From a virus (lineage: Duplodnaviria > Caudoviricetes): a stretch of DNA of 64,000 nt. Below are positions 1 through 64,000 of this stretch, piece by piece. Below the pieces are notes generated by a model. The model worked only from the letters and a program-made list of their open reading frames with translations. It was not told the DNA's origin and searched no databases. Where the stretch lies: IMG/VR virus record IMGVR_UViG_3300048861_000178, positions 160,001-224,000 of that record; one strand, given 5' to 3'. The position numbers and the translations under genes are program-made. Every line of letters begins with the position of its first letter. The stretch's first letter is position 1.

Positions 1-39
1 AACCTCTCCCGCTTATGACATCAAACAAGGAGCAATAAA

Positions 40-489
40 ATGCAAGCAGCGATTGACACTGTACTGGCGCGAGTTGAAAAAGAAGAGGATGTCACGGTCG
101 AGCATCTCGTACCTATCCTCACCTATCTGCGCGATGACGCGATTCTGAATAAGTTTCTCTCGGAACTAGCCACGGAAGACGGCCACCGCCCTACGGTAGA
201 TGGTTACTGGGATATTACCGATGAGATCGTGGCGAAGTTCCCCGAGTACGATCCGCGCATCCTGAACGCCATTCAAGGTTATATCCAGAATACCTCGATC
301 TTCGTCACGGCCCTGGTGAAGGATCACGACGAGCGTTTCCAGCTCGAACATGCCGCGATCAAGCGCCTCAAGGACGAGGGCATCGACGTCTTTATTGACT
401 TCGACGAGTACGATGACGGCAGCGAGTTTTCCGGTGAACTCTACGCCAACGTCACTTACGTGTTCGAGACTTTCGATCTGCAAACCTAA
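40..489 (+). CDS. hypothetical phage protein
   Basis: 149-aa ORF, AGGAG SD upstream of ATG, phage-typical codon usage. Confidence 0.8.
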   Translation: MQAAIDTVLARVEKEEDVTVEHLVPILTYLRDDAILNKFLSELATEDGHRPTVDGYWDITDEIVAKFPEYDPRILNAIQGYIQNTSIFVTALVKDHDERFQLEHAAIKRLKDEGIDVFIDFDEYDDGSEFSGELYANVTYVFETFDLQT

Positions 490-491
490 CC

Positions 492-881
492 GTGCGACAG
501 GGACTGTGTAAAATGGTAAAGAAGAATTTGGAATACCTGTCGAACACCGATAGTCACACGCTGGACGAGATGTATCAGCAGCTGCGCGATTATGGGGCGA
601 CCGACGAGATGTTCGAGCACCTGTGCGATACGGTGAAAGCTCAACACGATCGTTTCGGCGAACTGAAGATCAGCCAGGGCCTCGGAATCGATCGCACCGC
701 CACGGTTACCCACAGCGAGACGGGCGAAGACATTGCGTGTGAGCTGATCGTCTTTCACATGGACATCTCCCGCGCCAGTGAGCCTGAGGTCATGGTCAAT
801 CGCGTCGTGGTGGGCTTCATGCTCAAAGACGGCAAGATCGACCAAATGGTCCAGATGGATAGCGAACAGGTGGCTTCATGA
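492..881 (+). CDS. hypothetical phage protein (start may be ATG 513)
   Basis: ORF packed between neighbours in a plus-strand operon. Confidence 0.75.
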   Translation: MRQGLCKMVKKNLEYLSNTDSHTLDEMYQQLRDYGATDEMFEHLCDTVKAQHDRFGELKISQGLGIDRTATVTHSETGEDIACELIVFHMDISRASEPEVMVNRVVVGFMLKDGKIDQMVQMDSEQVAS

Positions 882-967
882 AAAAGCGCTCTAGTGGCAA
901 ACTCTGGCTCTTCGTGGGCTTTCTGATCCTGGTGCTGGTCTGGGGTAACAAGTATCCGCCGCGATAG
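878..967 (+). CDS. small membrane peptide (29 aa)
   Basis: MKKRSSGKLWLFVGFLILVLVWGNKYPPR; ATGA overlap with upstream stop; fills the gap before the next gene. Confidence 0.55.
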   Translation: MKKRSSGKLWLFVGFLILVLVWGNKYPPR

Positions 968-975
968 GGGGCATA

Positions 976-1395
976 GTGGAACAAGTAGAAATCGATCGAC
1001 GACTGAAGGTCTTCGATGCGGCCGAAGAAGCCAAGCACAAGCTCGCGATTATTATCAAGGGCAATCCGAAGTATCTGCGCAACTTTCGTGTCAAGCGCCT
1101 GGCTACTTTGTTCTACGCGGAGATCCGTCGTATTCTCGAGGAGAAGGGCTATGCGGTCGAGTTCGATGACGGTAAGCCCTACACCTCCCCCAAGGTGTTC
1201 GCGGCCGTCTGGGTGGCTCATAGTCGCGGCATAGACCGTTTACGCTTCGGTCCTGACCGGATCATGAAAATTGCCCTCCAAACCGAGGACCATGACAAGG
1301 AGTTCGAGTCCAACGACGAGCGTGGTTTGTCGCGCATGCACTACATGCTCTCGGACAAGGATCGTCAAGTCCTGGATGCATTACCCAACGTATAG
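976..1395 (+). CDS. hypothetical phage protein
   Basis: 139-aa ORF, GTG start with AGGGGG SD. Confidence 0.75.
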   Translation: MEQVEIDRRLKVFDAAEEAKHKLAIIIKGNPKYLRNFRVKRLATLFYAEIRRILEEKGYAVEFDDGKPYTSPKVFAAVWVAHSRGIDRLRFGPDRIMKIALQTEDHDKEFESNDERGLSRMHYMLSDKDRQVLDALPNV

Positions 1396-1416
1396 CGAAT
1401 CTTAAAGGGGAGCACT

Positions 1417-1848
1417 GTGCCCAAATACGTCGTACTATTTGAACATCCGGATCATCCTGAGCGTCGTCGGTTTCTTTCGGCAGAACGTCGTAATTCGACG
1501 GACTGGCTCACGGACTGGATCTATGACGCGGAACGTTTCGATACGCCTGAAGAAGCACGGAAATACGGTTTACAGCTGGCCAGCGTGTCTCTTGATGATC
1601 TCGAGAACCCGCTTTGGTTAGCAAAGTTTCGCATGCTTCACCATCAAACGCTGCCCTTCGGTCAATATGGCAGCTATGTGTTTGCTGCTGCGATCATTCG
1701 CGACTACGAAATGAACGTCTGTGAGATGTACGACCGTGAGCCGCCTGGACCCAATGTCGATCCCGAGTGTCACGAGCCGACTTGGGATGTGGTTCGACCA
1801 GCAGTCACCACTGACTTCATGACTTATCAGGGTGTGTCAACCGTCTAA
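1417..1848 (+). CDS. hypothetical phage protein
   Basis: 143-aa ORF, GGGGAG SD before GTG. Confidence 0.75.
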   Translation: MPKYVVLFEHPDHPERRRFLSAERRNSTDWLTDWIYDAERFDTPEEARKYGLQLASVSLDDLENPLWLAKFRMLHHQTLPFGQYGSYVFAAAIIRDYEMNVCEMYDREPPGPNVDPECHEPTWDVVRPAVTTDFMTYQGVSTV

Positions 1849-1866
1849 CCAGGAGACCGAGCAAGC

Positions 1867-2178
1867 ATGAAAGTAAGTTTCTTCGAACGCCACTATTATG
1901 CGTTTCTGAAATGGTGGGCCAAACTGCTTCCTGGTCCGACGGGTACCAAGACTTACCGGTTTATCGAAACGCTCGTGGAGTTTCGCGAAGCCACCAATCA
2001 AGCCCTCGATAGGAAGTACCCGGACGCGCAAAGCTATAGCGCGGTACTCAATTACGTGGATAAGGGCACGCTCGCGGTGCGGGATTTCAATGGGGAGCTG
2101 GTGCGCTACTATACGCGTCAGCTAAAGGCGGTGCTGGAGCAGTATCCCCTGCCCAACAAGGAGAACAAGCGTGCTTAG
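1867..2178 (+). CDS. hypothetical phage protein
   Basis: 103-aa ORF, AGGAG SD. Confidence 0.75.
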   Translation: MKVSFFERHYYAFLKWWAKLLPGPTGTKTYRFIETLVEFREATNQALDRKYPDAQSYSAVLNYVDKGTLAVRDFNGELVRYYTRQLKAVLEQYPLPNKENKRA

Positions 2179-2221
2179 TATCTGGAAGCACGCCATGCGC
2201 TCCTAACCTTAACCTAGAATT

Positions 2222-2239
2222 TTTTGGTCCTATATCACC
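2222..2239 (+). promoter_or_regulatory. putative phiKZ-type early promoter (TATATCAC)
   Basis: TTTTGGTCCTATATCACC in an intergenic gap; resembles the phiKZ early consensus TATATTAC; similar sites at 5145 and 26272. Confidence 0.5.
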
Positions 2240-2297
2240 GCCTCGAGTTAAAGCAGCGGGCTTTGACTCTCCCTCTACTGAAACAAGGAAAACTATC

Positions 2298-3200
2298 ATG
2301 TACTACGAATTGCACAAAGACGTCCGTTCCATTTCTTTCGCCGATTATGACATGCCGAACCTGCCGATCGTCACGATCATGCCGGTGACGATCGATCCGG
2401 AGAAGAAGTTCCACAGTCTGGCTGATGTGCCGCAACACCGTATCGATCTGGTCGACGAAGCGACGGCTGAACGTGTCGCGCTGTGGCTGCGCTTCTCGGA
2501 CTTCACGTTCGATGCCACGAAGCACGACTTCGAAGGCATGTTCCGTCTGTGCGTCCGGTGGGTCGATAAGCTGCTCGAAATGTACAAGAAGAAAGGTCGG
2601 GAATATATCCTGATCGAAGAATCGAACGTAGGTAGTCCGCTGCGCTTCAGTGGTGACCGTAACGATCCGAAGCAAAACGCAGCGCGTGAACTTTGGTCGG
2701 CGATTCTGCGCGCATGCCAGCCGGGCGGTATCAATCAGTTCGGCGGCGAACACGTCGAAGGTGCATCGCTGTACTCGCGCATCGAGAACAACGAGCATTA
2801 CTACGAGCTCACGCTGCATGCGGGCCAGGGCGTGAAGTTCTACTTGACGAAGGCTGGCAAGATGGGCAACTTCTTCATGTCGAACAACGGCTATATGGGT
2901 GTGCCTGACGCCGAGGAAGGTATCGTAGCGCACGGTACGACGTGGATTCATGGTCAGGCGCACGACTTCATGTTCTCGCATCCGCTGCTCGGTCAGCAGC
3001 TGCTCGATCGCGTTTCGAAGAACGCGCTGACACAGCTCTACACAGCGAAGCTCAAGCAGCACCTGCCGTTCCTGTTCCAGAACCGTCAGAACAACGACTT
3101 CGAACTGGACTGGAACGACAACATGAAACCGTCACCGCTGCGCGTCGCGCGTCAGCAGTACCCGATGGCCTACAATCCGGGCAAGGGCGCACGTTGGTAA
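2298..3200 (+). CDS. hypothetical phage protein
   Basis: 300-aa ORF, AAGGA SD, strong codon bias. Confidence 0.85.
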   Translation: MYYELHKDVRSISFADYDMPNLPIVTIMPVTIDPEKKFHSLADVPQHRIDLVDEATAERVALWLRFSDFTFDATKHDFEGMFRLCVRWVDKLLEMYKKKGREYILIEESNVGSPLRFSGDRNDPKQNAARELWSAILRACQPGGINQFGGEHVEGASLYSRIENNEHYYELTLHAGQGVKFYLTKAGKMGNFFMSNNGYMGVPDAEEGIVAHGTTWIHGQAHDFMFSHPLLGQQLLDRVSKNALTQLYTAKLKQHLPFLFQNRQNNDFELDWNDNMKPSPLRVARQQYPMAYNPGKGARW

Positions 3201-3211
3201 GGAGAATCGCA

Positions 3212-3343
3212 GTGTTTAGTATCTGGAAGAAAGCGAGCAGCAAGTACTGTCAGGTGTGTCAGTGCGTGCGCTGGCATACCGCCGAGGGCGACTGCGTCGT
3301 CTGTATCAATCTGTTTGGAGACGACTATGGTAGCCGAGACTAA
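3212..3343 (+). CDS. small Cys-rich (zinc-ribbon-like) protein
   Basis: GTG start after AAGGAG; CQVC..RWH....CVVC. Confidence 0.55.
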   Translation: MFSIWKKASSKYCQVCQCVRWHTAEGDCVVCINLFGDDYGSRD

Positions 3344-3545
3344 AGCTCCGCCGTTGGGATTGCGCCCACGCTTTATCGTCGCTGAGCTGCGTGCGCAAGA
3401 AATCGTCGATGCGATGGAGCGCTATTTCGCTGCCAAGAAAGAGATCCCTCAGGACTGGCATGACGAGCTGGCCGAGCTCAATGAGTGGCTGTCGAACAAC
3501 GGCTACACGACATTCGAGGGTTTCACCTCTGTGAAGGTAGGGTGA
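3327..3545 (+). CDS. small phage protein
   Basis: GGAG SD; PPLGLRP...R..EI..A..RY....IP..W..EL pattern recalled from other phage hypotheticals. Confidence 0.7.
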   Translation: MVAETKAPPLGLRPRFIVAELRAQEIVDAMERYFAAKKEIPQDWHDELAELNEWLSNNGYTTFEGFTSVKVG

Positions 3546-3602
3546 AAAAAAGAAAAGGATTATCTTGTGCAGTATCCTGGTAATCCTTTCCTCGAGGTCA
3601 AC

Positions 3603-3926
3603 ATGACGCAACTCGCCAGCTTGTCTCATCTGGTGTTCTTTGTGGTCTTGGCGGTAGTGGCGCTGCAATTCTCCGACGCCATCGGGCAATATGCGATTCT
3701 CAGTAAGAGCATGGAGTCCGCATCGGAATGGATGCAGAAGGCGGTTGCGAAGTTCGGTCTGGCACCGACCATCATTACGACGAAAGTCGTGATCGTGGCC
3801 GTCGTGCTGGCATTGTACTTCCTGACGTCACTGCCGCTGTGGCTGTGGTTGGCTGCCGCTGTCTATTACCTGTATAAAACTGGTCGTTGGGCGGTAGTCT
3901 GGGCGCTCTTGAAAAAGAACGTCTGA
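3603..3926 (+). CDS. membrane protein (DUF5658-like)
   Basis: GAGG SD; three hydrophobic segments. Confidence 0.7.
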   Translation: MTQLASLSHLVFFVVLAVVALQFSDAIGQYAILSKSMESASEWMQKAVAKFGLAPTIITTKVVIVAVVLALYFLTSLPLWLWLAAAVYYLYKTGRWAVVWALLKKNV

Positions 3927-3928
3927 TG

Positions 3929-3956
3929 GCAGGGGAGCTTCGGCTCCCCTGTTATG
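3929..3956 (+). terminator. hairpin (TTCG loop) followed by TATG
   Basis: GCAGGGGAGC-TTCG-GCTCCCCTGT-TATG just after a stop codon. Confidence 0.6.
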
Positions 3957-3974
3957 ATCTTGAGTAGAAAGGAA

Positions 3975-4558
3975 ATGAACGACAAAGTTAAAACGGTGGT
4001 AGAAAATGGCTACCCCGAAGAACAGACGCCTGTCTGGTGGCGGAAGTACCGACGGCACAAAGACCATGCGAAAGACCGCGGTTTAAGCACGGAACTGTCG
4101 TTTGATCAGTACGTGGGAAAAGGCAAAGAAGCAGGCCTAAAGGGTCCGGAAGAAATCGGCGTAAAGATGGGTCAGCACCACTTGAGTCGACACGGTGATG
4201 TGGGTCCCTATCGAGACAATACGTGCCGTTTCATTACCGGCAGCGAAAATTTGATGGAAGCTCATGCCAACGGACGAGACATGACGTAAGCTTACAGTTT
4301 CGCGAAGGCATTACAAAAGAAACAGATCCTCGCGTAGCTTCCATGGCGGAAAAGAAATCCAAAGACTTTGTACTCTTTGCGCCGGATGGTACTGTCCACG
4401 AAGGACGGAATCTTTATGTATTCTGTCAGGCTAACGATTTAAATACTGGCGCCGTTTCTGGCGTGTGCAGAGGTGTGCGTCCCCAGTACAAAGGTTGGAC
4501 AGGAATGTACGGTACGCTTGAGCCTGATCTCGTTGGATATTTCGACCATGACGGCTAA
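3975..4558 (+). pseudogene. frameshifted HNH homing endonuclease (HNH-like + NUMOD/HTH DNA-binding tail)
   Basis: ORF1 has LSRHGDVGPY..NTCRFIT..EN; the overlapping -1 frame has GITKETDPRVA and FC..NDLN..AVS.VC.G.RPQYKGW; removing GA at 4278-4279 gives one 193-aa ORF. Confidence 0.7.
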
Positions 4559-4603
4559 TCATCGTGTGGGCGCTGCTGAAGAAGAACGCCTAATGGCGGA
4601 CGT

Positions 4604-4633
4604 GCGGGGGCCTTCGGGTCCCCGTTTATGCTG
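4604..4633 (+). terminator. hairpin (TTCG loop) followed by TTATG
   Basis: GCGGGGGCC-TTCG-GGTCCCCGT-TTATGCTG. Confidence 0.55.
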
Positions 4634-4699
4634 TCAATCTTTTTTTGACACGATGAGGGCATCTATTGTAGGCGTGCTTTGACACTAGGATAACAAGCA

Positions 4700-5125
4700 A
4701 TGAAAAAGACCAAAATAGTAATAGCGGGGTTTATTCTCACGATTATGTTTGCCATGCTGGTGGGCATTCCGCTAGCATTCGCACGCGGTGGTGGCGGAGG
4801 CGGTCACGGGGGCGGAGGACATGCGAGTGGTCACGCCGGTGGGGAAGGGCACAGTTCAGCCCATATAGGCTCGGTGCATGAGAGCGAAGGCGGCCACAGC
4901 AGCAGTTATCACGAAGAAACCCACGTGGTACCGAACACGTATTACGTCGGACACGGCAGCAGCTATCATGACCTGTGTCCGAACGGGGTCGAGAAGACAG
5001 AAGAACAAGGGGCGAGTGACGTAAGCGTCACCTGTAAAGGGGACTCCGGCGTGGCATCCATCCTGGGGGCATTCGTTGTACTTGGAATTCTTGCAGTCGT
5101 GCTGGCTTGGCTGCTTCCCTTCTGA
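4700..5125 (+). CDS. Gly/His-rich exported membrane-anchored protein
   Basis: signal-like N-terminus ending AFA, RGGGGGGHGGGGH tract, C-terminal TM helix. Confidence 0.75.
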   Translation: MKKTKIVIAGFILTIMFAMLVGIPLAFARGGGGGGHGGGGHASGHAGGEGHSSAHIGSVHESEGGHSSSYHEETHVVPNTYYVGHGSSYHDLCPNGVEKTEEQGASDVSVTCKGDSGVASILGAFVVLGILAVVLAWLLPF

Positions 5126-5135
5126 TTCAAACGAC

Positions 5136-5153
5136 TTTCAGCCCTATATTACC
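5136..5153 (+). promoter_or_regulatory. putative phiKZ-type early promoter (TATATTAC)
   Basis: TTTCAGCCCTATATTACC upstream of the 5.2-12.4 kb gene run. Confidence 0.55.
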
Positions 5154-5213
5154 CGTCAGAGCTAGATAAGAAAGCATCATCTAGTAGACCAATCTGACTA
5201 TGAGGTGATTACC

Positions 5214-5792
5214 ATGAGCGTCGTCGCAACCAAAGCCATCAGTGCCAAACTGTTCGTAGGAACGCTTGAACTCCACTCTCACCTGGTGGATCACACAAGC
5301 GAAGAGATCGCTGCCGACATCATCTCGGAAGTGAACAAGGTGATGGAGTCGTATCAGGCGCGTAATCCCCGCGAACCCTACGGTGCACCGCGCTTTGCCT
5401 TCGGTCGAGTGGAAGGTAGCAGCGAGAAGATTGACCTCTACGTGATGGCACCCGGTACGCCCAACACGCAAATGGGTACGGTCCATCTGAAGTGGAAGAA
5501 AACGAGCGAAGTCACCGAGCAGCTCGTGATTCGTAAGCGTGTGCAACAAACCGCTGCTATGAATGCCCACTTCACTCTCGCTGACCTGAAGACGGCGCTC
5601 AGTATTCGTCACGTATCGCTGAATAACCCGAAAAATGACCTGCTCGCGCACAGCCTCGAGTACTTCGAGATGTTGCACCGCAAGTATCCGACAGCGATCA
5701 CCTTTGATTTGGAATTGAACGATGAAGGTCTCACGATCATCGCGTACAAAGATTTCCAGCGCCATAGCGTCATCACGGCGTTCACCCAGTAA
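5214..5792 (+). CDS. hypothetical phage protein
   Basis: GAGGTG SD before ATG 5214. Confidence 0.8.
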   Translation: MSVVATKAISAKLFVGTLELHSHLVDHTSEEIAADIISEVNKVMESYQARNPREPYGAPRFAFGRVEGSSEKIDLYVMAPGTPNTQMGTVHLKWKKTSEVTEQLVIRKRVQQTAAMNAHFTLADLKTALSIRHVSLNNPKNDLLAHSLEYFEMLHRKYPTAITFDLELNDEGLTIIAYKDFQRHSVITAFTQ

Positions 5793-5817
5793 ACCATCAA
5801 ACAACAAGGAGCATGTA

Positions 5818-7059
5818 GTGTCCGAGCAAGAAAACAACAGCATCAAGTTCTACACCCGCGCAGAGCTCGATGAGTATCTGCGTGAACATTCGGCGAACGA
5901 CGAACTGGTGGATAACCTGAAGTTCGTCGACGAGAAGACGGCCGTGTGGTCCAAGCATCTCGCGCTCCATACGCACAAGAAGCAAACGCTCGACACGCCG
6001 CGCTACTCGATCGAGACTGGTCCGAACATCGTGACCATCACGCTGGAGCGCTCGGATCTGGATGAAGGCGAGCGCGCCCCGAAGTTGCAGATGATCTTTG
6101 CCGACTACGGCAAGGACGGCATCGCTGTGCGCCCGCGCGTGGAAGGCGCCATGGTCACGTACCGCATGCTCGATAGCTTCGACCAGATCACGAAAGAACT
6201 GCAGATGGGGCAGCCCGTGATCTTCACGACGCTCGAGCAGATCGTGACCTTTGTCACGCATGTTGCCGACGAGGGCAGCACGGTCAACGCTTTCCGTCAT
6301 GAGCTGGGTGATCCGCAGCAGGCGCTCGTCGAAGCCGGGGTGCCGAATCCGGCCGTGTACTTCCGCATGCAGAAGAAGGACGACAACGAAGTCGAAGTCG
6401 AAGCCTGGGGACGGGGTGATCCGGGCGAAGTCGACACCTTGCTGAAGCTCCTGGTGTTGAGCGTCGAAGTGCACAACGGCGGCTTTGCGCTGGGCATGAC
6501 GCGTGAAACCCTGCTGGCCTCGATCGAGCGCGGCAAGGAGCTGAGCCAGCGTTCGGAAGCCTGGCAGGAAGTGCGTAGTGTCGAACCCACGCCGGACGAA
6601 GCAGTTGGCACCACCACCGAAGAAGCACGGGCGCTGCTGGCACATGCCGAAGAACTGGTGGAAGCCCAGTCGCCGAGCGCGGTGCTGGTGGAAAACGCAC
6701 TGGATAACATCGTGCATGCGCAGCCGATTCGCGCGATCAAGGACGTCGAAGTCATCGGCAATGACGAGTACATGCTCGATCATTTCATCGAGCGCTTGCT
6801 CGTGTCGTTGATTAGCGAGCGCGACAAGCGTGCGCTCATCGCGTTCCGTCAGTACATCCTCGATGGCGAAGGTCTCGCTAACGTGGAAAACTGGGCGTTC
6901 CATGCTGCCTTGGTGCGCGACGGTGGCGCACATCCGTCGCAGAGCTTCCTGCGCGAAGGCAACAACGCGTATATCGCGGTCTACGATCGGGCGGTCAAGC
7001 TCGACCAAAATCAGTCACCTGCACTGGCCATCTACCAGTGCAAGGTTGACGTCGAATAA
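5818..7059 (+). CDS. hypothetical phage protein
   Basis: AAGGAG SD before GTG 5818; strong codon bias. Confidence 0.8.
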   Translation: MSEQENNSIKFYTRAELDEYLREHSANDELVDNLKFVDEKTAVWSKHLALHTHKKQTLDTPRYSIETGPNIVTITLERSDLDEGERAPKLQMIFADYGKDGIAVRPRVEGAMVTYRMLDSFDQITKELQMGQPVIFTTLEQIVTFVTHVADEGSTVNAFRHELGDPQQALVEAGVPNPAVYFRMQKKDDNEVEVEAWGRGDPGEVDTLLKLLVLSVEVHNGGFALGMTRETLLASIERGKELSQRSEAWQEVRSVEPTPDEAVGTTTEEARALLAHAEELVEAQSPSAVLVENALDNIVHAQPIRAIKDVEVIGNDEYMLDHFIERLLVSLISERDKRALIAFRQYILDGEGLANVENWAFHAALVRDGGAHPSQSFLREGNNAYIAVYDRAVKLDQNQSPALAIYQCKVDVE

Positions 7060-7075
7060 TAATTCGGGGCGATGG

Positions 7076-7108
7076 GCGAAGGGAGGTAACTCTCTTCGCT
7101 CTATGCCG
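7076..7108 (+). terminator. hairpin followed by TATGCCG
   Basis: GCGAAGGGAG-GTAA-CTCTCTTCGC-TCTATGCCG. Confidence 0.55.
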
Positions 7109-7147
7109 TCGTTACAATTGAAACCAAGAAAACAAGGACGGAATGAA

Positions 7148-10126
7148 ATGATTACCCTCGAACAAGCCCACGAGCACGGACATACCAGTTTTCCGATCGT
7201 CGCGAATCCGGGCGAGGAACAGACGCTCGGTGACTGGATCAAAGCAAACACGTATCTGCGTAAGAGCGTCGTCGCGGACCATGTCGCCGAACGTATCGTC
7301 GCGAGCAAGGTGGCACCCAAGAATATCGCGGCGGTTGTCTATCATTGCTATCGCCCGCAAGCAGAGTCTGATCTCGCCGGTATGTTCATGATTGAAGTGA
7401 AACGTATTGGCAATGACAGTCCAGCTGAAATTCTGGACCACATCACCATACGGACCATGATGGTCGATGGCAAGGAATACATCGTGTTCGGCACGGACTA
7501 CGACATCAAGACGATCGACATGTCGGAGTTCTCGAAAGAGAACGCGGCCACGCTCGACGATCTGCGCATGTGGATGTCGGTGTATCGCGGTGACGGCGAG
7601 CAAGGTGAGGTACTCTTCAGGCAGTTGCGGGACTTCCTGAAATTGCACAACCTCACGCCCCAGCAAGTGGAATTCGTGCGGGGCAATGCACTGCGTCATC
7701 CGCGCGAAGGCCGTGGGGGTCTCATTAAGCTGGACATGCGTCCCAAGAACGTGAACGACATGGTGCTGGCGACCCTGCGTTTCGAAACCAGCTTTCTGGT
7801 CTTTGATCAGCGCCAGATTCTGGAAGCTGAAGGGTTCAGTATCGAGGCGACGCGTCTGTTGTACGAAATGAATACGCCGCCCACACCCACGGACACGGAA
7901 GCACAAACCGAACAACCTGCTCAGGAGGCAGAGATGGTACTCGAAGAAAACAAGGCAACGGTAAACGACACGAAGGCAGACGAGGCTGCTCCCCAACAAC
8001 CCCGGCAAGAAGCGCCGCGCGCTCAGCCGGAACAAAAGAAAGAAGAACCGGCACCTGTGTTGGTTGCGCTCGAAGGTGGCGGGCCGGTACCACTGGAGTA
8101 CGCACTCGAATGGCTGGAAGGCCTCTCGGTGCAGCGTGCTGATCGCGAGTACTTCAAGGAGCTGCTCGAGAAAGTTTGCAAAACGCACGATGTTGAACCG
8201 GAACTGGTCCACTTCGCCTTCGCGCCGGTTAAACATGCAAGCTTGCTCGGTACCAAGAACACCCACTCGGATGAACTCTCGTCGGAACTGGGTCTGGTCG
8301 ACACGGCTGTGCTCGTACCTGTCGTGGGCAAGCCGCTCGGCATGATGCAGCTCGGCAGTTTGCTCACGTTCACCACTACCGCAGAATGGGAAACCCATGT
8401 CCGAATCGGCAGCGAGCCCAAGCAAGTGGAAAAGCTCCTGTATCTGACGGACCCGACGCTGCGCCAGACCCAGTACCTGGCGGTCAATCGTGTCGACTCG
8501 CTGAATTTCGGCGCCAGTGCACTGATGGTGCTCACGAACACGGTCAGCGCGCGTGAAGTCGAGTACATCGAGCGGCTGTGGAATGACATCCAGCGCCGCT
8601 ACACGTTCAACCGGGATCTGGATCGTCGTCTGGCGAGCCAAGTGGTGATCAAGTTCGAACGGATCATCTCGCCGAGCCTGCGCAGTAACCACACGTTGGA
8701 GCGCGGCCACATCAAGGGCTACGTCTATTCGCCGGGTGCGGATTCGAAGCTGTTGTTTGGTTTCGATGTGTACACGGAGCTCGAATCGATCGACCAAGGT
8801 AAACTCTCGGAATGCATCGGTGCGTTCGAAGTCGAGATGCCGAAGATGGGACCGGCGCCTGTCTTCGAACCGCTTTCGGCCCGTACTAAAGCGATGGGTG
8901 GCAAGAGCGTGGATGTGGGGTCGGCCGCCAATCCGATTCCGGACACGGAAGCTCCGAAGACTGATCCGGCTACGCTGAATTTCGGTGACCGGAAGGAGGC
9001 TCAGGAACTGCGTTACGCGGAAACCCCCTACGGAATCATCGGCTTCACCGAGTTCAAGGTGTGGTTGCATAAGAACTTGGCGGGTGATGTGCAGATCAAC
9101 GTGACCAATACGATGGCGTCCCTCAAGATAACCGAGTCCTGCTTCTTCGAGATGAAGAGCGTCAAACACGCCGCGATTCCGAAAGAGCACAACTGGATCA
9201 CCGGCACGCCGGGCAGGATCGATGTGCGTGCTGTCGGTCCGGACATCTTCGGTCCAGAAGCGAGGTTCACGCTGAAGACCGAGGTACGTCCGACGCATGA
9301 TCCGAAGCAGTATGTCGAACGGGTTACCGAGATCGTGGTCGCATCGAAGTACGAAACGCCGACTTCCAAGAAGTCGATCAAGGCATTCGGCGAATCGGAA
9401 ACCATCCGGCAACCAGTGATCGTGCGCCAGAACTGGAAAGAAGGTCCGAAAGTCGGCGAAGCCCCTGCAGTTAACATGATGCAGGCCGGGGTTTCCTTGC
9501 GCTTCATCGAGCTGTTCCAAGACGTGGTGGGCTTCGAGGAGTTCGGGCACTGGCTCGATAGCAACGTGCACGAGGTGCTTCAGTTCATGGAGAAACGGAT
9601 CACCAAGTATCACTTCTTCGAGATCGTTCGGCAAGAGCGTCCCGTGATGGGAGCACGTGACACGCGCCCGGAGCACGTGAAGCCGGGTGTCTATGTGGTA
9701 CGTGCGTTCGATCCGGCTCGGGCCAATTCGGAAGTGATGTTCCAGTTGCGCAGCGTGGTGGTCGAGAGCACGGACCCGATGGTGTGGCAGGAGCGCATCA
9801 TTCAGATCGCCTTGGCGGGCAGCCCGGAAGTGAAAACGCCTCCGGCACCTCCAGCAGTGCTCGATCAGACCACGCTCATCGACACGAACCTCTGGATCTT
9901 CTTCAACCTCGCGATGGGCGGTATCACCGAGCTGCTCAGCAACGACGACGATAAGGATCGGGTCCGTGACGCAGTCCGGTACATCGACGGCCTGTATCAC
10001 TGCAAGGGCGAGAACACCGAGCGTTACGAGGCGATGTATGATCCGTCTCGGGGTGTGCTCAACATGACGGTCGTGGAAAAGCGCAATAACAAGAAGGTCG
10101 TCGAGATCGAGTTGCAGGTTGTTTAA
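7148..10126 (+). CDS. large hypothetical protein (992 aa) of tandem diverged domains
   Basis: AAGGA SD; recurring L..WL..N-type domain starts separated by Pro/Ala/Glu linkers. Confidence 0.85.
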   Translation: MITLEQAHEHGHTSFPIVANPGEEQTLGDWIKANTYLRKSVVADHVAERIVASKVAPKNIAAVVYHCYRPQAESDLAGMFMIEVKRIGNDSPAEILDHITIRTMMVDGKEYIVFGTDYDIKTIDMSEFSKENAATLDDLRMWMSVYRGDGEQGEVLFRQLRDFLKLHNLTPQQVEFVRGNALRHPREGRGGLIKLDMRPKNVNDMVLATLRFETSFLVFDQRQILEAEGFSIEATRLLYEMNTPPTPTDTEAQTEQPAQEAEMVLEENKATVNDTKADEAAPQQPRQEAPRAQPEQKKEEPAPVLVALEGGGPVPLEYALEWLEGLSVQRADREYFKELLEKVCKTHDVEPELVHFAFAPVKHASLLGTKNTHSDELSSELGLVDTAVLVPVVGKPLGMMQLGSLLTFTTTAEWETHVRIGSEPKQVEKLLYLTDPTLRQTQYLAVNRVDSLNFGASALMVLTNTVSAREVEYIERLWNDIQRRYTFNRDLDRRLASQVVIKFERIISPSLRSNHTLERGHIKGYVYSPGADSKLLFGFDVYTELESIDQGKLSECIGAFEVEMPKMGPAPVFEPLSARTKAMGGKSVDVGSAANPIPDTEAPKTDPATLNFGDRKEAQELRYAETPYGIIGFTEFKVWLHKNLAGDVQINVTNTMASLKITESCFFEMKSVKHAAIPKEHNWITGTPGRIDVRAVGPDIFGPEARFTLKTEVRPTHDPKQYVERVTEIVVASKYETPTSKKSIKAFGESETIRQPVIVRQNWKEGPKVGEAPAVNMMQAGVSLRFIELFQDVVGFEEFGHWLDSNVHEVLQFMEKRITKYHFFEIVRQERPVMGARDTRPEHVKPGVYVVRAFDPARANSEVMFQLRSVVVESTDPMVWQERIIQIALAGSPEVKTPPAPPAVLDQTTLIDTNLWIFFNLAMGGITELLSNDDDKDRVRDAVRYIDGLYHCKGENTERYEAMYDPSRGVLNMTVVEKRNNKKVVEIELQVV

Positions 10127-10184
10127 CGTAGTACGGAGTCCTGTTACCGAACAGGACTCTTTCTTTAACCTCAAGGAGAGTATC

Positions 10185-10589
10185 ATGAGCAACGATACAG
10201 TGAAAGCACTCTTGGCTGGTACCAGTGAAGCGGCAGCACTGACGGGTGGTGGCATCTTAGCCGACAATTTCCGTCGGATGTTGCTCTCACTCCAGGTCGA
10301 CGAGCAGAAGTGGGACGAACTGATGGCGAAGTTCGTGCAGCAGGAAATGCAGCTGGTCGAGAAGCCCGACGAAACCACGCGGGATGCACTGACCGCGAAT
10401 GTGACAAAGGAGCTCACGGCACCCTCGATGACCTGGAAGACGTATCTGATCGGCCTGCGTTTTCTCGGCCTCACTGCGGCTAACATCGTCGTGACGGGCA
10501 CGATCAACGGCAAGGAGCTGGTACCGATCCCGAGCCGGATCGACTGGACCGGCCCGCGCAAGCCCGATGCGGAGGATGCAGGTGTCTAA
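10185..10589 (+). CDS. hypothetical protein, paralog of the next gene
   Basis: AAGGAG SD; LA..FR....L.....KW..LM ... P.M(T/S)WK.Y...L.FL motif. Confidence 0.8.
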   Translation: MSNDTVKALLAGTSEAAALTGGGILADNFRRMLLSLQVDEQKWDELMAKFVQQEMQLVEKPDETTRDALTANVTKELTAPSMTWKTYLIGLRFLGLTAANIVVTGTINGKELVPIPSRIDWTGPRKPDAEDAGV

Positions 10590-10950
10590 AGCGCACGTGA
10601 TTGAGCAGTTGATGGAGAGCCTGGAAGGATCGGCGATGGAGCCGGAGCAGATGCTGGCTACGCAGTTTCGCTCGCTGGTCCGCGGGCTCAGGATGACGCC
10701 CGAGAAATGGGAGCAACTGATGGATGCTCACATGGGTCGGCACGAGCTGAAACACCTGATGGACCCGGATATGGTTAAACTGGAGCGCGGTAATTTTGAA
10801 CGCGCACTGTTGCAACCCACCATGTCGTGGAAGATGTACTGCAAGGCGTTGCAGTTCCTGAACGTCAATCACGCCACCATCTTTACCAACATTATCACGC
10901 ACGACGGCAACGCAGTCGCCACCGTAATGAACTTTGATGTGAAGAAGTAA
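10582..10950 (+). CDS. hypothetical protein, paralog of the previous gene
   Basis: GGAGG SD before GTG 10582 (ATG 10576 is an alternative); same motif pattern. Confidence 0.8.
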   Translation: MSKAHVIEQLMESLEGSAMEPEQMLATQFRSLVRGLRMTPEKWEQLMDAHMGRHELKHLMDPDMVKLERGNFERALLQPTMSWKMYCKALQFLNVNHATIFTNIITHDGNAVATVMNFDVKK

Positions 10951-11023
10951 GCAGTCCCCCCTGCAGTTACCCTGTAGTTAAACAGCGTAGTTAAATATAA
11001 ACTCGTTACAAGGAAACAAGGTC

Positions 11024-12430
11024 ATGAACGCTAAGAAGATCATTCAAAAGAAACCGGCTACCAAGAAGCCTTCGCGTACGTCGGTTGCGGTGAAGCGCAC
11101 GAAGGCGACGAAGGAAGCGAAGCCGCGCGCTACCGTCCAGTTCAGCACGCAAGTGTTGGACCTGCCGATGATCCCGCGCTCGCACCACGAGGCGTTGAAC
11201 TTCATCCATCGCAATGTGATGCCGCCGTTTGGCAAGCTCAGCAAGAACATTGACATCAAGAATACGATGTTCAAGAACGCGCTGGGCGAACACTTCGGCA
11301 AACATCCCGATCCGGACGGCGAAGGCACTTACGTCTTCCAGCGTCGTGGTGATGAAGTGCTGGTCTATCAGATCGTGCCGGGTCGTGCCGATTCCGCTTT
11401 CGTGTTGAAGGTCGATACGGTGCGCCGGGGTCCGAAGACGATCGAGTACTTCGCGGGCGTGCGCGAAGCTGATGCCAAGGAACGCAATCAAGCGATCCAA
11501 GTCGGGCTGGGGGTCGACGCGAAGATGATCGAAGCGACTGCGCCTGCGGAAACTGTCAGCAATGAAAATCTGACGATTCCGAACATCTTCCACAAGCCCT
11601 GGCCGCAAGCCTATGAAGTACTGCGTGCGCACATCACGATTCCGGCGGTGAACGACAAGCTGCTGCAAGCCGTGCGGCAGATGACGGTCCATGTCTGGAG
11701 GCGCGGGACAGAGTCGACAGACGATCTCATGAACCAACTCGACTGCGTGGTGCAAACGCAAGTCGGCATCGCCACGACGGACTCCTCGGCGCAAGGCTCG
11801 GTGGATTTGCAGCTCTTCGTCGGCGCACGCGCTGGTGCGATTCCGGTGGGGGTGGTGCATCTGACGACCAAGCGCAATGCGGGCGGCTACGATGAGATCG
11901 TGGAAGTCATGCCGGAACTGACGGTGTCCGCGCCCTTGGGTGGCGGTCATCCGCAGCGTCGGGGTACGCCGTCGGGGGTGTGGGATAACAGCGGTCGTCA
12001 GCAACCGCTGCGGACGATGCCGCCGATGGTGGGTATCGGTGAACCGCGGGCGGCTTGGGGTGCAGACATGACGGAACCGTTCGGTCGTCCGGACCAGGGC
12101 GGTCTCTCGCCCTACGGTAAGGCACCGGGCCTCTACGGTCAACGTCCGTCGCCGTCCTATCCGGGCGGCTATCCGGAAAAGACCATCTTCACCACCAACT
12201 CGTTGTCGCGCTTCTCGGCGTACATCGGGATGATGATGGAAGACGAGCTGCTGCCGATGGCACGCGCTTCGGCCGATCAGGTCTTGCTGCAACTGAACAC
12301 CAACTTCCGTAACGCGGGAGCCGGTGTGATGAGCTTCGTCGCCGAGTACGCGCCGGGCAAAGCACTGGTGTTCCAAGTGCGTAACGGTTACGGCGAAGTC
12401 ATCTTCGCGCAACCGATCTTCCTGAGCTAA
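11024..12430 (+). CDS. hypothetical protein with Lys-rich N-terminus and Pro/Gly linker
   Basis: 468-aa ORF, AAGG SD, strong codon bias. Confidence 0.85.
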   Translation: MNAKKIIQKKPATKKPSRTSVAVKRTKATKEAKPRATVQFSTQVLDLPMIPRSHHEALNFIHRNVMPPFGKLSKNIDIKNTMFKNALGEHFGKHPDPDGEGTYVFQRRGDEVLVYQIVPGRADSAFVLKVDTVRRGPKTIEYFAGVREADAKERNQAIQVGLGVDAKMIEATAPAETVSNENLTIPNIFHKPWPQAYEVLRAHITIPAVNDKLLQAVRQMTVHVWRRGTESTDDLMNQLDCVVQTQVGIATTDSSAQGSVDLQLFVGARAGAIPVGVVHLTTKRNAGGYDEIVEVMPELTVSAPLGGGHPQRRGTPSGVWDNSGRQQPLRTMPPMVGIGEPRAAWGADMTEPFGRPDQGGLSPYGKAPGLYGQRPSPSYPGGYPEKTIFTTNSLSRFSAYIGMMMEDELLPMARASADQVLLQLNTNFRNAGAGVMSFVAEYAPGKALVFQVRNGYGEVIFAQPIFLS

Positions 12431-12439
12431 ACGGCTCAA

Positions 12440-12494
12440 GAGCATAGACGGGAGAGGCTTCGGCCTCTCCCTATGTCCCGTGCTCTTTTTTTTT
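12440..12494 (+). terminator. Rho-independent terminator
   Basis: GCATAG..GGGAGAGGC-TTCG-GCCTCTCCC-TATG...T9. Confidence 0.8.
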
Positions 12495-12537
12495 GTTGAT
12501 TCGGCTTATTGCATGAACCAACCAAGGAGGAAAGTTC

Positions 12538-12894
12538 ATGTCGACCACGACCACCCCGACACCCATCGTAGTCCCGGAGACCGCCGTGGATCTCGACGGC
12601 CTGCGTACTTGGCTGCTCGCCAACACGCAAACGCAAACCACTGCGTACTCGATCATGGCCTTGATCAAGTACACCTTTAACCTGTACATCAAGATCGTGC
12701 AGGTGCGTCTTACGACGTTGCCTTACCAGAACGACCCCTCGCTCGCTCCCGGCAAGCAGGGACGAATTGACATCCTGATTTCCGACGGCAGCGACCCAGA
12801 CTGTTTGTATCAACACATCGTCCTGGACTGCGCGTTTGACTTCACCAATACGCGTGAGTGGATCGTGACGATCAGTCCACTGACCCCGCAGTAA
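12538..12894 (+). CDS. hypothetical protein, single-domain relative of the 7148..10126 repeats
   Basis: AAGGAGG SD; DLDGLRTWLLAN ... G..GRID motif. Confidence 0.75.
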   Translation: MSTTTTPTPIVVPETAVDLDGLRTWLLANTQTQTTAYSIMALIKYTFNLYIKIVQVRLTTLPYQNDPSLAPGKQGRIDILISDGSDPDCLYQHIVLDCAFDFTNTREWIVTISPLTPQ

Positions 12895-12897
12895 TAG

Positions 12898-12936
12898 CGT
12901 CATAGAGGCCAGGGAAAACCCTGGCCTCGTATGCCG
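12898..12936. terminator. hairpin between convergent genes
   Basis: CGTCATA-GAGGCCAGGG-AAAA-CCCTGGCCTC-GTATGCCG. Confidence 0.7.
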
Positions 12937-12954
12937 TTCTAGCGTCGTTTACGC

Positions 12955-14277
12955 TTAGCCCATGTCGGTTTGCATACCAGCGGCTTGTTGCTGCGCTGCC
13001 AGTTGCGAACCATCGGTAGCCATGCCCATCAATGCCGAACTACCGTTGCGCACGATTTCTTGCAGCGAGGCAGCATCGCCCCCGTGCTGAATGGCCTTTT
13101 GCGCCACCACCATCACGTACTTCATGATGGTCTTGCCCGAGCCAACCACGAACGAGTAGTAGTTGTTGATCAACTGAATCATCGAGACGCACTGATGCAA
13201 CGTCGAAATGATCCGATTGACTTCCTTCATGTAGATCTGCTCGATCCACTCCTCGCCCGCTTTGGCCCCGCCATGGTCGTTCATCATCGGCTCTTGATAC
13301 GCCTTCTGCCGAATCGACTCCATCTTCTTGACCGCTGAGTCGAGGGACTTGAAGACGTCGGTCAGGGCCGAACCCATCTTCTTGTAGCCTGACTGGTCGT
13401 AGATGCGCACGCCGCGCGCCATGATGCCCGAGAGATCGGTACCGAGATGGAAGTTCGGATCGAACTTCAGTTTCCGACGCGCTTCCACAGCCGTCTGGTA
13501 GCTCTCCAGGCGGATCTGCATGAGCTTGGTAGCCATGGAGGTCGCGTGCTCCAGATCGGTCTGAGCGTCCTTCTGGAAGCGTTCCAGCTTGTCCTGAAGC
13601 GCATGGGGATCAGCCCCTACGTTGTCCTGATCAAACTGACGTCCCGCAGGCAGCCACTTCTCATGCCACTTCACCAGCGTCTCGACGACACTCGCCACAT
13701 TGAAGCCATCGAGCGCCGGAATCATGCGCTGCACTGCCTGATGGTACGGACCTTCGTTGTAGATGTCCATCTCTTCCGGCGTGAGCTTGCTCACGAACGC
13801 TTCGTTCAGGCCTTCCTCGCGGACAGCCTGGATGATGGCAGTGCGTGAGCTCGGAACCCGTTCGGCTTTTTGCACCGGCATCACAAAGGACTTGAACTTC
13901 TCGTTCTCGCGAGCGAGCGCTGCTTCGGTCATGGGCTCGCCATTCACAAAGAGCTTTTGCAGCCACTTCCAGACCTTGACGATCATTTCCCACAGCAGGT
14001 CCATCGCCTTCTTCAGCAGGCTCTTGGCTTGCTCGTAGAGGCCTTCCTGAGCCACTTTGAGCTTCTGTTGCTTGCCGAGCGTGCTGTAGTAGGTATTCAC
14101 CAGGCTATTGCTACCGGTGAGGGCCTGATGTTCGAGCGCCACGTCGACTGTCAATTGACCGTCTGCTTGCAGTCGCGTGCCCAATTCACCCAGCTTATCG
14201 AGCGCATCGTTTAAGCGATTGCATTCGACGTCATCACTCAGGGTGACGATCGTCGCTTCTTGATTGACTTCTTCCAC
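12955..14277 (-). CDS. internal head (inner body/ejection) protein, phiKZ paralog-family-like
   Basis: propeptide with ALE and AQE|G followed by amphipathic KKAMDLLWEMIVKVWKWLQKLF helix. Confidence 0.75.
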   Translation of the reverse strand: MEEVNQEATIVTLSDDVECNRLNDALDKLGELGTRLQADGQLTVDVALEHQALTGSNSLVNTYYSTLGKQQKLKVAQEGLYEQAKSLLKKAMDLLWEMIVKVWKWLQKLFVNGEPMTEAALARENEKFKSFVMPVQKAERVPSSRTAIIQAVREEGLNEAFVSKLTPEEMDIYNEGPYHQAVQRMIPALDGFNVASVVETLVKWHEKWLPAGRQFDQDNVGADPHALQDKLERFQKDAQTDLEHATSMATKLMQIRLESYQTAVEARRKLKFDPNFHLGTDLSGIMARGVRIYDQSGYKKMGSALTDVFKSLDSAVKKMESIRQKAYQEPMMNDHGGAKAGEEWIEQIYMKEVNRIISTLHQCVSMIQLINNYYSFVVGSGKTIMKYVMVVAQKAIQHGGDAASLQEIVRNGSSALMGMATDGSQLAAQQQAAGMQTDMG

Positions 14278-14289
14278 GAGGGACTCCTT

Positions 14290-15525
14290 TTACTGATCGA
14301 CTTCAATGCGACGCATCGACTTCTCGACGTAGCTCAACATCACCTTCACCAGGTGATTGCTAAAAGCCGTCGGCAGGAAAGTCGTGTCGTGCTGCATGAT
14401 GAGTTGGCCCCAGGCATACAGACGCGAAGCGAGTGTCTGGTCTTCGCGCGACAGCGACTTGAAGTTGCGATAGCGATACGCGAACTCGTCCAGCGCGTCC
14501 AGATAACGATCGATGATGCGACCATCGAAGGTCATGGAAGCCAGATGCGCTTCGATCTTTTCACAGATGTCGAGCACTTGCTTCATCTGGGCCTTGGTCA
14601 ACGCCGGGAATTCACCCCCGCCGACAGCCTTCATCGACTTCATGCGCTGGATTTCAACAATCCCGCCCGGTGCGTGGTTGTCTTCTTCTTGCGAGATCTC
14701 AAAGACGCACCACTGACCCAGGAAGAACGGCGAATGCTTGTCGATGTACTCCTTGCCCTTGAACTGGACCGGCTTGTTAACCGTGAGCCACTTTTCGGCG
14801 CCTTGCGGACGCGTGACTTCCCACATCTTCTTCAGATTCTCGTTGGCCTTCTTCAGGTCCGTCTCGCCGAGCTTCCAGATCTGGTCCGCCACGAACTTGT
14901 AGCCGTCGAGCCAGGCTTTATCCAGATTGCCCGACCATTGCACGAGCTCGTAGACGCGTTGCAGTTCACGAATCAGTCGCGCCGGGTCGGTGATGTGTTT
15001 GCCGTCGATCGAGAGCCACTTGGCGTACCTGCTGATCGTGACGGTGTCCGCATCGCGGGTGACTTCACCCGCGCGCACTTGCAGCTTGGTGCGCAGGCGC
15101 GCAATCGCTTCGAGGTTCTCTTTGGTGGCTGTGTGGCCATCTTCGAGTTCCTTCTCGCGATGCATGAAGAAGTCCTTGACGTTCTCGAACTTCTTGCTGA
15201 TCCAGCCTTCCTGGGCGATGTTCTGCGCGTTGATCGCATCGTGCTCAGCACTGCCTTCCGACTGCGGCTCAAAGGCGCGACGGTCTTGCTCGATCAGGAC
15301 GACATCATCCAGATCCACCGGACGCGTGTCGATCTTCTCAGTGCCTTCAGTAGCGACGTTTTCCGTATCGGGCACCGGATTCTGACCGGGCTTGGCCATA
15401 CCAGAGAGCGTCGTGGTGTCGCCGTCGATCTGGCCTGCGTCCGGCGCAGGCTTGGCGGTGTCTTCCAGATCTTGGTCTTCGATCGGGCGCGCTTCGAGCG
15501 CGGCGCGCATGTTAAAGGATTTCAT
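14290..15525 (-). CDS. internal head protein with acidic propeptide
   Basis: ALE, ATE and AQE|GW sites in an acidic N-terminus. Confidence 0.7.
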   Translation of the reverse strand: MKSFNMRAALEARPIEDQDLEDTAKPAPDAGQIDGDTTTLSGMAKPGQNPVPDTENVATEGTEKIDTRPVDLDDVVLIEQDRRAFEPQSEGSAEHDAINAQNIAQEGWISKKFENVKDFFMHREKELEDGHTATKENLEAIARLRTKLQVRAGEVTRDADTVTISRYAKWLSIDGKHITDPARLIRELQRVYELVQWSGNLDKAWLDGYKFVADQIWKLGETDLKKANENLKKMWEVTRPQGAEKWLTVNKPVQFKGKEYIDKHSPFFLGQWCVFEISQEEDNHAPGGIVEIQRMKSMKAVGGGEFPALTKAQMKQVLDICEKIEAHLASMTFDGRIIDRYLDALDEFAYRYRNFKSLSREDQTLASRLYAWGQLIMQHDTTFLPTAFSNHLVKVMLSYVEKSMRRIEVDQ

Positions 15526-15587
15526 GTTGGTCCAATGTGAAAAGGATTAACCCTTGACGGCAAGGGATAGGCTGGTTTTCTTATTTC

Positions 15588-16328
15588 TTACCACTGCTGA
15601 TGGGGTGGAGGATCTTTGAATCCCAAGAGGTCGGCCGCTGCGTTCTTGGCGGAGAGGTAGTCGTCCTTGTCGATGGGAGTGACCACATAGCCGCTATCGT
15701 CTTTCCAGCTGGCGACATTTTCCTGCACGGGTCCAACCACGCGGTAGTAGCCGGGATTGAGGAAGTGGGACTTACTAAAACGAAGCCCGTCTTCTTTTGT
15801 AACTTCCACATACAGCTCCATCTCCCCGGCAGGCTTCTTGCCTGAGCGACCGATCAGGCGCAGCGACCGGTAGAACATCTTACCTGCTGCTTGCGGGATG
15901 TACTCGTTGGTTTCCCGTGAGTACGACACCAGCCAGTGCTCGTCGCTTGCTTGCGCGTCGTACACCATGCGTGCATTCGGTTTTAAGGCTGCCTCGAAAG
16001 GGAGCGCGTAAATCTTCCAACCGCCTTTGTAGTTACCGTGTTCGGGTTTACCCGTGGAATGGTACTCGCGAAAGTCATGGTCGGCCTTCGCGTAGCCGAT
16101 CAAGCACCCCAGCAGCGTCGGGGCCACCGTTACGCGCGGGACAGTACGATCCTCGCTATAAGCCTGACGGCGCCCAATTAACGGGATAAACTTCTTGATG
16201 TTCGTGGCCGTAGAAATGTGCAGGCAGAAGTCTTGCTTGACTTCTGTCGGGGTCACAATCGTCACGTTCTTACGAACTTTTTCGGGCACAGTCTCGAGCC
16301 ATTGTGCCAGCTCGTCGGTTTGGCTCAT
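15588..16328 (-). CDS. putative virion protein with ADP-ribosyltransferase-like motifs
   Basis: LHIS...F.P.I...ED.TVPRVTVAPTL.GCL...VYDA..SDEHWL; ORF is clear, the ART call is tentative. Confidence 0.55.
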   Translation of the reverse strand: MSQTDELAQWLETVPEKVRKNVTIVTPTEVKQDFCLHISTATNIKKFIPLIGRRQAYSEDRTVPRVTVAPTLLGCLIGYAKADHDFREYHSTGKPEHGNYKGGWKIYALPFEAALKPNARMVYDAQASDEHWLVSYSRETNEYIPQAAGKMFYRSLRLIGRSGKKPAGEMELYVEVTKEDGLRFSKSHFLNPGYYRVVGPVQENVASWKDDSGYVVTPIDKDDYLSAKNAAADLLGFKDPPPHQQW

Positions 16329-16390
16329 AGTGGGACCAATAAAGGGTTTGAGAGAAGTTCTATAAGATTCAGCACGAGGCGATAAAACTA

Positions 16391-16437
16391 CGGCATAAGA
16401 GGGAGCGAGCCCTCTCGAGCCGCTCCCTCCGCATGCG
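16391..16437 (-). terminator. hairpin of the CATA/TATG family
   Basis: CGGCATAA-GAGGGAGCG...CGCTCCCTC. Confidence 0.55.
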
Positions 16438-16451
16438 TTAACTGCTGAATG

Positions 16452-18431
16452 TTACTTGCCTTTCTTCTGATGCCAGGCGATGAAGCGATCGACCATGATG
16501 GCAATGAATGCCTTCAGATCCGGTGCGACCACATAGCGACCATCGTCGTCGTGTGCGAAGGCCACGATCTGACCCTTCTTGCCCTTCGGACCAGGCTTCA
16601 TGTCCACACCGAAGAAGTCACCCGAACCCGACTCCGTGAATGCCAGCCATTTGCGGTTGCAGAATTCCGACGCATCGAGCTTGCCGTCATCATCGTCCTT
16701 GCCTGCGGGCAGGTGACCGCTGTCTTGCATCGCCACGTCGTGCGCATGTGCCTTGATAATCTCTTGGCACGCGAGCAACGTATCACCATTCAACCAACCC
16801 GGACCCTTCACTTGACCGTTGCAAAGCGAGTAAAGCTCATGGAACTCGGCAGGCAGGCGTTCGCCGAATGCCTTCTCGACTGCGGCGATTTGTTTCGGAT
16901 CAGCCGGACGGAACTGCAGGTCGATGCCGTGCTGCTGAGCATACGTCGTCAGCTTACCGAGACTTTCCTTAATCGAAGCATGGGAGACCGGGACTTCTTG
17001 CTTTTTGCCGAAGAACTCCAGGGCCATGGACTCCTGGGCAATTGACTCCATCGCCGCTGACTTCGCCGCCTTCAGCGCAGCTTCGAGCAAGTAGCAGTGG
17101 AACTTCGCTGCCCGCACCGCGCGATGCGCTTCGTGGCTACCCGGCGCAACCACCGAGTCGGAGAAGTTCTGCACCACCATCAGGATCTGATCGTAGAGTG
17201 CAGCACGGCGCGTCACGTCACCCGTACCCGAAGTCTGCCAGCTGATTTCCACGGCATCTTCGTCCGCTTCATCACCGAGCGTGATCGAGTAGTCCGTCAG
17301 ATCGAAGTCATTCCAGATCATCTCGAGCGATTCGTCGATGCGATGAAAGATCGGCCAGCTATTATGGTAGTTATCCATGTAGCTGCGCGCACCTTCCAGG
17401 TACGTCTGACCGGCCTTGATCAGGTTCTCCAGATCGTTCTCGGTCAAGCGCACGTTGGCCTTGCTGCCGTTCACGAAGAGCTTCTTCATGCCGTGCAAGA
17501 ACGAGCCGTACTCGCGCACATGGAACGGCATCGCCATCTTGGCGAGCTTTTCCATCGACACGCCACCGATCGCTACAGGCCGCGGCACGCGACCTTGGTT
17601 GGCGTAGATACCGGTCACCGACAGATAGGGCTGCTCACCCGAGACACACATCCACTTGTGGTCCAGGTACATCGAGGGAGCTTCGAGCTTTTCGAGGTCC
17701 AGTGCCGTGCGCTTGGCTTCTTCGTCGGAGTTACCTTGGCCGGTATGCAGCGCTGACTCCAGCTTGCGCAACTGAGCCATCGCTTCCTTGGAGAAGTCAC
17801 CGAGGATATAGCTCGAGAACGCCAAGTCCTCCTGCACCTTGTGCATGAAGTTGTTGTGAATCGGACCGGCGTCGTTGGAGAAGTGCTGCCACAGCCCCGA
17901 GAGATTCACATCGAGCGGCCCACGGACGATCGTGCCATTGAGTTCCTGCTGCAGCTCAGCGAGGCGGGCCTCGTACTTCTTGATGAGACCCGGCATGGTG
18001 CGCCAGCCATCCTTCCAGCCCTCGAACATCTTCTTAAAGCGCCCGTGCAGCTTGTTCTTAGCCACTGCCAGCTTGTTGCTGTCCTTGGCTTCGAGCGACA
18101 CTTCATTGCCGTCATCCCACACCGACGTCGCCGCCGTTGCCGACTTGATCAGCGCGTCGAACTCATCGTCGTCCACCACGATGGCGTCAGCTTCCAGCGC
18201 CGAGCGGATCGGAAAGCTCGGCTTGAGCATGGCGGCCGCTGCGCGCTCACGGAACTTCTCCGCTGCGTAGTTCTCCGAACCACTGAAGGGCGATTCGTTG
18301 TAGCCTGCGGTGATGAGGGGCTGTTCCGGGGTTTCACCCTGCATCATCGGCTGAACATTGCCCGTGGGGGACGAGTCGAAGGATTCCATACCCAGAGCAG
18401 CGATGCTCTCCAGGCTCATGCGTCTTTTCAT
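16452..18431 (-). CDS. internal head protein fused to a C-terminal SMI1/KNR4 (SUKH) domain
   Basis: N-terminal SLE/GME/ALE/SLE sites; AME-AQE-ALE cluster then PA....I...E...G..LP.EF..LY..CNGQ...W..F...GSGDF..VD..PG..G..GQIV...HD. Confidence 0.8.
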   Translation of the reverse strand: MKRRMSLESIAALGMESFDSSPTGNVQPMMQGETPEQPLITAGYNESPFSGSENYAAEKFRERAAAAMLKPSFPIRSALEADAIVVDDDEFDALIKSATAATSVWDDGNEVSLEAKDSNKLAVAKNKLHGRFKKMFEGWKDGWRTMPGLIKKYEARLAELQQELNGTIVRGPLDVNLSGLWQHFSNDAGPIHNNFMHKVQEDLAFSSYILGDFSKEAMAQLRKLESALHTGQGNSDEEAKRTALDLEKLEAPSMYLDHKWMCVSGEQPYLSVTGIYANQGRVPRPVAIGGVSMEKLAKMAMPFHVREYGSFLHGMKKLFVNGSKANVRLTENDLENLIKAGQTYLEGARSYMDNYHNSWPIFHRIDESLEMIWNDFDLTDYSITLGDEADEDAVEISWQTSGTGDVTRRAALYDQILMVVQNFSDSVVAPGSHEAHRAVRAAKFHCYLLEAALKAAKSAAMESIAQESMALEFFGKKQEVPVSHASIKESLGKLTTYAQQHGIDLQFRPADPKQIAAVEKAFGERLPAEFHELYSLCNGQVKGPGWLNGDTLLACQEIIKAHAHDVAMQDSGHLPAGKDDDDGKLDASEFCNRKWLAFTESGSGDFFGVDMKPGPKGKKGQIVAFAHDDDGRYVVAPDLKAFIAIMVDRFIAWHQKKGK

Positions 18432-18433
18432 GG

Positions 18434-18988
18434 TTATTTCTCGAGAATGGTGAACTTGATAACTGCGGGCGGAAACATGATGACTTCTTTTTGTGTTTCC
18501 GGACGAATATTGCGAAGCTGGGAGACGAGCACCGAGAGTTCGTCCGTGATGACAAGACCCAATTCCTTAGAAGGGTCCACTACCGTTCGGATCACCGTCG
18601 AACCAAAAGCTTGGGCGATCGAGAGCTCCGTACTAAAAGAGAGCGGATTCTCGAGCACGTAGTCATGTCGCTGTCCGATAGCGTAGTTCTTGGGCATGCC
18701 CATGATGTCTTGATACGTACTCGACGGATCAAAGCCTCGGTAAAGCGGCATCTCGCGGAACTTGTAAAGGTCGTTGACAATCTTGGCCAAAGCACGCAAC
18801 GAGGGCAGGAGCGTCTTGTCCGGATGCAAGATCCAACGATCGAGCTGCTTGAGCAACTCAGTGTGCTGGGAGAGCGCTGCGAGCTTATCGTGATCGATCT
18901 GGGTAAAGTCAATCACCTGGGCACCGTCCTTGAGCGCTTTCCAGAACGCCCACTCCATCGCAGGCGTGCGTTTTGCTATGAAATGCAT
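18434..18988 (-). CDS. ADP-ribosyltransferase, R-S-E class
   Basis: LYRGF, LSFST..SIA.AF, QKEVI catalytic motifs; N-terminal AME site. Confidence 0.75.
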   Translation of the reverse strand: MHFIAKRTPAMEWAFWKALKDGAQVIDFTQIDHDKLAALSQHTELLKQLDRWILHPDKTLLPSLRALAKIVNDLYKFREMPLYRGFDPSSTYQDIMGMPKNYAIGQRHDYVLENPLSFSTELSIAQAFGSTVIRTVVDPSKELGLVITDELSVLVSQLRNIRPETQKEVIMFPPAVIKFTILEK

Positions 18989-18995
18989 ACCTGCC

Positions 18996-21089
18996 TCACA
19001 CGTTGGACCACGACATCCAGTTGGGTTGAACGATGATACTGCCAGTCTCGACCTTCTCGGCGTCGCCTTCGGTACCCCCGTCGTTAAACGTTTCCATCGC
19101 CAGCTCGTACCGATCGGCCTTCTGTTGCAGGCTGTAGGCTTCCAGCGCCAGATCCAGCCCTGCGCTACTCGTGCCCATGATCGAATCGACCATTTCCCGC
19201 GACCAGTTCAAGATGTCATTCGAACGCGTCGAGATGTTCGGCACACCCTTGGTATCCAGAAACACATTCCAGATCGTGCAGGGGAACTTCTGACCAATCC
19301 GATCGATCCGTGCAATCGCCTGCTTGTACTCGTAGTCCCGAAACGGCGCGTTCAGGTTGATCATGGTCGAGGCGGAGAGCACCGGCACAGCGGTCGACAA
19401 GGAATCGAAGGTCGCAATCAGCGGGTTCAGATCCTCGTCCTCATCAAAGCGCTTGATGATGCCCTTCAGGTCCTTGTTGGTCTCGCCGTAGACGAGCAAG
19501 GGCTGGTAGCCTTCCTTCTGCAGATACTCATCCGCGGCTTTGACCACGTTCACGTAGGACGTGAAGATCAGCGTCTTGGACATCGAGCCATCAATGAGCT
19601 CCGGCATCCCCACGTACGGCAACATGTCAACGTGACACTGCGCGCGCAGCTTACCCAAAATCCGCCCCAAGGCTTCGCCCTGGACTTTCAAGTCCATGTA
19701 CTTCACCACCGAGCGCGCATCCAGGAACGAGATCTTTAGATCCCGTGGCAAACTCGGAGCGATCTTCTGCTTCTCGAACTTGTTACAGAACATCACCATG
19801 TCCTTCATCGTCTTCGGGTCGTACCCTTGGATGATCTGGCTGATGTAGCCCTGGTACTTCTTGTACTCGTTCCTGGCAGGACCATCACGCAGCGTGCGCT
19901 CGTAGATCCCGCAGGCCGTGTAGTAGATGTTCTGGAAGCCCTTGAAGTTTGCCTGGTAGTAGGCCATGCGCTCGGTAATGAACGCCTTCATGACGTCCTT
20001 CACCGCGTCAAGCGTATAGACGCCTCCATTGGGCATCTCGACGTTCTTCTGGATCTCCTTGCGGTTGTTATCCACCACGTTGTCGACCTTGTACATCATC
20101 TGTCCAAGGCGGTTACGCAGGATATCATTCGCGCGCACGGAGTTCTTACCGAAGATCTCCTTAAAGCGCAACTGGGCGTCCTGATTGAAGTCCGTACACA
20201 GCACCGTGAGAATCGGAATTGCCTCAGCCCCGATGGCTTTCATCGGTGTACCTGACATCGGCAACACATGCTGGCAGTCAATCACCTTGCACAGATCGAT
20301 CCACAGGTTCGTACGCAGGCTATCGAGCTCATTCAGGTTGTGGGACTCGTCCACGATCATGAACGGCTTACGCAGCTTGTGCTGGTGTTGCTTGAAGAAC
20401 TCGATCGCCTTCGGGAGCTGCTCGTAGTGGAACACGTAGTGGCGATAGCCCCACTCAAGCGGCTTACCGGAAAGCGTGGTCCAGTACTTGTGGTTCTCTG
20501 GCTTCTTAAAGAGCGCGCGCAGCGTCTTGTCCCACACCTCATCTACCGCGGGCTTCGGTACCAGCTCGATAAACACATCGGCATTCAGTACACAGCCAAG
20601 CGCAATCGAGTTAATCGTCTTACCCGAGCCAGGGGCGGCTGCCAGTACGTAGCCTTTCAACTTCATGCGTGGCACCATCTCGTTATAGAGCTGGAGGAAC
20701 TCTGCCTGATGGGGGAGCAGGTTCACATTCAGTTCATCGAGTTGGCTGAAATCCAGAATGGCCGGGTGCGAGGTTTCCCGCACACTCTTGAGCCAGGTGT
20801 TCTCGTACATCAGGTCGACGATCTTTTGCAGCGCACGGTTGTTATAGTTACGGCTACGCAGCTTGATGATCGTCTCGAAGGTGTAGACGATGTCAGGGGC
20901 AAAGAACTTGTTGAACGAAACGCTTGAGCGTCCCATCTTGGTGAACATGAACATCGCGATCTTGCTGGTAGACCAGATTTTCGTGATGTCGCGGGCAATC
21001 ACATCGGCAGGCAAGCCTTCGATATGGATGAGTTTTTCATCCTCGAAGACGTCGATGGAGCCGATTAGGCGTTTAAAACCGGAAAACAT
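18996..21089 (-). CDS. SNF2/SF2 helicase (phiKZ gp203-like virion helicase)
   Basis: AAPGSGKT, IVDESHN, SGTP, QAIARIDRIGQ; C-terminal ALE/AME sites; start taken at MFSGFK. Confidence 0.9.
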   Translation of the reverse strand: MFSGFKRLIGSIDVFEDEKLIHIEGLPADVIARDITKIWSTSKIAMFMFTKMGRSSVSFNKFFAPDIVYTFETIIKLRSRNYNNRALQKIVDLMYENTWLKSVRETSHPAILDFSQLDELNVNLLPHQAEFLQLYNEMVPRMKLKGYVLAAAPGSGKTINSIALGCVLNADVFIELVPKPAVDEVWDKTLRALFKKPENHKYWTTLSGKPLEWGYRHYVFHYEQLPKAIEFFKQHQHKLRKPFMIVDESHNLNELDSLRTNLWIDLCKVIDCQHVLPMSGTPMKAIGAEAIPILTVLCTDFNQDAQLRFKEIFGKNSVRANDILRNRLGQMMYKVDNVVDNNRKEIQKNVEMPNGGVYTLDAVKDVMKAFITERMAYYQANFKGFQNIYYTACGIYERTLRDGPARNEYKKYQGYISQIIQGYDPKTMKDMVMFCNKFEKQKIAPSLPRDLKISFLDARSVVKYMDLKVQGEALGRILGKLRAQCHVDMLPYVGMPELIDGSMSKTLIFTSYVNVVKAADEYLQKEGYQPLLVYGETNKDLKGIIKRFDEDEDLNPLIATFDSLSTAVPVLSASTMINLNAPFRDYEYKQAIARIDRIGQKFPCTIWNVFLDTKGVPNISTRSNDILNWSREMVDSIMGTSSAGLDLALEAYSLQQKADRYELAMETFNDGGTEGDAEKVETGSIIVQPNWMSWSNV

Positions 21090-21264
21090 TCGCACCCCTG
21101 AGAGTCGGTGTATAGTTAGCGGACCAAAAATGGATTCATAACTATTTCGGCTCGATTCTTTTACTGGCATTGAAGCGGCATAAAAGGCTAGGGCAACACC
21201 TGGGCTGGTCAGGCCCAAGTGTCACACCTAGCGGTACTACAGGGGAGGTACTACAAGGAAACAG

Positions 21265-22818
21265 TTAGAGTTGCAAAGGGTCATCGAGCGCTGCAAACCA
21301 CGGCGTTTCATCAGTACTACCAATCGGACCGCCACCCACCTTACGGCGCGTCGTGTCCGGCCCGTTCAGATCGTCCAGAATACCCCCAACCGGCTGGAAG
21401 GGCAGCACACAGTACTGATCAATCAACGGGGTCTGTCCCACAATCCGGTGCTTACCACGCTGCACCGTGAGCCAGGACTGGCCATTCACGATTTCAATGT
21501 GAATGTAGAGCTCCAGATCCACTTCCTGGTCAATCTGACGGCTACCTGCGTAGTAGCCCTTGTTCGCGATTTCCTTCACGAAGTCGGTCTTACCGTCACG
21601 CACCAATTGCTTGGCCTCGGTGGAGAGCTGGTGCGGCGTGATAAAGGTGATCTTGCGCGGGTTGGTGAAGTTACGCATGCGACGGAACATGTCGCGCACG
21701 TCGTGACCGGCCGGGCCTTGTGAGCAACCGGTGGTCGGCACCATGTACAGGTAGTCGACGATGAGCGCATGGATTTCGTAGCCGTCCGCTTCGTACTCGA
21801 TGAGCTTGTTGCAGATGTCCATGTACGACCACTTGGTCGGGTCCACCCGCAGCATGTCAATGTGATAACCATTGACCCCCATCTTCTCCTTCACGTACGC
21901 CGCAATCTCTTGCGGATCGGCCCCTTCGAGTTCCTTATCGGTTACCGCGACGCCGGTCTCGTTTTCCTTGAGCGACGTATAAAGGAAGCGCATGTTGTTG
22001 TTGATGTCGTCCTCAAACGAGATCCGCAACAGCAAGGGCTTCTTGGTCGGATCAATCATCTCCGGCACATTGTAGAGCGCCAGGTGTTTGAAGATCGACA
22101 GCGTAAAGCCCGTTTTGTACTTGTGCTGCAACGCGCCGATCACCACCTGCTCGCCACGGCGGAAGCCGCCGCGCAGCATGCGGTTAATGCCCTGCCAGCC
22201 GGTACGCAGAATCGAGTTACCGTTGGACTCTTGCTGAATGTCCTTAAACACTTCGGCCATCGAGTCCAGGTTGCTAAACGAGACGTGTGAGACAATCGCC
22301 GGATCTTTGGTGACGGCGTCTTGCTGATAGGGTTCCAGCTCGGCACACACCTCAGCGACGAATTGCTTCATGTCCGTGATGTTCTCACGGTTGAACTTCA
22401 CCGCGACGCCTGCGCGGTGCAAGATCTCTTTGACCTTCTCTTCGCGGAAGTAATTCTGCAACGTACGGCGAATGTTCAGGCAGGTACGCTTCAGCGAGCC
22501 TTCTTGCAGCTCCGAGCTAATACCTTGTTCAAACGCTTCATACATCGCTTGGTCTTCCCCACAGACCACCTTCATGCGCTGCATGATTTCGAGCGGCTCG
22601 TACTGATGGTCCTGGGGCGTGTCGCACATTGCCAGTGCGCAGCTCTTCAGACCCGCGAGCGTCTCGGTTTCGGGATCAAGCGTGAGGTTCACCTCAGGCA
22701 TCTTGATGGTGGACACAATGTTGCGCACCAGATTCTGGCTACGCTCCATCGTCGGTGGCAATTGACTTTCGCGGTAAAGCAGGGTGATTGCATTCACCAA
22801 AAGGAGTCGGTTATTCAT
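21265..22818 (-). CDS. dnaB: DnaB-like replicative helicase (phiKZ gp118-like)
   Basis: TGWQGINRML.GGFRRGE, variant Walker A GALQHKYKT, IVDYL, TPHQLS, QEVDLE, RGKHR. Confidence 0.9.
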   Translation of the reverse strand: MNNRLLLVNAITLLYRESQLPPTMERSQNLVRNIVSTIKMPEVNLTLDPETETLAGLKSCALAMCDTPQDHQYEPLEIMQRMKVVCGEDQAMYEAFEQGISSELQEGSLKRTCLNIRRTLQNYFREEKVKEILHRAGVAVKFNRENITDMKQFVAEVCAELEPYQQDAVTKDPAIVSHVSFSNLDSMAEVFKDIQQESNGNSILRTGWQGINRMLRGGFRRGEQVVIGALQHKYKTGFTLSIFKHLALYNVPEMIDPTKKPLLLRISFEDDINNNMRFLYTSLKENETGVAVTDKELEGADPQEIAAYVKEKMGVNGYHIDMLRVDPTKWSYMDICNKLIEYEADGYEIHALIVDYLYMVPTTGCSQGPAGHDVRDMFRRMRNFTNPRKITFITPHQLSTEAKQLVRDGKTDFVKEIANKGYYAGSRQIDQEVDLELYIHIEIVNGQSWLTVQRGKHRIVGQTPLIDQYCVLPFQPVGGILDDLNGPDTTRRKVGGGPIGSTDETPWFAALDDPLQL

Positions 22819-23032
22819 TTCTGCGCGTTAATGGTAGTTATCCCCAAGAGGCTTGGTCCCCGTCAACCACTATCATCTCTATGAAAATGATTATGTTGTG
22901 GCAGAACGACTAATCTCGGGTAAAGGAATTCTTGCGTATGCCTGCTGTCGAGGGATCTGCTTCGTCCCCTGTACATACTCTAGGCACACGGCTTCAAAAT
23001 TAACATCTGACCCATCATTGGGAGCATCAACC

Positions 23033-23602
23033 GTGGCCGAAAAAAAGATTGTGGTGGTCCCTTACTGGATCGCCGATTCCATTCATCGTAACAAGATGAA
23101 TCTGGCGGACATGCTCGATTTCGAGAAGATCCGTCGTGTTTGTGCGCCCGCCGATATGGCTGGCCTCCTGATTGTGCAGGAATTTGCTACCCATCTTGTG
23201 GGTGGTGATCTTCACATTGGGACCTGGGGAATCCACCAGGCGTGGTATGAATCACTTCGTACGGAGGAGAGCCGAACCTTTTACCAGAACACGGTCATCC
23301 CGCTAACCTGCGATGAGTCGTTCGTCAAGGACGCGAAAGATCGCTTGTTTGGCGAAGACAGTCGCACTGAGCGTCACAGTGAACCTTTTAATTACTATGA
23401 CATAGCTCCTGCCGTTGGCGCGATGGTCATTAGTCCGGGCTTCTATACTGCCAGTGCTCCCGATGAGCTCTACCTCGCTACGGTGGAAGCAATTCTAAAA
23501 GCATTGTATGTGTACACACCGCCTAACGAGGTGGCTCGAACACCTTGGTTCAAGCGTTGGCTGCAACTGCTGTCCAAGAAAAAAGTAGCAGTGGCGGCCT
23601 AA
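23033..23602 (+). CDS. virion structural protein (phiKZ gp119-like by position)
   Basis: GGAG SD before GTG; lies between DnaB and the capsid gene as in phiKZ. Confidence 0.65.
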   Translation: MAEKKIVVVPYWIADSIHRNKMNLADMLDFEKIRRVCAPADMAGLLIVQEFATHLVGGDLHIGTWGIHQAWYESLRTEESRTFYQNTVIPLTCDESFVKDAKDRLFGEDSRTERHSEPFNYYDIAPAVGAMVISPGFYTASAPDELYLATVEAILKALYVYTPPNEVARTPWFKRWLQLLSKKKVAVAA

Positions 23603-23651
23603 ACGGTTTCAGCCCCAATAGCAACTTCGTTTAACTCAAGGGAAACAAAAG

Positions 23652-25856
23652 ATGTCTTCCAAACTGTATCAAATCGGCAACGCTGGCCAGGACGGCACGA
23701 TCAACTCGCTGGTTGCGAAGGTCCAACATGCTGTCAACCGCAGCGGCCCGCACATCGAAAAGCGCCTGGCATCGTCCGTCGTTGCGATGGAATCGCTCGA
23801 CGCAACCACGCAGCTCGAACTCGAAGGCTCGGTGAAGGGTCTGAAGACCTCGCTCGAATCGATCAGCTCGCAATTCGCGGCTGAACTGAACGCGAACGAC
23901 GGCCTGATCAAGGGCAAGCACACCGTCGCGCAAAAGCAAGCAGGTCTGGTCGCGGCAATCGTCGCGGGCGACATGGCTGGCTTCCTGAAGGCACCGGTCG
24001 CACGCAAGGTTTCGCTCGAAGGCCACACGTTCATCCCCGCGATGGGCAACGGCGCGATGGATCACCGTCAGTCGAAGGCGCTCGAAGCCTACGACGAGCG
24101 TGAAACGAAGTCGGCTACCGTGTACTCGGTGGCGTACAACCTGCAAGCTGCACGTCAAGACGAATTCGGCGAAGCGTTCTTCCCGACCGTCGTCGTCACG
24201 CCGGACCAGTACGGCTACACCGTGTCGATTCGCCTCGTGCAAGTGTACGACGAAGTTCGTCGCACCATCGACGGCGCGCTGAGCAAGAACTTCGGCAAGA
24301 AGAACATCATCCAGGCCCTGATCGATCCGACCATCCTGCGCAACGACCTCTCGAAGATCGTCCCGGTCTATCGTCCGGAAAGCGCAGCGAACTTCGTCGC
24401 GACCAGCCTGGTTCCGGCTGCCGACATCGAACACGAAGGCGTGTCGATCAAGACGGCGCCGCTCGCGATCGGCAAGTCGTTCTCGCTGCTCGGCATCTCG
24501 CAAACCGACGCGCTGCTCGAAACCGGCATGCTGGACTCGACCGACGCAATCGACCCGGCGATCAAGCTGAGCTCGCTGTACCTGCAAGTCGGCTCGGGCG
24601 GTTCGGCCGAAGTCATCAAGTTCAAGTCTGTTGCCAACATGCAATCGGGTACGTTCACGTACTCGGTGCAGAACAACTACCGTCTGATGACGCTGAACTT
24701 CATCAGCAACGCGCTCGTGCTGAACGTGAACACGAAGAAGGCCGACGGTTCGGCTTCGACGGTTCTCGCGCCGATCGTGCAAGGCAACTACGAAGTCAAG
24801 CTGTCGGTGCAAGTGTTCGGCAACGTGAACCTCGAACTCGCTGACACGCAACTGTCGGCTGGTCAAGTGTCGATCTACGAAATCCGTGACGAAGACGGCA
24901 ACATCGTCGATCCGACCACGGGCGCAGGCGCAACCATCGCTACGGCGCTGGCTGGCGCATCGATCGTCGGTTACGACCTCGACGCACGTCGCACCAACAC
25001 GAACCGTCGTGAACGCGGTCAGCTGCTCGACCTCACGTTCTACAACATGGTTTACGGCGTGCCGCTGCTGTCGCCGATCACGATTCCGCGTCCGCTGACG
25101 CTGGGCGACCAGAACGACGCAAGCGATCTGGCTGCACTGATCACGGCAACGCACATCCGTACGTCGAATGCTGCAGTGGCGAAGCTGCTGGACGTCGAAA
25201 CGGCGCTGAAGGAACTGGTCACGGCCAACGGTGGTCTGTATCAAGGCGATCCGGAAATCCTCGGCGTGGCGCGTTTCCTGGTGACTCCGTTCTACGAGCA
25301 CCAAGACTACAGCGCACCGGCAGTGGTGGACTCGATCAAGTCGCACGAACGTGCGGCCGACATCCAGGCCTCGCTGATCAACATCCTGCGCGACATGGCT
25401 TACCGCATGTACCGCGACTCGGGCTACAAGGCTGCTGCAGACGCATTGGCTGGCGGCATCGCTGCTACGCCGACCGTCATCATCGGTACGGACCCGGTCA
25501 TCGCGCGTTACCTGCAAGTCACGGGCGACTTCCGTACGCTCGGCAACGACTTCAACGTGAAGATCGTGTCGACGCTGAACATCAACATGCGCGGCAAGAT
25601 CCGCATGTCGTTCGGCGAATTCGGTGAAGGCAAGGAAGGCGTGCCGAACCCGATGCACTTCGGCAACATGGCATGGAAGCCGGAACTGACGCTGATTCTC
25701 CCGCTGCACCGCAACGGCGCAAACAGCAAGGAAATCACGGTCCAGCCGTCGTTCCTGCACGTCGTGAACCTGCCGATCATGGGTTCGATCGACGTGAGCG
25801 GCATCGAAGACGTGGTGACGGCGAAGGTTGCTGTCAACATGCACACGGTGTCGTGA
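23652..25856 (+). CDS. major capsid protein (phiKZ gp120-like)
   Basis: 734 aa; propeptide ending ALE|AYDE; YNL.AARQDEFGEAFFPTVV, NTNRRERGQLLD; extreme high-expression codon bias. Confidence 0.95.
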   Translation: MSSKLYQIGNAGQDGTINSLVAKVQHAVNRSGPHIEKRLASSVVAMESLDATTQLELEGSVKGLKTSLESISSQFAAELNANDGLIKGKHTVAQKQAGLVAAIVAGDMAGFLKAPVARKVSLEGHTFIPAMGNGAMDHRQSKALEAYDERETKSATVYSVAYNLQAARQDEFGEAFFPTVVVTPDQYGYTVSIRLVQVYDEVRRTIDGALSKNFGKKNIIQALIDPTILRNDLSKIVPVYRPESAANFVATSLVPAADIEHEGVSIKTAPLAIGKSFSLLGISQTDALLETGMLDSTDAIDPAIKLSSLYLQVGSGGSAEVIKFKSVANMQSGTFTYSVQNNYRLMTLNFISNALVLNVNTKKADGSASTVLAPIVQGNYEVKLSVQVFGNVNLELADTQLSAGQVSIYEIRDEDGNIVDPTTGAGATIATALAGASIVGYDLDARRTNTNRRERGQLLDLTFYNMVYGVPLLSPITIPRPLTLGDQNDASDLAALITATHIRTSNAAVAKLLDVETALKELVTANGGLYQGDPEILGVARFLVTPFYEHQDYSAPAVVDSIKSHERAADIQASLINILRDMAYRMYRDSGYKAAADALAGGIAATPTVIIGTDPVIARYLQVTGDFRTLGNDFNVKIVSTLNINMRGKIRMSFGEFGEGKEGVPNPMHFGNMAWKPELTLILPLHRNGANSKEITVQPSFLHVVNLPIMGSIDVSGIEDVVTAKVAVNMHTVS

Positions 25857-25878
25857 AGAACACGCTTGGTTGATGTAA

Positions 25879-25912
25879 CTGACCTGGGTGGATTTCAGAT
25901 CTACTCAGGTTA
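25879..25912 (+). terminator. long hairpin after the capsid gene
   Basis: CTGACCTGGGTGGAT pairs with ATCTACTCAGGTTAG using G-U pairs. Confidence 0.5.
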
Positions 25913-26050
25913 GCCTTGAGCCATGCGTCGGTGCAGCTGTTGGGGCTGTGTAGGTCTCGCCCAGGGGGTCCTGGGCGAGGTCTATTTATGCTGTCTATGG
26001 TTACATGGCCAGGCACAACACCCATGGGAACATGGGCAGCACCGTTTGCA

Positions 26051-26087
26051 GACATGAGGCCCGAGGGAAACCTCGGGCTTTATGCCG
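26051..26087. terminator. hairpin of the CATA/TATG family
   Basis: GACATGA-GGCCCGAGG-GAAA-CCTCGGGCT-TTATGCCG. Confidence 0.6.
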
Positions 26088-26262
26088 TTCTTGCCTTCCC
26101 TTCAGAAGGTGAGTCGCTGACGTCAAAACTGCTGGGCGTATTTTTGTACTGAGCTCAGGTATCTATTGAGGAGGAAACGGCAACGGGACTTCCTTAATCC
26201 GAAGGTGGGGGTAGCCTAATCAGCTACCCTCGCTGGGTGTTTTATGCCGTTGTTCAAAGAAT

Positions 26263-26280
26263 CTTCAGCGATATATTACT
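26263..26280 (+). promoter_or_regulatory. putative phiKZ-type early promoter (TATATTAC)
   Basis: CTTCAGCGATATATTACT upstream of the operon containing the RNAP subunit. Confidence 0.6.
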
Positions 26281-26354
26281 TAACTGGCATCAGAATGAAT
26301 AGGCCAGCTGAGATGCGATGTACTCGGCTTAACTTTCACGCAGTAGAGGGACTT

Positions 26355-27533
26355 ATGTCTTATCCCCCGATGAGCAGTCCGACGTTCTTCGGTGACGTCG
26401 CGCCTGGCGACGCCGTGGGCGAGGCATGGGGTGGGAATTTGATTCATGCGTGTCGTCGGGTCTCCTTCATCAACAACACCAGTGTGCCGATTACGGTGGT
26501 GCAAAGGTCTGGTCTTAGGGTCTCCATTCCCCCTAAACCCAGCTTTCGCAGCAGCGGCTTTGTCATACGTGCTGAGTGGGCGATTTCTGCAGAAGTAAAA
26601 GAAAACGTGCGCGCAGTATTAAATGGAGTTGATGATCGTTCGTCTCAAGAGCTGCAGTTGCTCAAGAAAGCGCTCCAGGAATCTGACGAAAAACAGGGGT
26701 TTTATGCCCCTGCAAAATTAATACTGGACCACCCAATCAGTGTAGAGCAAATTAAGAGCCACGGTCGAAGCGTGTATCATCACGAATCGGACTTGGTGAT
26801 CAGTTTGCTAAGTGTGCAGGCCGCGCCGTTACACCCCTACAGCGAGGCAGGCCGCAATGCAAAGATGATGGTGGACACCCCAGTACGGGTAGGAGGTTCG
26901 AGCTTCGGTTACTGTGTAGAGATTGTGGATAACACCGGCAGGTTCGGTGACCGCTTTCTCAACATCGTGAACACAGTGTATCGTGTTCGACCGATTCGTG
27001 ACCCGACCCGACGCAATGGAATCTACATTGGCTCAAGCACACCGGACACAGGCGTCTTTCAGCCCGGTGAGTACACAGTCAAGTTCCTTCCGCTCGATAG
27101 CCCAGACCAAGACCAGTACGGCCTCTTTAAGAGTTACGAGGAGGCCGAGCATTTGGGTGATCTGTCTGGCGCCCGGAAACGGGAGTTAGCAGAGATCGAG
27201 CACGCCACCGCTCACCTTCGGCGAGAGAACGATCAGCTGAAGCAGCAACATGCGCTAGAAATTAGTGAGTGGGAGTTCAAATTGAAGCACGCCGAAGCTC
27301 TTCAGAAGGAGGCAGACTTTAAGCGCGAGCGCCGAGAGTCTGAGTTGGAAGAGGAGAGAAAGCGTATCGAGCACTTCTTAGCGCTTGAGAAGCTGAGGAT
27401 GAAGGACCGCTACGAGGAGCGCAGCTTGGACAGGAAAGACCGCAGTGAAGTAGTAAAGATGTTACCGACAATCATAGTCGGAATCGGGGCAGCCATCCCA
27501 ATCGTCATGAAACTGTTCGGCAAGAGCAGCTAG
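26355..27533 (+). CDS. conserved phiKZ-like protein (gp122-like) with C-terminal coiled coil and hydrophobic tail
   Basis: GAGGGA SD before ATG 26355; position between capsid and RNAP subunit genes. Confidence 0.7.
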   Translation: MSYPPMSSPTFFGDVAPGDAVGEAWGGNLIHACRRVSFINNTSVPITVVQRSGLRVSIPPKPSFRSSGFVIRAEWAISAEVKENVRAVLNGVDDRSSQELQLLKKALQESDEKQGFYAPAKLILDHPISVEQIKSHGRSVYHHESDLVISLLSVQAAPLHPYSEAGRNAKMMVDTPVRVGGSSFGYCVEIVDNTGRFGDRFLNIVNTVYRVRPIRDPTRRNGIYIGSSTPDTGVFQPGEYTVKFLPLDSPDQDQYGLFKSYEEAEHLGDLSGARKRELAEIEHATAHLRRENDQLKQQHALEISEWEFKLKHAEALQKEADFKRERRESELEEERKRIEHFLALEKLRMKDRYEERSLDRKDRSEVVKMLPTIIVGIGAAIPIVMKLFGKSS

Positions 27534-27588
27534 TGACGCTAAGAGGATGCAGTTAAATGCGCAAGATTGATAGGATTGACCAAAGCGA

Positions 27589-29289
27589 ATGGACCGCGAA
27601 CTTTCTCGGCTAATTGATCAACACACCCCCAAATTGAATCCGGATTTGGCGGGCGGCTTAGCACAGAAGCACATGCAGGAAGCTGAAGGCTGGGTTGACT
27701 CGGTATTCCGAGCCGTGGCTAAAGGCTTTCCGGATGGCTTCACCTACGTGAGAGGAGAGCGCTGTACCCCACAGGAGGAATTCGACGAGGCAACTCGGAA
27801 GAAGAACAACAAACGGATGTTCGATGTGGCCAGGTCGGACATTTACATGATGAAGTACATCTTTCGCCATACCGACAAGAACGGTAAGACGGAGGAGATC
27901 AAGCGGTACATGTATCTCCCGTTTGTGTCCGATGCTGGTGTGATTTATCTCGGCGGCTCACGCTTTGTGATCTCGCCGATTTTGGCCGACCGAGTGATCT
28001 CGAAGGGGGAAGACTCCATCTTCGTGAAGCTCATCCGTGCGAAGCTGACGTTCCAGCGCGAGCAGCAGCATTATCTCGCAAACGATGTCACGGGGCGTGA
28101 TTTCCGTGAGACCGTTCACGTGGCCTGGTCCTTGGTGTACAACAAGAACCAGAAGATGCAAAAGCTCAAGCCCGTCATCAAGGCGAACACGACGCTGGTC
28201 CACTACTTGCTGTGTAAGTATGGATTTGCGGAAATGTTCCAGCGCTTCGGCGGTACCGTGCCGATCGTGGGGGATGCGAGCACCATTAGCGAAGCGGAGT
28301 ATCCGCCAAGCGACTGGGTGATCGTGAAGACCAATACCCACACCCGGCCTGCACGCACGTATACGCTTAAGCAGTATACGCCGACGACGATTCGCCTGGC
28401 TATCCGCCGGGAGGAATACACGCCGATGGTCAAAAACCTGGTGTGTGGGTTCTTCTACATCGTCGATCACTTCCCGAGCCGCGTCCAGCCGAAGTATCTG
28501 GGCACGATCGATGCACCCAAGCCTCGGGAGCGTGCTTTGTGGATGATTCTGATGGGTCATCTGCTGTTCTCCAGCAACGTCACCGAAGGGAAGCTGGAGG
28601 ACGACATCGCTGAGCACATCCGCAGTCTGGATGAGTACATCGATGAGGTGATGAAGATCAAGTTCCGCGACATCGGGATGCCGATCGAGGACATTTACCA
28701 GCTCTTCGGTATTGTGCTCGAGAACTTCCAGGACTGGATTCTCGCGGCGCGTGATCACGTCAGTAGCATGTACGACAAGGAATTGTCGGTGCTGTATTAC
28801 GTGCTGGACGAAATCACCAAGCAAATCAACAAGTTCTACTTCAAGCTGAAGGCGGCTTCGAAGAAGGAACTGAACACGAAAGAAATCACGACCATGATGA
28901 ACCAGACGCTCCGGACCGGTCTGGTGTACTCGATCACCAAGAAGCACGGTGAGGTTTCGACGATTTCGTGTCCTGGCGACAACAAGGCGTTCAAGACGAC
29001 CGCCCAGTTGGTGCCGCAAACGAGCTCCAGTCGCCAAACGGGGCGGAAGGACAACGCAGCAATCAGCGACCCGACGAAGAAGATCCACATTTCGGTGTGT
29101 GAAGTCGGCGGGTATGCGAATCTGCCGAAGAGTGATCCTTCCGGGCATGCACGCTTGAATCCGCATCTGCATACGGACTCCAAGGGTGTCGTGCTGCGCG
29201 ACCCAGCTCTCATTGAGTTGCTGGACTCCACCCAGGTCAAGCTGAAACCCTACGGTAGTCGGGTCCGTCAATTCAGTGCGTCTCACTAA
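27589..29289 (+). CDS. non-virion RNA polymerase beta-type subunit (phiKZ gp123-like)
   Basis: YLPFV..G...L.GS...ISP.LAD.VIS; PGDN, H.S..EVG...LPKS.P.G..RLNP; gene order. Confidence 0.85.
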   Translation: MDRELSRLIDQHTPKLNPDLAGGLAQKHMQEAEGWVDSVFRAVAKGFPDGFTYVRGERCTPQEEFDEATRKKNNKRMFDVARSDIYMMKYIFRHTDKNGKTEEIKRYMYLPFVSDAGVIYLGGSRFVISPILADRVISKGEDSIFVKLIRAKLTFQREQQHYLANDVTGRDFRETVHVAWSLVYNKNQKMQKLKPVIKANTTLVHYLLCKYGFAEMFQRFGGTVPIVGDASTISEAEYPPSDWVIVKTNTHTRPARTYTLKQYTPTTIRLAIRREEYTPMVKNLVCGFFYIVDHFPSRVQPKYLGTIDAPKPRERALWMILMGHLLFSSNVTEGKLEDDIAEHIRSLDEYIDEVMKIKFRDIGMPIEDIYQLFGIVLENFQDWILAARDHVSSMYDKELSVLYYVLDEITKQINKFYFKLKAASKKELNTKEITTMMNQTLRTGLVYSITKKHGEVSTISCPGDNKAFKTTAQLVPQTSSSRQTGRKDNAAISDPTKKIHISVCEVGGYANLPKSDPSGHARLNPHLHTDSKGVVLRDPALIELLDSTQVKLKPYGSRVRQFSASH

Positions 29290-29344
29290 AAGCGCTCGGT
29301 AGACGTATCGAGTGTAAGCAAAAAACAAGGAAAGGAAACAAACC

Positions 29345-31417
29345 ATGGTTATGTCAAATGCGGGTCTGCCTGCGGACCCTTACAATCCAGAACGCGCTCC
29401 ACTGCCTATCGCCATCAACAATCCGCCCTGTGTCCCGCAGTTTCCGCATCCGGGATTCATGGCTGACTTGGTGCCGGTGATTTCGGCAGCAGTCGCGCTC
29501 GATTTTCAAACGAATGCGCCCAATAGTCCGCCGCGGACAATGGCGTACAACGTGGTGTCCCGTAACGGCTACCAAAACGAGGTGTTCGCAGGTCTCGTGA
29601 TGGGTGTCGTCGACTGGGTGCTGCTCGGGTTAGCGAGCAACAAGTTCCAGAATCCGGAACAAGCTGCGCAGGCGCTGATTCCGAAGATGGTCGAGATGTA
29701 TGTGGCAAACCAAGTGGTGCAGTACGCGGAGCTGCAACAAGGGGTGCCGCCACAGATGCAGGCGCATATCACCGGTCTCGTTCAGATGGCAAACGACATC
29801 CAGAACGAAATCAATGCGTTCAAGAACAGTCCCGTTTACGCGCAGATGATGCAAGGCGGCGCGCCGCAAGGCGGGGCAGGGGCAGGCTGGGGCAATCAAG
29901 GCGGTGGCAATCAGTGGGGTGGCGCACGTCAGTGGGGCAACTCCGGTGGTGGCCAACAATGGGGGAACCAGCAGCAACAGTCGCGCTGGGGCAACCAGGG
30001 GGGCGGTGGCTGGAATCAACAACGTCCTCCTGCGCGGCAGTTTGCCGGTTCTCTGAACCAAGGTGGAACGTCGGGCCTGTTCTCCGGGGGCGTGCAGTAT
30101 GGCGAACCCGCCCAGGAAAGCGGCAGCTTTAACACGAGCCGTTTCGACAAGAAGCCGGGTGACAACCAAGGACCTTCCGTGCCGAACGTGAAGACGTCCT
30201 GGGTACCGCCAAGCGAACGTAGTGAGTCCGCGCCCACAGCCAAGCCTGCAACGCAGGTGGAAACGAAACCGGCCGGTAACGAGCCGGAGCATATCGACTC
30301 CACGAAACTGGTGTGGAGGCCGTCGGTGCGTCAACCGTATGCACTGGCGTACAACCCTCGTACCAGTCTGTTGTATCTGCAAAAGCAGGCCGACGGCACT
30401 GTCTTCCAACTCGTGAAAGAAAGGACGGACTCTTCGATGGACCGTGAAAAGCATCGCCTCCCAACTACATTCGGCAGCGTGCCGAAGTACATCGATACCA
30501 ACAAATCGGCCCAGACGCTCACGCGCATTGCGGCCGGGGTGAAGGAACTGACCGAGAAGGTCGGCGATGGGGAAGCGGGCGAAGCACCGCCGAAGAAGCC
30601 GCTCGTGCAAGTGGTGGAAGACATCTGGGTGTTGGAGCCGACGCTGGATCTGGCGTGGCTGCAAGGCACGCTCAAGTGCATGGCGGTGACGAAGGACAGC
30701 GAGCAAGTGCCGGATGTGTATCGCATCCGTGCGCAAGTGGCTGAGCCCTTTGTGTCGCTGAAGGACGAAAGCGGTGCATTGCAATCGTTCGCGCAAGCGA
30801 AGAGCTATGCAGAACTCGCGGAAATGATGAAATCGGTCGAAGGCGTGATGAATGGTTCGCTCTATGGGGCCATCAATCGCAAGCTCACCGAGATGATCAA
30901 CCGCGTGCTCGCGCAGTCGCTCTCCATCGGCGACATTCGCATCCACAGCTTCGCGGAAGATGTCGCGGATCTGCCGGGCGTGATCGAGAAGTGGTACGGT
31001 GAAACGTTCTCGGTGGTCTTCCTGGGTAACCAGACGAAGAACATTCGCGCAGCGTTTGCCGAGTTCTTGCATCCGGATGACGAAGCCGCATTGTCGGATC
31101 TGTTGCTCAGCGAGCGCGATTATTCGGGCGATCGTCCCCCGAAGCTCACGTATCTCACGTCGAACTACACGTTCACGTACCTGAGCGCAGCGGCCGTGGA
31201 GCTGGAACTCGAACTCGATCCGAAGGACCGGATCGCGTCGTTGATCACCAGCGACATGCCGGAGCTGTACAGTCTGACGGAAAGCATCTTCCAAGCGACG
31301 AGCGGCATCGATGATAACTTCTACCGGCATTTCATCCGCACGGCAGATGACCACATCCTCGAAGTCACCCTCGGCTACTTGGGCAGTGATGCGTACCTGA
31401 TCCGCAAGATCCGTTAA
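29345..31417 (+). CDS. conserved phiKZ-like protein (gp124-like by position) with a WG/Q-rich low-complexity segment
   Basis: 690-aa ORF downstream of the RNAP subunit; AAGGA SD. Confidence 0.75.
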   Translation: MVMSNAGLPADPYNPERAPLPIAINNPPCVPQFPHPGFMADLVPVISAAVALDFQTNAPNSPPRTMAYNVVSRNGYQNEVFAGLVMGVVDWVLLGLASNKFQNPEQAAQALIPKMVEMYVANQVVQYAELQQGVPPQMQAHITGLVQMANDIQNEINAFKNSPVYAQMMQGGAPQGGAGAGWGNQGGGNQWGGARQWGNSGGGQQWGNQQQQSRWGNQGGGGWNQQRPPARQFAGSLNQGGTSGLFSGGVQYGEPAQESGSFNTSRFDKKPGDNQGPSVPNVKTSWVPPSERSESAPTAKPATQVETKPAGNEPEHIDSTKLVWRPSVRQPYALAYNPRTSLLYLQKQADGTVFQLVKERTDSSMDREKHRLPTTFGSVPKYIDTNKSAQTLTRIAAGVKELTEKVGDGEAGEAPPKKPLVQVVEDIWVLEPTLDLAWLQGTLKCMAVTKDSEQVPDVYRIRAQVAEPFVSLKDESGALQSFAQAKSYAELAEMMKSVEGVMNGSLYGAINRKLTEMINRVLAQSLSIGDIRIHSFAEDVADLPGVIEKWYGETFSVVFLGNQTKNIRAAFAEFLHPDDEAALSDLLLSERDYSGDRPPKLTYLTSNYTFTYLSAAAVELELELDPKDRIASLITSDMPELYSLTESIFQATSGIDDNFYRHFIRTADDHILEVTLGYLGSDAYLIRKIR

Positions 31418-31425
31418 CGATCGAG

Positions 31426-31468
31426 CGGCATAGCGCCTGGGGAGTGATCCCCAGGCCTTTCTTTTTTG
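31426..31468 (+). terminator. Rho-independent terminator
   Basis: CGGCATA..GCCTGGGGA-GTGA-TCCCCAGGC followed by a T-rich tract. Confidence 0.8.
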
Positions 31469-31626
31469 TTCATCGACAGCAGGCCAAACGGACCCCCTGA
31501 CCATGATTGCGCAGCGTAACGTGTTTCTTAACGCGGGTGGTGACGGGGCCTAAGGCTCATCCATAACGAGACAAGGATTTTTTTCCTTGTCTCGGTTTAT
31601 GCCCTAACGATAACCAGGAGAGTGTT

Positions 31627-32007
31627 GTGACGGTAGAAAGTAATCGTCCGTTTGCGGACTTAATCACGCAGTACGTGGTGTTTCGTCAGGCACTCACGGG
31701 TTGCAAAGTGAAAAACTCGCTCACGAAAGTTCTCGTGACCCATAAGGACGATGCGGAAACGGGCGAGCACCATACCGAGCTGCTCATGGCTGAGCTCGTC
31801 GGGCAAGAGCCGCTGGATCTGAAAGGCTACCTCAGCGTAATGGAGCGCGAAGGTTTGCGCATGGCGCGGGTGAAGGTGATGCGTCATGTCGTCGGGGCCC
31901 GCAATGACGACATCGAAGTAGCGGAGCTGTGGGTGAATGCGGAGAACATTTCCGACTACCTGATTCGTTTTTACCTCTATTTAGCAACCGACTTCTGGGA
32001 GAGTTAA
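31627..32007 (+). CDS. hypothetical phage protein
   Basis: AGGAG SD before GTG. Confidence 0.75.
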   Translation: MTVESNRPFADLITQYVVFRQALTGCKVKNSLTKVLVTHKDDAETGEHHTELLMAELVGQEPLDLKGYLSVMEREGLRMARVKVMRHVVGARNDDIEVAELWVNAENISDYLIRFYLYLATDFWES

Positions 32008-32008
32008 C

Positions 32009-32401
32009 ATGGCACAGCTGAACATGGACTTGGTGGGGCCGCTCGATGTGGGTGAGGATGCGATGAGTATCGTCATCACCGGCGGCACAGAGCGCGCCCG
32101 CTGGGTCGCCAAAGAGGTGGTCTTTGGGGCCTTGGAAGGCGCAGGCTTTCAGCACGTCGATTACATTCCGGATCACAAGGAGCAGATGCCGTCCGAGAAT
32201 GTGACCACGCTTTTGGAAGAGTGTCAGATACTCAATCCCGAAATCTTTACCACCGCAATTACCGTGGAAACTGCCCGGCAAGCGTTTGAACCGGACATTC
32301 CCAACGAGGCGGCCTGGAACCGGATCACCAATCCGAGTCCGCCCGATGGACCCATCAAAGCCATCGAGATTCAGGGTGGTGTGACCACCATTCGTTTTTA
32401 G
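32009..32401 (+). CDS. small paralog-family protein (GF..V / LL..(M/C)..(L/A)NP.(L/I)F), copy 1
   Basis: SIVITGG...AGFQHV...TLLEECQILNPEIF. Confidence 0.8.
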   Translation: MAQLNMDLVGPLDVGEDAMSIVITGGTERARWVAKEVVFGALEGAGFQHVDYIPDHKEQMPSENVTTLLEECQILNPEIFTTAITVETARQAFEPDIPNEAAWNRITNPSPPDGPIKAIEIQGGVTTIRF

Positions 32402-32439
32402 CGTAGTCAGTACAGGTTAGAAAGACAGGGAAAAAGAGA

Positions 32440-33600
32440 ATGAAAATCCTACCGTTGCACACCCCCTTTAACCGTTACCACTTTGTCGACGATCAGTACA
32501 ATCTCGGCGAAGCAGAAGCGCTCACCGCGCACGTCTCGGTCTATACGTCGGCGATGCGCTTTAACATGAACATTCCCTTCACCGACCTGGCACGCAGTGA
32601 GGAACTCGTCGCGCAGGAAGTGATTCGCCCGAGCTGGGGGGTTGATCCGACGAACCCGCGTTTGTACGGCGTGGTGTTCAAGCTGCCCGATTGCGAGAAG
32701 GCGGTGACTTCGGCCATCGGGCTGAATGTGGCAGATGCCCGGTTCGTCCCCGCTTCGCAAACCGACTTCTGTCAACTGGCGATCGAAAACAAGCGCATTC
32801 CGTTTGTGATTGGTCTGAAGGAACTGGCGACCTGGACCACGGTCGAATCGCGCCCGCCAATGCTGCAGCGCATGATGGCTGAAGAGATGTATGTGCGATT
32901 GGAGATGGAGCTCTCAGGGACGCTCAATATCAAGAGCGGCAACCTGCGCGTCATCCAGCTCACGCCCGTGCATGTGTCGGCGGTGCTCGACCGTAAAGGC
33001 CGCCTGCTTGATCTGGAAGCGGACGAATTCGTCACCTCACTGGTGGCGTATTTCACGCAAGCCGAGCCGATCGGTTTCTGGATGGATGCAGACTGGCTCG
33101 AGTTGCAGCCGCAAGTGTCCTACCAGTTCGAAATGGAGGATGCGTGCTCAGCCGGTCGTGGGCTGGCGCTGCTGGTCAAGGGCGTCGTCGGTGCCTACGA
33201 CTGTACTGGCTATGCTGCGGACGTCTGCGAGCCCACTGAGAGCGCCTACGGCACTACCACGGTGTATCTGGACCCGATGGAGGGCAAGCCCAAGTGGAAA
33301 GTGGTGATCGAGGAGGGGTTCGATCTCCAACCCGGCTGGGTCAATGTGGAATTCTTCGGGCAAGCGGGGGAGCTCCTTAAGCTCAGTAGCATCGCGCGCT
33401 TTGAAAAGATCCCACAGGTGTACGTGGGACAGTGGGCAGGTGCCATCGGCATGTTCTTAGTCGATGGGGACTCACATCGTGTGAATCTCACCCTGCCCGC
33501 GATTGTGCCTGACCACACCACGTGGGCTGAGATCGAAAAGAACCCCGAGGCATTCTCCATCGAACTGCACCGGGCTCGTAAGTTCCAGACCACGGAGTAA
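32440..33600 (+). CDS. protein with an N-terminal domain homologous to an internal capsid-protein domain
   Basis: residues ~35-217 align by eye with capsid residues ~267-445. Confidence 0.7.
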   Translation: MKILPLHTPFNRYHFVDDQYNLGEAEALTAHVSVYTSAMRFNMNIPFTDLARSEELVAQEVIRPSWGVDPTNPRLYGVVFKLPDCEKAVTSAIGLNVADARFVPASQTDFCQLAIENKRIPFVIGLKELATWTTVESRPPMLQRMMAEEMYVRLEMELSGTLNIKSGNLRVIQLTPVHVSAVLDRKGRLLDLEADEFVTSLVAYFTQAEPIGFWMDADWLELQPQVSYQFEMEDACSAGRGLALLVKGVVGAYDCTGYAADVCEPTESAYGTTTVYLDPMEGKPKWKVVIEEGFDLQPGWVNVEFFGQAGELLKLSSIARFEKIPQVYVGQWAGAIGMFLVDGDSHRVNLTLPAIVPDHTTWAEIEKNPEAFSIELHRARKFQTTE

Positions 33601-33606
33601 GCATTA

Positions 33607-34011
33607 ATGAGCGCCCGTAAGAAACCTGCCCTTCCTGAAACCGTTCCGATGGCTGATAACGTACCGAATCCGTTCGGCTACGCCATCATGGGAATTCTGC
33701 AGGCTAAGCTGTTAGCAGTACGCTCGGCGTATCCGAGCATTCAGCTGAAAACCATGTACGTGTGCGAGTCAGAAGACAGTCACGCACACACCCAGTTCTA
33801 CTTCATTGACTTAACCCGTATGGGCCAGCAAGTGCCGTACGTGTCGATGAGGGAGTACTATCGGGACGATGAACCGGGTACAGGGCGATTCTTTGATCTG
33901 TGGCTGCACGATGGTAAAACCGAAGAACTCTTCGTCGAGGCGATCGAAGAAGAGCTTCTCATTGCCGCTAACACGATCTGGGCGCATGTGGGTCTCTCGC
34001 AGCAGAAGTAA
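33607..34011 (+). CDS. hypothetical phage protein
   Basis: 134-aa ORF, GGAG SD. Confidence 0.75.
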   Translation: MSARKKPALPETVPMADNVPNPFGYAIMGILQAKLLAVRSAYPSIQLKTMYVCESEDSHAHTQFYFIDLTRMGQQVPYVSMREYYRDDEPGTGRFFDLWLHDGKTEELFVEAIEEELLIAANTIWAHVGLSQQK

Positions 34012-34089
34012 AACTTACGACGACTGAGCATGAGATGGAGGGTGCCTTCGGCCCCTCCGTCTTATGAGCCCTTCAAGGAAAGAATAGGC

Positions 34090-34527
34090 ATGACTCCTGA
34101 CGCAATCAATGTCATCATCGAAGCTCAGGGTGCCCAAACCCGACAGCTGGTGGCAAGTCTGATTCAAGACAAACTCCAGGAATCGGGGTTCACCCATGTC
34201 GACACTGGCATCGCCAGCCGCGACGACGAAACAAGCAAGGTGATCGAACGCTCCGCGCTTCCGAGCCTGCTTGACGAGATGCGTGCACTGAACCCGCGAC
34301 TGTTCGCGCGGCCGGTGAGCATCCTCGCTATGCCCTATAGCGAGAACCCTGTGGAAGCCACCGAGCCCCATCTGAGCACCATGGCGGACCACATCGACGT
34401 AACAGAACTCTCGGGCGACACGTCCGAACTCCAGCCCGGTCAAGGTCGTCTGAAAGACGGCACCATCATTGACCTCGCCACGTTCGTAGCACCAAAAGCA
34501 GTGCTACTCGACGAAGTTCTCGTCTAA
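34090..34527 (+). CDS. small paralog-family protein, copy 2
   Basis: INVIIEA...SGFTHV...SLLDEMRALNPRLF. Confidence 0.8.
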   Translation: MTPDAINVIIEAQGAQTRQLVASLIQDKLQESGFTHVDTGIASRDDETSKVIERSALPSLLDEMRALNPRLFARPVSILAMPYSENPVEATEPHLSTMADHIDVTELSGDTSELQPGQGRLKDGTIIDLATFVAPKAVLLDEVLV

Positions 34528-34557
34528 CAAAAACCCATCACGAACAGGAACAGTATC

Positions 34558-34971
34558 ATGAAGGAATTTGCTCGCATTATGAACAACGTAACTAAGAACG
34601 ACAGCGGTGCGGGTGTCATCATCGCGTCAGACAACATCAGTCAGCGACAGGCGATCGCGGTTGCGGTCAATAAAGGCCTGGCTGACGCAGGTTTCACCAA
34701 CGTGGCGATCCATGTCGACAAGAGCGACGATCCGACGCGTGTGGATGTGGACCTCTCGAACGCGGACACGCTCCTCGGCTCGATGAAGGCCCTGAACCCG
34801 CAGCTCTTCGATGCACCCATCGCCATCGTTGCCACCGCGGGCGGCAGTGCGGCGCTGGATCTCGTCACGGACATGATTGAAGACGCCAAGGAAGAACTCG
34901 GCGACGGCGCAGGTCTGAACGACGCAATCCGGGTGAGCAAGCCCGAAGCAGCTACGGTCATCGTGCAGTAA
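34558..34971 (+). CDS. small paralog-family protein, copy 3
   Basis: GVIIAS...AGFTNV...TLLGSMKALNPQLF. Confidence 0.8.
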   Translation: MKEFARIMNNVTKNDSGAGVIIASDNISQRQAIAVAVNKGLADAGFTNVAIHVDKSDDPTRVDVDLSNADTLLGSMKALNPQLFDAPIAIVATAGGSAALDLVTDMIEDAKEELGDGAGLNDAIRVSKPEAATVIVQ

Positions 34972-34999
34972 ACGACGCAGTAAAACAAGGAGGAAGGAA

Positions 35000-35368
35000 A
35001 TGGAACAGCAAGAAGATGCGGTTGCCAGTGTCGTCATCGAGTCGGATAACAACGAACTCGCGCTGGCGCTCGGCAAAGTCGTGGGTCATGCGATCCAGAA
35101 CGTCGGCTTCACCAACGTCACCGTTACTCATCATGCGGATATGAGTAGCGAGGCCGCGGGTGACCCGCAAACGGACTTCGAGCAAGGCAAGTCGTTGCTC
35201 GATGCGATGGCGGACGCCAATCCGGCGCTCTTCCATCGTCGTATCGAAGTCGTGAGTGCCTGTCTCGAGCCGGAGCTCGAAGTGGAGATGGACCTGCCAC
35301 CCAACGAGGCTGCGGATCTGGAAGTCGCGCTCGAACTGGATCGCGACGAGGTGAGTGAGCGCGATTAA
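35000..35368 (+). CDS. small paralog-family protein, copy 4
   Basis: SVVIES...VGFTNV...SLLDAMADANPALF. Confidence 0.8.
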   Translation: MEQQEDAVASVVIESDNNELALALGKVVGHAIQNVGFTNVTVTHHADMSSEAAGDPQTDFEQGKSLLDAMADANPALFHRRIEVVSACLEPELEVEMDLPPNEAADLEVALELDRDEVSERD

Positions 35369-35380
35369 AAGGGAGGAGTG

Positions 35381-35860
35381 ATGGACGCACCTGTGAACAT
35401 CGTGGTGGAATCGCGCGATGGGAAGAGTGCGGAGTTAGTAGGTCGGGCTATTAGCCAGTCACTGAAGGACACGTACGGCTTTAAGCGCGTCACGGTCGGT
35501 CATGTGGTAGCTGATACGCCTGGCTTTCGTGCTTGGCACAGCAGCACCGAGGTGCAGGAAGAGCCTCAGTCGCTGTTGGAAGCCATGCAGGAAGCTAACC
35601 CGCAGTTGTTTGAACAGCCCGTGACCATTATCAGTCGCGAGCAACCTTTGAAGGCGTTTTCCGACCCGGTGGCAGAGGTGTCCGGCTTCGTCGAGGCCAT
35701 GAATGATGAAGGCGTTACTTTCGCAGAAGCCCAAGGGTTGCAAGACGTGACCTTTAAACTGCCAGGTGAACCCGCGAAACCAGCCCAAGCGGACGTCGAA
35801 GGTTTCGTTAAGGCGGCCGAGATGCTGGGTATACGGGTCGAAAAAGTCATTAGCCTGTAG
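35381..35860 (+). CDS. small paralog-family protein, copy 5
   Basis: NIVVES...YGFKRV...SLLEAMQEANPQLF. Confidence 0.8.
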   Translation: MDAPVNIVVESRDGKSAELVGRAISQSLKDTYGFKRVTVGHVVADTPGFRAWHSSTEVQEEPQSLLEAMQEANPQLFEQPVTIISREQPLKAFSDPVAEVSGFVEAMNDEGVTFAEAQGLQDVTFKLPGEPAKPAQADVEGFVKAAEMLGIRVEKVISL

Positions 35861-35934
35861 TATTTTCCCTTGAGGCGAGGAGGCTGCGGCTTCCTCGCTA
35901 CTTATAACGCTTATGTCTTAGTTGAATAAAAAAC

Positions 35935-36438
35935 ATGGAACTCTTTGATTTCACCAATGCCGGTAATGAATTCGGCGTCAAGCTGATCGAGGCTTTGAAC
36001 TCCCAGATCATCTCGAAGAAGGTCTTCCCCTTCGGCACCGTTAAGGAAAAGCTGTATGCCTCAACGGGCTGGGGTGATATGGAAATTCGCTTCGGCGCAA
36101 CCTCGGGCAGCGAAGCCGCTGAACGCGAGGTGCGTATCCGGGCGCGGCAGTTCACGGGCTTCTTTGAAGTGCGCTTTATGCGCTCGGTCTCGCAAGAGTA
36201 TGCCCCGCGTTTTTACAATCGGGCGCGAGAACAGGAGCGTGCCCTGGCAGACATGATTAGCTGGCTCGGCTACGGCGAGCTCACGCAAGAGTACACTGAA
36301 GGGGCAGCCGAGTATCAGCGCTGGCTGGACGGCGTGGGGGAACCGACGCCCAACAGCGTGCTGGGTCTTATCATCAACGCGGGCTTTCGCCTCGGGGACC
36401 GCGCCTTGTTGCAAGAGATCGAGCACGCTACCGCTTAA
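35935..36438 (+). CDS. hypothetical phage protein
   Basis: 167-aa ORF following a hairpin. Confidence 0.75.
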   Translation: MELFDFTNAGNEFGVKLIEALNSQIISKKVFPFGTVKEKLYASTGWGDMEIRFGATSGSEAAEREVRIRARQFTGFFEVRFMRSVSQEYAPRFYNRAREQERALADMISWLGYGELTQEYTEGAAEYQRWLDGVGEPTPNSVLGLIINAGFRLGDRALLQEIEHATA

Positions 36439-36461
36439 CGTAACGCTTTCAGGAGAACAGG

Positions 36462-38492
36462 ATGAAGAAAGGAATTCGCATCACCATCGACGGCGCCAGC
36501 AACACTGGTAAGACGCTGCTCGCCTATGCCTTCTCGGAATTCTTGCGCCAGAACGGCGCGGAGGACGAGCAGATCTCGTTCTTCAATGACGGCATGCCGC
36601 CGCGGGAAGAATGTCAGCGCATTCTGGAAAATGCGATCGCCAATGGCGTCTTCAAGGATACCGAATTCGTCTTTGTTGAACGCAACGTGGGACGCTTGCA
36701 TCTGGTCGATGCCGGGATCGAAGGCACGGCCCGCTGGCAAGCGAAGCCAAAGAAGTATTTGCCAATCCACCAGAATGCGGCCCACGTTGACATGGAAATG
36801 GGGGTTGCCTATTCCTCTTCGCGTGACAATGCGCAGCGGGCCCGCCAGGAAGACGACAAACCCGTCGGCACGCTACTGAGCACGCATCTCGACGCCAGTG
36901 CCGTGCGTCGTAAATACGCCAAGCAACACATGCTCGATATGCAGAACAAGTCGAGCGAAGCGCAAGAATACCTGCAGCTCCAGGAAATCAAGCGCCAGAC
37001 CTTGCTGAACGAGATGCTCAAAGAACCGGCACTCGTGCCCATTCTTGGTGAATTCCGGATCAACACCGTTCACCTTATCCCGCCGCTCGCGCAGGAGAGC
37101 TACCTGGGTTACCGCAAGAGGGAGTTCGAGGACAACGATACCCTGCCGCAGTTGGACGTGTTTATTTCGCGCTGGGATCGTCAACCGGTCACGCAGCAGG
37201 ATATGGTGCGCCTCTACACGGCCTTCAAGCCGGGCTTCCCGGAGATCTGCCTCAACCGCAAGCTGCAGAACTCCGGTATCTCGGGCGCGCATGTGTCTGG
37301 CTCGACGCCGTTGTTCAATCTGACAGCCCATAGTGCGCTGGCGCGAGCAGGTCGGGATGCATTGCAAGCCATGACAAGCCAGCAAGCTCGGGCATCTTCT
37401 CCGATCCTGGAAACCCTGGATGATATCACCCGGAACCATTTCGCTGTGCGAGCCACCGATGCGCGTGCTTTCAGGCCTGAAGGAGGCTGGCCTGGAGAGT
37501 TTGGTGGTACTGTCCTGGGTCATCCGCTGGGGCACGATAATGGCGACCACAACGGCGAGCTGGAGTCGGGTTTCAAGTACCAGATGCAGATCCATCCGCT
37601 CACCGGTGAAACGCGTGAACAGATGCTGGTACGTGCTCAGTCATTCATCCGCGGGATGCATATCGGCGGGGGTGAAATGGCATTCGACTATTCGAACCTA
37701 CCGGTTGATCTGACGTTCGATAACCAGTGCGGGGTGCGCTGGAAGACCGAAGCGGAGATGGCCCAGGTGCAAGCCGAAGTGGATGCGGTGTTCGAACAGG
37801 CTCATGACGCGCCTTTGTCGATGAGCAAAGAGTATTACTTCGACGCGTTTGGGGGCCTGCGCGCTTCGTATGAAGCACCGGGCGCTAACGGCGAGTTCGG
37901 CCGCCTTCTCGCTCAGCTACATTCAGCGGGTCATCGCGAACTGATGCAAAAGTTCACCCTTCATAGCCTCGTCAATCTCTCGAACGACGAAGCCCAACAA
38001 CAGAAGTGGAACCACAAGCGGAGGAACTTCATCATTCGTGGAACGAATAGGCAGTTCCATGAAGTAAAGTTCCTGGCGGAGTTCAAACCGGCAGATGGCG
38101 TAACGAATGTTACGCCTTACATCGGCCAGTTGATCGAAGCCATGCATCAGTGTCGCCCGGAAGTGCTGGCTTACGTTACGTATCCGACAGGTCGGTGGCT
38201 GGAGCAGGACCGTAAGATCGTCAACCAGAGTGAGCTGGATCAGTATCCGGGGATTGATGGAATCGACTCGACGGCTGAGTTCGCATCGGAAGAAGAGCAA
38301 CGCAGAATGACCGAAGGAAGAAGTCCAATCTTCAGCAGACTGCCGCGCGGTATGAACCGTTCCATCACCCACATCGACGACGCAGGACTGTGGCCGGGCG
38401 GTGTTGCGCCGGTAGCCTCGCCTGCTGATCCGGTGTTGAAAGAACAGATGGACACGGTGGCTGCGAACCTGCTCAAGGTCCGTGACCAGTAA
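36462..38492 (+). CDS. multidomain protein with an N-terminal P-loop
   Basis: IRITIDGASNTGKT Walker A at the N-terminus; AGGAG SD. Confidence 0.75.
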   Translation: MKKGIRITIDGASNTGKTLLAYAFSEFLRQNGAEDEQISFFNDGMPPREECQRILENAIANGVFKDTEFVFVERNVGRLHLVDAGIEGTARWQAKPKKYLPIHQNAAHVDMEMGVAYSSSRDNAQRARQEDDKPVGTLLSTHLDASAVRRKYAKQHMLDMQNKSSEAQEYLQLQEIKRQTLLNEMLKEPALVPILGEFRINTVHLIPPLAQESYLGYRKREFEDNDTLPQLDVFISRWDRQPVTQQDMVRLYTAFKPGFPEICLNRKLQNSGISGAHVSGSTPLFNLTAHSALARAGRDALQAMTSQQARASSPILETLDDITRNHFAVRATDARAFRPEGGWPGEFGGTVLGHPLGHDNGDHNGELESGFKYQMQIHPLTGETREQMLVRAQSFIRGMHIGGGEMAFDYSNLPVDLTFDNQCGVRWKTEAEMAQVQAEVDAVFEQAHDAPLSMSKEYYFDAFGGLRASYEAPGANGEFGRLLAQLHSAGHRELMQKFTLHSLVNLSNDEAQQQKWNHKRRNFIIRGTNRQFHEVKFLAEFKPADGVTNVTPYIGQLIEAMHQCRPEVLAYVTYPTGRWLEQDRKIVNQSELDQYPGIDGIDSTAEFASEEEQRRMTEGRSPIFSRLPRGMNRSITHIDDAGLWPGGVAPVASPADPVLKEQMDTVAANLLKVRDQ

Positions 38493-38561
38493 CTGAACAA
38501 CGGGGCCGTGCGATGGGGCCAATAATAACAAATCCAAACGGCGTGCTCGACACGCCTTCGA

Positions 38562-38620
38562 CGGCATAAACGCCCAGGAGACCTTCGGGTCTCCTGGGCT
38601 CTATGACCGTCTTTTTTTTT
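38562..38620. terminator. terminator between convergent genes
   Basis: CGGCATA..GCCCAGGAGACC-TTCG-GGTCTCCTGGGC-TCTATG...T9. Confidence 0.8.
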
Positions 38621-38624
38621 GGTC

Positions 38625-41489
38625 TTAGACTTGCGGTTCTGCTGCGCCTTGGTCTTCCGGCTTGTCATCTTCCGGATTCAAAGGTGATTCATCGGTCGTG
38701 CTGGCGGCGCCACCGAGGTTAAAGGGATCGTCACCGCCCCCTGCACCACCCATGTCGAAACCACCACCGCCAAAGTCATCACTGCCACCCAAGCCACCCA
38801 GACCGGTGTCGCCACCCATGGACATGTCACCGCCCATGCTACCGCCACCCATGTCACCCATCCCGCCTCCCATCCCGCCGCTGTTCTGGTCGGTCGCCTG
38901 ACGCTTGGCGTTGTTCAGCCCCGCTGCATCCTTGATCGGCTTCATGCCATTCATGAAGTGGTCCATGCTCAGGATCATGTTGCTGGTGTGATCCTGGAAC
39001 GCATCCCACAGGTTGAGCTTCGGCTTGCCGTCATCATCCAGCGTGTTCAGATCGGAGAGCTCCGGCAGCACGCCATTCTCACCCATCCACTTACGCATGA
39101 AGTAGGCCTTGGCCATCTCCTTGAGCGAACCCGCGTAGTTGCTGAGGTCGCCCGTGGTGTCGGACGTGAGGAAGTTCGTCGAGATGTAGTAGTCGAGGCC
39201 CTGATCAAGCGACTTCGAGTACGTATCCATGGCCGCCAGTTGGTTCTCCAGCGTCACGCTGTTCGGCTTCGGCAGGCTGACTTCCAGACCCATCACAAAG
39301 TCGTACAGGAGCTGCTGAATCACCAGTTCCTTCGGCTGACCACCCAAGTGCGACCGATATGTCGGATCGTCCTTATGGGCCTCGTCTTGCTTCTTCAACC
39401 GCTCCAGCAGCTTATCGGCGCTCGCCTCCAGAATCGCCCGCAGATCCCGAATGAGCTCTTCATCATTCATCATGACCTTACGCACGTGATCTGCCAGTTG
39501 TGGCTCGATCACTTCCTGAATGTTCATCACTCGCTTGGACAAGAGGATGTTGTTAGTCAGGACCGAAGTCGCGAACTCCGCTTCGAAGGCCGCATCAACG
39601 GACTGCGGGGTGAGACCCAGGCCCATGATCGAGCGCTTGCGCAGATCATCGTCGAGCTCCGTGTCGGGCTTCACGTAGCTGGTGTTCTTTTCCCCAAACT
39701 CCACCGTCATGTCCGGGAGTCCAGGATGGCCTTCCGGGACGAACTCAAAGCCCGCCCGCTGCACCCAGTCCACGATATCCATCGGCGAGTTGGTGCCCAC
39801 CGGGAACGCTTGCTGACGGCTGCGTAGGATTTCATGCACCACGCGCTCAAAGGTCTTCTGCGGGTCAGGATCGTGCTCATCCATCTTGATCTTGACCTCA
39901 GTGCGACCCATCGAGTTCTTGACGGCCGCCATCACGTTGGCAAACAAGAGCATCGAGCGCAGCGAGTTGATGATCTTCAGGTCATCGAGCATTGACTTAC
40001 CCATGCCGTCGCCGTTATAGCGCAGCGCGAAGTACGTCATGAACTCGATCGGCATGAAGAGCAGCTGCGTGTGTTGCTTGGCGAGTGCCCGTGCAAACAT
40101 GATACGGTACACTTCTTCACGCTTAGCCAGAGCCACGCCGTTGCCGTAGACACCATTACGCAGGCGAGCGAGCAGATCCTGCTCGATCATTTCACCGTAC
40201 ACACGCGCCGAATAATCCAGGTGGGCGTTATTGGTGTTATCGAACCCCTGCATGTTCGCCTTGACCTTTTGCAGCATGGCCGAAGGGAACGAACCGCCAG
40301 AGTTCATCCGGGCGTTCAATTGCTGGTAGTAGTCGATGTCGGCAATGCGCTGAATCGGGTGACCGTCTTCATCGATCAAGATGAAGAAGCCCACGTGCTG
40401 CTCAACGTTACCTGGCACGAACACTGGAATGACTGCTTCCGAGGGCAAGTGCATGATGAGCGGCGCACCGACAGTCCGGCGATTGAGCTGCTCCTGGGTT
40501 TTCAGCGTCGTGATCGGCTTGTACTGGTAGTTACGATCCCGATAGATCATCCCAGCCAGTTCCCGATCATTGGGCTTGTGCTGCTGGACCTGATGCGTCG
40601 GGCTCGGCACGCCATACGCTTCGGTCGCGGTCTTCATGGTACGCGACAGACCGTTGCGCGCGCCCAGCAGTTCCATCACGCGGTTTTCGCGGATCTTCTG
40701 GTACAGCATCGGCACCTTGAGCAACGACGGGTTATCGGTGACCGTCGTATAGGTTTCCTGCGCGATGTTATCGAACGCTTTCTCGAGCGTCACATCGGTG
40801 CGATAGGTCGTGTCGAACTTGAACGTCTCGAGCGACTCCATCGAGAGCGCCGCACCCTGACGCACTTGCGTGGGCTTGGTCTTGGTGACCGGACCCAGCA
40901 GACCGAGGGGCTTGATCCGACCATCATTGTGAAAGTGCTCGACGAGCGACTCCATCGAGACTTTGCGATTGGAGTTGATCACATCGTCAATCGAATTCTC
41001 GGGAATCACCGCGACCGGATACGAGCCCGTCTCAGCCAGAACATCACGCAGCATCCGAGGAAGGACCTGCTTTATTTTATAGTTCTGTTCAAAATGGACG
41101 CGAACACGATTGGTCATTGCCGTGTTCACTTCCGGCGGGACCAGGTTCTCCGGAGCTTTATATGTCAGCTCCACGGTCATCATGTCTTTCGGTGAAAGTA
41201 CCGAGGACACGAGGATCTGAATCGCCAGTTCGAGTTCAGGTAACGTCTGGAGCACGGTCTGTGCATCCGAGATGTTTTGAACCGTATTATCCGAGACGTT
41301 CTTCAATGCCTGGATCGACGGATTGTCCGTCGTCATGTTTCCAGAGCTGTCGTACCGGGGAGGCGTTTTGCCATGGACCATCTTGCTGATGGTGGCGGCC
41401 ATGCCTGGGTCTTGACGAACCAGGGACATCGCCGAATAGCGTTTGCCACTGCCAGCAAGCGCAATGGCTTCCTTCAACGCTTTGGACAT
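38625..41489 (-). CDS. portal protein (phiKZ gp129-like)
   Basis: 954 aa; LPELELA.QILVSSVLSPKDM, LPSEAVIPV..PG...HVGFF.LIDE.G; SME sites; divergent from the gp128-like gene. Confidence 0.8.
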   Translation of the reverse strand: MSKALKEAIALAGSGKRYSAMSLVRQDPGMAATISKMVHGKTPPRYDSSGNMTTDNPSIQALKNVSDNTVQNISDAQTVLQTLPELELAIQILVSSVLSPKDMMTVELTYKAPENLVPPEVNTAMTNRVRVHFEQNYKIKQVLPRMLRDVLAETGSYPVAVIPENSIDDVINSNRKVSMESLVEHFHNDGRIKPLGLLGPVTKTKPTQVRQGAALSMESLETFKFDTTYRTDVTLEKAFDNIAQETYTTVTDNPSLLKVPMLYQKIRENRVMELLGARNGLSRTMKTATEAYGVPSPTHQVQQHKPNDRELAGMIYRDRNYQYKPITTLKTQEQLNRRTVGAPLIMHLPSEAVIPVFVPGNVEQHVGFFILIDEDGHPIQRIADIDYYQQLNARMNSGGSFPSAMLQKVKANMQGFDNTNNAHLDYSARVYGEMIEQDLLARLRNGVYGNGVALAKREEVYRIMFARALAKQHTQLLFMPIEFMTYFALRYNGDGMGKSMLDDLKIINSLRSMLLFANVMAAVKNSMGRTEVKIKMDEHDPDPQKTFERVVHEILRSRQQAFPVGTNSPMDIVDWVQRAGFEFVPEGHPGLPDMTVEFGEKNTSYVKPDTELDDDLRKRSIMGLGLTPQSVDAAFEAEFATSVLTNNILLSKRVMNIQEVIEPQLADHVRKVMMNDEELIRDLRAILEASADKLLERLKKQDEAHKDDPTYRSHLGGQPKELVIQQLLYDFVMGLEVSLPKPNSVTLENQLAAMDTYSKSLDQGLDYYISTNFLTSDTTGDLSNYAGSLKEMAKAYFMRKWMGENGVLPELSDLNTLDDDGKPKLNLWDAFQDHTSNMILSMDHFMNGMKPIKDAAGLNNAKRQATDQNSGGMGGGMGDMGGGSMGGDMSMGGDTGLGGLGGSDDFGGGGFDMGGAGGGDDPFNLGGAASTTDESPLNPEDDKPEDQGAAEPQV

Positions 41490-41557
41490 TTGAACCTCAA
41501 CGAAAGATAGCCCTTGAAAAACAAGGACTGCATGTTATTGAAATAAGGGGCGCCGTT

Positions 41558-43918
41558 ATGGCCGCGACAACTAGTACCTCGAATCAGTATCAGGTCTATC
41601 TCGACAGTGTACTCGCGTTGGCCCGATACATTGTCGTCAAGTCGTCAGCCGTGGCTGATGCAATCAACACGTATATCAGCGGCGTTTATGGGGTAGATCA
41701 GGTCAATGACCTGGACCCCACGACGTGGCGCTACTATATGAATTTGTCTGGCCAGTATCACTTCGCCGACACGATGATGTATGTCGTCTCGATGGATACG
41801 CTAGAAACGATCGAATTCACGGTCGAGAATCTGGCGCTACACCGCGCGACGGCGAAGGCCTACCAGTTTGGCCAACGTGACTATCTGGCGCTGGTGGCCC
41901 AGTATCCGACCCAGGTCACCCTCATCAACGGGATCTTGAATCCGGTTGACATCGACGACGCCATCACCGCCGCCGATGGGAAGATCTTGGCCTACCCGAG
42001 TAGCCTGGTCGAATTCAATGAGTACAGCCTCATCGACAAGCTGCAGCGCTGGATCGACGGCTTCAAAACGCGCTGGGTGAATCTCGCCTACACGGTCTCA
42101 GACGACATGTACGTCCCCTTTACCCTGGGGATCATGTACGCGTTGCTGCCGCAGGTGATTTTGTCGCTGCGCCTGGAAGCCTGTAAGACCAATGAGGCGC
42201 ATAGCTTTCACGTGCGTCAGTACCTCCTGAGCCATGGCCTGCTGGATCTGTACCTCGATCAGCTGACGACCAAACAGTCGCTCGAGCTATATCGGAACAT
42301 CAACTACCTGGAGCGTAACGCCGGGCAGTCGGAGATCTTCGAGTGGCTCGTGGACCATATCATGACCGAGCGTAATTTGCCCCTGGCAAAGTACACCATG
42401 CGGCATGACGTGTCTCAGATGCCTACGGATCTCTATCCGACCATTACGTTTACGCGTGATCCGGTCAATCTGGGCTACAACCTGGATAGCATCAATGAGA
42501 TCACGCTGGACGAGATGCTGATCAAGGAACGACCCGTTGCGCGTGACAATGAGAAGTACGAGGGCGACTACGAGCCGAAGATTCTGGAGGCGATGCAAAA
42601 TTCGCTCTCCAATGAGTTGCCGACCAAGGCGCTTGAGTCGTCGATGATCGACTACACGGGCAGCGTCAAGTATCCGCTCTCCGAAATCCTGGTCAACAAC
42701 TGGTTGTGGCTCTCAAGCCTGGGGTATTACAATTCGGCCGTGCAGTTCACCAATCCAGCCACCGGTGAGACGGTGCCTTTGTTTGCGAAGGATGCGTTCT
42801 GTCTCGCCTGGTATGCACTGAACGCTTCGATTGGGATTACGCTCGATGTGATCCCGCCGATGTTTGCGCAGCGCGTGCCGCGCCTGCCGACACCCAGCGT
42901 CGACGCGATGGCAGCAGTCTGTGACATGAGCAAGGTGGATCGGGCGACGTTGCAGGAGATCCATGACTTGATGCCGTTGATCAAGCCATCGTCGACCTTC
43001 CTCTCGACCGAGGCGTTCTATAGCCTGTGTCAGCAGATCTACACCGCAGCCAATCAGCAAGACGGTTTGGTGTCGTATCAGGAACACATGGAAGTGCGCG
43101 GCTATGTGAAGAATGCCACCTCGCTCTTGTGGAGCGACAATCTGTGCTACGTCGCTGATCCGGGGGATAACTACTCGGCTTGGTTTGCAGCGCGCAACCT
43201 GGACGTGGCAGCGTTCTCGCAAACCGAGTGGGGTTCACTCTACGCGGAAATCGTCGCGCACGCCACGGGTCAGGATCTCATCACCACGCCCAGTGTCGCG
43301 AATATCCAGAAGGCGATGATTGGCATGATGGAGCAGCTCTCGAGCTACTCGATTCAATTCATGTCCAACATCAACGATTCGACTATCGTGCCCGGTGAAT
43401 GGGCGGCGATTCGAGTCGGGGATGCGCGCGGTCATCAGGCCAACGAGATGGATGCAACGGATCTTGGTGTACGGGCGCTCGATCAACACCCGCACTTTAA
43501 GAATTCGCTTGAGAACCAGGTGACCAAGTACACGCCGATCCATGATCGACATGTGTCTATGGCCAACCACGTGAAACTGGCGATCAAGAATCCGTGGCAT
43601 GAAGTCAGCAGCAACTTGCAGCACACCTTCTTCAATGCAGGTAAGGTGCGCTTTAGGATGCATGATTGCGACTGCGCCGCGCCTAACCCCAGTCAGGCGA
43701 TTGTGGTGCCGGGCTTGTGTGACTGGCTGAATCTGCCTGCAGGCGAGCAGCAAAAGATCACGGACATCTGGGGCAATGACTTCCAACCCACAGTGCCGGA
43801 TAACCAAACGACGATGCTGTCGAGCGTAATTCGTACCGGCTATCTCACCGGTTTGATTTACCACCAGCCCGATGGAACGATTAACGTCATTCCACAGCTC
43901 GACCTCGATGGCTTTTAA
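41558..43918 (+). CDS. virion structural/baseplate protein (phiKZ gp128-like)
   Basis: P.TWRYY.NLSGQYH..D..M...S.DT, LEACKTNEAHSFH, LYRNI.YL..NAG. Confidence 0.8.
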   Translation: MAATTSTSNQYQVYLDSVLALARYIVVKSSAVADAINTYISGVYGVDQVNDLDPTTWRYYMNLSGQYHFADTMMYVVSMDTLETIEFTVENLALHRATAKAYQFGQRDYLALVAQYPTQVTLINGILNPVDIDDAITAADGKILAYPSSLVEFNEYSLIDKLQRWIDGFKTRWVNLAYTVSDDMYVPFTLGIMYALLPQVILSLRLEACKTNEAHSFHVRQYLLSHGLLDLYLDQLTTKQSLELYRNINYLERNAGQSEIFEWLVDHIMTERNLPLAKYTMRHDVSQMPTDLYPTITFTRDPVNLGYNLDSINEITLDEMLIKERPVARDNEKYEGDYEPKILEAMQNSLSNELPTKALESSMIDYTGSVKYPLSEILVNNWLWLSSLGYYNSAVQFTNPATGETVPLFAKDAFCLAWYALNASIGITLDVIPPMFAQRVPRLPTPSVDAMAAVCDMSKVDRATLQEIHDLMPLIKPSSTFLSTEAFYSLCQQIYTAANQQDGLVSYQEHMEVRGYVKNATSLLWSDNLCYVADPGDNYSAWFAARNLDVAAFSQTEWGSLYAEIVAHATGQDLITTPSVANIQKAMIGMMEQLSSYSIQFMSNINDSTIVPGEWAAIRVGDARGHQANEMDATDLGVRALDQHPHFKNSLENQVTKYTPIHDRHVSMANHVKLAIKNPWHEVSSNLQHTFFNAGKVRFRMHDCDCAAPNPSQAIVVPGLCDWLNLPAGEQQKITDIWGNDFQPTVPDNQTTMLSSVIRTGYLTGLIYHQPDGTINVIPQLDLDGF

Positions 43919-43984
43919 GCACGGGCCAATTGATCGCAAATAGTGTGATTAAGTAATCTGTGACACCCTTTTTCAGGTAAGAGA

Positions 43985-44869
43985 ATGGACAATATCGTAC
44001 GCACCGTGTACGGCAGCTATCTGCAGTCGTGCCAGCTCTTGGGGCTGCCGTTTGCACTGGCTACCAACAGCACGCTGAATGAAAAGTTTCAAGTGCAGCC
44101 GGGCGTTCTGCCCAACTCCGGGGTGCTGCCGACCTGCCGTTACTTTGCGATCGGTAATGGTGGTCACAAGCTGAACATCACCAATGGGTTGTACATCCCT
44201 GAGCCGATCCAGCACTTGACGACCGACGCAGCGCTCTACAACCACCTGCCGTTCGTGCTGCGGGAACCCACCAACGATTTGACGTCGGCCCAACAAGCCG
44301 CGTACGGTCTGCGCGTGGCGGAAACGCACAACGGCGTCAACTACATCGCCTACTACCTGAAGCGCATCGACTTTACGGGTGTGGCGGTTTCGATGCAGTA
44401 CAAGACGGTCAATGCAGACGGCTCGGTCACCACCACGCCGTTCCAGCCCGATACGTCGAACCTGAATCCGAACCCGCAAGCCCTGTCGCCCACCGGCGTG
44501 AATGTGGCTACCGGCGACTACGTGATGGCCTCGGCACCGGTACCGATTACGCTCACTGCTGATGACGTCACGGAAATTTTGAACGTCGCTAACATCATTT
44601 ATGGTGATCCGAACGCTGCGATCGTTTCCGAAATTGCGCTAGTCTCCGGCGTGGACAAGGTCATTGCAGTGGGTGGATCGGGACAACCCACGTTCAACTT
44701 CAAGGAAGTCATCGCCGCGCAAGTGGACACGTTTATCAATACCTTCTATGCGCTGAACTTCAGCCAAGACGGCGTCGAGAACGTGGTCGACTGTGGCGCG
44801 GTGGAACCCCTGTACAAGCTCACCTCCGGGACGGGCACGACATCGGGTTCGCAGACTACCACCAGCTGA
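43985..44869 (+). CDS. virion structural protein (phiKZ gp127-like)
   Basis: NSTLNEKF, YFAIGNGGH, H...DAALY..LPFVLRE..NDL, YYLKRI. Confidence 0.8.
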   Translation: MDNIVRTVYGSYLQSCQLLGLPFALATNSTLNEKFQVQPGVLPNSGVLPTCRYFAIGNGGHKLNITNGLYIPEPIQHLTTDAALYNHLPFVLREPTNDLTSAQQAAYGLRVAETHNGVNYIAYYLKRIDFTGVAVSMQYKTVNADGSVTTTPFQPDTSNLNPNPQALSPTGVNVATGDYVMASAPVPITLTADDVTEILNVANIIYGDPNAAIVSEIALVSGVDKVIAVGGSGQPTFNFKEVIAAQVDTFINTFYALNFSQDGVENVVDCGAVEPLYKLTSGTGTTSGSQTTTS

Positions 44870-44878
44870 GGCTAAGGC

Positions 44879-45457
44879 ATGTTAGTAATACCGGAAGGTG
44901 CATCCCCCATCGGATGCATCGTCGGTATCGATCCTGGGAGCGAGACACTTGGAATGGGTGCCTTGAGAGTAGACGTAGTGAAGCTCGAAATCATCGAGAG
45001 CACTGCGTTTACTTTCGTCGGGTCGAAACTGGCGAAAGACACCTGGTTTGGCGACACCCATGGTGCACGGGCTGAGCGTATTGCAGCCCACGAAGATAAC
45101 CTGGTGGAAATCTTCGAGTATTACCGTCCTAACCTAGTTGCATCAGAGTCTCCGTTTTACAGTCAATTTCGACCTCAGGCATACGGCGCATTGACAGAGA
45201 CTGTCGATGCGATCCGGAGTGCCTTATGGCGATACGACTGCTGGCTGTCGCTCTTTATGATCGACCCGCCCAGCGTGAAGAAAGCCGTGGGGGCAACCTC
45301 ACACGCGAAGAAGGATGAAGTCAAGGCAGCACTGATGCGTCTACCGGATTTAAACTACAACGGACCGGTGCCGCTTGAGATGCTGGATGAGCACTCGATC
45401 GACGCGCTCGCCGTGGCGTACTGTCGACTTAAAATCCTACGGGAGCAACACAGATGA
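44879..45457 (+). CDS. ruvC: RuvC-like Holliday junction resolvase
   Basis: IVGIDPG, ASESPF, P..VKKAVGA...AKKDEV, EHSIDALAVAY. Confidence 0.9.
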   Translation: MLVIPEGASPIGCIVGIDPGSETLGMGALRVDVVKLEIIESTAFTFVGSKLAKDTWFGDTHGARAERIAAHEDNLVEIFEYYRPNLVASESPFYSQFRPQAYGALTETVDAIRSALWRYDCWLSLFMIDPPSVKKAVGATSHAKKDEVKAALMRLPDLNYNGPVPLEMLDEHSIDALAVAYCRLKILREQHR

Positions 45458-45999
45458 GCACCCTCACATGGCAAATCAAACTCGCGATCGGGGCAGCAAT
45501 TATCGCGGTTATCGGACTGCTCGGCTGGTTCGCAGTGCACGAGTATCACACCGTGCTCAGTGATAACCAGAAGATCGGTTCAGACGCTGTGGTCATCAAA
45601 GGCCAGGCAACCACGATCGTTCAGCAGGCGAGTACCGCTGCGGTGACCGATGCGGTGGTGGCTTCGTCGGTGAAGGCCGATCAAGCAGCGGCTGCCACGG
45701 GTAGCAAGATCGACGCGTGGGTCGCAGACCAGACCAAGCAGATCGATTCGAAGTACGCCAATCCGACGACGAGTGTTGTCGCTCCGGCGACGTCGGTGTC
45801 GAGCACCGCCTCGAGCGCAGTGAAGCCTAAACCAGTTGTGCCGGTCAAGACCATTACCAGTGATCAAGCCGGTGACGTTGTGCCCGTGGGGCGTGACGCC
45901 GAAGTAAGCGCCGTTCAGCTCACGGGGAGTTGGATGAAGTATTGTGCGGCTATTGACAACGCTGATGCCAAGTGCACAGCACTGCCGCAAGCTCAGTAA
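45454..45999 (+). CDS. putative inner-membrane spanin (Rz-like)
   Basis: single N-terminal TM helix, Ala-rich helical domain, C-terminal Cys pair; lipoprotein gene follows. Confidence 0.6.
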   Translation: MSTLTWQIKLAIGAAIIAVIGLLGWFAVHEYHTVLSDNQKIGSDAVVIKGQATTIVQQASTAAVTDAVVASSVKADQAAAATGSKIDAWVADQTKQIDSKYANPTTSVVAPATSVSSTASSAVKPKPVVPVKTITSDQAGDVVPVGRDAEVSAVQLTGSWMKYCAAIDNADAKCTALPQAQ

Positions 46000-46015
46000 G
46001 AAGCGAGAGACCATC

Positions 46016-46348
46016 ATGAAAAAGACAATCCTGGCTGTGCTGGTGACAGCAAGCCTGGCGGGGTGTGCACAAACCTGTGTACCGGAACTGAAGAACCTGT
46101 ACGTCGCGCCACCTGACGCGCTGCTCGTGAAGGCCACGGTGGAAGCCCCACCTGATCAAACGAGCTACGGCACGCTCTCCTGGAAGCAGCGCAGCGACCT
46201 GTGGGAATCGAAGTACGATGCGCAAACGGCCAACGTCGCCACGGCCAATCGTCACATCGGTTCCTTGCAGGATTGGAAAACGCAGAACAACGCCGTCTTT
46301 GCGGCATCTCCGCAAGGGGCAAGCAATGTTAGTGGAACGCGTCCTTAA
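46016..46348 (+). CDS. putative outer-membrane spanin lipoprotein (Rz1-like)
   Basis: MKK + hydrophobic core + lipobox LAGC; PPDALL..A..E.PP. Confidence 0.7.
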   Translation: MKKTILAVLVTASLAGCAQTCVPELKNLYVAPPDALLVKATVEAPPDQTSYGTLSWKQRSDLWESKYDAQTANVATANRHIGSLQDWKTQNNAVFAASPQGASNVSGTRP

Positions 46349-46817
46349 GGGGATCAGCGACACGCGTGCGGTTTCGGACCACAAGCCAGGACGTCTGCCG
46401 GTGGATGTCTTGGTAGAAGCCTACAACAAGAAGGTTGCGCATGTCGATGAGCTGCCGAACATGACACCTCTGTCAACCGGACGAGAGTTGAAGGAGGCCA
46501 TTCTTGCGATGGACTCTGAAGACCAAGTCGAACTGCTGTATGTGTACTTGCAAGCAAGCGGTGAGCTTCCTGGTCCGCTGCCGGGCGTCCCAGTACCGAA
46601 GCCCGAGGTCGAGACGGAGGATCAGGAAGACCACAAGCTGAAGATCTTCCTCACGAAGGTAACCATTCTGCTCGCCTCGGCTGTCATCCTGATCGTGACT
46701 GGGGCTACGGCGATGGTCGCCGTCCGTGAAGGTCATGCTGCCAACAACCCCGCCCTGGTCGCACTCTGGCACACCGCCAAAGAAGTGCTTACCGTCATCA
46801 CTGGCGGAGAAGACTAA
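46326..46817 (+). CDS. membrane protein with C-terminal TM (possible holin-like)
   Basis: TM segment VTILLASAVILIVTGATAMVAV plus amphipathic tail; adjacent to spanin-like genes. Confidence 0.55.
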   Translation: MLVERVLKGISDTRAVSDHKPGRLPVDVLVEAYNKKVAHVDELPNMTPLSTGRELKEAILAMDSEDQVELLYVYLQASGELPGPLPGVPVPKPEVETEDQEDHKLKIFLTKVTILLASAVILIVTGATAMVAVREGHAANNPALVALWHTAKEVLTVITGGED

Positions 46818-46845
46818 ACCAGCGTGTAACAATTGGAGTAATACA

Positions 46846-48729
46846 ATGCGCCGTCAACTTCAACGACTGGCTCTGGAGAATGCGTTTATCAACGTGAATC
46901 AACCGCCTTCGCACGAAGACGCACTGATCATGTCGTTTCGCAAAGAGTTCGGTCACCTGTATCCGACGCCGCCGGTAGTGATTGAACACAATCCGATCGG
47001 TCGCCCGTATCTGGCCATGGAAGAAATCGCCAATGGTCAGCCGGTGAACGAAATCGAGCACACGATCTACGCGCGCGTGGTGAACTTCTCTGACCTCGAG
47101 CAAGCCGCGTCGAAGGAAAACCAGGAACAGTGGGAAATCCGGATCGAGAAGACCGAGAAGATCGCCGGGAAGGGTTCCATGCGCGTGCGCAAGACCTGGC
47201 TCGATGGCAAGGAAGAGGAAGCGACGTTCGTCCGTACCTCGAAGGTTGTGATGAACGAAAAGGGTGACAAGATCGAGTTGCCCATGCCGTCCAATAAGGA
47301 CGAGTTCACCATCTTCAAGTTCCTCGCGGCCCAAGGCATGCGCAAGGTGCGCTACACCTTCCCGATTATCGGCACGAACCTGAAGTGGGAAATCGACATG
47401 TTCCCCAAGCCTGATGGCGACGGGTTCTTCGAGTGGTGCAAGATCGATCTGGAAGTGCAGAACCGCGAACAGCCGATTCCTGAGTTTCCGATTCCGCTGG
47501 AAGATGTGATTCTGCCCGAAGGCTACGGTCGCACTGGGGGCGGGGAAGTGCAGAACCAGATCACCCAGCTCTACGATCAGTTCTTCCTGCTCAAGAACCA
47601 GTTCTTGCCGCGCGGTGATGTAGCTCCGGCAGTGGGTTCGGCCAGTGCAGGCGACCAGGGTCTCGCGACTGCGGTTCCGGCCTTGCCTAACGATACGGCT
47701 GAACCGCAACAGCTCCAAGCGCCTAGCAGTGCGAGCGATGAAGCTCCGGCTCCGGCCGTGCAAGACATCGCACCTCAGCCTGCTGCTTCGACGGCGCAAA
47801 ACCCCCAGCAACAACTGGATCAGGCGCTCAATCAAGGCATTCCGGATAACCTGCAAGTGCAACCCGAACCGCCCGTGCAAGAACCCGTGACGGCGGAACT
47901 GCCGCAACAGGCTCAAGCCGAAGAACCGGCGCAAGTCGATTCGACGGTGGCGCAGACACCTGCACCGAACGAAACTCCGGCGCAAACTGAACAGCCCGAA
48001 GGCGAAGCCGCTCAAGCCGAGGGTACGCCGCTGGAGCAGCCTGAGCAACCGGATGTGAGCTCGCCTAGCGACACCCCGGACGAACTGGCCACCAAGCCGC
48101 AAGCCGGGAATGAACCGCCTGTTGATGACAGTGACTCCACGGCCTCTACGCCTGAAGAGCAACAGGAGCAACAGGAAGAACAGACCCAGGAGCAAACCGA
48201 AGATAAAGTCGAAGCCATTCAGCAACAGAAGAAGGCCGAAGCCGAATCCCAAGGTAAGCTCGATCCGACCGAAGATGGCAAGGTGCCGGTGGACCTCATC
48301 GATAACCCCGCTGGGGACCCGTCGATGATGAAGCCCGATGACCAAGACAATCCGGAAGGGGCAGGCGAAGAAACCGCCAATGGCGGCAACGTCACAGGTG
48401 CAACTGATGGTACTAACCCGGATGAGAATGGTGCAGGCACGGGCGATGGTCTGGGTGGTGAACTGGCAGATGGGGCAGGTACCACGGGCACGGATGACGA
48501 CGCACTGGATTTGACCAGCGCGGATGCGACCGACCCGGCCAGTGAAGAAGGTACGGTACCGACTTCTACCTCAGGGACCGCTGAAGGCAACAATGGTTCG
48601 GGCGAAGACATCGACCAAGCCAATGGTGAACAAGCGGGAGTAGCGAACGTGCCGTCCAAGGCCGAGACCGACGAGATTCCGCCGGAGAACGATCAGGACA
48701 AGCGTAAGCTCGAAGCCCAAACGCAGTAA
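46846..48729 (+). CDS. CYTH/triphosphate-tunnel-fold head protein with long acidic disordered tail
   Basis: ALE/AME propeptide; EIE, MRVRK, RK.RY.F, WEID.F, IDLEV; GGAG SD before ATG 46846. Confidence 0.75.
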   Translation: MRRQLQRLALENAFINVNQPPSHEDALIMSFRKEFGHLYPTPPVVIEHNPIGRPYLAMEEIANGQPVNEIEHTIYARVVNFSDLEQAASKENQEQWEIRIEKTEKIAGKGSMRVRKTWLDGKEEEATFVRTSKVVMNEKGDKIELPMPSNKDEFTIFKFLAAQGMRKVRYTFPIIGTNLKWEIDMFPKPDGDGFFEWCKIDLEVQNREQPIPEFPIPLEDVILPEGYGRTGGGEVQNQITQLYDQFFLLKNQFLPRGDVAPAVGSASAGDQGLATAVPALPNDTAEPQQLQAPSSASDEAPAPAVQDIAPQPAASTAQNPQQQLDQALNQGIPDNLQVQPEPPVQEPVTAELPQQAQAEEPAQVDSTVAQTPAPNETPAQTEQPEGEAAQAEGTPLEQPEQPDVSSPSDTPDELATKPQAGNEPPVDDSDSTASTPEEQQEQQEEQTQEQTEDKVEAIQQQKKAEAESQGKLDPTEDGKVPVDLIDNPAGDPSMMKPDDQDNPEGAGEETANGGNVTGATDGTNPDENGAGTGDGLGGELADGAGTTGTDDDALDLTSADATDPASEEGTVPTSTSGTAEGNNGSGEDIDQANGEQAGVANVPSKAETDEIPPENDQDKRKLEAQTQ

Positions 48730-48772
48730 ATGCAGTAAACGCGCTGAGAGCCTCTCAGAGGCGCTGTCATAG

Positions 48773-48831
48773 CGGCATAAGGCCTTTCCCTACCCTCATG
48801 GTTGCGAGGGGTGGGAAAGGCCTCTATGACG
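48773..48831. terminator. hairpin between convergent genes
   Basis: CGGCATA-AGGCCTTTCCC...GGGAAAGGCCT-CTATGACG. Confidence 0.7.
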
Positions 48832-48845
48832 TTAACTGAAGGCTT

Positions 48846-49295
48846 CTAAGGTATCGTTACGACGGTCAGTTGCACTTGGCCGCTATAACAGAGCGATTCA
48901 GGCGTGGCTGCTAACACGACAGGCTCGGTGAGATCCGCGTACTGGGTATTCACGACGTCAGCTGCGGTGAGTTGCAACTGATAGGCTTGATTGATCGCCG
49001 GGAGCAGATCGACGATGTTAAACGGCAAGGCTGCGACCGTCAACGACACTGCAGGCAACAACACTTCATCCAGCGGCAAGCGTCGATACAGAATCTGCTG
49101 GCTACCTTCAAAGCGGTTATCCTCGATCTGGTCAGCGGTGACCGTAATCAAGGTATCCGGACCACACGAAGCGGCATTGCCGATCGCAGTCGGCGTGCCA
49201 AACTCCATGTAGTCCTGTTGCAACCAGAGGCCGTTACTGCGCCAGATCAGATCCAGCAGAATCTGTGCAGCGGGTTGGTTCAGATTAAGCTTCAT
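48846..49295 (-). CDS. tail-fibre-associated structural protein
   Basis: LLDLI..SN...FG.P...T.I.V.A...F.GS....YRRL.L module recalled from phiKZ-like fibre proteins. Confidence 0.65.
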   Translation of the reverse strand: MKLNLNQPAAQILLDLIWRSNGLWLQQDYMEFGTPTAIGNAASCGPDTLITVTADQIEDNRFEGSQQILYRRLPLDEVLLPAVSLTVAALPFNIVDLLPAINQAYQLQLTAADVVNTQYADLTEPVVLAATPESLCYSGQVQLTVVTIP

Positions 49296-49304
49296 CGTGA
49301 GCCC

Positions 49305-49814
49305 TTAAGGAATCGCGGTGATGAGCACATTCACCCCAACGTCGGCCGCACCACCCCAGGGGTTATCATCGTTGTAGAAGATGGCCGTCCAGTCGTTGCT
49401 TGCGTCCGGTGCTTGTTGCAACGACACGTTCGAACGACCGGCGTACTTTTGCGGTGTACAGAATACCGTGCGGTACTGCGCGATCTTATCAATCGGTGCC
49501 ATCTGCAAATTACAGAACGACAAATGCGGACCGTGATCCCCGTTAAAGCCATACCCGTTATACGCACCAGTACGGAAGTTAAGCGACAGATAACCGTTGC
49601 GGTCGATGTACATCGCGTACTGGGCAAAGAGCGCATTGTTGTAGGTGGTCAGATTCGACTTACCGTACCAATACGACCAGGCGTATTGGCCGCCCGAGCC
49701 TACGCCTGCGAGCATCGAGATCGGCTGGCCAGCCGCGTCGTACTGCTGCTGACCAATCCCACACTCTGCCATCGCCTGTCCGATACTGATCGCGCCAGAG
49801 GATTGCATCGTCAT
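49305..49814 (-). CDS. putative tail-fibre tip/adhesin
   Basis: MT.QSSGAIS N-terminus; aromatic/Gly-rich; directly follows the chaperone-bearing fibre gene. Confidence 0.55.
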   Translation of the reverse strand: MTMQSSGAISIGQAMAECGIGQQQYDAAGQPISMLAGVGSGGQYAWSYWYGKSNLTTYNNALFAQYAMYIDRNGYLSLNFRTGAYNGYGFNGDHGPHLSFCNLQMAPIDKIAQYRTVFCTPQKYAGRSNVSLQQAPDASNDWTAIFYNDDNPWGGAADVGVNVLITAIP

Positions 49815-49817
49815 GGC

Positions 49818-51293
49818 TTACACTCCCAGTGATTGCAAGCGCACTTCGTGATCCTGCGTTTGCTGATCCAGTGCCTTGATACCTTCGACCAGCAGCGCCA
49901 CGAGCTTGTCGTACTTGATCGTGATGTAGTGCTGGCCCGAGATCGATCCGCCGGTGACTGGATCAATGTCAAACGGGGCTGGACCCACCAACTGCGGGGC
50001 CACTTCAAAGATCTGCTGCGCAAGCAGACCCATGTGCTCGGTGGTCGTGTCGCAGCCCGTCAGGTCCTGTGCCAACTGGTTGTGGGTATAGATAATCCCC
50101 ATGATCTTGCGGATCTTTTCCAGCGGCAGCTCGATCTGACGGATGTTTTCCTTCAGGCGTTCGTCAGACCAGAAGGCCCAGATGTCGTGTGCCGAGTAGA
50201 GCGTGCCGTTGGCCGTCACGTCCCAGAAGCTCACCGACTGGTTAATCCCCGAATAAGCGATCGTGTTACCGATCACCACCCGTGCATTGATCTGGTTCTG
50301 CAGGTTCTGGACGTTCGATTGCAGCTCGTTGTACGACACCATGCCACCGATGTCGGTCGAGTCCACTTGCAGGCGCAGCCGTGAACCATCCCAACCCAGA
50401 TAGATCTTGTTGGACCCTTGATTGGCCCCGCCGCCTTGCTGCACAGGCGTAAAGCCGATCTTCACGGCGTTGGTCGCGTTGGCGATCTTCGTATCGATGG
50501 TCGGACCATCGTACGTATTGAGCTGCGCAACCGTTACACCGTGCGGGTTGTTCCGGTTGGCGATGTGGTTGGTCACCGCCGTATTGATCGGCGTGGTGAT
50601 CGCATCGGCCTGCGGCTTGGTGTAAACGTTCAGCTGCGCGGCGCTGACCTTGTGCGGATTGTTGAAGTCCGTCAAGTGAGCGTTGAAAGCGGTATTGCCC
50701 GAATCGATTTCCGCTTGCAGCACTTGTTGCACGTGATCGATGTACGCGTAAATCTGATCGTACTGAGCACTATCGCCCACTTCGATCGCATCGCGCAGAC
50801 GGTCAATCGCATGCACCAGATACTCGAAGCCGTAGACGTCACCAATGTCGTGCAAGTGGAACGCAGGCGGGAACGCGCTCGGACGACCCAGGATGTCACC
50901 CCAGGCAACCGGGCGGGTATCCAGTTGCAGGTTTTCGATCTGCTGGATAATCGCTTGCGCGGAGGTACCGTACGGGCCACCCAGCGTTTGATACTGCAGC
51001 GACACCTGATTGCTGACCGCGGGGTCGGTGATCAAGATGACCGCACAGATCTCTTTGCCGTAACGCGCAGTCGGCAGCTCGTACATTTCTGCCGCATAGT
51101 ACTGGCTGGTGGTGAGCGGCTGGTTGGTCGCCATGTCCGTGATGACCAGCGACTCGGTAAAGAAGGCCCCGTAGAACGGCGCGATTGCGCGCACATTACG
51201 GTTAGCGGTCAGGTTTTGAATTTCACCCGTGACCAGATTGTTAGGGCTTACGCCCGTCGGGTCCAGCGGATACCGAATGAGAAGCGGCGTCAT
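49818..51293 (-). CDS. tail fibre with C-terminal intramolecular chaperone (peptidase S74)
   Basis: YPLDPTG N-terminus; NPH.V...QL repeats; SDERLKENI...GLLAQ..V.PQLV...Y.KLVALLVEGIK. Confidence 0.85.
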   Translation of the reverse strand: MTPLLIRYPLDPTGVSPNNLVTGEIQNLTANRNVRAIAPFYGAFFTESLVITDMATNQPLTTSQYYAAEMYELPTARYGKEICAVILITDPAVSNQVSLQYQTLGGPYGTSAQAIIQQIENLQLDTRPVAWGDILGRPSAFPPAFHLHDIGDVYGFEYLVHAIDRLRDAIEVGDSAQYDQIYAYIDHVQQVLQAEIDSGNTAFNAHLTDFNNPHKVSAAQLNVYTKPQADAITTPINTAVTNHIANRNNPHGVTVAQLNTYDGPTIDTKIANATNAVKIGFTPVQQGGGANQGSNKIYLGWDGSRLRLQVDSTDIGGMVSYNELQSNVQNLQNQINARVVIGNTIAYSGINQSVSFWDVTANGTLYSAHDIWAFWSDERLKENIRQIELPLEKIRKIMGIIYTHNQLAQDLTGCDTTTEHMGLLAQQIFEVAPQLVGPAPFDIDPVTGGSISGQHYITIKYDKLVALLVEGIKALDQQTQDHEVRLQSLGV

Positions 51294-51383
51294 TTGTTTA
51301 CTAACTCCTAATCTTGTCCGAACGACACAATCACCTCTGGCCAGGACGACCCCAGCCAGAGGTGTGTTGCATCGCGCTATTTA

Positions 51384-53213
51384 TCAGCTGCTAATCGAAG
51401 CGGCCAGCTGGGTGAACAATGTGGTCAGTGTGTCTACCATGTTGACGACTTCTGACTCCAGGGCAAACCGATCCGTCGTCGCGTAGACGATGCTGGCAGG
51501 TGCCACCGCCACCCGGCTATTCGTCACGAGCTTGGACGAATCATCGGAGAGCTGCGTGACCGTGTAGGCGTTCAGGTTCGGACCCGTCTTCATCCAGACA
51601 CGAATGGTCGGGACAGCTGTACCGCCCACCGTCACGTTCTCGATCGTGTAGCCAAACTGCGCCCCCGGATCGCTCGTCACCATGTTGGTGACGCTCATCG
51701 TCACTTGACTGCCCGAGGGTCCCCGGATGTTAAAGCAGATCAGGTAAGCACCCGACACCAGTTCACCATTCGAGTCCCCGCCCGAGAGCAACCAACGAAT
51801 ATCGTTGTAGCCCGTGAGGTTCGGATCAGTAGCCGACGGCAGCGGGATCTGACCGAGCTCACTCCAGTAATCGGTACCGGTTTCGCCGCTGGTCGGATTA
51901 AAGAGCACCTGCGGCGCAAAGGCACTGCCTGCACCCGAACTGGCTTGGGCCAACACCTGCGCGAGCGTGTACCCGCCGAGCATATTGGAGTCTGCCGCCG
52001 GACCGTTGTTATTCAGCACCCAGGTCGCAAAGTCCGCCGGAGTCATGCCGTTAACTTTCAACGCGTTCGAAGCGGCCCCATTGTTGAGCACCCACGCAGC
52101 AAACGTAGCGGGGTCCATGCCGTTGAATTCAAACGTGTCGGCTGCTTTACCCGCCAACGCATCCGAGAGCACTTGCGCGTAGGTATGGCCTGCGAGCTGA
52201 TTGGCGTTCGCCGCGGTACCGCCAAGCACGGCTGCCGTGAAGTCCGCGGGTGTTTGACCGCCAAACTTATTGGAATTCGAAGCCACGCCGGTAGCGAGTG
52301 CCCAGTCCCGATAGGTCGTTGCATCCATGCCGTCAAAGAGCAACGAGTCGGCCGCCGAACCGCCGGAAGGCGTATAGCCTGACAGCAGCTGATCGACTTC
52401 GGCTTGTGTGTACGCTCCTACTTCGTGCGCGGTGGTAGCGTGCGGGTTGTCGGTCCGCGCCGCGTGCGCAGCAATTGCTGCATTCGGACCCGCATTCATC
52501 ATCGTCGTCACGCCACCCGGCGTAATGTAGACGCTGTTGCTCGTGCCAGCTGCCAGGTCAGCCGCTTGCGCGATGCCGTAGTTCTGTACGTTACCCAAGC
52601 CGACCTGTGTGGCCGTTACCCGGTGCGGGTTGGTGAAGTCCGCCAAGTGAGCTGCCAGGCCCGTGGAACCCGTTTGACGCAGCGCCGTTTCGATGTTGCC
52701 AAGCGCATTGACCAGGTCGGTGGCGCCGACCATGTCCACGAGATCCCACTCGTGATCGATCACCGGGAACATCACCGGTTGTTCGACGACTTGTTCCCAG
52801 GCCGTGATCCGGGGGTTAGCCGTACGGTCCGCGAGCAGGGCCGAGACACCTGCCTCATCAAGCGTCCACATGCCACCGAGCGTCTGGTAGCTAACCTTCA
52901 CCACGCCAGCCAGGAGCGGATTGACAAACTGGATACCACCCCAGATGGGGGCGGCGCAAGCCCGCGAGGCGGAGATAAATTCAAAACACGGATACCAGTC
53001 TTTACCGCGGTCCAGCGGTGTGACGTTGCCTTGGGCGTCCGTGATGGTCAGGCTCACACTTGCGTCAAAGAACGGCGCCCAGCGCGGCACGATGATCTGG
53101 TAATCGGTCCAATTCACCGCCGTCAGGATTTGCTGCTCGTTGGTGATCTTGTTCGACGCAAGCGAGCCCGTGGGATCAAACGGGTAAGCGAGGTCATTCA
53201 AATTCAATGCCAT
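51384..53213 (-). CDS. tail fibre/baseplate protein, paralog of the adjacent fibre
   Basis: YPFDPTG N-terminus; NPH.VTA.QVG; six ~24-aa A(A/S)(D/N)...(F/L).G repeats. Confidence 0.8.
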   Translation of the reverse strand: MALNLNDLAYPFDPTGSLASNKITNEQQILTAVNWTDYQIIVPRWAPFFDASVSLTITDAQGNVTPLDRGKDWYPCFEFISASRACAAPIWGGIQFVNPLLAGVVKVSYQTLGGMWTLDEAGVSALLADRTANPRITAWEQVVEQPVMFPVIDHEWDLVDMVGATDLVNALGNIETALRQTGSTGLAAHLADFTNPHRVTATQVGLGNVQNYGIAQAADLAAGTSNSVYITPGGVTTMMNAGPNAAIAAHAARTDNPHATTAHEVGAYTQAEVDQLLSGYTPSGGSAADSLLFDGMDATTYRDWALATGVASNSNKFGGQTPADFTAAVLGGTAANANQLAGHTYAQVLSDALAGKAADTFEFNGMDPATFAAWVLNNGAASNALKVNGMTPADFATWVLNNNGPAADSNMLGGYTLAQVLAQASSGAGSAFAPQVLFNPTSGETGTDYWSELGQIPLPSATDPNLTGYNDIRWLLSGGDSNGELVSGAYLICFNIRGPSGSQVTMSVTNMVTSDPGAQFGYTIENVTVGGTAVPTIRVWMKTGPNLNAYTVTQLSDDSSKLVTNSRVAVAPASIVYATTDRFALESEVVNMVDTLTTLFTQLAASISS

Positions 53214-53324
53214 TCTTTTCTCCCAGCGGGTGAAGGCGATATTCTATAGGTTTTAGTCTATCTTCCAAGACTACAACAAAGCTACAATCATAGTATTCAA
53301 AAGATTTTTCCCCGGAGCCACGGC

Positions 53325-54593
53325 ATGTATACGTTAGTCTCAGCTATCGGTAAATCGTTTGCGAGCGCAGGTCGATGGGAGAGTGCGGACATTGGCGCGA
53401 TGCCCTTGAGCCAGATCTATTCCACCTACCTGAAGGTGTACGCAGTCCTGACCAATCCGTTCGTGAGCGGTCAGGTCAGTTTGGACCTCTCGCAAATCCA
53501 AGCTGCCGATGGTGGCTTGTCGATGACGTTCAATGAGTTTCTCACTCAAAATGGTGACACGGCATTACCGACGTCCACCACCATTCCCACGCTTAAGCCA
53601 CAGTACGCTGAGTACAAGGATGGCTTTCGCGCAGGCTACAAAGTGCAGCCCGTCAATAAGCTGGCTGCACCCGATGCGCAGTTGCCGATGTCGGAGAAGA
53701 CTTGGCTGTATCTCACCAAGACTGATGCCGAGGGGAACTCGATCGACTTTGAGCTCTTTTATAAGAGCTGCATGGTGACGATCAATGGTTACTTCCACAA
53801 TATCGACGCGATCCCCACTGCTGCCTGGGTGATGGACGGGATGGTGAGCCGTAACATCTCCAAGCAGAATCAGTTTGGGCTGCTCAACTTCCAGAAGCTC
53901 GGTAGCTTGCAGTACGTGGCGATTCAGCCGTCGATGATCTACAAGCAAAATAGCAACCAAGCCTATCGCAACCAGATGTACGTGAATCTGGGGGTGGACC
54001 TCACGAATAAAACCGTGATGCTGGTGCTGGGTGGCTACTTGCACATTCTCGATCCGAAGACCTTCTTCCGGGTCAGTGCGACGGCGGTGGCGATTAACTT
54101 TAACAACCTGCCGATTCTCGAGCGCTACCACGAGTCGATGCAATACCTCGACTTCTCGGCGCTACCGTTTGATCGCGACGCGCATGATCCGTCCAAGATT
54201 AATGTGGCGGATTTCTTGTCGGACGAGAACCTGGTGGCGTATGCGACGATGAGCCAGTCGTTCTTTGTGATTCTGGATAACCCGGAAGTCTTCATCGAAA
54301 CCGAGAAGGTCTACACCGGCAAGCTCACCAATATCTTGGTGTCGAACCAGGAGCCAAAGTACCCGCTGGTGAACGGTCATGGCAAGCTGGCCGATTACTG
54401 GTCGGTGGAAGAAGATGGTCGCTGGGCCCTGACGGTGTACGATAACCGTTGGAACCAGCGCACTTACAATACGGTCGACTGGCGCAATGCGGACTGCGTG
54501 AATAACGCCCGTACGAGCCAGGAAGTCTCGCTTCCGTCACGGGCCTTCTTCCTGAAGATCGGTACGGACTTCGATAGCGGCGCGACGTCATAA
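53325..54593 (+). CDS. virion structural protein (phiKZ gp139-like)
   Basis: C.VTINGYFH, K.VMLVLGGYL, SQSFFV, G.GKL.DYW; gene order. Confidence 0.7.
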   Translation: MYTLVSAIGKSFASAGRWESADIGAMPLSQIYSTYLKVYAVLTNPFVSGQVSLDLSQIQAADGGLSMTFNEFLTQNGDTALPTSTTIPTLKPQYAEYKDGFRAGYKVQPVNKLAAPDAQLPMSEKTWLYLTKTDAEGNSIDFELFYKSCMVTINGYFHNIDAIPTAAWVMDGMVSRNISKQNQFGLLNFQKLGSLQYVAIQPSMIYKQNSNQAYRNQMYVNLGVDLTNKTVMLVLGGYLHILDPKTFFRVSATAVAINFNNLPILERYHESMQYLDFSALPFDRDAHDPSKINVADFLSDENLVAYATMSQSFFVILDNPEVFIETEKVYTGKLTNILVSNQEPKYPLVNGHGKLADYWSVEEDGRWALTVYDNRWNQRTYNTVDWRNADCVNNARTSQEVSLPSRAFFLKIGTDFDSGATS

Positions 54594-54651
54594 CGGCATA
54601 AACCCCCGGCCCGTCCCCTGTGAAGAGGATAGGCGCGGGGGCTTATGACCG
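54593..54651. terminator. hairpin between convergent genes
   Basis: CGGCATAA-ACCCCCG...CGGGGGC-TTATGACCG. Confidence 0.6.
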
Positions 54652-54667
54652 AGGGTACAACACGGGC

Positions 54668-55654
54668 TTACTGCTGGCTCGCCAGGCGCTCACCGGCGTT
54701 GAAGATCGCGCTCACGGTACCGAACACCAGTTGCATCGCTTGCGGGTTCAGCGAACGGATGTGCTGACGATCGTTGAACGGGGCGAATGACACCCACACA
54801 TCGATCTCCGTATTCGGCAAGTTGCTCACCGTCACTTGCATCTTGGCGTTGCCGAGATAGAACTGCAAGAGCTTGGTCGCTTCGTCGGTGTAAAAGCCGC
54901 TCGGGTAGTCGTACTCGCGCAACTGCTGGGGGGCGATACGCAGCACGTCTTCTTCGTATTCCCCGAAGCCACCGTAGCCCGGTTTCACGAAGCCACGGCC
55001 GAGGAGGTAGACTTCCGGCGAGAAGTACTTGGCAAACACCGAACCGGAGCCGACGAAGTGACCGAGGTAGTCGGCCGCGCTCGGCGCGTCGCTGACCGGC
55101 TCACCCACGTGCTTTTGCTTGGGCGTCGGACGATGCAGGTTTTGCAGCGAGCGCGGCTGACGCACCGGGGTTTCCGGGGCCGGGTGTTGCAAGTGCGTGC
55201 GAATGTTCTCGCCGAGCGTTTCGACAGCGTTCTTGGCGGCTTCCGCTGCTGCATTGATGCTGGTGTGGCCCGGATGGCGCACCGGCGGCAACGCCGGATT
55301 AGCCTGGGTACCGGCGGGCGTGATCGGCAGTTTGCCCGGTGCCGGGCGCTGTGCTGAAGTACCTGCATGGGTTGCCGCAGGCTGCTGGCGGTATGCACCC
55401 ACCGAAGCGGTGGCGGCCGTGGCCGCAGCGACAGCGTCGTCCACCACGGCACCGGGCAGGAAGCCCTTCAGGGCCTCGATCACGTGCAGCGAGAACACCA
55501 CGTCCTTCTGCATCTCAGTGATGGTGTTCATGTGCAGTTGCTGCAATTGCGAGAGCGCCAGGTTCACGCGGTTCAGGCGCTTTTCCAGGAGCTCAGTCGG
55601 CGACATCGACAGCTCGTCTTGTTCGGGATGGATGATGATCTCTTGCTGGTTCAT
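54668..55654 (-). CDS. hypothetical protein with N-terminal coiled coil and Pro/Ala linker
   Basis: 328-aa ORF, GAGG SD, downstream of the SbcC-like gene. Confidence 0.75.
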   Translation of the reverse strand: MNQQEIIIHPEQDELSMSPTELLEKRLNRVNLALSQLQQLHMNTITEMQKDVVFSLHVIEALKGFLPGAVVDDAVAAATAATASVGAYRQQPAATHAGTSAQRPAPGKLPITPAGTQANPALPPVRHPGHTSINAAAEAAKNAVETLGENIRTHLQHPAPETPVRQPRSLQNLHRPTPKQKHVGEPVSDAPSAADYLGHFVGSGSVFAKYFSPEVYLLGRGFVKPGYGGFGEYEEDVLRIAPQQLREYDYPSGFYTDEATKLLQFYLGNAKMQVTVSNLPNTEIDVWVSFAPFNDRQHIRSLNPQAMQLVFGTVSAIFNAGERLASQQ

Positions 55655-55677
55655 GTTTCTTTTCTTTCCTCATTAAG

Positions 55678-58164
55678 TTACTGCATAGTGACGTGCTGAT
55701 TGTACACGCTCGGTACCGTGATGTTGCGGGCATCCAAGACACAGGTCTGCGCATTGGTAAACGATCCGTAACCACTTTCGTAGTGTGAGATCATGTACAA
55801 CTGCGAGAAGTGCTGCGTATCCATCAGGTTCTTAATACAGCTCGATGCGGCGGTGCGGTGCTCCAGGTCAAAGCTCGCACCAAACTCATCGAGTAGGAGC
55901 GGTGCCTCGCCTAAGCCCAGATACTTCATGGCGACCACCTTAAAGGCGAGGTCGACGACTTCTTGCATGCCGCTACTGCCATTCTTGACATCGTCGCGAA
56001 TATTGGCCCGGTCCTGCACCATCAGCGGGAACTTGTAGTCGAGCTCCGCGCCACGATCCGTCGCGACACCGCAAGGTTGAATCTCCAGTGGATAAGCCCA
56101 GATCTTCTTGATGAGATGGTTCATCTCCCGCACAAAGCGACGAATGAAACCGAGCAGCCCTTCGGCAATCAAACCATCAGTCGGTGACATCTCCTTGACC
56201 ATCAGCTTCAGGGTTTCGTCACGCAAGGCATACTGCGCAATCGTCTTTTCTAACTCGGCGATGATGCCCTTTTGGAGCTTCATCTCCTGCAAGGCCGAGT
56301 TCTTGTGGGCGAGCGACAGCTGCAGGGCATTGATTGCGTTTTGGATCGCTTCGCGGCGTAGCATCTCCACCAGTTCTTTGGTGGCATCTTCCGCTTGGCC
56401 GATCATCTGCTCCAGGCGCTGACCCGTCGATTGCACATCGGACATCTGGCGCCGGTAAGCCATCGTTTGCTGCAGATGCTTATTGAGTCGGTTCAGTTTG
56501 CCCGTGAGTTCTTCGACCGTGCCCGTCACCTTGACCAACGACTCCGTCACTTCGTTCAGGTTCGCATCACCGAGCTGTTCAGCTTGTTTGATGAGTTCCT
56601 TGATGTCAGCGATTTCCCGCTCCTGTCGCTCAGCGGCGAGCTCTTGCACCAGGTCCTGTTTAAGCAGGTCGAGCTGCATGAGTGCGACGCGTGGCGTCTT
56701 GATGACCATCTCGTGATGCAAGAGGTGATCCCAGAACGGTTGCAGCGCAGGCCAGTTCTTCACGCAGCGGTTAAAGTCCATGTAGAGATTGAGGTAGGTC
56801 TGAAACGCCTCCATCTCTTCTTCGAGCGCCTTGATCTCGGCTTTAAGCTTGGTGATCTCTTCGCCACGCGATTCAATCGCAGCATCGTACTTCTGGATCA
56901 CTTCCGGATCGTAGCCCACCACCCACAGGTGATGACACTTCGGGCACTCGATGTTCCCAGCCTGCTTATGGGACTCCATGTGCTGCTTCTTACCGGCGAA
57001 GTGAGCGATCTCCTTTTCCTTTTGCAGGATCAGGTCACGTCGCTCGAGCACCTTCTGACGGTTCTCGTTATTCTTCGTCTGACTGAAGCGCCGATCCTCG
57101 TTGGAGGGGATCTCCGAGAAGCACGCAAAGAGCACCCCGTAGACCGATTCGAGTGCGGCAGCTGCCTGGGATGCACTGAAGCCTTCCAAGCCCAGCACGC
57201 GGGCTGAGAGGAGCTTGTTGCGGGTTTCCTGAGCGAGGTGCAGCCGACGCAGGAGCGCATCGACACCTTGGGCCCCCGTCTTCTTCAGCAAGTCCTGCTT
57301 TTCCTTCAGCTTGCCGTGCTCTTCCACCGCTTTATTGAGGAGCGCTTCAGTGGCCGCAATCTCTTGCTTGGTCGCATCGATGTCCTCCGTAATCTGTTCG
57401 ACCGAGTCGTACCCCTTCCAGCCAAAGAAAGAGGCGCGGTGCCGTAGCAGGTTATCCGAGATGCTGTAGAGCTCGGACAAAATCTCTTCCTGCTCCGTCA
57501 TAAACGTCGACACTGGCCGCGGAATCGGGGCCCGCTGGCGCTGCAGGCGCTCAATCTCTCCAATCAGGGTTTCAACTTCCTGACTGAGCTTGCGCTCCTC
57601 TTCCTCGGTGACGATCTTGCTGGTTTCAGCCACCAGCTTGTTCTTGGCCATCTTCAGCGCGCCGGAGGTCACCGTAGCGGCTTCCTTCAGACGCATGAAC
57701 AAACCAATGGCGTAGGTGTAGTCCACGTCCGAGAGCATCGTAAACCACTTGCGGCGATCAGTCGGTCCCATGGTGTGGAAACGGATCGCATTGCGCAGCA
57801 GCTCATGGATGTCATCGTTGACACCGAACTCCGTCATCACCAGCTTGCGCTGCACGGTGATGGTGTGACCATCGTTAAGCTCTTGGCCGTTCTTCAGGAA
57901 GCTGTGCTTATTGCCTTCTGAGAACCAGCTCTTGAGCACAAACGTGTTGCCACGGTGAGTAATCGTTATGGTTTTAGAGCCATCTTTACTGTATTCCTTA
58001 GGCTCAGCAGGCAACGGGGTCAATTCCTTTACCAAGGAGGATTTGCCAGAGCCGTTGGTGCCGAGAATGAGCTGAATGCGTTCAGCCGGACGGATCATAA
58101 AGCGGGTGTGCCCATTGAGCGCGATCCGCTTGTATCCGACCAGCTCTAATGAGTTAATGAGCAT
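55678..58164 (-). CDS. sbcC: SbcC/Rad50-like ATPase (phiKZ gp165-like)
   Basis: GTNGSGKSS, coiled coils, CPKC zinc hook, SSGM signature, LLLDEFG.SFD, ISH. Confidence 0.9.
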   Translation of the reverse strand: MLINSLELVGYKRIALNGHTRFMIRPAERIQLILGTNGSGKSSLVKELTPLPAEPKEYSKDGSKTITITHRGNTFVLKSWFSEGNKHSFLKNGQELNDGHTITVQRKLVMTEFGVNDDIHELLRNAIRFHTMGPTDRRKWFTMLSDVDYTYAIGLFMRLKEAATVTSGALKMAKNKLVAETSKIVTEEEERKLSQEVETLIGEIERLQRQRAPIPRPVSTFMTEQEEILSELYSISDNLLRHRASFFGWKGYDSVEQITEDIDATKQEIAATEALLNKAVEEHGKLKEKQDLLKKTGAQGVDALLRRLHLAQETRNKLLSARVLGLEGFSASQAAAALESVYGVLFACFSEIPSNEDRRFSQTKNNENRQKVLERRDLILQKEKEIAHFAGKKQHMESHKQAGNIECPKCHHLWVVGYDPEVIQKYDAAIESRGEEITKLKAEIKALEEEMEAFQTYLNLYMDFNRCVKNWPALQPFWDHLLHHEMVIKTPRVALMQLDLLKQDLVQELAAERQEREIADIKELIKQAEQLGDANLNEVTESLVKVTGTVEELTGKLNRLNKHLQQTMAYRRQMSDVQSTGQRLEQMIGQAEDATKELVEMLRREAIQNAINALQLSLAHKNSALQEMKLQKGIIAELEKTIAQYALRDETLKLMVKEMSPTDGLIAEGLLGFIRRFVREMNHLIKKIWAYPLEIQPCGVATDRGAELDYKFPLMVQDRANIRDDVKNGSSGMQEVVDLAFKVVAMKYLGLGEAPLLLDEFGASFDLEHRTAASSCIKNLMDTQHFSQLYMISHYESGYGSFTNAQTCVLDARNITVPSVYNQHVTMQ

Positions 58165-58242
58165 GTAAGCCTTCTATTACACAGCTTGATTCTGTCGTCA
58201 GACGATGGTTGAGCTCTGTGTTTTTTAACAGGACCCGATAAA

Positions 58243-59259
58243 ATGGATCACCTTGCCGCGCAGTTCGCGGGTCACGAAAGCCCGCAGGGCACCATCAGTA
58301 AGTTCCATGTGTACTCACTGGGCCATGCTGCTGAGAACAAAGCCCTGAATTCCTTCGATCTGGAGATTACGCCAATTGAGGATACGCCGATGGTGGACGG
58401 GGAGCTTTCCACCAATGCCAACACTGAGCAAGCCTCGGGTACGGATCTCTCGGGTCAGCAGTACCAGACCAACCTCACGTCCTCCGGCACCATCAAGGCG
58501 ACCTGGCTACCGGTGGGCCAAGCGAACCGGTTGACGGCACCCGATGTGCGTCGCGGTGAGCAGGTGGTCATCTACCGGTACGGTGACACCGACAAGTATT
58601 ACTGGAACACGATGCGCAATGACCTGAACTTCCGTAAGCTCGAGACGGTCGTGTTTGGCATTAGCGCCACCGCCGTGGAAGGTGCAACGCCGGACAAGAC
58701 CAATACGTACTACGTGGAATTCAGTTCGCACAAGAAGTCGATCACGCTTATCACCACCAAGGCCAATGGGGAGCCCTACGCCTATTCGTTCCAGTTCGAT
58801 ACGGGTAACGGCAAGGTGCAACTGGAAGACGACATCGGTAACGGGATGTTCCTGGACTCGCAGCAGCATCAGTGGCATATCGAGAACGCAGATGGTTCGT
58901 TCTTTGACATGACCAAGAAAGCTATCAAAGGGCATGCGGATGATTCGATTAGCTGGACCACCAAGGACTGGTCGGTCGATGCTTCGAACAGCACCAGCGA
59001 GACTACCGAGACGCGTACTGTCAAAGCCAGCACCGAAACCGTGACGGCAGAAACCACCCACAATGGTGACACTGTCCATAACGGTAACATCGGCCTGAAT
59101 GGTGACCTGACTACCGCACCGGGTAACGCAGGCACGGGTAAGATCAGCATCAAGGGTGAGGCTGAACTCTTGGGCAATCTCGACGTGCAGGGTGACATGA
59201 CCGCAGTGACGATCGAGGCGACCGAATCGATCACGGCACCGAACCTGAAGTACAATTAA
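58243..59259 (+). CDS. baseplate central spike (phiKZ gp164-like)
   Basis: A.WLP....R.TAPDVRRGE.V.IY...D...YYW OB-fold region followed by beta-repeat C-terminus. Confidence 0.8.
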   Translation: MDHLAAQFAGHESPQGTISKFHVYSLGHAAENKALNSFDLEITPIEDTPMVDGELSTNANTEQASGTDLSGQQYQTNLTSSGTIKATWLPVGQANRLTAPDVRRGEQVVIYRYGDTDKYYWNTMRNDLNFRKLETVVFGISATAVEGATPDKTNTYYVEFSSHKKSITLITTKANGEPYAYSFQFDTGNGKVQLEDDIGNGMFLDSQQHQWHIENADGSFFDMTKKAIKGHADDSISWTTKDWSVDASNSTSETTETRTVKASTETVTAETTHNGDTVHNGNIGLNGDLTTAPGNAGTGKISIKGEAELLGNLDVQGDMTAVTIEATESITAPNLKYN

Positions 59260-59269
59260 AAAAGTAGGG

Positions 59270-59303
59270 ACATAAGGGGAGGCCGAAGCCTCCCTCTATG
59301 CCG
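59270..59303. terminator. hairpin between convergent genes
   Basis: ACATA-AGGGGAGGC-CGAA-GCCTCCCCT-ATGCCG. Confidence 0.7.
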
Positions 59304-59311
59304 TTATTGCT

Positions 59312-60589
59312 TCAGCTTGCGGTGTTCCACTTGTTAAAACCCGTGGGAGCTGCATGCACGAAGTTGGTTGCCCCTGCGTTGATCGTCACGGCATCCGTCT
59401 TAGCATCCAGTGACACGCCGAGGTAGACCAGTCCTGCGTTGCCGCCAGGGACCGCGATCGCCGCGAGCGGCAGACCCCCCAGACCGGTGGCCGGGTTCTG
59501 GTTCGCCAACACATCGCCATTCCACTGCTGCGTCTGCGGGTTGTAGAACCAGCCGAGCTTGGCGTTCAGGTCGATGGCAATCCCCACCACGTCCCCTTGC
59601 TTCGGAGTGGTGCCGATCGTCTGGGCATTACCACCATTGTAGAAGATCCCGGCCGTCGCCCCATCGGCTTCGGTAAAGATCATCATGCCATTGGTGTCCG
59701 CACCAATCCTCTGGTTGTTAAGCTGACTGGCGTTACAGATACCAAAGCCCACAGCACCCGCCAACGTGTTAAGCGTGGCTTCCGCGTAGAACTTGCCTGC
59801 CTGATGGCCGACGGTGCCCCGTGCCGATTGCCAGCCAACGACGGTACTGGTGGCAGTGAGGTTGTTGTTGCTTAGCGTAAGGCCTGCTGGGCTTAAGGCC
59901 GCATCCAGTTGATCCACCGGGTCAGTCGCGGGCGGCGTGTCCGTGAGCTTACCGATGTTCGCATTCACAAACGCTTCCAGATTAGCGTACTGACCTTGCA
60001 GGGTCTGGAGTTGTTTGGTGAGGGCAATCACCTGCGACTCGGGCGTGTTGGTGTTGGTGATGTTAGCCTGCCGAGCGGCTTCAGCAAGAGCATGATCCGC
60101 CGCCGAGAGATTGGTCGTCGGAGACACCACCACCGTCTGAATCAACACGCTCGTCAACCCCACGGTCGTCTTCACCAGATTGGCAATCTGTTGCTTTAAG
60201 AACGTGAGGTCCACGTAAGTGGGCATCGCACCCAGATCGACTGCCATCATCAGGTTGGTGTAGGGCACACCACCCTTAGACGGATAGCTGGCCACAAAGC
60301 TCGAGGGCACGTAAGCGACCGCACCCGACGACTGCTGCAGCGTGATGATGCACACGCCGCTGCCGAGGTCTGCCTGGTATTGGGCTGCCAGATCCCCCGA
60401 GGTTTGTTCGCGCGGCTGGTAGTACTGGGTGTAGGGATCGCCACCTGCGGCGATGATGTCCTCCAGCTGCCGAATCGCAATACAGGTGTACGACGCGTTC
60501 GCCATCAGCGCGTTGTTAAACGGCGCGGTGAGCGTAAAGACTCCGGCTGCCCCCAGCTCCGGAATCAGATTGGTGGTGATAACGGTCAT
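59312..60589 (-). CDS. virion-module protein with C-terminal SPRY/B30.2-like domain
   Basis: LTLSNNNLTAT, ARGT....GKFYAE, GDVVGIAIDL, VTINAG..F....PTGF. Confidence 0.7.
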   Translation of the reverse strand: MTVITTNLIPELGAAGVFTLTAPFNNALMANASYTCIAIRQLEDIIAAGGDPYTQYYQPREQTSGDLAAQYQADLGSGVCIITLQQSSGAVAYVPSSFVASYPSKGGVPYTNLMMAVDLGAMPTYVDLTFLKQQIANLVKTTVGLTSVLIQTVVVSPTTNLSAADHALAEAARQANITNTNTPESQVIALTKQLQTLQGQYANLEAFVNANIGKLTDTPPATDPVDQLDAALSPAGLTLSNNNLTATSTVVGWQSARGTVGHQAGKFYAEATLNTLAGAVGFGICNASQLNNQRIGADTNGMMIFTEADGATAGIFYNGGNAQTIGTTPKQGDVVGIAIDLNAKLGWFYNPQTQQWNGDVLANQNPATGLGGLPLAAIAVPGGNAGLVYLGVSLDAKTDAVTINAGATNFVHAAPTGFNKWNTAS

Positions 60590-60601
60590 GCAGGGCTCCT
60601 A

Positions 60602-61909
60602 TTACGGCGCGGCGAACTGCGGGTTCGACTTGGCAGCGACGAGGTAGTCAATCGTCTGGTAGTTGTACACCAGGTACAGAATGTTGTTACGGATCAACTT
60701 GGTGTAGCCCAGCGGGATGCTGGAATACTGCGTCATTGATTCCGCCACCAGCAACATGGTGGCCAGTGCCGAGAGGAACGCTTGCGTCGCCTGGCTCATG
60801 CGCGCGAAATCCGTCGAGGTCGAGCTCACCGAGATGAGATCCGGGAATACATCCGAGAGCTCGTACAGGTTGTTGCGGTTCTGGTCCGAACCAATCATGG
60901 CGATGGCCAGCGACTTGTACGGATGACCCATGACGGTGCCGTGCGCATTGATATGAGCACTTGGATAACTAGCGAACTGGGGGAGCAGCGCGAGCGCATC
61001 CGTCAGATTCGTAATCGGAGAGTATATGCCCGCCTGACCCGTGGAGCGATCAGGGATCGCCATTTTGTTCCACTGGGGGATGAGCACAAACTCCGTGCGC
61101 TTGAAGATGTCCGGGAACACCGCCACCCATTCATCGCGCGAGTGCGAGCTGTTGGCGAGGATGTAGGCTTCCAGCGCATCGCTGATCGAGTCGACATTGT
61201 CGCCCGCCATGCCGTACAGAATCAGCGTCCAGTCCGTCGAGATGAGCGTGCCGGTTCCAGCCGGATCATGCCAGTCGTAGGACATGACGATGATGTCAGT
61301 TTCCGGATTGTTCGCCTTGGCAGCCTGGATGTTCAAGAAGAGCTGGGGCTTGGTAACGGCGCTGACTTCCGCTTGCACTTGCGTGGCGGCTTTGAAAAAG
61401 TCGTCAAGCGGGGTGATCGGCGGCACGATGACAAAAGCCGATTCGTCGTATTCGTTCTGGAAGCTTGCATCTGCAAACCAAATCCGAATAAACGAACCGG
61501 GGTTGGCCACGTCGGTCCAGCTGACCCATTCGGGCAACCAGCGCGTCCCGTCGGTGACCATCGCCCCGGAGGCGAAGGTGTTAGCGGTCGCTGCAAACTG
61601 CGTGAGGGCGCCTTCGAGGAGGACGTCCGCGTATTGCTGACCAGCATTGTTAATGGTCTGGTTGTAGAACCAGGCACAAATCGTGAGCACGCGCTTGGCG
61701 AGGTCTGCATCGACGACTTGGGCTGTGCCATCCGTTGCGCTCAAGAAAGACCAGAGCGTGACGTTTGGCGAACCCACTGCATCAGTGTAGAGGCCGATTT
61801 CGCGCGAGTAAGTCCGCGACACCGTGGAGAGTTCCCCGACGGCGTTGACTTGACCTGGCGTGTTGTTTGCGAACAGGGCGTGGCTCGCAAAACCTTTAAG
61901 TGTGTACAT
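60602..61909 (-). CDS. virion structural protein (phiKZ gp157-like)
   Basis: MYTLKGF, GELS..S.TYS, IRIWFAD..F..EYD, FPDIFK.TEF. Confidence 0.7.
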   Translation of the reverse strand: MYTLKGFASHALFANNTPGQVNAVGELSTVSRTYSREIGLYTDAVGSPNVTLWSFLSATDGTAQVVDADLAKRVLTICAWFYNQTINNAGQQYADVLLEGALTQFAATANTFASGAMVTDGTRWLPEWVSWTDVANPGSFIRIWFADASFQNEYDESAFVIVPPITPLDDFFKAATQVQAEVSAVTKPQLFLNIQAAKANNPETDIIVMSYDWHDPAGTGTLISTDWTLILYGMAGDNVDSISDALEAYILANSSHSRDEWVAVFPDIFKRTEFVLIPQWNKMAIPDRSTGQAGIYSPITNLTDALALLPQFASYPSAHINAHGTVMGHPYKSLAIAMIGSDQNRNNLYELSDVFPDLISVSSTSTDFARMSQATQAFLSALATMLLVAESMTQYSSIPLGYTKLIRNNILYLVYNYQTIDYLVAAKSNPQFAAP

Positions 61910-62020
61910 CGAGTAATCTCCAGCTGTTCTTCAACAGGTCGTGGACACAGGGGGATGGACCAAGTGTCTTGAAATCCATTAGAATAAGACTAAGCATAAA
62001 ATGAAGCAATAGGGGCTATC

Positions 62021-62491
62021 ATGCTGGCATGGAAAACTTTCACTCTCTTGTGGCCGTTTCTGAAGGAGCTCTTCCTTGGAAAGAAAACACTGAGCGAGGC
62101 ACTGAAGACAAACAAAGGCCGCGTCTTTCTGATGATAGCCATCATCGGGTCGGTCGTAATGAACTTATGGCTAGTGCCCAACATTGTGCGGATTTCCACC
62201 GACTACGTGGAGCTCAAACACAAGTACGACGATTTAAAGACAAGCGCCGACGATCGACCTAAGGTAGACACGCCGCCTGCACCGCCTGCACCTCCGCCCG
62301 TGAAGAAGTACACGTCGATCGTGCAGCCGGATAAGATTACAGAGTCACTGCCTGCGGCCGCCCGGTCGCCTGCCAGTGCACCTGTGGTGCCGGAAGCTAC
62401 GGTGCAGCAGTGGTCCAGTTACGACGCCACCGTGGCGCGTTTTAATCAAATCCAGGCGCGTGAGCGGACTGGCGGTTATAAGAGCAGGTAG
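62021..62491 (+). CDS. membrane protein, possible second i-spanin
   Basis: TM segment VFLMIAIIGSVVMNLWLV, short coiled coil, Pro-rich tail; lipoprotein gene follows. Confidence 0.6.
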   Translation: MLAWKTFTLLWPFLKELFLGKKTLSEALKTNKGRVFLMIAIIGSVVMNLWLVPNIVRISTDYVELKHKYDDLKTSADDRPKVDTPPAPPAPPPVKKYTSIVQPDKITESLPAAARSPASAPVVPEATVQQWSSYDATVARFNQIQARERTGGYKSR

Positions 62492-62495
62492 ACTC

Positions 62496-62969
62496 ATGAA
62501 ATCGCTAAAATACGCAGTAGTGCTGGCCATTGGCCTCACGGGGTGCAATAGCTTTAACACCTACGAGCCTCCCCACGGGCCACGAGGTCGGCAAGAGCAG
62601 CGCGAGCAACCCAAGAAGCAGGAGAAAGGCTTTTTCTCTTTCCTGTTTGGTAGTGACGATCAAGCCGCAAGTGAGGTGCCGGTCGAACAACCGGCTTCAG
62701 CTACGGAGATCATCATTGCCACGCGCGATGAAACTGGGAATGTGCTGTGTCCTTACGTCAAACTGGTGCCCGTGCCTCAGCCTCCACCAGTACCGGTGGA
62801 TCAGCTCAAGCAACTGAGCCCCAAGGATAAGGACGCGATCATTGCGCTGCTCACCGATCACATCGATCAGATGCACCAGTACTCCACGCGGGTGCGCGAT
62901 CAGAGCGAGCGACAGCGGCGTCAATACGCGGCTGAGTGCAAACGCTGGGTCATGCTCCATCAGCAGTAA
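62496..62969 (+). CDS. lipoprotein, possible second o-spanin
   Basis: lipobox LTGC; CP...PVPQPPPVP then a helix ending in Cys. Confidence 0.65.
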   Translation: MKSLKYAVVLAIGLTGCNSFNTYEPPHGPRGRQEQREQPKKQEKGFFSFLFGSDDQAASEVPVEQPASATEIIIATRDETGNVLCPYVKLVPVPQPPPVPVDQLKQLSPKDKDAIIALLTDHIDQMHQYSTRVRDQSERQRRQYAAECKRWVMLHQQ

Positions 62970-63027
62970 AAAAAGTTATTTTGACAGGGTAGGTTCATGT
63001 TTTGCGACATGCCTGCCCTGCAGTTCC

Positions 63028-64000
63028 ATGACACCATCTACGATCCGAGATTGGCTTCAGACCAATCTGTCGCTTTATGTCCACGGGGATTTGCGCAAAC
63101 GCATTCCTTTGCCTGGCGTCTACGCGATTCATTTTCCCCACACCGATGAAGTCTTCTTCGGACAAACCAAGCACTTGTACCGAGGTCGGATTAAACACTT
63201 ACGTGCACTTAAACGGGGTGTAGCCGAAAACAAGGGTTTGCAACGTGCGTTTAAAGAAGGTAAGCGAACCTTTGATTTCTACTACATCAACCTCCCAGTC
63301 GAGGTGACGAAAGAGGTCGAGCAGGACTACTTAGACCTGCACCATGGACAACCTTACCTACTGAATCAGGCGAGGGCGTCTCGGACACGCAAGAAACAAT
63401 ATATTCCCTTGGGGGATACTCTGACGAGCCCGAAACACTCTGATTCGGTACGAATAGAAAAGAAAGGATTACAGCGTATGTCAAGCGTAGAAGAAGTCGG
63501 TGCTGAGCCTGCAAAAGGCCAACCGGCACTACTCGATGCTCCACAAGGTGTGGTGTACCACACCGACGGGGGCTGCCGCCCGAATCCTGGCCCTGGTGGC
63601 TGGGGGATTCACGGTTATCTGTACGCGGCTGCTAAGCCGAAGAAAGGTTCGGGCAATCCGGACCACATCGTAACGGCTGCAGGTTATGTGACCAAGGTCG
63701 AATACAACAGGCAGTCCAACGATTGGACGCTTGCGGATTTCCAGGAATGGTTAAGCAATCCGCTGGCGCGGCGCAAGCACATGGAAGTCACCCCGATTGC
63801 TTACATCGACGGGTATGGCTCCTTCAGTGCGGCAATCACCAACAACATCGCTGAGCTGGTGGCCGCCACGCAAGCGCTGGAGCACGCCGCGCAGTATGAC
63901 GTGAAGATTGTGCAGGTGCATTGCGATTCGAAGTACGTCTGCAATGGCCTGATGGATTACGTGCCGACCTGGATTCGCAACAACTGGATCAAGTCCGACG
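63028..64000 (+). CDS. rnhA: RNase HI (phiKZ gp155-like) with in-frame N-terminal GIY-YIG-like domain; truncated by window end
   Basis: hand translation is open from ATG 63028 through ATG 63478 (AAAGGA SD) into HTDGGCRPNPGPGGWG, TNNIAEL.A, DSKYV; absent from the ORF track because it lacks a stop. Confidence 0.85.
   Translation, partial: MTPSTIRDWLQTNLSLYVHGDLRKRIPLPGVYAIHFPHTDEVFFGQTKHLYRGRIKHLRALKRGVAENKGLQRAFKEGKRTFDFYYINLPVEVTKEVEQDYLDLHHGQPYLLNQARASRTRKKQYIPLGDTLTSPKHSDSVRIEKKGLQRMSSVEEVGAEPAKGQPALLDAPQGVVYHTDGGCRPNPGPGGWGIHGYLYAAAKPKKGSGNPDHIVTAAGYVTKVEYNRQSNDWTLADFQEWLSNPLARRKHMEVTPIAYIDGYGSFSAAITNNIAELVAATQALEHAAQYDVKIVQVHCDSKYVCNGLMDYVPTWIRNNWIKSD

Follow-up and report, generated by a model that had tools for sequence, protein, structure and literature searches.

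A nucleus-forming jumbo phage hides its DNA and carries an RNA polymerase of its own into the cell, but the roles of its other injected proteins in the first minutes of infection are largely obscure. The window analysed here, a stretch of 64,000 nucleotides corresponding to positions 160001-224000 of an IMG/VR virus record of 315,190 bp (estimated to be 98% complete), is part of the genome of an uncultured phiKZ-like (chimallivirus-type) phage of 315 kb. A short gene on its minus strand (18434..18988) raises the question of whether this phage encodes an ADP-ribosyltransferase (ART) and, if so, whether the enzyme travels in the virion and is injected. Our reading is that the product may well be an active ART that is packaged, two properties to which, taken together, we assign a probability of about 0.5. 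Also in the window is the gene of a phiKZ-type major capsid protein (phrog_3231, 6.8e-193). The genome as a whole has genes for an S80 prohead protease (254209-254814 of the genome) and a diverged paralogue of it, for a virion RNA polymerase subunit of the gp149 type and for internal head proteins like those of phiKZ. Among cultured phages, the closest is Burkholderia phage FLC9.

Fold, catalytic residues and activity

The gene comprises 184 codons followed by TAA, and its ORF, read on the minus strand, opens MHFIAKRTPAME. The LYRG, SFST and QKE motifs that the preliminary description had picked out in a 184-aa protein are all present, and their residues are conserved across 88 homologues. LYRG (residues 82-85; 18734..18745, minus strand) lies on strand beta1, where R84 is predicted to be the NAD-binding arginine of the R-S-E triad. 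According to the alignment and the model, SFST (residues 117-120; 18629..18640, minus strand) is an S-T-S-type motif on beta2 that is followed by a helix, and QKE (residues 166-168; 18485..18493, minus strand) stands at the start of beta5, with E168 as the predicted catalytic glutamate and Q166 at the acceptor-specificity position. In the alignment of the 88 homologues (25-85% identity to the query, mean column identity 28%), R84, G85 and E168 were the sole invariant residues besides the start methionine (88/88 each). Additionally, S117 was kept in 85/88 sequences, position 119 was S or T in 87/88, and E150 (86/88), W52 (84/88), A125 and G129 were nearly invariant. Q166 was found in 73/88 homologues and glutamate replaced it in 5/88, while the clade fused to a polymerase subunit (see below) has R or other residues at this position.

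The AF2 model built on the family alignment was of high confidence (pLDDT 93.2, pTM 0.87) and placed R84 in strand 80-86, S117 in strand 116-119 ahead of helix 122-128, and E168 at the opening of strand 168-171. An exhaustive structural comparison against 48,161 PDB representatives returned 18 chains at Z of at least 5, all of them ARTs, whose matches cover model residues 22-184. The top matches (Z 7.1-7.5, 125-134 aligned residues) were 8za7_B, which is a Listeria ART effector, C2-I, Vis, Tre1, VIP2, CPILE-a, Certhrax and C3bot2, and ExoS, HopU1, ART2.2, C3stau2, SpvB, XopAI, diphtheria toxin and C3larvin also exceeded the threshold. Foldseek listed ART2.2, C3bot, Tre1, CDTa and ExoS/T at the top, and the scores of these fold matches are moderate (Z<8, Foldseek E about 0.03). 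The closest ESM Atlas cluster was DraT (TM 0.60), and in BFVD the uncharacterised members of the family itself came first, followed by viral ARTs. The preliminary description had named the lack of a predicted ART fold as what would speak against it; the AF2 model is confident and matches ARTs.

Searches at the sequence level gave fainter signals in the same direction. A search of PDB sequences with the single sequence gave no match at E<=10. When PDB sequences were searched with a family profile, YRG and S-F-T-T aligned at non-significant E-values to the Arg and S-T-S segments of 2kxi, which we take to be the meningococcal ART NarE, and of the SidE mART domain, with LYRG facing LYRG in 2kxi and LFRG in SidE. 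The fold, the invariant R/S/E residues and the weak DraT, 2kxi and SidE profile matches together give good support to the ART assignment made in the preliminary description. Both model and alignment thereby support a predicted R-S-E-clade ART with a Q-x-E catalytic motif, and the enzyme is very probably active. By analogy with solved R-S-E enzymes, it would be a mono-ADP-ribosyltransferase with a C3/VIP2/DraT-like fold, composed of an N-terminal helical bundle and a split beta-sandwich, in which R84 and the S117-x-S/T-T motif would hold NAD+, E168 would stabilise the oxocarbenium intermediate and catalyse the transfer, and Q166, two residues before E168, would help to select the acceptor. The protein had been called a minimal ART, which is true only in a relative sense, as solved ARTs of 128-180 residues are among the fold matches.

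Two alternatives concern the activity itself. Some ART-fold proteins are NADases or NAD+ phosphorylases (PMC9503650), and there was a weak fold match to the NADase toxin Tne2 (Z 3.1), so that an NAD+ glycohydrolase that depletes NAD+ or destroys NAD-derived defence signals could be envisaged. This seems improbable to us, given that the best fold matches are protein-modifying transferases and that the conserved Q/E-x-E with its ARTT-like loop and the nearly invariant E150 suggest acceptor recognition. Even less credible is a catalytically dead ART-fold protein with a structural or internal role in the head. Pseudo-enzymes are, as a general statement, common among phage head contents, but R84 and E168 invariant and S117 nearly so over 88 diverged sequences form the pattern of a selected active site. 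Furthermore, the dN/dS of the gene against its nearest relative, a 313-kb IMG/VR contig, is 0.115; the gene is therefore under purifying selection, which also argues against a dead enzyme.

The family to which the protein belongs bears no functional name. Ten relatives were found in a word search of 5.8 billion proteins, and an exhaustive HMMER search retrieved 119 cluster representatives, 74 of them at E<=1e-10 and mostly of about 180 aa. For none of these roughly 119 clusters was a functional name found in the sources searched; PHROGs places the protein in phrog_29772, of 'unknown function', and its sole Pfam match is DraT, below threshold (E 0.005). A scan with one peptide pattern found close relatives in jumbo-size viral contigs only and none in bacterial species genomes, the latter being a weak negative as it depends on that one pattern. 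From sequence comparison, this is an unnamed ART family whose close relatives appear restricted to jumbo-phage contigs. In the literature searched, no characterised ART of a phiKZ-like phage was found.

The gene and its neighbourhood

Direct reading of the sequence shows a GAGG ribosome-binding site (18994..18997, minus strand) 5 nt before the ATG of the ART gene, which overlaps the TGA stop codon of the preceding helicase gene (18996-18998, minus strand). The GC3 of the gene (0.665) exceeds both GC1 and GC2, a pattern that matches the real genes of this 56% GC genome. An antisense ORF (18491-19036) was rejected as coding, since its codon-position GC does not fit. Alternative starts at GTG or TTG codons or at M11 were also rejected, because the GAGG site serves M1 and residues 1-12 are conserved in relatives. 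A scan for sigma-70 promoters and terminators, with phiKZ-type promoters outside its scope, revealed no minus-strand terminators in 12-24 kb.

The ART gene is the third of a co-oriented run on the minus strand, in which the order is DnaB, helicase, ART, a 659-aa SUKH protein, a phrog_5043 protein, a 411-aa protein and a 440-aa protein; all of the coordinates that follow are on this strand. The run opens with a divergent DnaB-like helicase (21265..22818; PF20307 at 1.9e-132). The second gene (18996..21218) encodes an SNF2/ResIII helicase that Pfam and PHROG matches together with tblastn identify as the orthologue of phiKZ gp203, 201phi2-1 gp300 and RAY gp131, and tblastn found it to be a core gene in 204 phiKZ-like phage records. 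The true start of this helicase ORF may be internal. The 'gp203' of papers on SPN3US, Goslar, S13 and 201phi2-1 was rejected as a name for this helicase, since it refers to the gene numbering of those phages. Downstream of the ART gene, the 659-aa protein (16452..18431) begins with a disordered region, continues with a conserved middle domain and ends in a SUKH (SMI1/KNR4) domain, which Pfam places at residues 509-644 (16500..16907; SMI1_KNR4 7.5e-20). Its AF2 model is of low confidence (pLDDT 60.5), with residues 1-120 disordered, and its homologues include FLC9 gp96. The last gene of the run (12955..14277; 440 aa) shows a weak match to a phiKZ internal head protein (PF12699, E=8e-4, which is below the cut-off; E=3.9e-5 in the genome scan).

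The genes in the middle of this run are tightly packed, the ART gene beginning 7 nt after the helicase gene and the 659-aa gene 2 nt after the ART stop codon. The order helicase-then-ART is kept in relatives whose ART is 85%, 58%, 54% and 48% identical, and in a relative at 41% ART identity the order is DnaB, ART, helicase, so that the ART gene lies upstream of the helicase within the block. In FLC9 the helicase is followed directly by the SUKH protein gp96, which has two SUKH domains, and no ART was detectable in this phage. Since FLC9 keeps the helicase-SUKH pair without an ART, the ART is an optional insert in a helicase-SUKH module, and the SUKH protein is independent of the ART. In addition, when compared to the closest genome, dS was 0.26-0.31 for the DnaB and helicase genes and 0.70-1.27 for the ART, SUKH protein, phrog_5043 and 411-aa genes. 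The stretch from the ART gene to the 411-aa gene is thus a mosaic, faster-turning segment, as is typical of accessory or host-interaction genes. In 201phi2-1 the helicase gene is likewise followed by genes for virion proteins, gp299 and gp298, but BLASTP found neither of them similar to the ART or the 659-aa protein, and the analogy is therefore one of position and not of homology.

SUKH domains are reportedly typical of the immunity proteins of polymorphic toxin systems, which brings up the possibility that ART and SUKH protein form a toxin-immunity-like pair. The SUKH domain would then bind the ART and silence it until needed, whether or not the enzyme is packaged, so as to shield the producer cell, for instance, or as a means of superinfection exclusion. 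The distance of only 2 nt between the two genes fits this proposal, as does their adjacency in relatives at 54-85% identity. Furthermore, one family member, P0088, encoded near an S80 protease gene, joins an ART domain and a SUKH domain in one chain, its similarity to the 659-aa protein being nil outside the Pfam SUKH domain. Against it stand the two-SUKH protein that FLC9 keeps behind its helicase in the absence of a detectable ART, the more distant relatives that retain the middle domain of the 659-aa protein without SUKH, and the fact that most members of the ART family have no SUKH neighbour. We therefore regard such a pair as an improbable explanation of the locus.

Evidence on packaging and injection

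In the reading that we prefer, the ART would be translated from the co-oriented run that it shares with the gp203-type virion helicase and be made alongside the head proteins, and a short basic N-terminal leader would load it into the prohead. After trimming by the S80 prohead protease behind A-M-E12, the mature enzyme would leave the capsid along with the DNA, the helicase and the virion RNA polymerase and would ADP-ribosylate a host macromolecule in the first minutes of infection. On balance we lean slightly towards the ART being packaged in the virion and injected. The position of the gene is one of the points in favour. Mass spectrometry has detected the orthologues of the neighbouring helicase (phiKZ gp203, 201phi2-1 gp300 and RAY gp131) in virions; they undergo proteolytic processing and packaging and pellet together with DNA, and RAY gp131 localises with capsids (bioRxiv 10.1101/2023.02.24.529968). 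The run also holds the replicative DnaB-like gene, and co-orientation is therefore no proof of late or head-type expression.

The second point is the N-terminus. Codons 1-12 of the ART gene (MHFIAKRTPAME; 18953..18988, minus strand) form a conserved motif that ends in A-M-E and is a candidate capsid-targeting or propeptide leader, with cleavage proposed from the motif. The preliminary description had given this leader 11 residues, but the S/A/G-x-E rule puts the cut after E12 and so corrects it to 12 aa. In the AF2 model residues 1-10 have a pLDDT of 55 and E12 falls at the start of a predicted helix (H9-21). In relatives the motif reads TPA[ML]E, TPSLE or LALE; it is kept down to 46% identity, and a similar leader occurs in more diverged family members. 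Among members with at least 16 aa of N-terminus, 23/44 carry the motif before the ART domain, often as ALE-S/G. The ejection proteins gp53/54 of SPN3US carry AXE-12, and phiKZ gp93 is cut at SLE-13 (PMC5694885), two positions that the A-M-E12 found here matches. Moreover, the products of the neighbouring genes start with MKRRMSLE and MKSFNMRAALE, and SLE occurs at 24-27 in this genome's paralogous internal head proteins. The background has to be considered here, however, as 16% of the predicted proteins of the genome have [SAG]-x-E within their first 25 residues, so that a single A-x-E is weak evidence.

This background rate favours an alternative in which the ART is active but unpackaged. The enzyme could be made in the infected cell and act in the cytoplasm or in the phage nucleus on host or phage proteins, like T4 ModA/ModB, and its N-terminal A-x-E would be fortuitous or have another role. 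The gene would in that case be co-transcribed with replication and helicase genes, with which the start of the run at a DnaB-like replicative helicase agrees. On the other hand, this alternative sits poorly with the tight coupling to the gene of the gp203-type virion helicase across a 7-nt gap and with a leader conserved over such a range of identity. We consider it a possible but rather unlikely account.

The third point in favour of packaging, and a further one against the unpackaged enzyme, comes from fusions of family members with two distinct virion proteins, in which protease motifs occur where the parts join. P0028 joins DUF5662, GNAT, an ART domain and the N-terminus of a phrog_62 helicase (gp203-type), and S-T-E at 931 and 1120 flanks its ART domain (932-1112). 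P0095, P0104, P0105 and P0128 combine DUF5662 and an ART domain with a virion RNA polymerase subunit of the gp149 type at the C-terminus; two of them, P0095 and P0128, were confirmed on independent contigs and translate under table 11. The gp149 orthologue in 201phi2-1 is a virion protein confirmed by mass spectrometry. In 5/9 fusions both borders of the ART domain have [SAG]-x-E no more than 30 residues away, when 1.4 would be expected (permutation p about 0.005), an enrichment that may be partly compositional as the linkers are rich in S/A/G/E. Inside the ART domain of the fusions the motif is depleted (0.0056 vs 0.0148 per residue). Since family members are related, these counts are not independent, and shared ancestry inflates the enrichments. 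The linkage of ART domains to a packaged helicase and to a virion polymerase subunit suggests that both proteins are carriers for a swappable enzyme cargo.

Homologues in cultured phages point the other way. Those of BONAISHI (ORF48), pEa_SNUABM_54 (gp27), RP12 and Eowyn (267) sit among small accessory genes and most are without the leader motif, as the unpackaged alternative would have it; BONAISHI ORF48, pEa_SNUABM_54 gp27 and Eowyn 267 lack an N-terminal [SAG]-x-E and lie away from the helicase. Because these three are without the leader and placed among accessory genes, packaging, if real, may be specific to the leader-bearing clade. The evidence for the injected ART of the preliminary description is thus circumstantial: the virion-helicase operon, the fusions to virion proteins, the A-x-E at position 12 and the S80 protease speak for it, and the homologues of cultured phages that have no leader speak against it.

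Acceptor and relation to known ADP-ribosyltransferases

ARTs with E-x-E modify arginine, whereas among those with Q-x-E the C3 enzymes modify asparagine and scabin and pierisin modify guanine. The Q212/E214 ARTT motif of C3 is named in the titles of matched PDB entries. In the protein studied here, residues 159-165 before Q-x-E read R-N-I-R-P-E-T (family consensus R-N-x-x-P-E-T) and contain no aromatic. Read from the sequence, Q-x-E, the one ground on which the preliminary description had proposed a non-arginine protein or nucleic-acid target, does no more than hint at an acceptor other than arginine, and we hold this suggestion tentatively. The fold match to scabin (Z 4.5 over 96 residues) was below those to the C2/C3/VIP2 group (Z about 7.4). 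As Q166 is not invariant and the modelled fold is closer to the C2/C3/VIP2 enzymes than to scabin, a protein acceptor is favoured; a nucleic-acid acceptor remains a candidate with which the fold result is compatible. A bolder proposal is that the ART enters the cell bound to the genome, accompanied by the gp203 helicase and the virion RNA polymerase, and that it modifies nucleic acid or a co-injected phage protein and not host arginine. It might, for instance, mark or block host DNA or RNA, or switch the virion polymerase, during the vesicle stage that precedes the phage nucleus. We think this improbable; if true, modification of nucleic acid or of a co-injected protein would be a new first-minute mechanism for nucleus-forming phages.

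More than 40% of jumbo phages have ARTs, the genetic context suggests head packaging for about 44% of phage ARTs, and packaged phage ARTs are a textbook theme (PMC9503650). For this reason, the advance made here is incremental unless the target proves unusual. Nevertheless, the family of about 119 clusters offers a small, easily expressed candidate for an early effector. The identity of the acceptor would reveal which host or phage process is modified, and Q-x-E makes a non-arginine acceptor worth testing.

The best-known case is T4 Alt, which a short N-terminal propeptide directs into the prohead; the prohead protease removes this propeptide, and injection of the enzyme accompanies that of the DNA (PMC9503650, PMC5694885). 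The protein described here shares with Alt that both are phage-encoded R-S-E ARTs. Its candidate leader of 12 aa has a protease-type motif at its end, and its gene lies in an operon with that of a virion protein. Several features set the two apart. Alt is roughly 70 kDa and has E-x-E, whereas our protein has about 184 aa and Q-x-E and shows no Pfam ADPrib_exo_Tox or Alt-type match. The protease acting on it would be of the phiKZ S80 type (S/A/G-x-E), while T4 gp21 recognises L/I-x-E. Alt targets the alpha subunit of host RNA polymerase, but the phage studied here brings its own RNA polymerase and therefore the logic of the Alt target need not apply. There was no Pfam match to the Alt/VIP2 family, yet the fold matched VIP2 at Z 7.4. 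Judged by this comparison, the ART appears Alt-like in outline, but by sequence it would not belong to the Pfam families Alt/VIP2, Mod or DraT.

Among bacterial toxins, the C3 and C2-I/VIP2/iota enzymes are built like the modelled protein, with a helical subdomain at the N-terminus, the arginine in beta1, S-T-S in beta2 and Q/E-x-E at beta5. The fold matches to them, of about 130 residues, reached Z 6.6-7.5, and Q-x-E is also present in C3. Identity to them is 9-16%, and the protein described here has neither a secretion signal nor a binding component and comes from a Gram-negative-type jumbo phage. It may further differ from C3-like enzymes, in which an aromatic residue in ARTT turn 1 accompanies Q-x-E, in having no aromatic at 159-165. 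The small R-S-E ARTs Tre1 (with Tri1; 6dre/6drh) and 8za7 are similar in size and fold (Z 7.4-7.5) and have an adjacent gene for a neutralising partner, as the ART studied here has an immunity-type SUKH domain next to it. In the matched entries their partners are, however, described as ARH-type hydrolase or 'immunity' proteins and not SUKH. In contrast to Tre1/Tri1, no secretion-system association was seen here and FLC9 keeps its SUKH protein without the ART.

In the polyvalent proteins of phages and conjugative elements, the injection of multiple effectors is a recurrent theme (Iyer, Burroughs, Anand, de Souza, Aravind 2017, cited in PMC9503650). Relatives of our ART resemble them in forming long chains with GNAT, DUF5662, an SNF2 helicase or a virion RNA polymerase subunit. 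The ART described here differs in being a free-standing gene of an operon, and the carriers of its relatives are chimallivirus virion components.

Lastly, DraT (PF07357) is the nearest family in sequence, with sub-threshold matches in 31/88 members (best E 1.7e-4) over the R and S-T-S region. The ART itself reached 16.4 bits against a gathering cut-off of 25 bits, and its match is confined to profile positions 168-226 of 256. It is also about 100 residues shorter than the representative of the DraT cluster (282 aa) and belongs to a phage context and not to nitrogen fixation. The 315-kb genome gave no match to a DraG-type hydrolase (PF03747), the absence of which is a further difference from the DraT system. 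It does contain two Macro-domain genes, located 177 kb from the ART gene, which may instead concern defence against DarT-type toxins (PMC13309987).

Mosaic divergence around the ADP-ribosyltransferase gene

Comparison with the nearest relative (L030) revealed a mosaic of divergence across window positions 14290-18988. The DnaB-like and gp203-type helicase genes were 97-99.6% identical to their L030 counterparts, with dS values of 0.26-0.31, and the ADP-ribosyltransferase (ART; 18434-18988, minus strand), the 659-aa SUKH protein, phrog_5043 and the 411-aa gene showed 76-85% identity and dS values of 0.70-1.27. The 326-kb relative that bears the ART-family member P0008 has an additional, divergent ART-family paralogue with 27% identity in the same cluster, at L017:12081-12473, between the homologues of the phrog_5043 and 411-aa genes.

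The 659-aa SUKH protein (16452-18431, minus strand) belongs to a family with a conserved N-terminus, predicted to be disordered, in which SLES is followed by the invariant motifs E-S-F-D, P-x-G-N-V and Y-A-A-E. A conserved S-A-A-M-E-S segment immediately precedes the variable linker that leads into the SUKH domain, and gp96 of Burkholderia phage FLC9 and three other relatives have a second SUKH domain inserted after residue ~60.

The gp203-type helicase gene

The helicase ORF (18996-21218, minus strand) has a doubtful TTG start; its orthologues are annotated at 680-682 aa, and the alignment with the FLC9 protein starts at residue 24. Additionally, in the IMG/VR relatives L031 and L033 the helicase gene (1812-4985 in each) is interrupted after approximately residue 201 by ~1,040 bp, blastx recovering it as two pieces, 1812-2378 and 3417-4985. 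The PhiPA3 and BRkr helicase matches are likewise split in two pieces, across ~3 kb. An intron, an intein or the insertion of a homing endonuclease could account for this interruption.

DUF5662 in ART fusion proteins

DUF5662 (PF18907 / phrog_3921) was recurrent at the N-terminus of long ART-containing chains ending in the gp149 virion RNA polymerase subunit. The proteins concerned are the metagenomic gp149 fusions P0095, P0104, P0105 and P0128 and the helicase fusion P0028, with the loci L009:8001-10907 and L011:8001-10223. In P0105 the domain is present twice, and ~1,400 residues of unassigned modules separate the ART from gp149.

Macro-domain and protease genes outside the window

Two adjacent Macro-domain genes lie at the left genome end (genome coordinates 796-1603; L026:796-1125 and L025:1274-1603), and a DarG2-like Macro antitoxin of a chimallivirus is on record (PMC13309987). 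Lastly, besides the main S80 prohead protease (genome 254209-254814), the genome encodes a diverged paralogue (L028, genome 71526-71957; E 2.6e-14), the same two-paralogue arrangement as has been reported for SPN3US (PMC5694885).

Follow-up and report, generated by a model that had tools for sequence, protein, structure and literature searches.

The DNA analysed (the window; 64,000 nucleotides) covers bases 160001-224000 of a 315,190 bp IMG/VR record (98% complete), the genome of a giant nucleus-forming soil phage; Burkholderia phage FLC9 is the sole close cultured relative of this jumbo phage. The resident gene of a full-length PhiKZ-type major capsid protein (MCP; P0002, 734 aa) lies on the plus strand at 23652..25856 and was identified by an end-to-end match to PF25620 (PhiKZ_MCP; E 5.9e-197) and by phrog_3231 (E 6.8e-193). 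Within it, the part coding for the insertion (I) domain (24354..25001, plus strand; residues 235-450) was delimited by the HHalign coordinates of its alignment with P0001. P0001 is a two-domain protein of 386 aa, encoded at 32440..33600 on the plus strand (ORF call; dN/dS against four relatives), and the MCP gene sits 6.6 kb 5' of its gene. It comprises an I-like domain (residues 2-224; 32443..33111, plus strand), assigned by PF25620, HHalign, a PDB profile match and superposition, and a C-terminal domain (residues 225-386; 33112..33597, plus strand), delimited by an AF2 model and similar only to members of the P0001 family. Gene order in the block is: MCP, a 429-aa protein, an RNA-polymerase-like protein of 566 aa (phrog_2943), a 690-aa protein, small ORF(s), P0001 and a 134-aa protein.

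The start of the P0001 gene is immediately preceded by a purine-rich stretch, and the start MK(I/V/A)(L/V)P is common to the members of the family (8/8). A terminator-like GC hairpin with a T tract (31435..31466, plus strand, the hairpin itself at 31435-31456; found by pattern match) is located 3' of the 690-aa gene and is probably the end of the preceding transcription unit. It is followed by a hairpin and TTTATGCC (31568..31603, plus strand), a recurrent motif recognised on pattern evidence: 7 occurrences of TTTATGCC were observed in the window (1.03 expected), and genome-wide most copies are intergenic and 3' of a GC hairpin. The hairpin with TTTATGCC probably marks the start of the transcription unit of P0001, ~0.8 kb upstream of the P0001 gene.

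The P0001 gene is real and under purifying selection. Comparison with four IMG/VR relatives (94-96% identity) gave dN/dS of 0.06-0.08 for the gene, 0.08-0.09 for the I-like domain and 0.03-0.10 for the C-terminal domain; in the same comparison 0.10 was obtained for MCP and 0.02-0.24 for neighbouring genes. The block from MCP to P0001 is collinear in FLC9 (gp92 to gp86), where gp87 is the orthologue of P0001, and the same gene order was found in a 326-kb metagenomic contig with a P0001 homologue of 36% identity. The gene occupies an unchanged position in FLC9, in this contig and in the four IMG/VR relatives, with no patchy presence. A first-pass annotation of the window had placed the gene in an accessory island; because gene order is conserved in FLC9 and in the 326-kb contig, the term is inapt for this locus and was abandoned. 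Relative to FLC9, identity is 35% for P0001 (gp87) and 88% for MCP; the polymerase subunit reaches 93%, and most of the remaining genes in the block fall between 45% and 77%; over longer distances P0001 is among the fastest-diverging genes of its block.

Residues 2-224 of P0001 are a free-standing, diverged paralogue of the I domain of PhiKZ-type MCPs. Pairwise BLASTP of P0001 against P0002 (E 0.077, 18% identity, 224 columns) is not significant by itself. Residues 9-217 were matched by positions 155-360 of the 635 of PF25620 (E 3.6e-14, 52.3 bits; curated cut-off 27 bits), and PHROG 3231 'major head protein' was matched with E 6.7e-10. HHalign of the P0001-family profile (8 members; A1) with the MCP profile (15 mature MCPs; A4) gave a probability of 99.2% and E 7.3e-20 over 212 columns, P0001 2-222 being aligned with MCP 235-450; the similarity begins at residue 2 of P0001 (KILPLH vs KIVPVY). 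When run against PDB sequences, the P0001-family profile found PhiKZ gp120 262-469 (E 4.6e-7). The by-eye colinear alignment of 32542-33090 with 24450-24986 of the capsid gene, from which the first-pass annotation started, was confirmed by profile and fold methods; it lies inside the HHalign range 24354..25001, and the five motif pairs quoted in its favour are all aligned in the HHalign output (5/5).

The AF2 model of P0001 had a mean pLDDT of 64.5 (75-90 over residues 70-220; low over 1-60). Foldseek with this model matched jumbo-phage MCPs alone (PhiKp24, E 1e-11; PhiKZ, E 1.6e-11). Superposition of model residues 3-224 on gp120 248-467 (8y6v_a) gave Z 16.2 and rmsd 3.7 A over 206 residues, and the comparison with the PhiKp24 MCP gave Z 14.9, so that both checks proposed in the annotation, HHalign and structural superposition with the capsid domain, returned the relationship. 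Besides PhiKZ-type and PhiKp24-type capsid proteins, no PDB fold resembled the I-like domain above noise. The I domain of PhiKZ gp120 comprises residues 248-472 (PMC11297242), and that of the Goslar MCP (gp41) is arranged as in PhiKZ (PMC13742148); because the alignments and the superposition end at the published limits 248-472, the N-terminal half of P0001 is exactly the I domain. The HK97 core (N-arm, P domain, A domain, C-terminal arm) is absent from P0001, the alignments stopping at the I-domain limits, and so is the propeptide, the protein beginning at the first I-domain residues, as had been claimed; in gp120 the N-terminal propeptide (~160 aa) is removed by the prohead protease with cleavage at Glu163 (PMC11297242). 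The P0001 gene is free-standing, with its own start and stop codons and no E-loop insertion context.

Identity between P0001 and the resident MCP is about 14-18%. Several motifs strongly kept in MCP I domains and in I-only paralogues are lost in P0001 (SLLGISQT is replaced by PFTDLARS and DSTDAIDP by RPSWGVDP). At the position of Arg296, a residue of the PhiKZ I:I salt bridge, by-eye reading of the alignment gave Ser in the resident MCP and Asn in P0001; this comparison is uninformative because salt-bridge residues vary even among MCPs.

Modelled alone (AF2; pLDDT 80.9, pTM 0.77), residues 225-386 are predicted to be a family-specific alpha/beta domain made up of a helix, five strands and more helices. 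HHalign of P0001 220-386 with MCP gave a probability of 0.2%, i.e., no similarity, in agreement with the earlier description of the C-terminal region as unrelated. This domain was without a match in both Pfam and PHROG, and outside its own family none was found among 1.84 billion representative proteins; the BFVD structure search gave nothing at E<=1e-3, two atlas structure searches gave TM<0.5 in all cases, and HHalign with the downstream 134-aa protein showed no link. A wide PDB structure search gave a best Z of 7.4 (Med17, CapZ, PsiB, frataxin-like sandwiches), which is in the uninformative range, and a second comparison, with CapZ alpha, gave Z 8.0-8.1 over ~105 residues. In CapZ and Med17 the matched parts are modules of a sheet plus helices through which dimers form, and for the modelled P0001 domain these matches may be a lead, not a classification.

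A PF25620 scan of the whole genome returned four matches: MCP, P0001, P0069 and P0070. P0069 (252 aa; genome 149121-149879; PF25620 E 5e-14) and P0070 (251 aa; genome 149928-150683; PF25620 E 3e-18) each consist of an I domain and a short tail; their genes stand in tandem ~10 kb before the window, with a cyclophilin-type prolyl isomerase gene directly 3' (PF00160, E 2e-43). FLC9 shares that adjacency, gp132 (I-only) being followed by gp131 (cyclophilin, E 2.5e-44). In an exhaustive profile search, full-length MCPs were recovered, and the 376-391-aa P0001 type as three 50%-identity clusters among 1.84 billion representatives. The same search gave six unrelated metagenomic proteins of 202-221 aa (P0035, P0049, P0055, P0058, P0062, P0067), which have a Met start and end at the I-domain C-terminus, and P0016 (412 aa), in which an I-like domain is combined with a different N-terminal region. 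On inspection, P0016, P0055, P0058 and P0067 (4/4) were complete genes with unrelated neighbours, one of them on a 236-kb contig. That the 200-220-aa metagenomic proteins are exons of a split MCP gene was considered and rejected, since these are complete genes with unrelated flanks.

Copies in cultured chimalliviruses were found by a BFVD fold search and an HMM of the free copies. In 201phi2-1, gp106 (188 aa; PF25620 E 3e-5, just below the cut-off) is encoded between the nuclear-shell protein gp105 and the RNA polymerase gp107, and gp282 (406 aa) has its I-like part at residues 235-372; Phabio gp274 (315 aa) and RP12 gp207 were matched by the free-copy HMM with E 2e-24 and E 1e-12, respectively. 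Thymidylate kinase is encoded a few genes away from 201phi2-1 gp282, Phabio gp274 and RP12 gp207. In PhiKZ and PhiPA3 this HMM, at its sensitivity, found MCP only and no free copy, so the function is not universal. With tblastn of P0001, P0069, P0055 and 201phi2-1 gp106 against INPHARED, recognisable copies were obtained in FLC9 only. Virion proteins in the 201phi2-1 record are noted as 'identified using mass spectrometry'; gp106 and gp282 are without that note, which makes a role inside the cell likelier than one in the virion for the family at large.

Three architectures were distinguished: the I domain by itself (190-250 aa), the I domain behind an N-terminal extension, and the I domain followed by a C-terminal domain; most of the other stand-alone proteins are of the first two kinds. 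The boundaries of the free copies all match the I domain, from 'IVP' to 'GYDLD..R.N', and because of this coincidence it is the whole folding and interaction module that has been retained, not a random fragment. The number of free copies per phage varies from 0 to 3. Distribution among related phages had also been proposed as a check: free copies do occur in other giant phages, and the P0001 gene itself is syntenic and not patchy. No account of free-standing I-domain genes or of a role for them was found in the literature (coverage partial); databases already assign PF25620 to such proteins.

A tree of 73 I domains was built (quick IQ-TREE run under LG+G4, omitting P0003 and P0004 as near-identical). 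In it the six members of the P0001 family made up one clade with full support, on a long stem (0.95). Most other free copies joined this clade loosely; the resident MCP, sister of the FLC9 MCP, was placed far away from it. The label 'free' requires only two changes on this tree, and the free I-domain copies may have had a single origin. P0016 is placed within the MCP I domains, a hint that it arose separately and later. Because the deep nodes have little support and long-branch effects are probable, the conclusion drawn from the tree is confined to one point: judged from these sequences, P0001 did not arise by recent duplication of the resident MCP's I domain.

Compared with the I domain of MCP (PhiKZ gp120, Goslar gp41), P0001 is homologous in sequence, fold and boundaries across the whole domain; in MCP, however, this domain is an E-loop insertion in an HK97-fold protein, joined by two linker strands, whereas in P0001 it makes up the N-terminal part of a protein of its own and precedes an unrelated domain. 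P0001 passes the family cut-off of the PhiKZ-type MCP, but without HK97 core and propeptide it does not correspond to the MCP as a shell subunit. T4 gp24, a paralogue of gp23 that forms the vertices, is a full HK97-fold subunit of the shell. P0001 resembles gp24 in being a second gene from the MCP gene kept in the same genome, and differs from it in consisting, on the capsid side, of the insertion domain only and in being unable to form a shell. In PhiKZ the asymmetric unit contains 27 gp120 chains and the pentons are formed by gp120 itself (PMC11297242; PDB 8y6v). A penton or vertex paralogue was considered as the identity of P0001 and rejected, P0001 being without HK97 core and the PhiKZ pentons being gp120. 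Lambda gpD and T4 Soc are decoration (cement) proteins. Like these, and like PhiKZ gp35 and gp244 on the outer surface, P0001 is a small separate protein; decoration proteins bind to the outside of an HK97-type lattice, as P0001 may do. Distant members of the wider family in 201phi2-1 carry no virion mark, and P0001 has no sequence or fold relation to gp35, gp244, gpD or Soc. I domains are thought to stabilise the shell as decoration proteins do elsewhere, I:I dimers linking capsomers at two-folds, and the PhiKZ minor capsid proteins act near three-folds, replacing the covalent links of HK97 (PMC11297242). With the other stand-alone I-like proteins (P0069, P0070, FLC9 gp132, 201phi2-1 gp106 and gp282, Phabio gp274, RP12 gp207) P0001 shares an I-like domain outside MCP; they are without the P0001-type C-terminal domain, which is confined to the small family of P0001. 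P0001 is best described as a paralogue derived from a capsid protein, restricted to its insertion domain and joined to a new partner domain.

The reading preferred here, which is held tentatively and given somewhat less than an even chance, is that P0001 is an accessory factor that binds MCP or the capsid by reuse of I-domain contacts. In the PhiKZ lattice, I domains form I:I dimers at quasi-two-folds and are seated on the A/P junction of a neighbour (PMC11297242). Since the whole module with these two known binding activities has been kept, the simplest reading is that free copies still bind capsid protein. The I-like domain of P0001 would bind unassembled MCP, capsomers or the capsid surface through contacts of the lattice type, namely symmetric I:I pairs at two-fold axes and a seat on the A/P-domain junction of the neighbouring subunit; the C-terminal domain would add a second activity, e.g., self-association or a link to another partner. 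P0001 would in this way cap, chaperone, cross-link or tether capsid protein in head assembly or when capsids are handled within the infected cell. Possible roles are capping of the I-domain surfaces of unassembled MCP, chaperoning the assembly of the 1,620-subunit shell, or tethering capsids on their itinerary from cytoplasm to nucleus; in chimalliviruses the capsid is put together in the cytoplasm, not within the sheltering nucleus, and later reaches the phage nucleus (PMC10643120). Transient action of P0001 would be likelier than a stoichiometric place in the shell. The cyclophilin gene beside the I-only copies fits a theme of folding and assembly.

Several observations stand against capsid binding. 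In the finished T=27 lattice all seats are filled by the I domains of MCP itself, as can be inferred from the PhiKZ structure (PMC11297242), so that a site for one more I domain is not evident; P0001 is without several MCP-typical motifs and is on a long branch from the resident MCP; its identity to the FLC9 orthologue (35% vs 88% for MCP) is excess divergence for the partner of a slow-changing surface; and PhiKZ and PhiPA3 gave no free copy at the sensitivity of the HMM. A complex prediction of mature MCP (595 aa) with P0001 (score 0.00, mark 0.32; without controls) weighs neither way.

The same loss of MCP-typical motifs, the long branch and the low identity of P0001 to gp87 also speak for another reading, in which the beta-rich I-domain module would have been exapted, within the non-structural programme of the phage, as a general scaffold that binds a host or phage target, its job being unrelated to capsids. 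The three architectures of the family, the location of the P0001 gene within an array of small paralogues, the non-structural neighbourhoods of the other copies (one beside the chimallin and RNA polymerase genes of 201phi2-1, and those of 201phi2-1, Phabio and RP12 that lie near thymidylate kinase) and the missing virion mass-spectrometry mark of 201phi2-1 gp106 and gp282 agree with such a change of job. The fold, however, is otherwise known only from PhiKZ-type and PhiKp24-type capsid proteins, every free copy comes from a phage that also has such an MCP, an argument for a link to the capsid, and the I-only paralogues keep the MCP motifs well; exaptation is regarded as rather unlikely, though the main alternative to an MCP-binding factor.

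The first-pass annotation had offered two functions, a decoy or competitor for host sensors of capsid protein and an assembly modulator. The second overlaps the accessory-factor reading and stands to that extent; for the first no direct support was obtained, synteny, dN/dS and the logic of mimicry being against it. As a decoy or antagonist, the free I-like domain would occupy a host sensor of the exposed capsid I domain, the sensor being either soaked up or bound without activation. Bacterial sensors that bind the major capsid protein exist, CapRel being one. Avs7 and Dsr1 are others (bioRxiv 10.64898/2026.01.04.697583), and the chimallivirus capsid is assembled in the cytoplasm, outside the nucleus (PMC10643120). 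The fast divergence of P0001 over long distances and a copy number that ranges from 0 to 3 between phages also count in favour of a decoy. Against this, the gene is in conserved synteny and not in a variable island, dN/dS of 0.06-0.08 gave no sign of positive selection at the level of the gene, and the literature search found neither a sensor of the PhiKZ-type I domain nor a report of a capsid-domain decoy. P0001 is, moreover, the least MCP-like of the three copies in its genome, the opposite of what a mimic needs, and a sensor that binds its trigger directly should be switched on, not silenced, by a faithful mimic. DSAD1 reportedly occupies the trigger-binding site of the sensor DSR2 as an anti-defence protein; this is the mode that a P0001 decoy would need, yet DSAD1 is not a copy of the trigger. 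That chimalliviruses keep stand-alone I-domain mimics as decoys or antagonists of sensors that recognise cytoplasmically assembled capsid is accordingly considered improbable. A weapon against competing jumbo phages, in which the diverged I domain would cap or mis-pair the MCP of the competitor and poison its head assembly, was also weighed: interference competition among co-infecting chimalliviruses is documented for another mechanism (PMC11620839), and the copies are diverged and lineage-specific. This idea is a matter of reasoning throughout; a housekeeping role would account better for the conserved synteny and the strength of purifying selection, and the weapon is considered very improbable.

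Were the decoy to prove true, it would be the first case in which a phage turns a duplicated domain of its capsid protein against immunity, and a new anti-defence principle. The finding is of interest mainly for the way in which capsids evolve and jumbo phages are assembled. The insertion domain of an HK97-fold capsid protein is commonly regarded as just one part of the coat; the PhiKZ-type I domain turns out to be an evolutionary module in its own right, with a gene family that comes in three architectures, numbers at most three free copies in a genome and diverged from the MCP copies long ago. Because the cultured FLC9 carries both types of copy (gp87 and gp132), predictions can be tested in it directly. 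The free genes offer a handle on the chaperoning and handling of T=27 jumbo capsids, which form in the cytoplasm before their transfer to the phage nucleus, and on the origin of the insertion domain (capture of a free protein versus excision); the free I-domain genes may be living relatives of a free protein that was captured as the insertion domain of MCP.

The gene for P0001 (386 aa; window 32440-33600, plus strand), residues 2-224 of which form a free-standing paralogue of the insertion (I) domain of the PhiKZ-type major capsid protein (MCP), was found to lie within an array of small ORFs (window 32009-32401 and 34030-34527, with neighbours reaching to 35860). Those on either side of it are mutually diverged paralogues (BLASTP E 1e-7) with the common pattern GF.HVD ... 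LNP..F; the array encloses both the I-domain gene and a 134-aa gene, and the same arrangement is present in Burkholderia phage FLC9 and in the collinear block of a 326-kb metagenomic contig. Compared with the relative L023, two ORFs are local divergence hot spots: the 160-aa ORF (window 35378-35860; only 49% identity) and the 676-aa ORF (window 36462-38492; 70% identity, dN/dS 0.40), the latter with weak matches (E 1e-3) to PF20286, the divergent family B DNA polymerase; the rest of their block shows 92-99% identity, with 86% for one small ORF. The 126-aa ORF (window 31627-32007), first in the presumed transcription unit, has the highest dN/dS among the P0001 gene's neighbours in its block (0.24), and no counterpart of it was found in FLC9 by tblastn.

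The motif TTTATGCC occurs in 7 copies in the window versus 1.0 expected, at 21177 (minus strand), 26079, 26241, 26701, 31596, 38563 (minus strand) and 54595 (minus strand). Over the whole genome, the majority of T[TA]TATGC copies stand in intergenic DNA immediately 3' of a GC-rich hairpin; twice, the ATG of the motif serves as the initiation codon of the gene that follows. PhiKZ late promoters contain TATG. TTTATGCC probably represents a promoter for a phage polymerase or the junction between a terminator and a promoter.

Outside the window, at 149121-151485 of the same genome (L019:8122-10486), two tandem genes encode I domains only (252 and 251 aa; first 14 residues identical), and the gene directly after them codes for a peptidyl-prolyl isomerase of the cyclophilin type (PF00160, E 2e-43). 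FLC9 shows this adjacency as well, with gp132 (I-only) followed by gp131 (cyclophilin). Two genes away from this FLC9 pair, gp134 (L036:7288-7836) encodes a circularly permuted YpsA SLOG-family protein (PF12694, E 1e-12).

Stand-alone I-like domains, of weak yet recognisable similarity, were also located in the cultured chimalliviruses (nucleus-forming jumbo phages) 201phi2-1 (gp106, L017:5728-6294; gp282, L018:2491-3711), Phabio (gp274, L034:5665-6612) and RP12 (gp207, L035:5313-6002). The gp106 gene is flanked by the genes for the nuclear-shell protein chimallin and an RNA polymerase subunit; a thymidylate kinase gene lies within a few genes of gp282, gp274 and gp207 alike, which suggests that these three form one orthologous group. 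The metagenomic protein P0016 (412 aa; L037:188-1426) consists of an unrelated N-terminal region of 175 aa and an I domain; in the tree, this domain is nested among the MCP I domains, and P0016 may therefore represent a younger, independent capture of the I domain.
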